Under the pieces are notes generated by a model. That model saw only the letters and a list, made by a program, of their open reading frames with translations. It was not told the DNA's origin and searched no databases. The translations under genes were made by a program, and so were the position numbers. DNA of 63,590 nt, filler included, from Octopus bimaculoides (Eukaryota), in assembly GCF_001194135.2 (NCBI RefSeq). It is 5 parts of 5 records of this genome, joined end to end, with 100 filler letters (N's around TTAATTAATTAA, not from the genome) between each part and the next. Parts side by side here need not be neighbours in the genome. Positions count along the whole stretch, not along the records: positions 12,486 to 31,884 come from NC_068982.1; 4 more parts are not named here. One strand, 5' to 3'. Shown here one piece after another: positions 1 through 63,590 of the stretch. The first letter of the stretch is position 1, and each line of letters opens with the position of its first letter.

Positions 1-12744: not shown

Positions 12745-13345
12745 CATCATCGTTTAATGTTCATAGTCCATGCTGGCATGGGTTGGATGGTTTGACGGAT
12801 TGGCAAGATGGAAGGCTACACTAGACTCCAGTGTTATTTGGCAGAGTTTCTACAGCTGGATGCCCTTCCTAACGCCAACCACTCAGAGAGTGTAGTGGGT
12901 GCTTTTCCATGCCACCGGCATCAGTGCCATTTGTGTGACAACAGTATCTGCCACGACTGTGATTTTGCTCAGCTTGATGGGGCTTCTTCTCAAGCATGAC
13001 ATAATGCCAAAGGTCTCAGTCATTACCTACGTGAGACCTAATTCTTGAAAGATGCCTTTTACATGCCACCATCATCAGTCACGATTATGATTTCACTTGG
13101 TTTGATGGGCCTTCTCAAGTACTGCATATTGTCAACGGTCTCAGTCACTAACCATTGTCTCTGTGAGGCCCAAAGTTCAAAGATCATGCTTCACCACCTC
13201 ATCCCATGTCTTCCTGGATCTACCTCTACCACAGGCTCCCTCCACAGTTAGTGATCAGCTCTTCTTTACACAGCTGTCCTCATCCATATGCATCACATGA
13301 CCATACTAGCACATTCATCTCTCTTGCACATCACATCTGATGCCT
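12745..13345 (-). mobile_element. RTE-type LINE 3' end fragment
   Basis: Antisense to the 18400-18600 coding end and to the CCAACCCATGCCAGCATGG..(GAT)n tail. Confidence 0.75.
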
Positions 13346-13394
13346 ATATATATGTATATTCCGATAGGAGTNNNNNNNNNNATATATATATATG

Positions 13395-13790
13395 TATATT
13401 CCGATAGGAGTTCATATTTTGTTATTTGAAATGATTTTACACTGTTCATTCAAAGGGGTCTCCCTTTGAATGAACAGCACAAGGAATTAATATCTCCACA
13501 CTATGCATTTGAAGCCATGGACAAGAAGCCTCTCTACCCATTCTACACAACACATTCCTTGGATAATGGAACCACAACTATAACATCCAACATATTTTTA
13601 TTCTCATATTTCCCTTTGTACTTCCTATATCAATCCCTTTCCAAAATAACTTCTTATATTTCCTTCTGTTTAACTCTCTCATATTGTCTCTGATGATGGG
13701 ATATCCCTCATAACCCTCAAACAGCTGTAAGACTACCCCTCTCTTTATAAAATGTCCAAGAAATTTTATTTAACCTATATATATGGAGAG
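13395..13790 (+). mobile_element. probable Penelope-like element 3'/pLTR relic with decayed hammerhead
   Basis: GTCT-CTGATGA-...-(G)AAACAGCTGTA-AGAC at 13686-13733. Confidence 0.5.
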
Positions 13791-14545
13791 ACGTTTGTGT
13801 TGGTATGGTCATGTACTGCAGATGGGCGAGGAGAGCTGAGTGAAGAAGTGCCACTTACATTCAATGGAAGGAATCTGGGGTAGAGGAAGACCCTGGAAGA
13901 CATGGGATGAGGTGGTGAAGCATGACCTTCAAACATTGGGTCTCATAGAGGCAATGACAAATGACCGAGATCTCTGGAGATATTCTATGACTGAGAAGAC
14001 TTGGCAAATAAAGTGAGTTCACAGCTGTAACCTACACCAGCATCGCATAACCAGCACACTCAAAAGTACCTTGGATTGTAGGGTGACATGCCGTGCTTGA
14101 GGAGACCNNNNNNNNNNCTTGGATTGTAGGGTGACATGCCGTGCTTGAGGAGACCTACTGAGTCAAGTACATCAACATCAATATCAAAATCAAATCAAAT
14201 CACAATCAAATGGAAATTGTACTTGTGATGCTCGTGCTGGTGGCACGTAAAAAGCACCATCCGAACATGGCCGATTCCAGTGCTGCCTTGACTGACTTTC
14301 ATGCCGGTGGCACATAAAAAGCACCATCCAATTGTGGTCGATGCTAGCTCCTCTGGCCCCTGTGCCGGTGGCATGTAAAAAGCACCCATTACACTCTCAG
14401 AGTGGTTGGTGTTAAGAAGGGCATTCAGCTGTAGAAATACTGCCAGATCAGATTGGGGCCTGGTGCATCCTCCTGGCTTTCAGGTCCCCAGTCAAACCAT
14501 CCAACCCATGCCAGCATGGAAAACGGATGTTAAAGGATGATGATG
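13790..14545 (+). mobile_element. RTE-type LINE 3' end with 3'UTR and (GAT)n tail
   Basis: WYGHV..GRGRP.KTWDEVVKHDL-like coding end as at 18380-18599, then the shared tail. Confidence 0.8.
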
Positions 14546-14554
14546 ATGATATAT

Positions 14555-15406
14555 ATTAGGGTGTGTTCAGAAAGTAATTGCATTTTTTCTACCACTATGA
14601 AATATGAACCAACCAAACACATCGGAGCCAAGGTCAAATGGACAGGAACTGTCTAGAAATAGTATCCCATCCTTTCTGTCACACAGGAATTAACTTCATG
14701 GAGGAAAAGAACTTTATGAAACAATATATTCACCATTGCTTACTGTATAAGTTTTGAAAGGAAAGTACCACTACGAAAGCAATGGAAAACATTTGTGAAG
14801 TGTATCCGGATACAGTGAAAGTTCATACATGTCAGCTGTGATTTAAAAGGTTTAAAGATGGCAATTGTGATGCATCCAACAAGATTTGCTCTAGAAGACA
14901 ACCCACTGGAAATGACGACCTTTTGAATGAGATTATTGTATCTGATCCCTGTCAAAGCACCAGAGATTTGGCACAAAAATTTAATGTGCCATGTTCAACT
15001 ATTCACAAACATTTCAAGCAAATTGAGAAAACATGCGATGAGGGAATTTGGGTTCCACATGAGCTTACACTTGGGAACCAAACACAGCCTTCCACCATCT
15101 GCAGCAGTCTTCTAACCAAGAATAACAACCTGCAGTGCATTATTATAGGTGATGAAAAATGGGTTTTGTGTCACAACAGAATATGAAAAAGTCAATGGTT
15201 ATTATGTAATGTAATGAGAGGCCAGTGCCAACACCAGAACCAGAACTTTGTCCACAAAAATCCTTGCTCTGTGTTTGGTGGAACATGAAAGGTATTGTTC
15301 ATTTTGAGCTACTGGAACATGGACGGACCATCAATGTAGATGTCTATCGCCAACAAGTTGATCAGGTAAATGAAAAATTATGTCAATAGTGGCCATCCAT
15401 CATCAA
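14555..15406 (+). mobile_element. mariner transposase relic (5' half)
   Basis: TA + TIR-like TTAGGGTGTGTTCAGAAAGTAATTGC; peptides GIWVPHEL, IIIGDEKWV, LLCVWWNMKGIVHFELLEHGRTINVDVYRQQ with stops. Confidence 0.9.
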
Positions 15407-16322
15407 CAGCACTGGATTAACCATTAAGCAAAATAAGCTCATGCTTAGGGCATCAAGGGAAAGAGGGGACACCACAGGAATGGTAAATGGTTTACGGCAC
15501 AAAAGAAATCACTTTAAACTTGCTAAAATAATATTCGGGGTGCCTTTATCTCTATTAAGTATAGATGCAGATGTGTTACCTAAGATTAATTTTGAGGATC
15601 TGACCAAAGACTTTGCCATCCAAAAATGTAGGAGGAAACATTTCAAATATAAATAAAGTGGAAGTATACAAAAATAAACATTATTTTCCTTCTTAATATT
15701 TTGTTTTGAAAAATAAAAATTTATTTTATGATTTGTTGTAGGAGTGGCTGTGTGGTAAGTAGCTTGCTTACCAACCACNNNNNNNNNNNNNNNNNNNNNN
15801 NNNNNNNNNNNNNNNNNNNNNNNNNNNNNNNNNNNNNNNNNNNNNNNNNNNNNNNNNNNNNNNNNNNNNNNNNNNNNNNNNNNNNNNNNNNNNNNNNNNN
15901 NNNNNNNNNNNNNNNNNNNNNNNNNNNNNNNNNNNNNNNNNNNNNNNNNNNNNNNNNNNNNNNNNNNNNNNNNNNNNNNNNNNNNNNNNNNNNNNNTATG
16001 TATGTGTTTGTGTGTCTGTGTTTGTTCCCCCCCCCCCACCAACATCGCTTGACAACCGATGCTAGTGTGTTTACATCCCCGTAACTTAGTGGTTCAGCAA
16101 AAGAGACCGATGGAATAAGTACCAGGCTTACAAAGAATAAGTCCTGGGTTTGATTTTCTCGACTAAAGGCAGTGCTCCAGCATGGTCACAGTCAAATGAC
16201 TGAAACAAGTAAAAGAGTAAAGAGTAAAGAGTTTATATTTTGAATTACATAATCTTTTATGGGGGGGGGGCACCAAAATCTTTTCAGTGTTTAGGACCTC
16301 AATGGGTTTTAATCCGGACCTG
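15407..16322 (+). mobile_element. non-autonomous hAT deletion derivative
   Basis: TIRs CAGCACTGGATTAA / TTAATCCGGACCTG; 8-bp TSD ATCATCAA (15399-15406, 16323-16330); internal LSLLSIDADVLPKINFEDLTKDFAIQKCRRK resembles a hAT dimerisation-domain C-terminus. Confidence 0.8.
15741..16232 (+). mobile_element. SINE family C (gap in its internal microsatellite)
   Basis: Head GGAGTGGCTGTGTGGTAAGTAGCTTGCTTACCAACCAC; tail matches 6680-6890. Confidence 0.8.
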
Positions 16323-16729
16323 ATCATCAACATTTTTTATAGTTACTTCTCTATATTTGACTGAGTCAGACAGAGTTTATTGAGGCAGATTTTCTAAGGC
16401 CAAATACCCTTCCTGTTGCCACCCTCATCTGTTTCCAAACAAAGTAATATTTACCCATAGCCAAGTGTGTTGTCACACGATGCTGGAAATGAATGACGTT
16501 ATTATGACAATGACACTTACTTACAAATACTAGTGCAATGTCAAGACAAAGAGGCACAAAATATACAATTAAAACTTGTCATCGCAGCAATGACATTCAT
16601 TTCCAACATTCTGTGAAAACATGCCTGGCTATGGGAAAACATTTACTTTCTTTCGAAACAGATGAAGGCGGCAACAGCAAAGGGATCTGACCATAGAAAA
16701 TCTGCTGCAATAAATTGTCTGACCCAAAT

Positions 16730-16960
16730 ATACACACACACACACATATATCTATACATATACATATACACACACATACACACACACACACACACACATA
16801 TATCTATACATATACATACACACACACACACACACATATATCTATACATATACATACACACATATATATCTATACATATACATACACACACACACACACA
16901 CATATATCTATACATATACATACACACACACACACACACATATATCTATACATATACANN
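16730..16960. repeat. higher-order (CA)/(TA) compound repeat
   Basis: Recurrent unit ACACACACACATATATCTATACATATACAT. Confidence 0.85.
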
Positions 16961-17189
16961 NNNNNNNNNNNNNNNNNNNNNNNNNNNNNNNNNNNNNNNN
17001 NNNNNNNNNNNNNNNNNNNNNNNNNNNNNNNNNNNNNNNNNNNNNNNNNNNNNNNNNNNNNNNNNNNNNNNNNNNNNNNNNNNNNNNNNNNNNNNNNNNN
17101 NNNNNNNNNNNNNNNNNNNNNNNNNNNNNNNNNNNNNNNNNNNNNNNNNNNNNNNNNNNNNNNNNNNNNNNNNNNNNNNNNNNNNNNNN

Positions 17190-17330
17190 NGGCATTAGGA
17201 AGAGCATCCAGCTGTAGAAACTGTGCCAAATCAGATTGGAGCCTGGTGTAGCCACCTGGTTCACCAGTCCTCAGTCAAATCATCCAACCCATGCTAGCAT
17301 GGAAAGCGGACGTTAAACGATGATGATGAT
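17190..17330 (+). mobile_element. RTE 3' tail copy
   Basis: GGGCATCCAGCTGTAGAAAC..CCAACCCATGCTAGCATGGAAAGCGGACGTTAAACGATGATG-type tail. Confidence 0.85.
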
Positions 17331-17363
17331 ACATATATATATATATACATATACTACATATAT

Positions 17364-19000
17364 ATGGCTTTCGTTGACATGGAGAAAGCCTTTGACAGGG
17401 TCCCTCGATCCCTTATCTGGTGGTTAATGAGTAAACTAGAGATAGAAGAATGGTTAGTGAGAGCTGTGCGAGCCATGTACAGAGATGATGTTAGTAAGGT
17501 GAGGGTTGGCAACGAGTACAGTGAAGAATTCTGGGTAGAGGTAGGGGTCCACCAAGGTTCAGTCCTCAGTCCCCTCCTATTTATCACAGTCCTCCAGGCA
17601 ATAATACAGGAATTCAAGACAGGATGCTCCTGGGAGTTCCTCTATGCTGATGGCCTTGCACTAATTATTGAGTCACTATCAGAACTAGAGGAGAAGTTTC
17701 AGGTGTGGAAGCAAGGACTAGAATCGAAGGGCCTTAGAGTCCACCTAGCTAAAATCAAAGTCCTAATAAGTAGGAAGGTAGACAAAACACGAACCCCTTC
17801 AGTTAGATGGCCCTGCTCAATCTGTAGAAAAGGTGTTGGTAGAAACTCTATAAGATGTAAACAGTACAAGCTATGGACACATAAGAGGTGCAGCAATATC
17901 AAAGGAAGGCTAACTAGCAAGATAGTTTTTGTATGTGGCAGATGTTCAGGAGCAATAAACACTGAAAATGTGCAGAGAACAACCTTTGCCACATTCCAGG
18001 GAGAAAAACTAGACATAGTTGATAGCTTCTGCTACCTAGGAGACCAAGTTAGTAGTGGGGGAGGGTGCACTGAAAGTGTAGCTGCTAGAATAAGAATAGC
18101 CTGGGCAAAGTTCAGAGAGCTCTTACTTCTGCTGGTGACAAAGGGCCTCTCACTCAGAGTAAAAGGCAGACTGTATGACGCATGTGTATGAACAGCCATG
18201 CTACATGGCAGTGAAACATGGGCCGTGACTGCTGAGGACATGCATAAGCTCGCAAGGAATGAAGCCAGTATGCTCTGATAGATGTGTAATGTCAGTGTGC
18301 ATACCCAACAGAGAGTAAGTATCTTGAGAGAAAAGTTAAACCTAAGAAGCATCAGTTATGGTGTGCAAGAGAGACAATTGCGTTGGTATGGTCATGTGGC
18401 GAGAATGGATGAGGATAGCTGTGGGAAAAAGTGTCACACCCTAGCGGTTGAGGGAACCTGTGGAAGAGGTAGACCCAGGAAGATCTGGGATGAAGTGGTG
18501 AAGCCTGACCTACGAACATTAGGTATCACCGAGGCAATAATTTGTGATCGAGACCTTTGGAAATATGCTGTGCGTGAGAAGACCCGGCAAGCCAAGTGAG
18601 ACCATAATCTGAGGCCTCTGCCAGAGGTGTAGCCAGCCCACTTATACATACCTTTCCTTCATTGAATACTAAACTCTGCTTGCGAAGACCTGGTGAGGCA
18701 AATGAAATCGAAATCAAACCAAATTTGACGACTGGCACCCATGCCAACCTCTCCTTCATTGGACACTAAACTCTGCTTGCGAAGACCTGTTGGGGCAAGT
18801 GAAATCGAAATCATGATGGCATGAGCACTGACCAAGCGTGATCATTGCCAGAGCAGCTCTCTGGCTCCCATGCCAGTGGCACATACATAGCACCATTTGA
18901 GCTTGATCATTACCAATGTCGCCTTACTGGCCCTTGTGCCGGTGGCACATGAAAAACACCATTTTGAGCATGGCCGTTGCCAGTACCACCTGACCGGCCT
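17364..19000 (+). mobile_element. 5'-truncated RTE-type LINE: RT C-terminal half with PHD-like insert, 3'UTR
   Basis: FVDMEKAFDRVP, HQGSVLSPLLF, LYADG (YADD decayed), FCYLGDQ, LRWYGHVARM, GRGRPRKIW; in-frame stops at ~18189 and ~18276. Confidence 0.92.
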
Positions 19001-19639
19001 TCATGCCGTGTGTGTGTGTGTGTGCGTGTGTGTGCGTGTGTGTGAGTGTGTGTCTGCATGTATGTGATATTAGATATTATATTCATCACACTCACTAACA
19101 ATATTTCAAGTAGACATCCTTCACTTTCCAACCAACAGCATGACTGATTGTTACAATACAAACCACCTGTCAATTCTTCCCTCACAGATCAATTTTTTGT
19201 TTTTTTTATATTTTACAGATTTCTTTTTGTTTTTTAGCACTTCTATTTTTATCTCCTTAAGATAACCGAGAAGTTACTTAGTGCATCAGAACATACTAAA
19301 ATCTATATATATGTATAAATATCATTCATAAGATTTACACGTGTCATATATAGTAAAGTGCATTTTTTCGATTTTTAAGTTGACAATGACAAATATCCTC
19401 GTGACTCATATTGTGAATGAATGCAAAAATTTATCAGCAAATATTTCCTCTGTAAAATTGCAAAGGACATTATTGAAGCCTGTTTAAGAGACGCACTTCA
19501 GTATTTGTACAGCTTCCATTTCTTCCAGCTGTTACATATTTTACATTCCTCTGGGTCCAGTGTGGGGACAAAGATGAGAATGTGTTTGTGTCTGCTTGTG
19601 ATTATATGGCCTCCTAAAACAGTTTGTGGAAGCATGTAT

Positions 19640-20230
19640 GTATGTCTCTTCTGTTTTTTTAATTATTATAAATCTTCCACTGAGGAGGGAGCCAGTTTCC
19701 AACAAAGATACAAGGCTCCATCTTTGGGATGTAGTTAACACAGACAAATTCACTTTTGGAACTTGAGAAAAGTCTTATATATTTTTACTGTTCCACTCAC
19801 TGATTACACTTGTAATGTACGAATCAGCCAGTCAATTTCTCTTTCAGAAAATCCCAGTTTATCTAGATTCTCCTTTAAGCATTTACTAACAAAACCTAGC
19901 GCTCCAATTATTATTGGTATGGATATGAATTCATAGAAGCTGGAGGTTTTGAAGCAGTTGTCCATAGATATCCTCTTTCACTTTGATCTTCAAAGAGATA
20001 TTTGTATCTGTAGGGCAGCTGACCTCTATGATGGCACATACCTTTGCCTCTCTGTCCCAAACAACAATATCTGGCCTGTTGTATTTACATTTGACAGAAG
20101 TTTTGATGGGAATATTCCACCAGTATTTCTTGAGCTGGTGTTGATGGATGTATTCCATAACAGAGGGATTTTCTAAGTTTATTTCAGGACAGTCTTTTTA
20201 GCAGATGGCATTGTAAATTGTTTTAGCAAC
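19640..20230 (-). mobile_element. RLE-type (R4/Dong-like) non-LTR 3' end
   Basis: WNIPIKTSVKCKYNRPDIVVWDREAKVCAIIEVSCPTDTN..IPIIIGALGFV: PD-(D/E)xK-type restriction-like endonuclease. Confidence 0.85.
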
Positions 20231-20329
20231 AACATCGTGCCACATCGGGAGGTAGTACTGAGGTGTGTATGAGTGTACGTGTGTGTGTATATGTGCGTGT
20301 ATGTATGCATATGTATATGTATGTATGTA

Positions 20330-20730
20330 TGTCATTATTCAATTTTATTTCAAGAGTTCTTGCCAATACAGAAAGAGCCAGTTTCTAACCTAGATCTAAG
20401 GCTCCTTTATTGGAATTTCAGCATCAACAACAGGGTATGTATATATATGTATGTATACATGCAGATTTGTATGTTTTGTCTTATGTATGTCTTCTCATGC
20501 ATATAGTTGCCTATCTAGACATGTTCATATATATACTTAAATGTTAAACTTCTAGAAAGCTTCACAGATTTTCACAGTTCCAGTGATGGATTGGATCTGT
20601 AGTCTTCAAATCACCTTTCTCCTTTCTGGTTTTGAGAAGCCTAATTTCTCAAGATTGGTATTTAGGGGTAGTGTGTTACATATCCTAGTGCCCCAATAAT
20701 TACAGGTATAAGCCTGAACTTATAATCTGA
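20330..20730 (-). mobile_element. second RLE-type 3' end fragment
   Basis: DYKFRLIPVIIGALGYV..LEKLGFSKPERR..LQIQSITGTVKICE; shares GAGCCAGTTTC..AAGGCTCC terminal block with 19690-19720. Confidence 0.7.
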
Positions 20731-20780
20731 ATAAAGTATGTATGTATTTGTGTGTGTGTGTGTGTGTGTATGTGTGTGTG

Positions 20781-22320
20781 TACAGGGTGTTCAAGTTGAA
20801 TTTGACAATTTGCATAAAAGGAAAAGGAAACACAATATCACATGATCATCGTCATTTAATACCTGTTTTCCAGGCTGGCATGGGTTGGACAGTTTGACTG
20901 AAGTCTGGAGAGCCAGTGGCCGCACTAGGCTCTACTCTGATCTGGCAATGTTTCTACAGCTGGATGCCCTTCCTAAAGCCAACCACTGCAAGAGTGTAGT
21001 GGGTGCTTTTTATGTTCTACTGGCACGGGAGCCACTCAGGCAGCACTGGCATTGGCCATGTTTGGATGCTACTTTTTATGTGCCACCAGCACAGGAGCCA
21101 GTCAGGTGGCACTTGCATCTCATCCAAAAATGAAAGTATTTTAGAATATCAAAAAAATATCAACTAGATTATAGCTGGGGGATAACTGTTTACACTAAGT
21201 AACCACCCCTAGCTTCCACCATAGCCTCAAGATGGCCCTTGAACCTGGCACATGTATTCCTCTCTGTGTCCCTGGGAAGATCTTCGAACACGTCCTTAAT
21301 CATGGCCACCAGCTCAAGCTTTGTGTTGTCGGCAGAGCAGGCTTTCTCAATTGCACTTGATGCATATGTTGTTGTTGGCACTCCATCGCTTACGACGTCG
21401 AGGGTTCTGGTTGATCCGATCAACGGAACAGCCTGCTCATGAGATTAACGTGCAAGTGGATGAGCACTCCACAGACACGTGTACCCTTAACGTAGTTCTC
21501 GGGGGTATTCAGCGTGACACAGAACGTGACAAGGCTGGCCCTTTGAAATACAGGTACAACAGAAACAGAAAGTAAGAGAAAGATGTGGTGAAAGAGAACA
21601 ACAGGGTTCACCACCATCCCCTGGCGGAGCCTCGTGGAGCTTTAGGTATTTTCGCTTAATAAACACTCACGACGCCCGGTCTGGGAATTGAAACCGCTAT
21701 CCTATGACCACGAGTCCGCTGCCCTAACCACTGGGCCATTGCACCTCCACTCACCTGATGCATAGTAATGCATGGGATTACAATCAGAGAAATTAGCAGA
21801 CTGGAAATTGGGGCTGGTGAAGTCAAGGAAATTCTCCAACAACCACTTCTGAATCTTTCTGGAAGTATGGCAAGGGGCCAAAACCTGCAACTCCCTATAT
21901 GGTTTTCCAGCAGCAACCCTTTCCAGCTAGGGTTTGACCACTCTCTCCAGCAGCTTCACATAGTTCTCTGAACTGAGCCCTAAGGCTCTGTTCATCAGTT
22001 GTTGAATGAATCCTGCATGTAGACACAGTCAGAATGCCTGCTGTCACCCTTTCTGCTGGCCATGGCTTCAGAGTCTCCATTGCAGCTATCCATATCACAC
22101 TTACAACCTTTACAATGTTCACATAGCATTGAATAGCAGTCATAATGTTGGCATTTTCACACCCAGCATGAATCATCATCAGACAGGTAACTCTTTTCCA
22201 ATGTTCAGATGGCTCTATGTCAACTAACTTTAACATTTATCCTCTCCAACACCGCTGACTGTTCGTCAATAAATCATTCTGTTCTTGGAAAAAGGAGACG
22301 TAAAAATGCTTACATTATAG
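20781..22320 (-). mobile_element. Tc1/mariner-superfamily transposase relic interrupted by an RTE tail (20850-21115) and a SINE
   Basis: APCHTSRKIQKWLLENFLDFTSPNFQSANFSDCNPMHYYA resumes after the SINE as SSAIEKACSADNTKLEL..ARFKGHLEAMVEARGGY; TACAGGGTGTTCAAG TIR-like at 20781. Confidence 0.75.
21367..21751 (-). mobile_element. SINE family A
   Basis: Full copy; 13-bp TSD CACTTGATGCATA (21354-21366) / CACCTGATGCATA (21752-21764). Confidence 0.9.
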
Positions 22321-22531
22321 AATTTTTGCCTCCAATTCTCCAATCCCAAGTTTTAGCCTTTCTATTATTGATTTTGTACTCATTATTATTTTTTTATGTG
22401 AATATGTCTCTTTACTTCCTGAGTGATATTTGACATTACATTCTTGAATCACCGTATCATTTTTTGTTATAGCATTATAAAAAAATTACCATTTTATTCA
22501 CTTCAGTAATCTTTTTTAAATTTATTTTTAG

Positions 22532-22590
22532 CTGACCTAAACAACCAGCTACTTCTGAGATATTATGGATATCCCTTCATCAGAGATGGT
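22532..22590 (+). CDS. candidate internal exon (DLNNQLLLRYYGYPFIRDG), unidentified
   Basis: T-rich acceptor TTTATTTTTAG, GTGAGA donor, open frame, phase-compatible with 9695-9754. Confidence 0.35.
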
Positions 22591-23484
22591 GTGAGAAGGT
22601 TAAATAGAGAAAATATTTGAGTTCGATATATATGTATATATATATACACACACACACACATAAACACATATATGTACTTACATTTATATATAGGCGCATA
22701 TGTATGTAAACATATCCATGTCCCGTGGGAGTTTAATGGAGCCGATCTTAGTATAATAAAGTCAAAATAACTGAAACATGTGATTACTGATATATAGCTT
22801 TAAAATGTTTTAATTTTTTTCAAAACTATGACACAATAGCCTTGTTATTGGTTATTGTTATTTGGACTTCACGCAGTCCCTTGATTACAGTGACCTTCAC
22901 TCAAAAGCATTCCAACTATGGCCACCCCATCTTTATTTTCTGGGTATCTAGAACTACATTATTCAATGCATTGTTCATTGTTTTAAGATGGCTGGCTCTG
23001 ATTAGAAAGAAATTTGACTGTTATTTCTAGCAGGTCTAACAACCACAAAGAGGCTGCAATGTCATTTTGATCTTTACGGGTATGAATAGTTGGTCACATT
23101 TATTTCTATTTGTTGTCTATTGAAAATGAAATTTGCTTTTCAGTGACTTTGAATTTCAAGTACATCTGCTCTGCAATGATTTTGCAGGTTTTGTTACATC
23201 TGACAAAACTTGTTTATTAGTTTATACTAAGATATAAATAAATTTTACGAAGAATAAAATAAAAATTATGTAATAGTATTTGAATACTTCAGATTTTTGT
23301 CCCGCAATAAAATAAGATGTCTTGAATAACTAATGCATTGTTTGGTGACAAATATTTTATCTAGCATTATTGTAAAATATTACATTATTTCATAAGAATT
23401 TTTAATAATCTATGAGAAGTTGAGTGTAAAATACCTACAAGTAACAATGAGGTGTATGGACATGTGTGTGTGTATGCATATACA

Positions 23485-23590
23485 TCATCATCGTTTAACG
23501 TCCGCTTTCCATGCTAGCATGGGTTGGATGATTTGACTGAGGAGTGGCGAACCAGATGGCTACACCAGGCTCCAATCTGATCTGGCAGAT
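23485..23590 (-). mobile_element. RTE 3' tail copy
   Basis: CATCATCGTTTAACGTCCGCTTTCCATGCTAGCATGGGTTGG. Confidence 0.85.
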
Positions 23591-23599
23591 TTAGTAAAA

Positions 23600-23745
23600 T
23601 AACTTAGTTATCATTAAGCTAGCGTTAGAAACATAAATTGTGACTAAGGTTTGGTGGAAAATTTTAATTCAAAACTTATGGAAACAAGACATTAGTACTA
23701 CAGAGCCAGAGGCGGTTTCAGCCGGGTTGGTATCGAAAGGGTTAA
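23600..23745. mobile_element. piggyBac-like MITE end
   Basis: Ends GGTATCGAAAGGG+TTAA; related TTAACCGTTTTTATACCAAAC at ~3545. Confidence 0.5.
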
Positions 23746-24296
23746 ATACATGTGATGTAATCCTTTTAAAATGATTTCTAAGAAGTAACTAATGAACATA
23801 TTAGTTTGCAGAATATTTCCTTCTGTTCCAGGGTAAATGCTACTCATGGGACAAGACAATCTAGAACAGCAAGAACAACAAACATAAGGCTTCAGCAATA
23901 GAACAAAAGAAAAGTTAAACAAGATGGAAGTGCTTCAAAAACAAATATTAAACAAAAAAAAAAAACAAGGAATTAGCAACCACAATAAAGACATTCTAAA
24001 AACAAATCTGCTTCAAAAATAATTTTGTTTCTAATAACAAGTAATTTCTTACACAGGTTCGAGGCCTCCTTCAAATTTGGGGAAGATATAGTCTTTTGTT
24101 TCAGTCACTGGATTGTGGCCATGCTTGGACACCACCTTCAAGAGTTTAGTTCATAGGTTCTCAAAGTGGGTGCTACCGCCCCCGGTGGTCATTGAGAGGG
24201 CCCAGGTGGGTGCTGATGTCTAAAGGGCGGGGTAGAGAAAAAGGAGGAAGTGGATTGGAGGACACTATGAATTTATAATATTATTATAGTACTGTA

Positions 24297-24597
24297 TTGG
24301 GCCTCACCGAGGCGATGACTACTGACCGAGACCTTTGGAAATGTGCTGTGCGTGAGAAGACCCGGCAAGCCAAGTAAGATCGTTGCCAGTGCCCCTGGAC
24401 TGGTTCTTGTGCGGGTGGCACATGAGATGCACCATTTTGAGCGTGGCCGTTGCCAGTACTGCCTGACTGGCTCCCGTGGGATTTTCGAGCGAGATCGTTG
24501 CCAGTGCCCCTGGACTGGCTTGTGCGGGTGGCACATAAAAGACACCATTTCGAGCGTGGCCGTTTTCGTGCGGGTGACACGTAAAAGCACCCACTAC
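24297..24597 (+). mobile_element. RTE 3' end and modular 3'UTR (runs into gap)
   Basis: GAGACCTTTGGAAATGTGCTGTGCGTGAGAAGACCCGGCAAGCCAAGT as at 18550-18598. Confidence 0.85.
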
Positions 24598-25204
24598 NNN
24601 NNNNNNNNNNNNNNNNNNNNNNNNNNNNNNNNNNNNNNNNNNNNNNNNNNNNNNNNNNNNNNNNNNNNNNNNNNNNNNNNNNNNNNNNNNNNNNNNNNNN
24701 NNNNNNNNNNNNNNNNNNNNNNNNNNNNNNNNNNNNNNNNNNNNNNNNNNNNNNNNNNNNNNNNNNNNNNNNNNNNNNNNNNNNNNNNNNNNNNNNNNNN
24801 NNNNNNNNNNNNNNNNNNNNNNNNNNNNNNNNNNNNNNNNNNNNNNNNNNNNNNNNNNNNNNNNNNNNNNNNNNNNNNNNNNNNNNNNNNNNNNNNNNNN
24901 NNNNNNNNNNNNNNNNNNNNNNNNNNNNNNNNNNNNNNNNNNNNNNNNNNNNNNNNNNNNNNNNNNNNNNNNNNNNNNNNNNNNNNNNNNNNNNNNNNNN
25001 NNNNNNNNNNNNNNNNNNNNNNNNNNNNNNNNNNNNNNNNNNNNNNNNNNNNNNNNNNNNNNNNNNNNNNNNNNNNNNNNNNNNNNCAACCTTGGGAGAA
25101 TGTAAGGTCAAGCTGACCTCAGCAAGATTTGAACACAAAACATACAAAGAACATACAAATACCACGTGGCATTTTGTTTGACGCTCCTGTGATTTTGCCA
25201 ACCC

Positions 25205-25420
25205 ACCTATTATTTTTTTCTACTCTAGGCACAAGGCCTGAAATTTTTGGAGAGGGAGACCAGTCGATTAGATCAACCCCAGTATGCAACTGGTACTTAA
25301 TTTATCGACCCCGAAAGAATGAAAAGCAAAGTCGGCCTCGGCGGAATTTGAACTCAGAATGTAAAGACAGACGAAATACCGCTAAGCATTTCATCCGGTG
25401 TGCTAACATTTCTACCAGCT
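25205..25420 (-). mobile_element. SINE family D
   Basis: Antisense family D body and head. Confidence 0.8.
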
Positions 25421-25671
25421 CACCACCTATTATTACAACCACATCATATATCCTGTCTGTGTGGTGGATAGACAGTACAAGTTCAAGAGACAAATATAGA
25501 TTCTTTTTGAAGTTCATCAAACAAAGACAAAATGGTAAACGTGGTCAGAATATGTAATTTAAGGTGACAAACTGGCAGAATCGTTACTCTGCCAGGAGAA
25601 AGTATTTCTTCCAACATTATCTTCTCATTATTTACATTTGACAGATATTTGTCCTCATCTTGTTTGTTGTT

Positions 25672-25717
25672 AACACGATGTTTCAGCTGATATACCCTCC
25701 AGCCTTCATCAGGTGTC
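25672..25717 (-). ncRNA. minimal type I hammerhead ribozyme motif (left arm)
   Basis: Minus strand: GACAC-CTGATGA-A-GGCTG-GAGGGTATAT-CAGCT-GAAACATC-GTGTT. Confidence 0.6.
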
Positions 25718-26087
25718 TTGGGGTAATTTTGAACCTGGGTTCTCATTCAATGTTGTTATTATCATTATCATTATTCAGGTCACTGCTTGGAATCGAACTC
25801 GGAATCTTGGGGTTAGTAGCCCATGCTCTTAACCAGTACGCCATATGCCTATGGGCAATTATGGAGTGAATTTTAAGGCTTATAAATCTAATATTTTTCT
25901 ATCCTTCCTTAATATTAGATTTATAAGCCCTAAAATTCACTCCATAATTGCCCACAGGCATATGGTGTAGTTAAGAGCACGGGCTACTAACCCCAAGATT
26001 CCGAGTTTGATTCTAAGCAGTGAACTGAACAATAATAACATCGAAAAATACCTTAGGAATGAGAACCCAGGTTCGAAATTTCTCCAA

Positions 26088-26133
26088 GACACCTGATGAA
26101 GGCTGGAGGGTATATCAGCCGAAACATCGTGTT
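26088..26133 (+). ncRNA. minimal type I hammerhead ribozyme motif (right arm)
   Basis: GACAC-CTGATGA-A-GGCTG-GAGGGTATAT-CAGCC-GAAACATC-GTGTT; predicted cleavage after C26128. Confidence 0.6.
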
Positions 26134-26459
26134 AACAACAAAGATGAGGACAAATATCCGTCAAATGTAAATAATTCGTCATCTCTTAAATATAGAACTG
26201 TTTTGTTCTCAGTTGAAATGTTGCTGGGGTTGATTTCATCCTTTCGGGGTTGATAAAGTAAGTACCAGTTAACCTCTGAGGTTGATGTAATTGACTTACC
26301 CACCTACCCTGAAATCACTGGCCTTGTGCCAAAATTTGAAACCAATATACGTAATGCACTAAGTGTCTGTGTATATATAATATTTTTTGTAACACTTCAG
26401 CGTTTGAAGCTATTGGATTTGTTGCACTTTATGAGACTTATTTTCTAAACCATGAATCG

Positions 26460-26935
26460 TTGGCCGACACGCCGTGCTTGAAGAGACCTTTTGTGTCAAG
26501 TAAAATCAAAATGGAACTGGTGGCCGATGCCATTGCCACCGAGCTGGCTCCCATGCTGGTGACATGCAATAAGCACCATTCATGCATGGGTCGTTGCCAG
26601 TACCACCTGACTGGCTTCCCATGCCGGTGGCCCGTAAAAAGCACCATCTGAACATGGTTGATGCCAGCCAACAGCCCCCACCCCCCCGGCTCCTGTGCTG
26701 GTAGGATGTAAAAAGCACCACCCGTACATGGCTAATGCCAGTGCCACCTGACTGGCTCCCATGCTGGTAGCACATAAAAAGCACTCACTACACTCTCGGA
26801 GTGGTTGGTGTAAGGAAGGGCATCCAGCTGTAGAAACCTTACCAGATCAGATTGGAGCCTGGTGCTGCCTCCTGGCTTGCCAGTCCTCAGTCAAACCGTC
26901 CAACCCATGCCAGCATGGAAAACATGATAATGATG
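26460..26935 (+). mobile_element. RTE 3'UTR with tandem modules and tail
   Basis: Repeated CCCATGC(C)GGTGGCAC(G/A)TAAAAAGCACC modules, then the shared tail. Confidence 0.8.
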
Positions 26936-27467
26936 ATTTGACACAAACAGGATTTATTCCATTTATTTTTTGCATTTGAAACTTCATTCCATTGTCTCAT
27001 GATGCTTAGCTAATGCTTTAATGTTCATAAATTCTGAAAAGTCACCCAACATTGCAACATTCAAAAGGAATTTCGGGACAACTTTACGGTTGCCTGTGCA
27101 TGAGTTATAGCTGAAAATTCATTCAGTTATTATGCTCAACCCAAGAAAAGGTTTACTAAACGGGATCAGACTTATCATCAGAGATTTGAGACTTCATCAT
27201 CATTTAATGTTCATCTTCTATGCTGGCATGGGTTAGATGGTTTGACAGGAGCTGGCAAGTCAGAGGACTGCGCTAATCACCACTGTCTGTCTTTGGCATG
27301 GTTTTTACAGCTGGAAACCCTTCCTAATGCCAACCACTTTACAAAGTGGACTGGATGCTTTTTATGTGGCATCAGCACCAGTGAAACATCATCATCATCA
27401 TCGTCGTCGTTTAACGTCCGCTTTCCATGCTAGCATGGGTTGGACGTTTTGACTGAGGACTGGTGAA

Positions 27468-28113
27468 GGATCTTTTTTAAAACGGGGGCCACATTTTTCA
27501 TTAATGTTTTACGTAGTGTTTTTGGTACCGAAAGACTTTCAAACTTTGTATACTTATCTATTTTGTGTTATAGAACAGAAAAATATTTTTGTATTCGAAT
27601 TTATTTCATGTAAAAAATTGTCTTATTTCGATAATTTCAACCAATCACTGATAAGTATTCAGTTGTTTATATTTACTCCTTTGACTGATTAAGCCATAGC
27701 TTCGTTTTATTTGCTTTTTACCTTTTAAANNNNNNNNNNNNNNNNNNNNNNNNNNNNNNNNNNNNNNNNNNNNNNNNNNNNNNNNNNNNNNNNNNNNNNN
27801 NNNNNNNNNNNNNNNNNNNNNNNNNNNNNNNNNNNNNNNNNNNNNNNNNNNNNNNNNNNNNNNNNNNNNNNNNNNNNNNNNNNNNNNNNNNNNNNNNNNN
27901 NNNNNNNNNNNNNNNNNNNNNNNNNNNNNNNNNNNNNNNNNNNNNNNNNNNNNNNNNNNNNNNNNNNNNNNNNNNNNNNNNNNNNNNNNNNATTTCTTTT
28001 TTTTTAAAGAAGACTAAGAGAAAAAGATGTTTTATATGACACATTCTACCAGTGTTCCAAGTTTCAAAGTGTTTCGTTAAAGAAAAATGTGGCCCCCGTT
28101 TTAAAAAAGATCC
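27468..28113. mobile_element. MITE with ~32-38 bp TIRs and 8-bp TSD (Merlin-like), inserted in an RTE tail
   Basis: TIR GGATCTTTTTTAAAACGGGGGCCACATTTTTC at both ends; TSD CTGGTGAA at 27460-27467 and 28114-28121. Confidence 0.85.
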
Positions 28114-28389
28114 CTGGTGAAACCGGATGGCTACACCAGGCTCCAATCTGATTTGGCAGAGTTTCTACAGCTGGATGCCCTTCCTAACGCCAACCACTCT
28201 GAGAGTGTAGTGGGTGCTTTTACGTGCCACCGGCACGAAGGCCAGTCAGGCGGTACTGGCAACGGCCATGCTTAAAATGGTGTATTTTATGTACCACCTG
28301 CACAGGAGCCAGTTCGGCGGCACTGGCAACGATCTCACTCGAATGTCTTTACACATGCCATCCGGCACAGAAATTAAATCTGGCAGCAA

Positions 28390-28640
28390 CAGAAAAGATG
28401 TATTCATACCAAGAGTGAATTTAACTCCAGGTGATACATCATTACCTTTTAATTTGAAAAGGAGGCATTTCTCTGTTATCTCTTCGTTTGCTATGACTAC
28501 AAATAAGTCACAGGGTCAATTATTTGAAATTATTCGGAGTATAGCTTCCAAAGACAGTGTTTAGCCATGGTCAACTCTATGTTGTTTTAAACAGAACAAT
28601 AAACACGAACAATTTGCAATTACAGACTGAAAATTCAGAA
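28390..28640 (+). mobile_element. Helitron helicase C-terminal relic (second family)
   Basis: KDVFIPRVNLTPGDTSLPFNLKRRHFSVISSFAMTTNKSQGQ, frameshift, FSHGQLYVVLNR. Confidence 0.85.
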
Positions 28641-29314
28641 GACAAAGGTGTGTCAGTACCTCCTCATATCTATTTTCATTGGTTTTTGCAGTTAATCATA
28701 CCTGTATACTATTTTCGAAGTGATAAATATAATTTTGCCATTTTACCTGATATTTTGGCATTTTATTTACTTCCACATACACTCATTATATAATTTCAAC
28801 AATACCTCAATCATTATTGACAACTTGGTAACTTTAGTGTAAATATAAAACAAACAGGTTAATGCACCATATGTGACCGTGCGTGCGTGAGAGTGTATAT
28901 GTGTGTTAACCGTATCTCTTTCAGTAATAGCAATCATGTCATCAAACGTGACATTAGTGGTCATTTTAATACACAAATGATGAATGGTAGAGAGATAACG
29001 ATGATGACAGAGCTGGTTGAGCACATGTATCACGAAAAATGTCCCAACAGTGATTATCTCGTGTTTCTGTCAATATATGATTAACACTATCCGAAGTTTC
29101 TTTCTCTTTCTTTAAATGGCAAGTTGTTAATTTGAAATTTGGCTGTTATTTCTGCCAGACCGAACGAACATGCCCTAGGTTGTTTTGGTTTCATTATCAA
29201 TCACGCAGTTATATGCACCTAAAAAAACCAAAACATCGCCAGATTAACTATTATCTAATTAGAGCTAATTATTTATAGTTAGAGTCGTGCTTAGCTCAAA
29301 ATACACACACATAC

Positions 29315-29357
<43 letters not shown>

Positions 29358-29383
29358 ATATNNNNNNNNNNNNNNNNNNNNNN

Positions 29384-29425
<42 letters not shown>

Positions 29426-29647
29426 TATATATACATACATATACACACACACGTTCACGTATGCGTTTGTGTGAGCAGGTACTTTTTTCACCTACTTCAT
29501 TTCAACAGGTGATGACATCGATAAAGTAAATATAAACAAATGAACATCTGAAAAGTTGATACTTACGTCAGTTAATGATTAAACTCGTTTTAATTTAATA
29601 AACAATTATACTCAAGAGAAACAAGTAAAACATTGAAATAGATAAAT

Positions 29648-30340
29648 TTAATAACAGATACATATTTCATTGAGAGATGTGATAGGCGTTCGACATACAA
29701 TACAAACATGATTAACATTTATAACAGTCTTGGCACATTTCAAACATAAGCAGACGTGTCCACAGGGAAGAAAAAGAGCACTTCGGTCGTTTTGAAAACA
29801 CAACACGCACTTTAGAGAAAGGTTGTCTCTGTTGTGGTTAATACTTTGGTATTGTAGTAGGTTGTTATATACATCACCATTGTTCCTGGTATTTTGTTGG
29901 TTGGAACGGTTTGGGGTAACATTAGCAGCAGATGTACGGAAGAAATTCTCCACAGTGGAACAGATCCATGATAGTATTAAATATATAGGCAAAGAGAAAA
30001 GGATTTTTTGTAACGTGATCCATTTATAAAAACACTTTATAAACATAGAAACAGATGTAACAATGTAATCACATATGAACATTAAATAACCGATGAAGCT
30101 GACAGGAAGGAAATGGCCGCAACCTAAAGTGTCGACGACTCTCAGAAAATCCTGGTAATGGTCCTGGAATAATTCCACAAACATCTGTCGGATGATCACA
30201 TAAAGCGGTTTGAAAGTTACACCCCAAACGTGATTGATGCTTTCCCCAAGGGTGGAAGGAATATAAGTAATGACGAAGCAAAAGACATTTACAATGACTA
30301 AAATATGAATTAAGTTACCAATTAATCTCGCAAATCCCAT
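29648..30340 (-). CDS. intronless membrane-anchored RING-HC (C3HC4) E3 ubiquitin ligase-like protein, 230 aa (RNF26-like architecture)
   Basis: Uninterrupted 693-nt ORF from first in-frame ATG (the supplied ORF starts at GTG 30355); C-terminal CVLC-x11-C-G-H-x2-LC-x2-C-x10-CIVC; three hydrophobic N-terminal stretches; ATTAAA ~50 nt past the stop. Confidence 0.8.
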   Translation of the reverse strand: MGFARLIGNLIHILVIVNVFCFVITYIPSTLGESINHVWGVTFKPLYVIIRQMFVELFQDHYQDFLRVVDTLGCGHFLPVSFIGYLMFICDYIVTSVSMFIKCFYKWITLQKILFSLPIYLILSWICSTVENFFRTSAANVTPNRSNQQNTRNNGDVYNNLLQYQSINHNRDNLSLKCVLCFQNDRSALFLPCGHVCLCLKCAKTVINVNHVCIVCRTPITSLNEICICY

Positions 30341-30819
30341 TTTAAAGCCATTCACATGGTGGTGGTGCCAAAGATTTTGGCAAAAGTCCTTTTTTTTTTT
30401 TGTTTAGGAAGAATCAGTTAGACAATTGAACACAGGAACAACTTACTGAAGTTGTTTGTAAAATTGGAGACGGATTTTGAATTGTCGTTATCCGAAACGA
30501 AAAAATAATTTTACATTTAATAAATAAAGTTAGATTATAAAAAAGAACACTTCATGAATATGAAATAATAATTTTATTCGCAATCTGTTTACTGTTTACC
30601 AGCACCGCTTTCTCTCTTTCTTTTTCTTTTGGACCATTCTTTGAAAAACTTTCACTCTGAGAATTGAAAAAAAAGTATACATCTGTAGCTGGAACGAAAA
30701 TTTTTAGAGACATTGTGTAATGCTTTCCCTCGCTACAGAAGGATTTCGAATTAGATATTTAAATAATCAGTATATTAAATACGTACTGAACTAACTTCAC
30801 TATTATTCTTAATGTGAAT

Positions 30820-31030
30820 TGCGTCTCTGCGTTGCAAAACTCGGTAAATCGCTTAAATTACGTCGACGGAAACTTTAAAAATGATCACCAGATTAATCCT
30901 GATATCTCATATTTAATGTGTTAATGGGATACGTGCGTGTGTGTGTGTGTGTAAGATTTTATCAACTGCTGGAAATTTTGAGTTTACCTGGTTCCGATTT
31001 TCGCGCGAAGATCAGAGACGTGAAACTAAG
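30820..31030. promoter_or_regulatory. CpG-enriched putative promoter with palindromic E2F-like site
   Basis: CpG cluster in unique AT-rich DNA ~0.5 kb upstream of the RING ORF; TTTTCGCGCGAA at 30998-31009. Confidence 0.35.
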
Positions 31031-31257
31031 AGTAACGATTTTGGAAGTCCTCAGTTCCCAATAAAATCTATTTCACTTTACATTTAGTATTATGTACTCT
31101 CTTTTCTCTTTTTTCTTTTTCTTGTTTGCCCAAAGATTATTATCGTCATCATTTTATATCGATTTTTCATGTAGGCATGGGTTGGACAGAGCCTCACAAA
31201 GTTAGAATATATTCAAGGATATTACTCACTTAGATGGGTAGGGGCCATTATTTTCCC

Positions 31258-31660
31258 TCTTTTACTTGTTTCAGTCATTTGACTGCAGCCATGATGGAGC
31301 CCCATCTTTAGTCGAACAAATCGAACTCAGGACTTATTCTTTGTAGGCCTAGTACTTATTTTACTGGCCTCTTTTGCCTAACCACTTAGTTGTGGGGACA
31401 TAAACACACCAACATCGGTTGTCAAGCGATGGAGAGGGGACAAACACAGACACACAAATACATATAAATACATGCAGATAGGAAAGCCTTCTCTTTTCTG
31501 TCGAGGGCTTTTATGCCCCTTTATTAGACAATTTTCCTTAGTCATTGCACGGTGATCACCATAAGCGTTAAGCGTATATAAAAGTCACTTGCTCAAGGTG
31601 CCACACAGTGGGACTGAACCCAGAACCATGTGGTTTGGAAGCAAGCTTCTTACCACACAC
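31258..31660 (-). mobile_element. SINE family C
   Basis: Matches 6680-7072. Confidence 0.75.
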
Positions 31661-31704
31661 CCACTTCTGCACCTCTCTCTCTCTCTCTCTCTCTGTATAT
31701 ATAT

Positions 31705-31880
31705 ATCGCCTGACTGGCCCTCGTGCCGGTGGCATGTAAAAGCACCCACTACACTCTTGGAGTGGTTGGCGTTAGGAAGGGCATCCAGCTGTAGAAACTT
31801 TACCAGGTCAGATTGGAGCCTAGTGCAGCCAGTCAAACCATCCAACCCATGCCAGCATGGAAAGCGGACGTTAAACAATG
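31705..31880 (+). mobile_element. RTE 3' tail copy
   Basis: Shared tail sequence. Confidence 0.85.
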
Positions 31881-32241
31881 CTGANNNNNNNNNNNNNNNN
31901 NNNNNNNNNNNNNNNNNNNNNNNNNNNNTTAATTAATTAANNNNNNNNNNNNNNNNNNNNNNNNNNNNNNNNNNNNNNNNNNNNATCTATATATACATAC
32001 ATATAGGTGGTGAAGCATGACCTTCGAAGGACCTCACATATAAATGGACACATACGAGGACAAATATAGACACTTAATCAGATTTTCTAAACACATATTT
32101 AGAATACTGTGTACACTCTCACATCTTTCATTAAGCTATTTCTTCTTAGATGTTAATATCTGGTGTAATTCATGTATACATAGGTCGCATATGCATATTT
32201 GCCATGTGTGTATGTATGTGTATGTGTGTGTGTGTGTGTGT

Positions 32242-32299
<58 letters not shown>

Positions 32300-35104
32300 T
32301 ATTTTGGTCAACTCGGAACTTTTGCTGTTCTGGAGTTTCACCTGTGCATTCACAGTGTCACCATCAGACATGTTATGATATAACTTGTGTGATGACCCTG
32401 TGAATGTCCATTGGTCCATTTAAATTCTATAACAGCAATAATACACTAAAGATGTTTAGTAATTTTGTAACTTGTTAGTACAAGAGAGCTGATAAAAGAG
32501 GAACGTAAACAAGAAATGAGAAGATGTATTGAAGACGAAACAGAAGTTAAGTAATAGATATCACATACACAACAAGTTAATATGGTTGATATCAGAATTG
32601 GCAGAACATCATAAAAATACTTTGTTACTTAGTAGCAGCCTCTTACATTCTGAGTTCAAAACCATTGACATTGATTTTCGTTTTCATTCTTGTAAATTTG
32701 GGGTGAGGTTGGGATAAATTTGATGAATCGTCCCTCGTATATAATGATGAATGAGAGTTAATTTCATCAACTTAACTGCCTCCCCATCAATATTTGTTAT
32801 TGGCATTTCATGTTATCTGGGTTTTGCTGGGAATAACCAACAATCTTTAAATGGTAACAGCAACTCTAAATTAATGCAACCATTAAGTACCAATTGGATA
32901 GCCGACCTGTGGTTTACTGTGATCATGACAAGTATCCATAATTCTCACAAGCTGAGTTCACCCAGGTATTCTAGGATAGGTTCAGAATTACTACTTTGAT
33001 GATTAGGGTACAGAATAATTGATAAGATTTTTATTGGTATGTAGTGCTGCCCTGAAAACTTAGCATGAGTTGAGCATCTTTAAAATCGCTCTTTGGAAGT
33101 CAATAGAGTTAATCACCCATTGATATATATATGCTTGGTTTAGAGGAAATAATTTGCTAACCTCGTTAAAGATGTGTGTGTAAAATAAATAAATATTCAT
33201 TGATTGACTGATACTTTGATTAATTTACGAATTTACTGCAACAATTTTTATTTTAATTTTAAATTTATTTCTATAATTTCAGAAAACTTACAGAATAATT
33301 TCATAAGAATTTTATAGCCCATCCACTTAATTATTAATTACTTGTATCTGCATGGATTAAACCATGGCATCATTCTAAATCTCAACTGTTAACATGTAAT
33401 GTAATATTCAGGTTTTGTTTGGAGAAATATTTGATTAACTATTTTATATCAGAATTGAACTCACAACCTGAATAATAGATTTAAGTTTAAATGAATTCTT
33501 TGTATTTTCAGCCTGTTTGATAAATTGAATTTAGAATAATTTTCTTATACAGAATTATCTTCTATCACTAAGCATTCAATAAATTCAATAATGCTCTTAA
33601 CTTCTGAGTTCAAATCTTGTCATGGTTCTCCTTGCTTTTCACCCTTCTGTTGTTGATAAGATAAGTACCACTCAAATACTGCAGTTGATCTAATTAATTA
33701 TTCGCTCTCATTTCTGTTCTTGTGCCTATGTAAAAAATTAGTAGCATTATCATCCTCGATATTACGTTTAACACAAACACTAGAGCACACAACTAAACAC
33801 TTTGCAGGATTTAGTTTTGTAACTATAGGATCTGAGTTCAAATCTGTTTGGGACCAACTTTACCTTTCATTCTACAAAATAAGTACCGGTAAGAAATCTG
33901 GAATTGATTTCACTGAATTCGTGCATTTAGAAGAATTATTTCCAGTCAAAAGCAGTTAATGCGATTGTGAAGAATTTCTTCAGTTTGCATAAATATGAAG
34001 CAAAGAATGTTGTTGTTTAGCAGAGTAAGTTATCAACCCCTGGATGATTCCCAAAGCATTTGAAAATAATTCCTAAGAATTGTGGGAACTGGGGCATGCA
34101 TAATAATATGCTTTGCACTCTATAAAAATTTTATAATGAATATAAAAATAAACTTAATGAAATGAACTTTATATAGCTTTAAAAAGTAACTATAGCATTT
34201 AAAATTCCTGTATCATATTGGCGATGTTAAAATAAAGTCTTAAAATAAAGAATACAATAGAGGATGTCTGGATCACTGGTTTTACTTACGGTGCATTCTT
34301 GTCAAATATCTATTAATTTGTTTTAGGTTTTAGATACAATTTGATCTCATAAGATAAAGGGGATTTTGTGTAACACCTGGAATTAGAGAACATCAATGAT
34401 TTGAATGAGAATTGTCAAACTAGCTTCACCAAGCTTTTCGAAATTTTACATATTTGTATGGATTAGGTTCAAAGACAGTTTTAAAAGAAGGGCAAAGATA
34501 TAATACTTGATCCCAATATACTCTTAATATTTATTTTATTTACCCCAAAACATGAAATAATAAGTGATCCTCTCATAATTTAGAATTGGTAAGTGCTTAG
34601 TGTAAATTTTGATGTTATAGTCGTCTAAAGTGAATCAAGCCTTGTTACAGCCCCTGCATTAAGTCTTCAGCATTTAAACTGACCAAATTTGGCCCAAATG
34701 TTCTACCAGTTTTATACTCAAACTTGCCATATCTGGCCTTTTACACCTAACCGACAGTGTCATTCTAAAAACAACAGTCACAGTTGGTCAAGGAGAAGCA
34801 AAAACGACCTCCACACCATATGAAGGCAATATGTAATAATGCATGATTAATTGAAAACAATGTGAATAAATAATTACATTTAACTGAGGAATCTGAATGC
34901 TAATGGGCAAATCTTATTTTGGTTTTAATAAAAAGGAAAAAAAAAAGTACCTGTTACCTGGGTAGAATGGTAGCAAGTTTATCCCGTAACCTCTTATAAT
35001 AATCATTCAGTTCATTGTTACATCCATTTTTCCTTCAGCATATTTCAGTTGGAAATTATCGAGTCAGAAATGCTCTATTATATATTATATATTCATCATC
35101 ATCA

Positions 35105-35560
35105 TCACCATCGTTTAACGTACGCTTTCCATGCTAGCATGGGTTGGACGATTTGACTGAGGACTGGTGAACTGGATGGCTGCACCAGGCTCCAATCTGA
35201 TTTGGCAGAGTTTCTACAGCCGGATGCCCTTCCTAATGCCAACCACTCCAAGAGTGTAGTGGGTGCTTTTACGTGCCACCGGCACAAGGGCCAGTCAGGC
35301 AGTACTGGCAATGGCCACGCTCAAAATAGTGTTTTTTATGTGCCAACAACCTCACTCAAATGTTTTCTAAAGTGCCACCGGCACAAGTGCCAGTAAGGCG
35401 ACACTGGTAACAATCACACTGAAATGGTGTTGTTTACATGCCACTGGCATGGAAGCCAGACAGCTGCTCTGGCAATGATCATGCTTGGACGGTGCTGTTA
35501 GTGCTCCACTGGCACAGGTGCCAGTCATTGAATATGGTTCAATTACGATTTCGATTTCAA
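35105..35560 (-). mobile_element. RTE 3'UTR/tail copy
   Basis: Shared tail and modules, antisense. Confidence 0.85.
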
Positions 35561-35654
35561 TAATTCACTGGTGTTAGTTAAAAGTTTTACTGTATTTTTG
35601 TGACTTATTTGCTTTTTTTCATCGAGTTACAACAAAAGCAGTTGAGCACTCAAA

Positions 35655-35870
35655 GTAGAAGCAATCGTGTTGCACCATTTGATACCACCTTTCTGCCAGT
35701 TCTTTGATTCCATGCTGACACCAGTTCTTGTCCTTTGAGATAAAGAACTCCTACACTGAAGCTTCTGCCTCCTCTAGGTTGATGAAGCATCGCAATCACA
35801 AGAAGTGGGTCAGGGATCAGAACAAATTGTAATCTGAGGGAGCTAGGTGTGGTCTTGATGCTGAAGAGCT
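35655..35870 (-). mobile_element. mariner transposase C-terminal relic
   Basis: PHLAPSDYNLF..FINLEEAEASV*EFFISKDKNWCQHGIKELAERW. Confidence 0.75.
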
Positions 35871-35879
35871 CACTTTCTT

Positions 35880-36110
35880 ATTTCTTTATTGCCAACAAGG
35901 GGCTACACACAAAGGGGACAAACAAGGACAGACAAAGGGATTAAGCCGATTACATCAACCCCAGTGCATAACTGGTACTTAATTTATCGACCCCAAAAGG
36001 ATGAAAGGCAAAGTGAACTTCGGCGCAATTTGAACTCAGAACGTAATGGCAGATGAAATACCAATAAGCATTTCACCCAGCATGCTAATGTTTCTGCCAA
36101 CTCACCGCCT
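35880..36110 (-). mobile_element. SINE family D
   Basis: Antisense family D. Confidence 0.8.
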
Positions 36111-36339
36111 TTCTATTAACTCTCTTTCTATTAACCAATGCTGGGTACTTTTGCCTCACTGGGGTGTACATATGCTCCATCTGAAAGGGGTACAGTTTGG
36201 TTCCATCCAGAACAAACTTGTCGTGAATTACCCCTTCATAATTCCACCTGACGCAGAGCATTATCTTGTGTTTGAAACTCCCATGTTTGGTGACAGGTTC
36301 TAGAAGCTGGCCCCTTGTTTAGCCACTGCTTATACACGT

Positions 36340-36550
36340 TAGGATCGCAGAAAAATATCTCTCTCAGATTATTCCTTGTTCCACTCTATGGCTCCCTGTG
36401 CTTGCAACACTTCACCAACCAAGAAGTGGTGGAAGCTTCAGTGATGGAGTTCTTTGCCTTGATGGACAAGAACCGGTAACAGCATGGAATCAAAGAACTG
36501 ACAGAAAGGTGACTTCAGACGGTGCAATCCGATGACCTTTACTTTGAATG
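36340..36550 (+). mobile_element. mariner transposase C-terminal relic
   Basis: SDYSLFHSM..FTNQEVVEASVMEFFALMDKNR*QHGIKELTER..DDLYFE. Confidence 0.7.
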
Positions 36551-38179
36551 CCAGGCTGCTTTTGTTGTAACTTGACAAATAAAGCAATTAAGTTACCAAA
36601 ATATTGCAAAACTTTTGACTCAACACAATATTTCAATGATCCAAGATTTATAAAAGGTAAAGGATTTGAACTCAGAATATAAAAAGGAAGAATTGAACGC
36701 TAATAGGCATTTCATCCAATACTTCAGTGATTTTGGCAATCCACTTAATTCTGTCCAAATCATAAAAATCAATAGAATTGGTGTTTAACTTCATCTCCGT
36801 ATTCCCTAGATTTAAAATGAGAAATAAACCAAGTGGATAAGGTGACATCAGCAAATTGTTACAAGTCGTTAGCTTAGCAGAGTCAACCATTTTCCAAGTG
36901 GAAATCATAGGAGGAGTTGAATTTCATTGCATGCCTTACTTTTGCTGTTTACGGAACATAATTATGTCAGCTTGGGCTCCATATATTTAAAATGAAGGCT
37001 GAATGTCTTGTAGATAGACATACTACAATACCAGCGAGATATGTGAACTGTGCTATCTTTTAATTGGCTGTCTTTTATAGTTATTTGCATTTAGAGTCAC
37101 TTACTGAAAACTGTGTTTGGTTTCAGTGATACAACATTCTTTGTATCAACATTTGTTAATTTCCTTCAAAGTCTTGTTTTAATTGCAGTTAGACACAATG
37201 TGAGAAAACACTCACACACACAGACACACACACACTCACACACACAGACACACGTGTGTTTTACACTACAATTTGAAAAACTATTGCAAATGAGAGGAAT
37301 CAATCATCTTTAGCTTCAAATTCTGTAATAAAACATGAATATGTTTCTATAGAAACACCCTGAAAAGAAGAGTTATGTCATTCAATTCCCATCAAGAAAG
37401 ACCATCAGTTTTCTGCTTTGCAAATTGAATGTCTACATATACGTACGCAAATCGATGTTTTGCTCTCTTTCACCTCTCTAAATAAATATTGATTAACTGA
37501 AGATTAAGTTTGTTTTTAAAAAATGTTTACATTGATATTTACGATTGTCGAAATGATGATATAAACCAAAATAAGGCAGACATTGCAAAAAGAAGGAAAT
37601 GAAAGGAGGAGGAGGAGGAGAAAGAAACAGCAGAAAGTGCGAGAAAAGAAATCCATAAATTCTAATCAGATTTATGAGTTTATGTTTTGTTAAAAAAAAA
37701 TATTCTTCCAAGAATCTCTATTGATAATCCCTCACTGACTTCTTTGCAAGAGAGGATTAGCTGATACTTAATAGCCTCAAACACAAAGGATGGGGAAGAG
37801 AATGGAAGCAAAACACAAAATAAAAATCAAACAAACAAACAAAATCAAAGGATGAGAAAACAAAATCGGTTTTCCCACCCGAAACAGTTCTTTCGAGAAA
37901 CAAAGAAAACGTAAAGAGCTGAGATGTAGGTAACAAAACTTTCTGAAAATCAATCAGCTAACGCGAAAACAAAATTACCTTTCTATAGCCTCCCCACCAC
38001 CTACCTATATGCAGTAAAATATAACGATCATCAGAAAAATTTGAGAAAATAAAATCCAGTTGGCTAATGTTTAATATGCACTGAGTGTCGTAAGATATCA
38101 ATGCATTGGTGATTAGAATATTGATGAGATCACCAATCATCCCATCATCCATAGAGTTGAATGTTTGTTTATGAATAAG

Positions 38180-38370
<191 letters not shown>

Positions 38371-38843
38371 GTGAATGAGTGAATTTGTTTATGTCTATGC
38401 ACGTGTTTGAATATTCCATATGAATCCTTGTGTGTGTCTGATGTATTATTTGTGGGTGTTTAAGTGTGTGTATTTGTGTAGACACTGAGTGCCTGTATGT
38501 AAGTTGGGAGCAAGAATGAACATGTGCTTGCTTGTATGCAATAGGGTCTATAAATGTATGTATAAATGTATTCATGTAAGCGGGTGTCATAACTATAGGC
38601 ATGTTTGCACATGTTTGTGTATGTGTACCTATGTAAACGTGTGATTGTGTGTGCATGTATATTTAAGTATGTGGTGTTTTATACCTTGAATGTTTAAGAA
38701 GTTTCACTCCATACATCATGGTTCCAGTTTCAATCCCATTGGCAGCACCTTGAGCAAGTATCTTTTACTATCATGAAACTGAGTTGAGATAACCTGTCTG
38801 AAGTGTCACATGGATTGAGATTATGATTTGAACATCTTCTACA

Positions 38844-38894
<51 letters not shown>

Positions 38895-40705
38895 ACTCTC
38901 TTCTTCTTCTTCGTCTTCTTCTCGCCCACTCTGACTGTCTCTTTATCTTTCTCTCTATCTCTATCGCCCTTTCCTCTTCTTTCTTTTCCTACTGGGGTAG
39001 CCCCTGTGTTTCCTCTACAGTAGAACACCTATCCCTATCCCTCTGTTATATTTCAATCTCCCAACTGGAACAGAGTCCCCTTTCTCAGTTCCACTCCCTC
39101 TCCCAGCTGAGAGGTCATCATCTCACTGATGCTGGATCCACATAAAAAGCACCCAATGGTGATCTTCATGTGGCACCAGCACTGGTGGCGGTGATTGGCA
39201 TTAGGAAGGGCATCTATGCATAGAAACCATGCCAAAGCAGACAATAGGGTCTGGTCAAACTGACCAACCCATGCCAGCATGGACGACTGACATCAACTGA
39301 TGATAATGATGATGATGATGATGATGATAAAGACGACGACTACAACGATGATGATGATAATGATGACGGCAGCCTTGTCACACCTGGTGCCACACAGTGT
39401 CTGCTTAATGATTATGTTAAGAGAATAAATGTCTGTGGAATACTCGGTTACATATGCTTTATACAATGAATAGTTAGTTCCATTGATTAAGCAAGTGGAA
39501 CATTTATGAAAACCAATACAAGACAATCATTCGTCAGCATAAACATGAACGATTACGCATCTATATTCGTGTGTAAGTTCGAGGAGTCAATGCGAGTTGA
39601 AACTGTATGCGCTTAAGTATGCATGTTCCTAGGATAAATGTGGACTTGCATGCTTACATATACAAACATATACCTTGATATACACACCTGCATACTCAAA
39701 GAAGCAATTGTATACACATATTCATAAAATCAATACGTACATATTCTGGTAAATTTTCGCCATTTTACATAAAATATATACAAAAGCAACATTTATAGCT
39801 TTCCATGTTATTTGATAAAATCTTTTCATACATTGTTTGATATTGCTTTCTTTTTATCTTGGAACAAAGGCTGTGTATCTCGGAAAAGAAGGTTGAGATG
39901 TAGTGAAGTTCATGCCTTTGCCAGTATCATTGCTAGTGTAAGTGAACTATAAGGGAAAAACAACGAATTAAGGTAAAATTAAGAACTTGTCTTGCACCCT
40001 GTTATACTGCTTGCTTCAGATCTCCCATCACAGTCGTACTACTGTTATACATTAGATTAACATACCATGTCTATAGAACCATACATAAGTATGTCATGAG
40101 ATTACATAATCCACAAGTAGACCCTCCTACATTCAAGTTTCCTTACACTCCCCCTTCTCTCGTTCTCTCTCTCTTTCTCACACTCTCCACCTCTCTTTCT
40201 CTCAATGTGCCATGCAGGCTCTGCTGCAGATCCATTGTAAATATTCTGTAATGTACAGCATAACTAAATATTGCATCATACACATAACAGATTAATCCAT
40301 ATGATGTGCAGTGAAATTTGTAAATAATTTATCCCCCTCTTCTCTATATTACAGAACGATATGAGGCTTTTACACCTAACCATAAAAGCATGTGGCAGGA
40401 ACAGACTGACATGATGAGAATCCAAGATTTCAATTGCAAAAGTTACTTTCATTATTTCATGCTCTTTCAATGATTTGTTGGCTTAAACTATATTTGGCTG
40501 TGTGATTATGAACTTTATAAACCCATGGTTCTGGTTTCAATTCTGGTCATGGCTTTGTAAACGAAACTGTTAGATGGAAATTCATAATGCTTCTGTCTAA
40601 CAATTCCATTTTTAATAAGCACGTAGTTTATGTATACATGTATGTATGTATGTATATATGTATGTATGCGTGCGTGCGTGCATGTATGTATGTATGTGTA
40701 TATAG

Positions 40706-40763
<58 letters not shown>

Positions 40764-41593
40764 GAACCACGGTTTATATGGTTACCTTATAGTTGAACTT
40801 TCTATAGATTGGTAACTAACCAGTATTTTCTATCATTTTTTTCTTTCTCCTCTTCCCCCTCCCCAAAAGAAAAGCTCTACATTGTATTTATCCCCTCTAT
40901 GTAAAGCCCTGTGTGGCTAATAAAAGAAATGTATCTTTGATTGGCCCAAGGCTGGCTATAGTAGAAGAGCACTTGCCCAAGTTGTCATACAGAGGAACTG
41001 AACTTGGCATCATGTGGTTGGGAAACTAGCTTATCACACAGCTGTGCCTGCACGTTAAGATATACAGACATATAATGTGCATATATGTATGCATTGACGC
41101 ATATGCACATATGTGTCTGTGTGTGTGTTTGTATGTGTTGCATCTGTGAAGCATTTGGAAAGAAAGCATCCATACTAGCAGAAAAGGTCAACAACATTGG
41201 TTAAAACCATCAATTCTGAAAAGGCCAGGTGTCTGAACTGTTGATAAAATGTAGATTGGTAAGCAAGCAGTATTTGTTGTGTGGATCCAGTGACAGATTC
41301 ACAAATTGAGAAATGATCGTCAAGCTGCCCACGTGCTGCTCTCTGTGATGGTGTCTGGGTTGTTTGTGAATGCTCTATCTGAATTTTCGATTTCAAATTT
41401 GATCTGATGTCCATCATAATTATGTCTGTTGTGGCTGCCACTACCATGGTGACTACCAGAAGAACTACGAGCGCTAATACACTGCAACTTGGTTCTACAT
41501 CTCTGAGATGCGGCGTCAATTCTGATTCTGCTACGCTAATAATGCAGAGACATTTGTAGCTCTAGCACAAACTGAATTATGGTTACGCTTCAT

Positions 41594-41910
41594 GAAGGTA
41601 TGTGGCTTAGTGGTTAAGGTATTTGGCACAGGATTATAAGGTCATGAGTTCGATTCCTGTCAGCAAATTGTGTTCTTGAGCAAGACACTTTATTTCATGT
41701 TGTTCCAGTTCATTCATTTGGCAAAAATGTGTTGTACCTGTATTCCAAAGGCCCAGCCTTGTGACATTCTGTATCATGTTGAATCTCCCTGAGAACTACG
41801 TTAAGAGTCCTTGTGTCTGTGGAGTACTCAGCCACTTGCATGGTAATTTCATGAGCAGGCTGTTCTGTTGATCGGATCAACTGGGGCTCTTGTCATTGTA
41901 ACTGAGAGTC
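41594..41910 (+). mobile_element. SINE with family B head and family A tail
   Basis: TTGAGCAAGACACTTTATTTC head followed by CAGCCTTGTGAC..GAGAACTACGTTAAG..GAGCAGGCTGTT tail. Confidence 0.75.
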
Positions 41911-43097
41911 AGTTAAATTACACTTCACCAATAAACTAATGAATCTATATTTTGTTGACAAAGTAAACACAAATTAGTTGATCTGAAAGGGACGACCATC
42001 GACTCTAACAAATTTCAGATTCTTATTAGCACCAGAAGCAGCCAAATTTGCAGGTCATTTGAACAACTGATGTAAATTAAATCTAACAACACATGTTGAT
42101 GTTACAGATTCCTAGTCTGGTGTTTGATGTCTGGATAGGCATAGCTTTAGCTTTGCGAGTTGTGTCAGAGTGTTTTGTGTTTGACTTCATCAGATCTTTA
42201 GTTCTCAGATTCATTGTTCGGTTAATATTTATTGATATTCTTGGTGACTGTGGAATATTTTTGAATGAATTACAGAATTAGGCAGTTGGAAAGGGACATA
42301 GCTAAAGAGATAATTAAGCCGTCCTTTACATAGGAGGAACATGGAAGGGATACACAGGAGAAGGAAGAGGAGGAAAAGTAAGATGAGAAGAAAAAACTAC
42401 GGTGGTGGTGGTGGTGACAGCTGTAACGTTGATGGTGATGATGATGATGATAATGAAGATGCATTAATAGGTTCCTTGGATTTGAACTTGGAACATTTAG
42501 GCTTCAAGTTAAATCTGCAATATGATTAGCATTACTATATTTGGTTATGTTGATCATAGCAAGTTGTTCTATCTCCCTGAACTTTTATCAAAATACTCAA
42601 TAACATTTCGGCCAATCTCCTTTTTCACACCAGTTTCAACATCAGTTGTTGTCAAGCAAATGAGAAAACTTTCATTTCCATGTCTAAATGTCTCAAAGAA
42701 CATTTTAGATAAGCTGTTCTTAAAACTGTAGCTTCCAGAGCCTCGTGCAGCCTTCAAACATCGTTCCAGTGGTCCTCAACAGTCTTCCTTCTCTAAATAT
42801 AATAAATGTTTCTTTAATTGACTTGTGATTTACTCTTTTGGGTGTGGCTCTCAAAAAAATTCCCGGTTTTGGATCTGGTCTAGATATTAAAAAACTTAAG
42901 AAGCTCTGTTTTAGAGCCCTTTTGCAAGCCTAAATAGACTCTGGAATTTGAATCATTTGAGGGATTTCTGTTATTGTCACTTGAGACCATATTTCTTTTG
43001 AGCCATGTTAATAAGACATTCCTCAACTCTGAACTGTCCTTTAGTAATTCCAGGGTCTCTTGTACTTTACACACATTTACTTAGAAATGAATGATAA

Positions 43098-43400
43098 ATG
43101 AGAAATTACATAAAACTGGTTTTGATTGAACTCACCATGCTGTTTGAAAGTAGAATAGAAGAAGCACGTGTATTCAAAACTGAAAAATACTCCAGTCTGG
43201 TCAACAGTGTGAGGGAAACTGGCTTCCAGATCAAGGTCCTCACCATAGAGGTCGGAACCAGAGGTTTTTTTGTCAAATCTGCTTATGATCTAATGAAACA
43301 ATTCTCAGTCTCTGGGAAGAACAGGACCAAAGCCTAAAGCAATATCAGAGACAATGGAGAAGAATTCCTGCTGGTTCTGGTCAAGGAGCAGCAAAAATGA
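43098..43400 (+). mobile_element. RLE-type (HERO-like) non-LTR 3' coding end
   Basis: VLIELTMLFESRIEEARVFKTEKYSSLV..IEVGTRGF resembles the IELTVPWE..IEVGCRGF endonuclease region. Confidence 0.75.
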
Positions 43401-43457
43401 CCACCAAACCATTTCAAGGAAATACTTCTTATCACTGATTGTTTAGTGTTAAAAAAA

Positions 43458-43875
43458 GGGCAGTGAGTTGCAAGAATCGTTACAGCACGGAACGAAATGC
43501 CAAGTGGCATTTCTTCCAGTTCTTTAGATTCTGAGTTCAAATTCCACCAGGATTGACTTTTACTTTCATCCGTTAAGGGTCAATAAAATAAAGTACTGGT
43601 CAAGTATTGGGGTCAACGAAATTGACCAGTCACCCAACCCAACAATATTTCAGGCCTTGTGCCTATGGTAGAAAGAATATTGTTTTCTACTCTAGGCACA
43701 AGGTCCAAAAGTTTTGGGGAGGGGGATAGTCAATTAAATCGACCCCAGTACTCAACTGGTACTTAATTTATCGACCCCAAAAGGATGAAAGGCAAAGTCG
43801 ACCTTGGCAGAATTTGAACTCAGAACACAAAGACAGACGTAACACCACTAAGCATTTCTGCCAGCTCACCGCCTT
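43458..43875. mobile_element. tail-to-tail inverted pair of family D SINEs
   Basis: + copy to ~43680, - copy from ~43680; centre CCTTGTGCCTA..TAGGCACAAGG. Confidence 0.8.
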
Positions 43876-44149
43876 TGGTGGAAAGAATTATTGCTTAGTG
43901 TCATCAAAACCATTGTTGAAGATATTTCTTTTCCCTCAGTTTGTCAGTATAACCTCATCAACATTCTAAACTCACAGCACTAATGAAATGATGTTGATGG
44001 CTTTTAATAATGATGATGACGAGTAACAGACTGGATCAGTTGTTTAGGTTTTGTTTTACAGGTGAAACAAGGGTTAGAATATAATTGTATATTCTTAACC
44101 ATCTGTGAATAAAGCAGTTCAGTGCAGGACGCAGAGGCAGCATAGTAAT

Positions 44150-44620
44150 GAAAAGAATGCATAGAATGCATGCTACATACAAGCACATGCATACATGCAT
44201 GCATACACACATATATACAAACATACATGCATACATACATACACACAAGCACATGCATACATGGATACACACATACATGCATACATACATGCATACATAC
44301 ATGCATTCATACACACATATATACAAACATACATGCATACATACATACACACAAGCACATGCATACATGCATACATGGATACACACATACATGCATACAT
44401 ACATTCATTCATACACACACATATATACATACATACACACAAGCACATGCATACATACATGCATTCACACACACATATATACATACACACATACATACAT
44501 GCATGCATACATACATATATACATACATATATACATACATAGATACATGCATGCATACATAGATATGTGCATTCATACCCACATGCATACATACATACCC
44601 ACACATCCATGAAATAACTC
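44150..44620. repeat. degenerate (CATA)n tract with higher-order duplications
   Basis: Recurrent ATACAAACATACATGCATACATACATACACACAAGCACATGCATAC blocks. Confidence 0.9.
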
Positions 44621-44981
44621 TGTAACATATAAACTTTATGCATTACACAATACTGTTTATTACATAAACTAGATTTTTAGTGGATAAAACATATCTGCTA
44701 ATCAAGTCATTCTCTCAGTTGCCAGAAACTCATAAAACTCACATGAATGTCTGTCTGCGATCATGAACAAATATATTCATGTCAATATATTCTTGGAAAT
44801 TTACTCTCCTCAACTAAATTACGACTATTTTTTTTTTCTCTTTTGTCTCTTTTTTTTTCCTGTTTTGTTTTAGTGTTTTCCTCTCTACATGTCAATTGAT
44901 TCATTTTCTTATAAATTATTGTAGTTTTTCTCCTTCTTTCTTTTCTCCTTTTATGTTTCCATTTAAACCATTTAATTGCAG

Positions 44982-45149
44982 CCCTGAATGTGTGAAAAGT
45001 ATGTTATCTTCAGAAAGTCACAGCTGCTCCAGACAGCAGAGTTCTGACCCACCAGCCAAAAGGCCATTCATTTACATCCCATCCTTTTTTCCACACTGTT
45101 TTTCTAATAAGGACATTACTTACTTCTCAGTGGCTCAGTCCACTCATCC
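44982..45149 (+). CDS. candidate internal exon (PECVKS..YFSVAQSTHP), unidentified gene
   Basis: Long pyrimidine tract + TTGCAG acceptor, GTAAAT donor, 168 nt open. Confidence 0.5.
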
Positions 45150-46096
45150 GTAAATAGATACCATTCTCTGCAGTAAATAGTTAGTACAATATGCCACAAA
45201 TTCAAGCAGAATGATGAAAGTTTAATTCTGTTTCTTTTTTTGTTTTTGGTTTCAGTCTTAGGACTGCAGCCATGCTGGAGCACCTTTCCAGTTTATTTTC
45301 GACCAGGTTTGTTGTCCCTTTATGGATGGAAGTTGGCCTATAATTGAGTTTGTAGCAGCTGGTCTTCTTGGTCTGTTATTGTCATTAGGGGTTTATCCAA
45401 TGCCGTTTTTTTCTTTTTTGTTAACGTTTCAGTACATTGCCTTTTTATATTTCTGATTTTTTAAGATTGGTATTTGAAATCAACATAATCAACCCAAGTA
45501 ATAACTGGTATTATTTTTATTGTACCTGAAGCAAAAGAAAAAAATAAAGAAAAACAATAGTTTAACACAGTAGATGTGAATTCTGAATTAAAGAGTAAGT
45601 ATTTTATTAGCTTGAAAAGTTGATCTACAATGTTTCCATTGACATAAATTAGACGAGAAATGAGTCCAAACCTGATTTGTTCTACAAACACTGCTTTGCA
45701 AACAAAATGCTTTCTAGTGTTCACCAATAATTTCATGGATTATGTAACATTTCCATAGTTTAACCTCAGATTCCAAATATGTTCTTCCACCTAGATTAGT
45801 TGTACATGATATTTTGAGGATATTTCCTTTCCAAATGTATTGAATTGATCAATAATTAATCACACTTATATGAGCTTATATGTAATTCTATTCGTCAGTA
45901 TATCCAGCTCTTTGGAGTTTTTCAACTAGAAAGAAAATAAATTCATATATTCATGCATACACATATATGGTGTGTATGTGTGTGTGTATGTTATTTATAC
46001 GTATGTATATATGCATATACATATGTATAACTATCTCTCACTCTATATATATATGAATGCATAGACACTATACATATATATATATATATGCGTGTG

Positions 46097-46178
<82 letters not shown>

Positions 46179-46842
46179 TGAGTGTATAGTATGTATGTTT
46201 TCCTATGTATCTAAATTTATATATCTACACATATACACACGCACACAAACACATACACACACATGCATATATATATATGTGTGATCACAAACACACATTA
46301 GGGCAAATTTGAAGCAAATACATTAAGAAAATAATGATGGACACAAATATACATTTCTACTTGAATACAAAAACGGTTAAAATACAAATATACACTTTAA
46401 TATATTCATATTCACATAAAGCAATTATGTGCAATTATGTGCAATCATTTGCAAGAGAAAGAAGCAGAATGAACAAAACCAGGCACACACAGATGTATAT
46501 ATGTAAATGTGTCCATATGTATATGTGTGTGGGTGTGGGTGTGGGTGTACGTATGTATGTAGACTTTGCAGAACAAACAGGAAAAACAGAACTCAGCACA
46601 TGAATATATATACGTTGTTATTTTATGGTAAAATTGAGTCAAGGGCTGAGAGTTTGGGCTCTTCAATAATCTTTGTAACTTTCTATCCATTAAAAAAATT
46701 AAATAAATAATATGTGTGTGTGTGTGTTTATCTGTATTATCACAGCTGTCTGATGAACAGTCATGCAAAACTCTGAGTAATATTTTGTGAAGATATATAT
46801 ATATAACTGTAAAATGATATATACCATAATAATATATATTCT

Positions 46843-47212
46843 CCGACCTTCGAACATTAGGCCTCCCCGAGACAATGACTAGTGACTGAGACCTTTGGAA
46901 ATATGCTGTGCTTGAGAAGACCCGGCAGGCCAAGTGAGACCATAGCCTATGCCAGTTGTGTAACCAGCCCACTTAGGCGTACCTTTCTTTCATTGGACTC
47001 TAAACTCTGCTTGTGAAAACCTGTTGAGACAAGTGAAATTGGAATCAAATTCGATGACAGCACCGCATGACTGGCATCTGGGCTAGTGGAGCACTAAGAG
47101 CACCATCCAAGCATGATCGTTGCCAGGGCCATCTGGCTCACTAGTCCCTAGTCAAACCGTCCAACCCATGTCAGCATGGAAAGCGGACGTTAAATGATGA
47201 TGATGATGATGA
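46843..47212 (+). mobile_element. RTE 3' end with (GAT)n tail
   Basis: Matches 18500-18800 and the shared tail. Confidence 0.85.
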
Positions 47213-48520
47213 TATTTATATATATATATATATGTATATGTACGCATGTGTGTGTGCATGTGCGTGTGTATATGGATTGATGTAAACTCATATAAAAAAG
47301 CCCGAAGTGCTGTTGGTCACTGGTCATCTCTTCCCTTTGCTGCTTCTTTGGTTTTTGAGTTAAATGTAATGAAATGTGGGTTTAATTCTGTGGAACATTT
47401 TTTCACATAAAAAACAAAATCATACGCAAGAAATGTTTTGACTCTTGGAATATTTGAATGGATTCACTTTAGGAAGTGGTCTTAGTCAGTCACGAGTTGG
47501 CTTCCAACATGTATACATAAATACATATATCATACATATACATGTGTGTATGGGTGTGTGTATACATATATATATGGACATATTTTTGTATATATGTACA
47601 CACGCACACACATATTGTCAATTTTCTGATAATTTTCAGATCTTTCTTCATAATTAGTTTAAATGCCATCAACTAATTCAGGCGATATTAATCTGGTGGT
47701 TGGCTGCTTAAGAGCTTTCTCCCTGGGACAGTTCAGCATAGACATCGAACCACATAGGATGACTAAATGTTAATAATTAAAGTTTTTCACAAATTGTTTT
47801 GAAATTCCATTCTGTATTTGTTTATTTATATTTATATATGTGTGTTTTATTTTTAAAACCTTTATTGTCTTTTTTTTCTTTCGGTTCTGCAGTTTCTCAT
47901 TTATATTGTAAATTTTGTAACGTAGACTTGGTTGTGAAATGTCAGTTCCTTTGTCTGTAATTTCCCTTGGAGATAGCTCTGATCTTTGGGGATTGACATC
48001 ATATCAGTTTTAATAATCACCTTGAAAGGGCACTTTTTTTGTAATCTTCTTGTGTAGATGAGTTTCTCTGCTTGTGAGCATATGTGTGTGTGTGTGCATG
48101 CATCTGTGTGTGTATGTGTGTGTTTGTATACATATATATATGTATACACACATATACACACCTATATAATGTTACATTGGTTCAAACATACATATCTACA
48201 TTCATACATGCACACACATAGTACTATTGATAGTTAGAATGATTACAATAATACACAGATAGAAATAATCCAGAATCTGCTTGCTATGACATCATTTGAT
48301 CTAGTTTTTCAAATGCTTCATCTGGTTAAAATACTGAGATCAAATCCACTCGGCTCTTTCGGCACATGGTGTATTCCTTGAGATTTGATTTCACAAATTT
48401 TAATTCTATCTCCACGTACCAAAGTATTTCCTGTTTGAACAAAGTGGCTTTTGCTTAAATTTCACTGTTGTCAACGTGTGACCTCCTAAAATTGCTGGCC
48501 TTTGCCAAAATTTGAAATCA

Positions 48521-48658
48521 TTCTTCTTCTTCTTCTTCTTCTTCTTCTTCTTCTTCTTCTTCTTCTTCTTCTTCTTCTTCTTCTTCTTCTTCTTCTTCTT
48601 CTTCTTCTTCTTCTTCTTCTTCTTCTTCTTCTTCTTCTTCTTCTTCTTCTTCTTCTTC
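48521..48658. repeat. (TTC)46 microsatellite
   Basis: Direct read, 138 nt. Confidence 0.95.
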
Positions 48659-48984
48659 ATCATCATCATCATCACTGAGTGAGAGAGCAGTGCATGCCAT
48701 CAAAGTGACACTGGGGTAAAATATACAAAGCCCAGTATACCCATCGTGACTACTGCTGGTTGTCAAATAGTGTAATACAACCTGAATACTTAAGCGATCC
48801 ACTACTGAGCTGGCAACCCCACTCAACAAGCATTGGTAAGAAGGGAGCTTTATTATTTTTTTCCTCTTATTTGAACACCTTGCAGAAGGAAAAACAAATC
48901 CAGTCAAAGGGTGGATTCCCATAGGATAATCAGCAGTCATCCAAATGCTATATCTATATTATCTATATTATTACTATTATTAAA

Positions 48985-49200
48985 AAGGTGGTGAGCTGGC
49001 AGAGCCATTAGCAGGCTGGGCGAAATGCTTAGCAGTATTTTCTCTGCCGTTATGTTCTGAGTCCAAATTCCGCCGAGGTCAACTTTGCCCCTCATCCTTT
49101 CGAGGTCGATAAAATAAGTACCAGTTACACACTGGGGTCGATGTAATCGACACATCCCCTCCCCCAAAATGGCTGCCATTGTGGCAAAGTTTGAAACCTT
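48985..49200 (+). mobile_element. SINE family D
   Basis: GTGAGCTGGCAGAG head, CCGCCGAGGTCAACTTTGCC body. Confidence 0.85.
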
Positions 49201-49773
49201 TATTACTATTATTAATAAGAAAACAAGGGGCTGAAGGCACATGTCTTACTGGTTAGGGTATTCAGCTCACACATATAAGGTTATGAGTTTGATTCCTGGC
49301 AGTGCACTTTGTCCTTGAGCAAGACACTTGATTTCATACTGGCTCAGTCAACTCAGCTGGCAAATTCATGAGCAGGTTATTCCATTGATCGGATCAACTG
49401 GGACATTTATTGTTACAATCACTACAGAACCAGTTTTGTTAATTAAACAAGGTACCTTGTCTTACCTGCTCATGATTAGTAACAACAATAATGATAATAA
49501 TAATGATCCCAAAACAATAAAGTATCAGGTTGGTCCTTGGTAGAATTGGGTGTACCATATGGTTGGGGAGGGGTTTTGAACCTCGGCTGGGAGCTCCTTA
49601 GAGATAGCGTCATGATGAAAACGGTAATGGTTGTATGCTCTTATTACCATTGACAATAAAAGGAAGAACAGATTTAATATAGAAAGATAAAAAGAGAAAG
49701 TAAGTAATTATCAACTAATTACAAGTTAATTATTGCTTTGAAAATTGCTCACTGGTCTCATAGCAGATGATCT

Positions 49774-49861
49774 GAAGAAGAAGAAGAAGAAGAAGAAGAA
49801 GAAGAAGAAGAAGAAGAAGAAGAAGAAGAAGAAGAAGAAGAAGAAGAAGAAGAAGAAGAAG

Positions 49862-49905
<44 letters not shown>
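49774..49905. repeat. (GAA)30(CAA)14 microsatellite
   Basis: Direct read. Confidence 0.95.
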
Positions 49906-49906
<1 letters not shown>

Positions 49907-50163
49907 TTCAAGGGGAACTAGCGGTCCATTATATATGGCTGTCACAATCCTTATTGAGGGATAAATAAGAAAGAAGGACTCAGCTATTGGTTGGATAAAG
50001 AATGAAGAAACTTATAGTGATGTAGTACACTTAGTGGCTTTTAGAATGCCTGAGGAGGACCCCTGGAGTCCATGAGAAAAGGAAGATAGTTTTAGAATAA
50101 GCAATGAGATTGTTGGAAGAAGAATACAATACAGGAAATATGAAAATAAGGAGATAAATACTT

Positions 50164-50223
<60 letters not shown>

Positions 50224-50404
50224 NNNNNNNNNNNNNNNNNNNNNNNNNNNNNNNNNNCCTCTCTCTCCCTCTCTCTCTCTCCCTCTCTCTCTCTTTTCTC
50301 TCCCTTACATTTTGTGATGGTGTTGAATCTTTTGATAAGCAAACTAAGAATATACAGACACTTGCTTATAAGCAAGCAAAGAACAAAGTGAAAATAAATC
50401 GACG

Positions 50405-50760
50405 AAGGTTCCAGTTGATCCAATCAACGGAACAACCTGCTTGTAAAAATTAACGTGCAGGTGGCTGAGCACTCCACAGACAGGTATACCCTATATGTAC
50501 TTCTTGGGGAGATTCAGCATGACACAGAGTGTGACATGGCTGGTCCTTTGAAATACAGGTAGAACAGAAGCAGGAAGAAAGAGTGAGAGAAAATTGTAAT
50601 GAAAGAGTATAGCAGGGTTCGCCACCACATCCTTCCAGAGCCACAAAGAGCTTTAGGTATTTTCGTTCAGTAAACACTCACATCATCAGGTCTGTCTGGG
50701 AATCAAAACCGCAATCCTGCGACCGCGAGTCCGCTGCCTTAACTACTATGCCTCCACATT
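50405..50760 (-). mobile_element. SINE family A (diverged)
   Basis: Antisense match to 501-886. Confidence 0.8.
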
Positions 50761-50899
50761 AATTATAAGTAGATAAACTCAAACTATATACCAAAAATGT
50801 AAAAGATTTTGGTTTCCCTGATCAAAACTACTGGCTTCAAATTTTGGCACAATGCCAGCAATTTTGATAAAGGAGTAAGTTGATTATTAGATCACAGAA

Positions 50900-51370
50900 A
50901 AAGATTATGATTAAAAGATTAAAGTACCCAGGGTTGCTGCATAATTGCAGAATGATAAGACAATGGAAAAGTAAACGAGAAAGTCTCCAAAATGAAAAGG
51001 TAATGGGTAAAGAAGGTGTCTAAAGAAAATCTAACCAGAGATAATGTCACCTGTGGCAATCAATGCCACAGGTGAGATGCTCCACTTTTTTCTTAAATGG
51101 ACAAAGACAGAGCTACAAGATCACAAAGTACCAAAAGCACAAGTTTAGCAGGGCTGGACATGTAACAAAGTTCACAGACTACAAGTGGACTTGTACAGTT
51201 ACCAAGAGATCAGAAAAGGTCACAAGAAAGGCTTCCATGATGATGGGAACATAATTTAGTTAAGCAATTTGGGTCGAGATGAAAAAGAATGGCACATGCA
51301 AAACAGAACTGGAAATGCATTGTGACCAGCGATGTATAACAACATCTGATGATCTGATCGATACTGTGAT
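50900..51370 (+). mobile_element. old RTE-like LINE C-terminal relic
   Basis: KHKFSRAGHVTKFTDYKWT resembles the W-x-W-AGHV-x-R..RWT motif. Confidence 0.4.
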
Positions 51371-51819
51371 ACTTTGATTTTACAAATTACGTTTGATTGC
51401 AGTCTAATGTACTAATTAGTAAGTTTTTTTTTTTCTTTTGAGATATTTGGTGTTGAAAACATCTTCAGAGGAATCTCTTTTCAGTTTAATGCATTACCTT
51501 ACTTTTAGTTTTAGCAATGATTTTACCAGTTCCACCGACCATCACCTACACCTACATTGATACATTGATACATTTATTTATCAACTCTCGAAGAATAAAG
51601 GGCAAATTTGATTCATTTTATTGCATAATCATGAAGATACCATCTGAAAAAATACAAGGTAGATATGACTGCAATGTTTTTTAAGTCTGCCCACTTAGCC
51701 CTGACCAGTGGCTAAAGAACAACTGAGTTTGACTTCATCTGATAAGGTAGCTACTTTCCTTGATTCAGTTAGCATTTTATAACCAACAGACTTACAAACC
51801 AATATACTTCACATCTCCA

Positions 51820-52660
51820 TAGTCATTTTCTAAATTAACAGATCATTTGTTTAAAACCAACAAGTAATTTTCTAAAGTAAAAGATATATTTTTAAAACTA
51901 ACATAGCATTTTTTAAAAACTAGTCAGTATTTAAATTAACAGATCGTTATTTTGAAATAACATATCGTTTTTTTTTGTTTTGTTTTTTTGTTAACCAACA
52001 TGTTTCTTAAACTAATGGGTCAAATTTTAAACCAACAGATTGTTTTAAATCTAGCACATAATTTTCTTAATTTAAAAAAATCTATTCATTAATAAAAAGC
52101 AATCTATTAATGTATTTCCTTTGCTAATGCATTAGTTTTTTCAATCGATGATTTTGCAAATTGACACACCATTTTAACTTACATAACTAACCATTTTAAA
52201 AAAACTAACCAGTAATTTTTTAATAGATCATTTTTTAAACTAACATTTTTAAAAACTAACATAATTTTTTCAAACTGACATATTTCGTAAAACTACTGGA
52301 TCAATATTTTAATTAACAAATCATTTTGCAAATTAGCATATCATTTTGTAAAGTAACCTATTTCTTAAATCAACAGAACAATCTTTAAGCCAACAGATTA
52401 TTTTTATGCTAAAAATATTTTCTTAACTAAAAGATAATTTTTTAAGCATGGTTCTTGAAGCAGCAGAGGACATTTTAATGTTAAGAAGTAATTCTTAAAG
52501 AAACTTATTTTTTAAATTAATAATTAGATTTTAAATTAATATATCAAAAATTTTAAATTAAAATATATTTTCTTGAACCAACAGATTTTTTTTGCTACAG
52601 TAACAGAACATTTTTTTCCCACTTTGAGATCATTTTTCAAAATAGCAGAACTTCTTTTCA
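51820..52660. repeat. degenerate AT-rich ~20-25 bp minisatellite
   Basis: Recurrent TTTTAAA(A/C)(C/T)(T/A)AACAGATCA-like units. Confidence 0.7.
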
Positions 52661-53099
52661 ACAGTGTGATCATTTTGTCAGGAATATCAGAGACAGACAA
52701 CAGAAAATTACATTTTCCCCATCCTTCATGGAAAAATAAAGTATAGTGATTGAAATGTAGATATGATAGTGTTGAAAAAAATGTTTAGTGAACAATTTAG
52801 TGAAAGGACCAATTACATAGAAACTGATGCTTAGTTAAATTAGCAAGATGAGAAAATTGTTCGTGATGTACTCTGGGTGTTTTTCTTGTTTTTGTGTTGT
52901 TTTTCTCTTTTTTCCTTTTTTAAATAAAAACTGACATTTAAATTAGCTAATTCTCTGTGAAGCTGTCATGTAACTCATTAGTTATTATTAACAATGCAAA
53001 AGTCTTATTTGGTGATCACAATTGACAGCAAATGAACATTCTGCCATTTTAGTTAAATACCATCACGACCATCACAACCGTATTCACCATCCCATTTTC

Positions 53100-53490
53100 T
53101 TTCATCATAGCTATCATCATCATCATCATCATCACTATTATTATCCCTATACTTATCATCATTACACTAATCATCATCATCATCATCATCTTAATAATTA
53201 GCATCATCATTATCATCATCATCAAAAACCTTCATTATCATCTTTATTGTTGTCCTCTTTCTATTCTTCGTCTTCGTCAGCAACAGAGTTAACACCTTGC
53301 ATTCTCTGCCTTGTCATCGTAATTATCATCATAAATCATTCTCTCTATCATCATCATCATCATCAACATCTTCGTTGTCATCGTATTTGTCATTGTCATC
53401 ATCATTGTTGTCATCCTCCTACTCCTTCTCATCATCATGATCATCATCATAATCATCATCATAATCATCATCATCATCATCAGCAGCAGC
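53100..53490. repeat. degenerate (CAT)n tract
   Basis: Direct read. Confidence 0.9.
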
Positions 53491-53727
53491 AGCATGCTTA
53501 TTTCCATCAACATCTGTAGTGGAATCAGCTTCCTAACAGCATTTATCCATTGACACATTAGATTAATAGTTAAAGTTGATGGAACCATTAGTGAATAGGG
53601 GTCGGTTGATAAAGATCCACTATGGTCTGTTATATACAAACACCTTCTTTGTCCAAGTTAACTTTGTGGTCAGACAAATGAAAGAAGTCTCTATCATTGA
53701 AATAACAAGTCTTTGCAGACAGTGGAA

Positions 53728-54078
53728 CAAATTTAGGTGCTTTCTGGTTATCTCACCCCCATTAAAGAATTGCCATTAAAAAACTGGGTTATCTCCCCAC
53801 TAAACAATTGAGTTTATGTGGCGACAAGAGACTGAATTAAAAGAGTTAGTTCCTTTTAATTCGATACTTCAACACATTGTTGGCGTTTGGCCACCTAAAT
53901 AAGTTTGGTATGATTTTTTACAAAAATATTATCAAATTCAATAAGATGTTTAATCTTTTCGCTTTCCATGTTTATTTTTGTTTGTTTGTTTTATTGAGGC
54001 TTAAATAACTTTTTTAATTGGGGGGGGGATAACCCAGTTTTTTAATGGGGGTGAAATAACTAAAAAGTACCCAAATAT
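53728..54078. mobile_element. foldback MITE-like element
   Basis: TTATCTCACCCCCATTAAA..AAACTGGGTTATCTCCCC mirrored by GGGGATAACCCAGTTTTTTAATGGGGGTGAAATAA. Confidence 0.7.
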
Positions 54079-55147
54079 TCTTTATTTTTTTTACTTCCAA
54101 ATTGAGAAAAATATCATTATGATATTCATAAAAAGTCAGAAGTGTATTAATATCATTAGATGGTGAAACCATTTGTGTTTCAGAAAAAAAAGGCTTAACT
54201 TTCTGCTTCTTTAAGTTCTGGGTTCAAATTTTACCAAGGTTGACTTTGCTGTTCATTCTTTTGGGATTGATAAAATAAGCACCGCATGAACACTGGGGTC
54301 AACATAATCATCTTACCCCCTCCATTAAACTGTTGGTCTCGTTCCAAAATTTGAAATCATTATTATTATCCGACTTGACTTGGGTTTGGTCTAATTCCTG
54401 GTAAAATTTACAGACACTCTCCTCATAGTCCACAGTCTTGCAATTTCGTCTTTTAGTAGTCTGTACTTTGAAATCTTTTCTAGTTCTTGTCACTTATGCA
54501 TGCATCTCCAGGTATTGCAATATCTGTAATCTTGGTTTCCTTTTTTTTCTTTTATCTACCACAACAATATCTGATAATATTTAATCCTAAAAATATTATG
54601 GGAGCTTTTAGACATCGGATAGCTATGATGATTCCACCACCATGAGTAAAATAGGAATCAAAGGGGTCTACAGGTAAAAAATGGTTAAGAAACTGATTTT
54701 GAGCCTTTTTCTGTGTTATTTCTTTACTACCCACAAGTGGTTATACACAGAGGGGACAAACAAGGACAGACAAATGGATCAAGTTGATTAGATTGACCTC
54801 AGTGCATAACTGGTACTTATTTAATCGACCCCGAAAGGAGGAAATCCATAACCAGTGAACATATCCTGTACCAGGAGAGGACATAGAAGTATTTTTTCAA
54901 GTCATACCCTTAGGGTAGATTACTAACCAAGGCTGAAGAACTTGTAGCAGTCCATTAAATAAATTATCATGAACATATTCTGGTGTTGATCCCTAAATTG
55001 ACCTTTGACCAATCTGGTTTTTGTGCTGTTTTTTATTGCATGCTTTCAGTGCATGCTAACACAATTCTGTGGATGTCTTTGATAGATGAAGGACCGAGGA
55101 GTTGCATTTTCTGGAGTCCTGGTTCATTCCTTTTGGCTAACAAGAAC

Positions 55148-55478
55148 TATTACCTCCAGCTTCGCTAAGGCAGAGATATTGTCTTCAGTCAAGTTGCTGA
55201 ATGGATTCAAATGGAACTTTCAGGAACACTCAGCCTCATGACTGGCACGAAGTGGTTAGATTTTGGGATTGATCCAGTACACGACAAGGATTCTGGATTA
55301 TTTTACCTGTTTTTTTACTTAATTTTTGAGAGCAGTTGGGTTCATATTTGTATTCTCGTTTGTGAGAGGAGTCAAGTTTATTTCAGATTTTCTCATTTTA
55401 AAAATCATGTCCATCTAATCATTGAGAGGACGTTGGTGTTGCCTTGGTGGAGGTTTGCCCTCTTTGGGCACTCTTGTT
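55148..55478 (+). mobile_element. possible Helentron-associated (HINE/DINE-1-like) non-autonomous element
   Basis: 5' TATTACCTCCA sub-TIR, 3' TGGAGGT followed by TGCCC..GGGCA hairpin and T-run. Confidence 0.45.
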
Positions 55479-56368
55479 TTTATAATTATTGATGTTTTCC
55501 ATTTTATTCCTAGTCTAATTTTCAATTCCAACATAGGAAGTCAACTCAGGTTCTGAGAAATGAATATAAAACCTAAATGATACCTTTATAAACTGGTCTA
55601 ATTAAACAGTTTCTCCATAGATTGGAAAAAACTTAATCAATTTTCAAATAATATTGCATTCCCATCAGAGGCATCCTCATCAATTTGACCAATCTTAGAG
55701 AGATGAGCAGCCAATCCATTTATATACTCAACAATTACAGTAGTTACAGAAAACTGGAGCTGCTAATTTGCATACAGAAAGTGTTAACACTTTTTAAAAA
55801 AATATCTGAGGCTTGTCAACAGGGGTTTCAGTGCACACAGTTTCAATGTATGATATTAAATGTGTAACCTCTGTAAAAAAGGACTAATTAAGCTGTTTCC
55901 CTGTAAACTGGAAAAAACAGGAATAACCTGGACTCAGTAATTCAGTGATACTCATAGCTTTTGAATTCCCAGCTTCATTACCCTTGAATATTATTATGAC
56001 TAGAGGTGAAAGCAACGTCTGATGGCAAAGTGAGCAACACAAATCTCTGTGATTTATTTATTAAGTACCTGTAATTCATTGGTGACTACAATCTCCATCA
56101 CTCGTCCATGATAATTGGCTTCATGTTCAATCAAAAGAAATCAATATATTGGAATAGATTTTTGATTCATTTTTACCAAAGTACTTCATTGTCTGGTTTA
56201 ATTCTGGTGCTTTTTGGTTTTTCTTTGTATCATTATGTTTCTAAACTTTTGAATCTATTTTTATTGTATTTCGTATTATTATTATATATTACAGTATTCA
56301 ATAGAACCATTTATCATTTTGGTGATAAACGATAAATTTAATGATATATTTTGTTTCTTTTGTAACAG

Positions 56369-56463
56369 ACATTTATCTGGCTTCTCTAAAATATGGTTAT
56401 GTATCCATGTGTTAGAACAGACAACTTCCAAGCAAACTGAATCTCTCATCTATGGAAATTTTG
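56369..56463 (+). CDS. candidate internal exon (HLSGFSKIWLCIHVLEQTTSKQTESLIYGNF)
   Basis: TTTGTTTCTTTTGTAACAG acceptor, GTTAGT donor, phase-compatible with 44982-45149. Confidence 0.45.
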
Positions 56464-56613
56464 GTTAGTTTAATAATAACATGAGGTTAGTAGAATGCAA
56501 AATATCACAGAAGTGCAGGAATGAAATTTGCTCTGGGGTTGCAAATCCAGGTCCAAATTTTTTTAGAAACAAGATTGAGTTTTTTCAATCTTTAATATCA
56601 AAACAAATGCAGG

Positions 56614-56615
<2 letters not shown>

Positions 56616-56681
<66 letters not shown>
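56616..56681. repeat. (TAA)22 microsatellite
   Basis: Direct read. Confidence 0.95.
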
Positions 56682-56683
<2 letters not shown>

Positions 56684-56944
56684 GAATTGCTAAATAGAAC
56701 TGGATGCGGTTACAAATGCTATGGAAAAACAGTCAGCCACCTTCTATATATGGATGACCTAAAATTATATGCAAAAAACGACAAAGAGCTAGAAACACTA
56801 CTACAGACAGTACACGGCTTTACCAAGGAAATAGAAATGAAATTCGGATTAGAAAAATGTGCCAAAGCAACCCTGAAAAGAGGAAAATTAGTTAAAAGTA
56901 GCAATATAACACTAGATAAAGCCAATGAAATAAGAGAACTAGAC
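56682..56944 (+). mobile_element. R4/Dong-like non-LTR RT fragment, 5'-truncated
   Basis: VSHLLYMDDLKLYAKN..MKFGLEKCAKATLKRGK, uninterrupted up to the gap. Confidence 0.85.
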
Positions 56945-57044
56945 NNNNNNNNNNNNNNNNNNNNNNNNNNNNNNNNNNNNNNNNNNNNTTAATTAATTAA
57001 NNNNNNNNNNNNNNNNNNNNNNNNNNNNNNNNNNNNNNNNNNNN

Positions 57045-57265
57045 ACACCATTTCGAGCGTGGCCGTTTTCGTGCGGGTGACACGTAAAAGCACCCACTAC
57101 ACTCTCTGAGTGGTTGGCGTTAGGAAGGGCATCCAGCTGTAGAAACTCTGCCAAATCAGACTGGAGCCTGGTGTTGCCATCCGGTTTCACCAGTCCTCAG
57201 TCAAATCGTCCAACCCATGCTAGCATGGAAAGCGGACGTTAAACGATGATGATGATGATGATGAT
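57045..57265 (+). mobile_element. young RTE 3' tail copy
   Basis: Apparently the exact reverse complement of 61230-61448. Confidence 0.9.
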
Positions 57266-57279
57266 ATATATATATATAT

Positions 57280-57750
57280 AACCTCACAGAGGCAAAGTGG
57301 TTGAGCTTCTTTCAAATGTTGGGCCTCACAGAGGCAATAACCAAGACATTTTTGGCATTATGTTGTGCTTAAGAAGACCCATCAAGCCAAGTCAAATCGT
57401 AGTCATGACAGATACCAGTGTCATGCGAATGGCACCCATACCAGTGGCATATAAAAGTACCTTTTGAGCATTGGGCCTCACGGAGGTAAGGACTGAGTTC
57501 ATTTGGCATTATGCTGTGCTTGAGAAGACAACCCATCAAGCCAAGTAAAACCACAAATGGCACCCATGCCAGTGGCACGTAAAAGCATCCATTACGCTTT
57601 TGGAGTAGTTGGCATTAGGAAGGGCATCCAGCAGTAGAAAACCATGTCAAAACTGACTGGAGTCTGGGGCTGCCTTTCAGTTTGCTAGCCCTGGTCAAAC
57701 AGTCCAACCCATGCCAGTATGGACAATGGACGTTAAATAATGATGATGAA
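57280..57750 (+). mobile_element. older RTE-related 3' end
   Basis: Repeated GGCATTATGCTGTGCTTGAGAAGAC..CAAGCCAAGT blocks and the shared tail. Confidence 0.75.
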
Positions 57751-58008
57751 TATGAGAGGTTTAGTTCACTGATGATCTAAACCAATAGGTATGCTGTGTA
57801 AGTGTTATAATTGGTCATCTGTTAGGCTCCAAGGTCACAGCTGAGGCTGGAGCTAGGGATCTGTAGTAGGCTTCCGATTTAGCAGGAGAAGGAAAACAAA
57901 ACCAAGGCAGGACGAGTGTCTCAGGTCATTTAGAATATTTAATTAGAGTAAGGTGAATCCTTTTTTGATTCACCTTATTCTAATTAAATATTCTAAATGA
58001 CCTGAGAT

Positions 58009-58078
<70 letters not shown>

Positions 58079-59647
58079 AATACACATATATATAGATATA
58101 TATATATATTTATTTACTATTTCTTTATAATTATATAAATGGTCTTGCTTCCTTTTTGTTTCATCCACACTATGTGAGTTTTGTTTGTTTCACATAAATA
58201 AATTGGATGGGATTCAAATTAACATTTGAGATTTATGAATATTCAGTGAGGAGTGAATTTGTATAAATGTGTGAGAACTGTCATTTGGGACCAGTTTATA
58301 TATCTGTTCCCATCCTAGACAGTAAATTCTTTCGTTTATAATATTTCTTTTTCTTTCATATTGTAATTAGTAAGTAATAATGACTTCAGTTACAGGTTTC
58401 CACTTGGCCAGTCCGTGGTTCACTGTATTTCTGATATGAGAGTGACAAGAGAATGTTTGTTAATTAGTGTAGAGCAAATATCACAAACACCTTTCCTTGA
58501 AGAGTACCAGACTCTTTGCTTTATTTTCTTATCAATGTTCTCTCACACATGCACATACACACATTGGTGATAAACTCACACCTTCACACACACATACACA
58601 CACATTTGATAGGCATCAGTACAGTTTCTGTTTACTGAATTTTATTCATGAGGTATTGACTAGCCTAAGACTATAACAGAAGACCCAAGGTGCCATGCTG
58701 TGGAATTAAGCTTTGAACCATGTGGTTGCAAAGCAAACTTCTTATGCATGTGGGCCATGCTTGTGCTTATTTTTGTATATTATTTGTCCATTTTGTTTAA
58801 CATCGATTTATCCATGTTAGCATGCCATAGATGGGAATAGGTTTGGAAAGATGGGAATTTTTCCAGCTGGACACACTTGTTGCCATCTCTTACCTGTAAG
58901 GGATTTTTTTTATTCCCAGAGAATCTGAAAGCTCAGCGCAAATGTATGATTTGTTGACATTTCCTGTTAAGAAGTTTCACCAGTAGTTGCCTAAATGTAA
59001 ACGGTGACATCACAGTTTGTAGCTGACTTCCAAACATTGATGTCAGTTCAGCATAGTTTTGTAAACATTCACACAGACGTGCACACACGAACTCATTACT
59101 GTTAGTAAGAATATCCAGCCATAAATTGTACCAAAGCAATTTTCCAGTTCGTTGGGTCCTGTTGAACTGTCGAACCCATACTAGTATGGAAGATGGATGT
59201 TAAATGATGTTGATGATGACAAACTTCCTTTCAATTTCCATCCACCAAAATGTAGAGACTGCAAAGGTTAATGGTGCTGTCCTTCTCTCTGTTTATTTCA
59301 TAGAATACTAACAGTTCGTTGATTAATCGAGACCATTTCAAGTATATAAACCATTATAATTTGTCAATAGGTATAGTATATGTAAAATATCAACTGTTAG
59401 AATACATGTAATATATTTTACTTGGAATAAATGTTGTTTGCAAGGATGTCTTAGTGCCATCTCAGTGCTTTCATATTGACAGACATAATGCATAGAATTT
59501 TTAGAGAAATTTTAATTTTCCTACTATTAATATTGACATTTGAAGTGTAAAGTTGAGGCTTTCATTGCTCAGGGTTGGCCTTGTATCTGCACAATGGTTG
59601 CAGGCCTATGCAAAGTTTATGTTTGGAAACAACTATTGTTCATGCAG

Positions 59648-59682
59648 AAGGTCTGCTTTCTCCAAACCAGGATGTTGTCCAA
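59648..59682 (+). CDS. candidate micro-exon (EGLLSPNQDVVQ)
   Basis: TTCATGCAG acceptor, GTGAAT donor; chosen because it bridges the phases of the 56369 and 60609 exons. Confidence 0.25.
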
Positions 59683-60013
59683 GTGAATGGCAGGGAATAA
59701 ACTCATCTGGTACAAATATTACATAACATTTTGTCCAAAACTCTGCCAGATCCATTGCTCTGGATTAGTTCTTTGTTTAAGTGTGTGGTTACAGCTAAGA
59801 ATCAAAATTGGGCAAACTACTTGGCTTACCAGGAGAACACCTCTTCTCTGAAGTACTTGACTATAATGGAAGTCTACATCTGCTCTGTAATAACTTGTAG
59901 GAATATTTGGGCCTGCCATTCTGAACTAACAAAACAGATGTCAATTATACAGTGTCATTTCTGTTTACATTCATGGGGAATCATAACTATTATAAACTGG
60001 GTGCTGTCTATGT

Positions 60014-60535
60014 CAGGGGTGGGGAAACTTTTTAGTGCGGTGGGCAAGAATTTACAAAGAAAAAAGGTCTGCAGGCAGATCACAAGTTCTAATTCTTATA
60101 TCTGTGTAGATCTTGTATATATATATCTATGTATAATTTGATATACATTAATAAAGATAAGTTTAACACATTAAATTATTGTGTAGCATCTTCATTAATG
60201 CCGTCACTTAATTTAGGAGATTCATATTACTTATGAGGTTTCTATATTTTTCAGCAAGAGTGTAGTTGGGTCTCAAGGGGGTGGTACAAATCTAGCAATA
60301 TGTGTTTTATAGTGTAAACAAAATTTCAATTCAGATGGCAATTACTGGACGATTTTCTGTTTGAGTCTAACTGTTTCAAGTCGTAGTGGAAATGTGACCT
60401 ATGTCGCAAATAGGCATACAAATATTGTTGAAAAATTTACTATATTTTATACATACCAGTATATCAACCTGCGGGCAAAATAAAATGGGCTTGTGGGCGC
60501 AATTGTGCCCACAGGCTGGGGTTTCCCCACTCCTG
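60014..60535. mobile_element. hAT (Charlie-like) MITE
   Basis: TIR CAGGGGTGGGGAAAC / GTTTCCCCACTCCTG; perfect 8-bp TSD GTCTATGT (60006-60013, 60536-60543). Confidence 0.9.
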
Positions 60536-60608
60536 GTCTATGTGTTGAGTTATTACTACTTTAATTCATCATAATAAATTTGTGAAAACACTTGGTTGTT
60601 TGTTGTAG

Positions 60609-60725
60609 GGAAAGATGGTGTCTAAAACATTCAACTTCATCCAGCGGGGTAATCGAAACAGCTTCTATGTGCTGGATAAAAAACATTGGTGGAATACCCG
60701 ACGTAAACTTGACAAAAATATGGAG
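60609..60725 (+). CDS. candidate internal exon (frame 0: GKMVSKTFNFIQRGNRNSFYVLDKKHWWNTRRKLDKNME)
   Basis: TTTGTTGTAG acceptor, GAG/GTAAGA donor, 117 nt; two frames are open, so the peptide is uncertain. Confidence 0.55.
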
Positions 60726-61229
60726 GTAAGAACTTAATTTTCTGATACCTCTGCTCCTTTTTTTTGTCATCACTTTTAAATTTAGTATATTTCTTTGTGT
60801 TATTGACAACAAAAAGAATATATTTAAGTATTTTTCATTCTGTCATGCTTGTATAAACAAAGTCTTCCTTTTTCTCATGTTTATAGCTGTGTTCTATGTT
60901 GAGTTTAGTTACAAACAGTTTTCTTTTTATTTGCAATAACATTTTTAAAAACAGTTTTAGATATGATTGAAGACAACCCATGAGTTATGGTTTCTCTCTA
61001 CTCTTGATCTTGGTGGGACGGGAGTGCTTATGACCTACAAACAGGTCATAAACACTACCCTTCCTCTGACTAAGCTTTATATAAAAAAAAATACTAAAAC
61101 TCAAACTGTTCTTCAGTTTTCAGTCATTTCTGTTCCACACTAAGAAAGCAAAATGTATAATGATAAGTGAAGATGCCTTCATTTTTGCTTTATTTTATCT
61201 CTTCAATTCTATTTCTCTCTTCTCTTGTT

Positions 61230-61460
61230 CATCATCATCATCATCATCGTTTAACGTCCGCTTTCCATGCTAGCATGGGTTGGACGATTTGACTGAGGAC
61301 TGGTGAAACCGGATGGCAACACCAGGCTCCAGTCTGATTTGGCAGAGTTTCTACAGCTGGATGCCCTTCCTAACGCCAACCACTCAGAGAGTGTAGTGGG
61401 TGCTTTTACGTGTCACCCGCACGAAAACGGCCACGCTCGAAATGGTGTCTTTTATGTGCC
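61230..61460 (-). mobile_element. young RTE 3' tail copy
   Basis: Reverse complement of 57045-57263. Confidence 0.9.
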
Positions 61461-62927
61461 NNNNNNNNNNNNNNNNNNNNNNNNNNNNNNNNNNNNNNNN
61501 NNNNTTAATTAATTAANNNNNNNNNNNNNNNNNNNNNNNNNNNNNNNNNNNNNNNNNNNNCAACTGGAACCCTCGACGTCGTAAGCGACGGAGTGCCAAC
61601 AACACAATATATGACGATGAAGCCATGGTTGCATCTCGCTTGTTCACGTACCTGCTAGAACAGGGCTGACTCGGGGTTAAACACCACCATTAACAATAAC
61701 AAAAGCTAAAACAACAAGATGTATAGTAGTTGAAATAATATCTAATATATTTAATGAAGTAGAATATAATTAGACAGACATCCATGTGTGTGTGCCCGCG
61801 TGTGTGCATGTGCGCGTGTGTGCATGTGCGCGTATGTGCGAGTATGTGCGTGTGTGTGTGTGCGTGTGTGTGTGCGTGTTATTTCTGCTAATCACATTGT
61901 TTTGGTAGAGTTTGTAGGAAGTGACGATAACTTCGTGGGAGATTATATAAAACTAATGAAAGAAAAGCAATAGTTTGTTACAACCAGGTGTTTATATAGA
62001 GGGCTGTATGCATATATACATACATACATACATATATATATNNNNNNNNNNNNNNNNNNNNNNNNNNNNNNNNNNNNNNNNNNNNNNNNNNNNNNNNNNN
62101 NNNNNNNNNNNNNNNNNNNNNNNNNNNNNNNNNNNNNNNNNNNNNNNNNNNNNNNNNNNNNNNNNNNNNNNNNNNNNNNNNNNNNNNNNNNNNNNNNNNN
62201 NNNNNNNNNNNNNNNNNNNNNNNNNNNNNNNNNNNNNNNNNNNNNNNNNNNNNNNNNNNNNNNNNNNNNNNNNNNNNNNNNNNNNNNNNNNNNNNNNNNN
62301 NNNNNNNNNNNNNNNNNNNNNNNNNNNNNNNNNNNNNNNNNNNNNNNNNNNNNNNNNNNNNNNNNNNNNNNNNNNNNNNNNNNNNNNNNNNNNNNNNNNN
62401 NNNNNNNNNNNNNNNNNNNNNNNNNNNNNNNNNNNNNNNNNNNNNNNNNNNNNNNNNNNNNNNNNNNNNNNNNNNNNNNNNNNNNNNNNNNNNNNNNNNN
62501 NNNNNNNNNNNNNNNNNNNNNNNNNNNNNNNNNNNNNNNNNNNNNNNNNNNNNNNNNNNNNNNNNNNNNNNNNNNNNNNNNNNNNNNNNNNNNNNNNNNN
62601 NNNNNNNNNNNNNNNNNNNNNNNNNNNNNNNNNNNNNNNNNNNNNNNNNNNNNNNNNNNNNNNNNNNNNNNNNNNNNNNNNNNNNNNNNNNNNNNNNNNN
62701 NNNNNNNNNNNNNNNNNNNNNNNNNNNNNNNNNNNNNNNNNNNNNNNNNNNNNNNNNNNNNNNNNNNNNNNNNNNNNNNNNNNNNNNNNNNNNNNNNNNN
62801 NNNNNNNNNNNNNNNNNNNNNNNNNNNNNNNNNNNNNNNNNNNTATATATATCCCTACGTACATAAATGTAGACATACATACACGTATATATGTCTACAT
62901 ACGTATGCATGCACATGTACGTAAATG

Positions 62928-63105
62928 TTGTTGTTGTTGGCACTTCGTCGCTTACAACGTCGAGGGTTCCAGTTGATCCGATCAACGGAACAGCCTGATC
63001 GTGAAATTAACGTGCAAGTGGCTGAGCACTCCACAGTCACGTGTACCCTTAACGTAGTTCTTGGGGAGATTCAGCGTGACACAGGGTCCTAACCACTGGG
63101 CCATT
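62928..63105 (-). mobile_element. SINE family A, internally deleted
   Basis: Tail joined directly to the 5' head end (..CGTGACACAG|GGTCCTAACCACTGGGCCATTG). Confidence 0.8.
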
Positions 63106-63419
63106 GTACGTAAATAAATACAAGGATAAGCTGAAGCAGACAATGTACAAAGACTTATTCTTCTTCCCGAAAACTTTCGTAACAAATCTTTTCCAACAGA
63201 AATCTCCATAACAGCCCTTTTGTCATTTTAAGTGGTTATTGAGTCCAACTCCCAAAGATTACCAAGCGTAGCTAAAATTTTTGAAGACATCTGGATCCAT
63301 TCCGTTGTGATATCCTAGATGAATCTTCTCTCAAAGATTATTAGGAAATCAGATTAGCTCGCAAGAATTTGTTCACTTCGCAACATGAGACACCATTGTA
63401 AGATCAAGGAAGAATATTT

Positions 63420-63590
63420 AATTCTTTATTGCTCACAGGGGACTAAACATAGAGGGGACAAACAAGGGGTTTAAGTCGATTACGACGATCCCCAGTGCGT
63501 AACTGTTACTTATTTAATCGACCCCGAAAGGATGAAGGGTAAAGTCGACCTCGACAGAATTTGAGCTCAGAACGTTAAGACAGACGAAAT
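63420..63590 (-). mobile_element. SINE family D (runs off window)
   Basis: ATCGACCCCGAAAGGATGAAGGGTAAAGTCGACCTCG. Confidence 0.8.

What the first reader, a model, noticed from the sequence alone, without database searches (positions are those of the whole stretch)
26088..26133. Minimal hammerhead ribozyme downstream of a tRNA-type pol III promoter (both arms)
Seen: stem I GACAC/GTGTT, core CTGATGA plus one extra A, stem II GGCTG/CAGCC with a 10-nt loop, GAAA, and AUC cleavage triplet; mirrored at 25672-25717 (-). Stem III is only A-CA-U, too short for a monomer. If the family consensus is ACGT (one CpG transition away) it is a palindrome allowing dimeric cleavage; as written (ACAT) a dimer would carry mismatches, so these copies may be inactive. 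Established precedents: Schistosoma Sm-alpha tRNA-related repeats with hammerheads (Ferbeyre et al. 1998); dimeric minimal HHRs of PLEs. Inference: a self-cleaving SINE/retrozyme-like RNA family.
Basis: partly seen in the sequence, partly recalled or inferred. Interest (0 to 1): 0.85.

Follow-up and report, generated by a model that had tools for sequence, protein, structure and literature searches.

The report
Decayed hammerhead ribozyme in octopus retroelement
The two mirrored motifs are real but mutated copies of a minimal, dimer-dependent hammerhead ribozyme carried by a short non-coding retroelement family of octopuses, which inserts in the head-to-head style typical of Penelope-like elements; this is a new example of a known kind of self-cleaving mobile RNA.

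Summary
A hammerhead descriptor finds only these two sites in the piece, against 0.001 expected from shuffles. Rfam finds no hammerhead, but it also misses genuine Penelope-element hammerheads used as controls. A covariance model built from 11 unrelated minimal hammerheads ranks the two sites first (E=6e-5 and 8e-4).

Translating the motif's sense frame and searching protein space recovered the family. One hit is from Octopus bimaculoides. About 11 DNA copies come from a related cephalopod, and a tandem form comes from an unidentified eukaryote.

The family consensus is a perfect minimal hammerhead with an ACGU helix-III palindrome. Core nucleotides are 93% conserved against 77% elsewhere. There is no covariation within the family, but clear covariation between families.

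Copies share one 3' end, are 5'-truncated at varied points, and in 6 of 8 informative loci have an inverted partner. That is the insertion signature of Penelope-like elements. The tRNA-like module has good A and B boxes but no cloverleaf, and it lies inside the unit rather than at its start. No self-cleavage was tested. This is a new member of a known kind.

The parts
26088..26133 (+). Right-arm minimal hammerhead motif. Helix I GACAC/GUGUU, core CUGAUGA plus an extra A, helix II GGCUG(G)/(U)CAGCC, GAAA, helix III A-CA-U. Predicted cleavage after C17 (26128|26129).
   Evidence: Sequence; descriptor hit with 0.001 expected by chance; covariance model R1, 23.2 bits, E=6e-5.
25672..25717 (-). Left-arm copy of the same hammerhead motif. 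G10.1-C11.1 is weakened to G.U by CpG->TpG.
   Evidence: covariance model R1, 19.5 bits, E=8e-4.
25911..26175 (+). Right arm: one 5'-truncated copy of the retroelement unit. Order: leader, tRNA-like module, A/T-rich variable linker, conserved box, hammerhead, tail ending in GTAAATAAT.
   Evidence: Inverted repeat. Homologous copies L069-L082 end at the same 3' position.
25627..25910 (-). Left arm: the inverted partner copy. Its 5' end includes the 15-nt 'spacer' 25896-25910, which read on the minus strand (AAGGAAGGATAGAAA) matches the sequence upstream of the leader in copy L081+.
26176..26200 (+). 25-nt tail extension (TCGTCATCTCTTAAATATAGAACTG) present on the right arm only. It is shared with the L082(-) copy and, in translation, with the O. 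bimaculoides copy.
   Evidence: 31/36 identity to L082; P0003 ...NSSSLKYRT. Penelope-element insertions often carry a 30-40-bp tail at one end only (PMC8557442).
25789..25843 (-). tRNA-type internal promoter-like module of the left arm: A box 25833-25843, B box 25789-25799.
   Evidence: 1 mismatch each, 33-nt spacing, 0.003 expected per piece. The A box is a perfect consensus match in the rough family consensus I assembled by eye from the alignment.
25963..26014 (+). Decayed right-arm copy of the A box (25963-25972, with a 3-nt deletion) and the B box (26004-26014, AGTTTGATTCT).
   Evidence: Arm alignment.
26057..26079 (+). Conserved box GAATGAGAACCCAGGTTCGAAAT just upstream of the hammerhead. 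It contains a second B-box-like GGTTCGAAAT and is present in all family copies.
   Evidence: Family alignment.
26134..26175 (+). 3' tail AACAACAAAGATGAGGACAAATATCCGTCAAATGTAAATAAT. It is conserved across the family and partly in the tandem form on L083. The terminal 9-mer GTAAATAAT is duplicated in several copies.

Best explanation
The two motifs are mutated genomic copies of a genuine minimal type-I hammerhead ribozyme of the kind carried by Penelope-like elements (PLEs). It belongs to a roughly 270-300-bp non-coding retroelement family of octopods.

Unit layout, 5' to 3': leader; a tRNA-derived module with A and B boxes; an A/T-rich linker; a conserved box; the hammerhead; and a ~45-nt tail ending in GTAAATAAT repeats.

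Inferred life cycle: a source copy is transcribed, possibly from the internal pol III-type boxes or by read-through. Two hammerheads in one multimeric RNA, or on two RNAs, pair through the ACGU palindrome to make a 4-bp intermolecular helix III, and each cleaves after position 17. The RNA is reverse-transcribed from its fixed 3' end by a PLE reverse transcriptase/GIY-YIG endonuclease supplied in trans.

That process typically leaves a 5'-truncated copy plus an inverted 5'-truncated partner. Here the result is a near-symmetric 549-bp palindrome made in a single event.

Since insertion, the arms have diverged by about 5%, mostly by CpG transitions. One of these had already turned ACGU into ACAU, which destroys the dimerisation palindrome and favours a misfold. 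The locus is therefore a dead relic.

Shown: the motif, the family, its consensus, preferential core conservation, and the insertion architecture. Inferred: self-cleavage, dimer use, pol III transcription, and PLE mobilisation.
For: Motif significance.

Family: a translated search gave 22 hits, including UniRef A0A0L8FV75 from Octopus bimaculoides. DNA copies were fetched as L069-L083.

Consensus: GACAC CUGAUGA A GGCUGG..UCAGCC GAAA CGU U GUGUU, a perfect minimal hammerhead.

Core conservation: core positions 92.9% against 77% for the rest (Fisher 2.7e-6); 95% against 78% without CpG columns. In three partner copies that played no part in the search, 32/33 against 96/132, p=0.002.

Same core in real PLEs: a metagenome scan found the same core in elements encoding RVT_1 + GIY-YIG (L011). 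It also found it ~100 nt downstream of a GIY-YIG ORF between tandem copies (L025, L044), and in L052 with the same inverted-arm layout.

Cross-family support: helix I complementarity 3.56/5 against 2.16+-0.16 for permuted partners. GAAAC is followed by GU plus H17 in 6 independent families.

Architecture: a common 3' end, variable 5' ends (q12, 13, 52, 61, 121-146), and an inverted partner in 6 of 8 informative loci. A one-sided 25-nt tail is present. These match the published PLE insertion structure (PMC8557442) and hammerhead features (PMC4209133). Penelope elements are reported in octopus genomes (PMC8967140).

Energetics: the ACGU self-duplex is -1.7 kcal/mol; ACAU forms none. The window copy's lowest-energy fold pairs GAUG with CAUC (-14.6 against -12.0 for the ribozyme-competent fold).
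Against: - No Rfam hammerhead hit even at E<=10. This is weak evidence, because control PLE hammerheads are missed too.
- No compensatory changes within the family.
- No PLE coding remnant in the 19.4-kb piece or in the fetched family loci, and no autonomous partner sharing the 3' end could be sought.
- Family copies were found through a translated search of the motif region, which could bias conservation estimates. The Logan contigs are short assemblies, in which inverted repeats can be artefacts.
- Published minimal PLE hammerheads cleave poorly in vitro.
- Target-site duplications were not convincingly identified.
Confidence: 0.72

Rival explanations
1. It is a classical tRNA-derived SINE. 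It is transcribed by pol III from the tRNA-like head and mobilised by a LINE, and it happens to carry a hammerhead (a strict Sm-alpha-type reading).
For: A and B boxes with correct spacing. There is no TTTT on the sense strand anywhere in the unit. Octopus genomes are rich in tRNA-derived SINEs (PMC8967140).
Against: At least 4 independent copies (window, L081+, L082+, L069+) carry 58-73 nt of conserved leader upstream of the tRNA-like start, so the copied RNA did not begin at the pol III start site. There is no cloverleaf. There is no poly(A) or LINE-like tail. Inverted head-to-head partners occur in 6 of 8 loci. The hammerhead is of the PLE minimal type.
Confidence: 0.12
2. It is a non-LTR retrozyme: a unit of about 265 nt that exists as tandem or circular RNA. 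The arm boundaries (AATATT... / ...AATAAT) would mark one full turn of a circular or multimeric template.
For: A related hammerhead-plus-tail module occurs as 120-129-nt tandem repeats on L083 and in proteins P0005 and P0017. Unit size lies within the 170-400 nt reported for animal retrozymes (PMC7229834). A 2026 preprint links animal retrozymes to PLEs (10.64898/2026.07.22.740005).
Against: No tandem direct copies of the octopus unit were seen in the window or in the Logan loci. Copies show variable 5' truncation rather than unit-length boundaries. L081+ continues upstream of the window's arm start.
Confidence: 0.1
3. It is a chance hammerhead-like string inside a DNA-level inverted duplication or foldback. 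Any function would be as a long hairpin, for example a small-RNA precursor.
For: The palindrome folds as a long hairpin and gives sub-threshold Rfam hits to plant and animal miRNA precursor models.
Against: Every miRNA hit is far below its gathering score and simply reflects the hairpin. Chance expectation of the motif is 0.001. The family consensus is a better hammerhead than the window copy. Inverted pairs recur at other loci with different junctions.
Confidence: 0.04

Closest known systems
Minimal hammerhead ribozymes in the pseudo-LTRs of Penelope-like elements (Cervera & de la Pena 2014, PMC4209133; Lunse et al. 2017 from my own knowledge)
   Same: Type I topology, 5-bp helix I, an unpaired nucleotide between A9 and G10.1, and G10.1-C11.1. 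Helix III is reduced to a short palindrome, so the motif must dimerise. It lies ~40 nt from the element's 3' end. Inverted 5'-truncated partner copies are present. The core string is identical to that in RT+GIY-YIG elements found here.
   Different: No PLE ORF is attached; the unit is short and non-coding. It carries a tRNA-like A/B-box module upstream. The palindrome is broken (ACAU) in the window copies.
Schistosoma Sm-alpha repeats (Ferbeyre et al. 1998; cited in PMC4209133)
   Same: A ~300-bp dispersed repeat that combines a tRNA-related pol III promoter-like head with a downstream type-I hammerhead having a very short helix III.
   Different: Sm-alpha carries a canonical hammerhead with loop-loop tertiary contacts and is active; the octopus motif is the minimal PLE type. 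Sequence homology was not tested because no Sm-alpha sequence was available. In the octopus unit the tRNA-like module is internal.
Animal non-LTR retrozymes (Cervera & de la Pena 2020, PMC7229834; Li et al. 2026 preprint 10.64898/2026.07.22.740005)
   Same: Short non-autonomous elements with type-I hammerheads, proposed to depend on PLEs. A tandem relative exists on L083.
   Different: Retrozymes are defined by tandem direct repeats and circular RNAs. The octopus copies seen here are solo or inverted pairs, and no RNA data are available.
TRIMp3 / Helenus and Ajax elements (Kojima 2024, PMC10886601)
   Same: Non-autonomous retroelements with a tRNA-like pol III-type sequence embedded in their terminal repeats; also found in a mollusc.
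   Different: Those are LTR retrotransposons without ribozymes.

Membership tests
Hammerhead ribozyme (general definition) | Conserved core CUGANGA ... GAAA with U16.1 and H17 at the cleavage site | tested here: met
   All core positions are present in both arms.
Hammerhead ribozyme (general definition) | Three helices around the core, with helix III stable in cis | tested here: not met
   Helices I (5 bp) and II (5-6 bp) are present. Helix III is a single A-U pair closed by CA.
Hammerhead ribozyme (general definition) | Match to the Rfam hammerhead covariance models | tested here: not met
   No hit at E<=10 on 531 nt or on 19.4 kb. Genuine PLE hammerheads and all family copies are missed too, so this result is uninformative for the minimal class.
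Hammerhead ribozyme (general definition) | Site-specific self-cleavage | not testable with these tools
   Requires in vitro transcription.
PLE-type minimal hammerhead | Helix I of 4-5 bp, an unpaired nucleotide between A9 and G10.1, and a G10.1-C11.1 pair | tested here: met
   The left arm has G.U at 10.1-11.1.
PLE-type minimal hammerhead | Palindromic 15.1-16.1 segment that allows an intermolecular helix III | tested here: not met
   Both window copies read ACAU, which forms no self-duplex. The feature is met in the family consensus (ACGU).
PLE-type minimal hammerhead | Recognised by a covariance model built from other minimal hammerheads | tested here: met
   R1 was built from 11 motifs with different helices. 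The window sites are the top two hits, E=6e-5 and 8e-4, with rough calibration.
PLE-type minimal hammerhead | Second copy in the same orientation nearby (tandem), so that a dimer can form in one transcript | tested here: not met
   The only second copy is inverted. Tandem copies are seen only in the distant relative L083.
Penelope-like element insertion (non-autonomous derivative) | Fixed 3' end, variable 5' truncation, and an inverted 5'-truncated partner at the 5' side | tested here: met
   Window palindrome, plus L072, L082, L069, L081 and L083: 6 of 8 informative loci.
Penelope-like element insertion (non-autonomous derivative) | Short tail extension at one end only | tested here: met
   25 nt at 26176-26200, absent from the left arm and shared with L082(-) and P0003.
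Penelope-like element insertion (non-autonomous derivative) | 3' end shared with an autonomous RT + GIY-YIG element of the same genome | not testable with these tools
   No cephalopod genome could be searched. There is no PLE remnant in the piece or in the family loci.
tRNA-derived SINE | Internal A and B boxes at tRNA-like spacing | tested here: met
   Left arm: 1 mismatch each, 33-nt gap, 0.003 expected by chance.
tRNA-derived SINE | Head recognisably derived from a tRNA (cloverleaf or tRNA model) | tested here: not met
   ARAGORN finds nothing, even on a rough family consensus. Two decayed single copies gave inconsistent calls at 70% thresholds. No Rfam tRNA hit.
tRNA-derived SINE | Copies begin at the pol III start, just upstream of the A box | tested here: not met
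   A conserved leader of 58-73 nt precedes the module in the window, L081+, L082+ and L069+.
Animal non-LTR retrozyme | Tandem direct repeats of a 170-400-nt unit, each with a hammerhead | tested here: not met
   Only an inverted pair here. L083 has 120-nt tandem units of a distant relative.
Animal non-LTR retrozyme | Unit-length circular RNA | not testable with these tools
   No RNA data available.

The most novel reading that the evidence does not exclude
Octopods harbour a chimeric 'ribozyme SINE'. A tRNA-derived pol III promoter module has been fused to the hammerhead-bearing 3' end of a Penelope-like element. A pol III transcript would then be self-processed by a dimeric hammerhead and copied by PLE reverse transcriptase. 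This would make it the first PLE-dependent SINE outside flatworms, in a lineage whose genome expansion is dominated by SINEs. Intact copies could be a source of small self-cleaved or circular RNAs in octopus tissues.
Probability: 0.25. Interest if true: 0.6.

Novelty: new member of a known kind. Interest (0 to 1): 0.42.

Why it matters
This extends hammerhead-bearing, PLE-type non-autonomous retroelements to cephalopods. It also gives a second lineage, after schistosome Sm-alpha, in which a tRNA-type promoter module and a hammerhead share one short repeat.

If intact copies exist, the family offers a tractable test of three questions. Do minimal hammerheads work as dimers in vivo? Do PLEs have SINE-like parasites? 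Do octopus tissues express ribozyme-processed small RNAs?

For genome annotation, it explains a class of short palindromes in octopus DNA. It also shows that Rfam-based scans miss this ribozyme class.

Tried and rejected
- Rfam scans of the piece, of the 531-nt core region, of control PLE loci and of family copies gave no hammerhead or tRNA hit. The many miRNA-family hits are sub-threshold and caused by the palindrome or by (TA)n/(TG)n repeats.
- ARAGORN found no tRNA at default thresholds in the piece, in 59 metagenome loci, or in a rough family consensus of the tRNA-like module. At 70% thresholds only two decayed single copies (L082+, L072+) gave calls, and those disagreed with each other.
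- There is no further copy of the unit in the 19.4-kb piece by blastn or nhmmer.
- Exact-pattern scans with flank-based or unit-specific patterns were empty or chance in viral contigs (18, 42), metagenome contigs (28) and prokaryotic genomes (40, 41).
- Word-indexed protein searches with the sense and antisense ORFs found nothing. The exhaustive HMMER search then succeeded.
- The orthologous locus could not be reached through the neighbouring RING-finger ORF. There is only an 87%-identical homologue on 1.5-kb contigs.
- Within-family covariation is absent.
- Target-site duplications: only weak T-rich similarity at the candidate boundaries, so I make no claim.
- A/B boxes were not found upstream of the hammerheads in the metagenome PLE families, except for one weak case.
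- An alternative register with a 3-bp cis helix III (ACA/UGU) was rejected because it abolishes helix I.
- Nearest-neighbour modelling of the dimer is only indicative, because a 4-bp intermolecular helix is marginal in any case.

Full report
OBSERVATION

The sequence at 26088-26133 (+) reads GACAC-CUGAUGA-A-GGCUGG-AGGGUAUA-UCAGCC-GAAA-CA-U-C|GUGUU. The reverse complement of 25672-25717 is the same except for CAGCU.

C17 is at 26128.

A descriptor of my own finds these two sites and nothing else in 19.4 kb. It gives 0.001 hits per piece in 1000 dinucleotide shuffles.

The two sites are the arms of one 549-bp palindrome, 25627-25895 and 25911-26175 with a 15-nt spacer. They therefore count as one event. 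Outside a variable A/T-rich linker the arms differ at 12 of 236 sites. Ten of these are transitions, mostly at CpG, and K2P is 0.053. The piece has 37% G+C and CpG observed/expected of 0.48.

KNOWN-FAMILY SCANS

Rfam gives no hammerhead hit even at E<=10 on 531 nt. I checked whether that negative result means anything.

The same scan also misses hammerhead motifs that lie in genuine Penelope-like elements, and it misses every family copy. This class is simply not modelled in Rfam.

I then built a covariance model from 11 minimal hammerheads found in unrelated animal-derived metagenome contigs. These have other helix sequences and were not selected with the octopus pattern. The model ranks the two window sites first and second: 23.2 bits, E=6e-5, and 19.5 bits, E=8e-4. 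The alignment requires a 2-nt deletion in helix III.

THE SAME CORE ELSEWHERE

A metagenome scan for CTGATGAAGGCTG-N6-14-CAGCYGAAAC returned 63 loci, where I roughly estimated about one by chance. They fall into about eight eukaryote-like families plus three bacterial-looking chance hits. Features that the pattern did not demand recur:

- GAAAC is followed by GU and then H17, giving an ACGU palindrome, in six families. Two large families show A, G or C at the position after GAAAC where the window has A; their helix III is in fact the longer ACAUGU palindrome.
- Helix I is complementary with many different sequences: 3.56 of 5 positions paired against 2.16+-0.16 for permuted partners, with 0 of 2000 permutations as high.

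Three of these families are demonstrably Penelope-like elements (PLEs):

- L011 encodes RVT_1 plus GIY-YIG.
- In L025 and L044 the motif lies ~100 nt after a GIY-YIG ORF and before the next tandem ORF.
- L052 has a GIY-YIG C-terminal coding segment flanked by 148-nt inverted arms, each carrying the hammerhead ~35 nt from its outer end.

This agrees with the published description of PLE hammerheads (PMC4209133) and PLE insertion structure (PMC8557442).

FINDING THE FAMILY

DNA-pattern scans and word-indexed protein searches failed.

The sense strand of the unit is open in one frame through the hammerhead (...KTPDEGWRVYQPKHRVNNKDEDKYPSNVNN). An exhaustive HMMER search with this 41-residue translation found 22 spurious 'proteins'.

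- One is UniRef A0A0L8FV75 of Octopus bimaculoides. This places the family in octopods. Before this hit I had already guessed octopus from other repeats in the piece, from memory.
- Nine others gave DNA. Loci L069-L082 are Logan contigs from the run series SRR118693xx, which also holds an 87%-identical homologue of the window's RING-finger ORF. L083 is a 154-kb ENA contig of unknown origin.

WHAT THE FAMILY SHOWS

(a) Consensus. The majority consensus of the motif is GACAC CUGAUGA A GGCUGG AG AGUAUA UCAGCC GAAA CGU U GUGUU, a perfect minimal hammerhead with an ACGU palindrome. At the position where the window has A, 7 of 12 independent copies have G, 4 have A and 1 has T. One of the G copies shows the complementary TG decay. 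In protein space the same polymorphism appears as PK-R (CGU) against PK-H (CAU), with R more frequent.

(b) Decay. Many copies have broken cores: CTGACAA, CTAATGA, CCGATGA, TTGATGA, GAGA, AAAA and TAAA. There are no compensatory changes; 74.4% of cells are paired against 73.8% in shuffles. Most copies are therefore decaying relics.

(c) Core conservation. The 11 core positions are nevertheless 92.9% conserved against 77% for everything else (Fisher 2.7e-6). Without CpG columns the figures are 95% against 78%. The translated search could bias this comparison. I therefore repeated it on three inverted partner copies that played no part in the search: 32/33 against 96/132, p=0.002. This pattern is expected if differences among copies partly reflect divergence of active source elements whose ribozyme core was under selection.

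(d) Ends. All copies end at the same 3' position (...GTAAATAAT, often duplicated). Their 5' ends vary, at unit positions 12, 13, 52, 61 and 121-146.

(e) Inverted partners. Six of eight loci where the 5' junction can be seen carry an inverted, 5'-truncated partner, usually abutting. These are the window, L072, L082, L069, L081 (290 nt apart) and L083. L072 is another near-symmetric palindrome with a different junction.

(f) Tail. The right arm has a 25-nt extension (26176-26200) that the left arm lacks. It recurs in L082(-) with 31/36 identity and, in translation, in the O. bimaculoides copy. A one-sided tail of this kind is described for PLE insertions (PMC8557442).

(g) Spacer. The 15-nt central 'spacer', read on the minus strand, matches the sequence upstream of the leader in L081+. 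The left copy is therefore simply 15 nt longer at its 5' end.

THE tRNA-LIKE MODULE

The left arm has an A box and a B box with one mismatch each, 33 nt apart, against 0.003 expected per piece. In a rough family consensus that I assembled by eye from the alignment, the A box is a perfect match. No cloverleaf is recognised by ARAGORN, even on that rough consensus, nor by the Rfam tRNA model.

The module is internal. A conserved 58-73-nt leader precedes it in at least four independent copies. The reverse-transcribed RNA therefore did not start at a pol III initiation site just upstream of the A box.

The distant tandem relative on L083 has the hammerhead and a homologous tail but no tRNA-like part. 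This suggests a modular origin. Pol III transcription of the unit is possible, since there is no TTTT on the sense strand, but it is untested.

ACTIVITY OF THE WINDOW COPIES

- ACGU can self-pair (-1.7 kcal/mol); ACAU cannot.
- The G->A change also stabilises a competing fold in which GAUG of the core pairs with CAUC: -14.6 against -12.0 kcal/mol for the ribozyme-competent fold. In the consensus the gap is only 0.6.
- The only neighbouring copy is inverted, so a single transcript cannot contain two sense hammerheads. A read-through transcript would fold into a long hairpin.
- The left arm has also lost the G10.1-C11.1 pair.

These two copies are very likely inactive.

CONCLUSION

The refinement concerns the carrier. 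It is a short non-coding unit that inserts like a Penelope-like element: fixed 3' end, 5' truncation, inverted partner and one-sided tail. The tRNA-type promoter module is internal to it.

The unit is closest to PLE minimal hammerheads and, in architecture, to schistosome Sm-alpha and animal retrozymes. I could not test self-cleavage, pol III use, RNA circles, or the existence of a matching autonomous PLE in octopus. I found no paper describing this cephalopod family, but curated repeat libraries could not be consulted.

Noticed in passing
window 13684-13735 (+): A second, different hammerhead-like relic: GUCU|CUGAUGA|U|GGGA-UA-UCCC, then a 10-nt insertion, then CAAA instead of GAAA, the 8-nt palindrome ACAGCUGU, A17, and AGAC pairing with GUCU. 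It is the third-best hit of covariance model R1 (14.7 bits, E=0.02). It is probably the remnant of another PLE-type element.
   Followed up: partly
window 25211-25324 and 26234-26347: Two copies of another repeat (…CATCCTTTCGGGGTTGATAAAGTAAGTACCAG…), 75% complementary and in inverted orientation. They flank the palindrome asymmetrically. From memory this is the abundant octopus SINE, and the copies look like independent insertions.
   Followed up: no
window 26521-26784: Three to four ~70-nt direct repeats (TGCCAGTGCCACCTGACTGGCTCCCATGCCGGTGGCACGTAAAAAGCACC…), 65-92% identical. Similar 'GTGNG…' ORF translations occur at 24273-24590, 28214-28564 and 31585-31878, so this is a dispersed repeat of the genome.
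   Followed up: no
window 17364-18599 (+): Fragmented LINE-type reverse transcriptase ORF (RVT_1, E=1.5e-17, followed by a weak PHD-like zinc finger). It is not a Penelope-type RT.
   Followed up: partly
window 29648-30355 (-): 230-aa ORF ending in a C3HC4 RING finger (PF13920, E=4e-14). Its only database relative is 87% identical, on 1.5-kb Logan contigs from runs SRR11869384, SRR11869390 and SRR11869391. It is probably a host gene exon.
   Followed up: partly
window 21694-21748 (-): Another A-box/B-box pair (TGGCCCAGTGG … GTTTCAATTCC, 33-nt gap). It is probably the head of a different tRNA-derived SINE.
   Followed up: no
window 13372-13381, 14108-14117, 15779-15996, 16959-17190, 24598-25086, 27730-27991, 29362-29383: Assembly gaps (runs of N, 1243 in total) inside the piece. 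Several are next to (TA)n/(TG)n microsatellites, which produce spurious mir-297/mir-1277-type Rfam hits.
   Followed up: no
L083 10040-10380 (ENA contig ctg114829l, unknown eukaryote): A distant relative of the hammerhead-plus-tail module arranged as two ~120-nt tandem units preceded by an inverted 5'-truncated unit. Related spurious proteins (P0005, P0017) show three or more tandem 129-nt units. There is no tRNA-like module.
   Followed up: partly
L007-L067 (metagenome families 1 and 2, and secondary motifs): Contigs whose sample ids look, from memory, like insect-gut metagenomes hold many minimal hammerheads with a 6-nt ACAUGU helix-III palindrome and very diverse helices I and II. Some copies have G at position 17. 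L023 has an 8-nt AUCUAGAU palindrome.
   Followed up: partly
L052 1-650 (metagenome): A textbook PLE insertion: a 148-nt inverted 3'-end fragment abuts a 5'-truncated copy that still encodes the GIY-YIG C-terminus, and both arms carry the hammerhead.
   Followed up: yes
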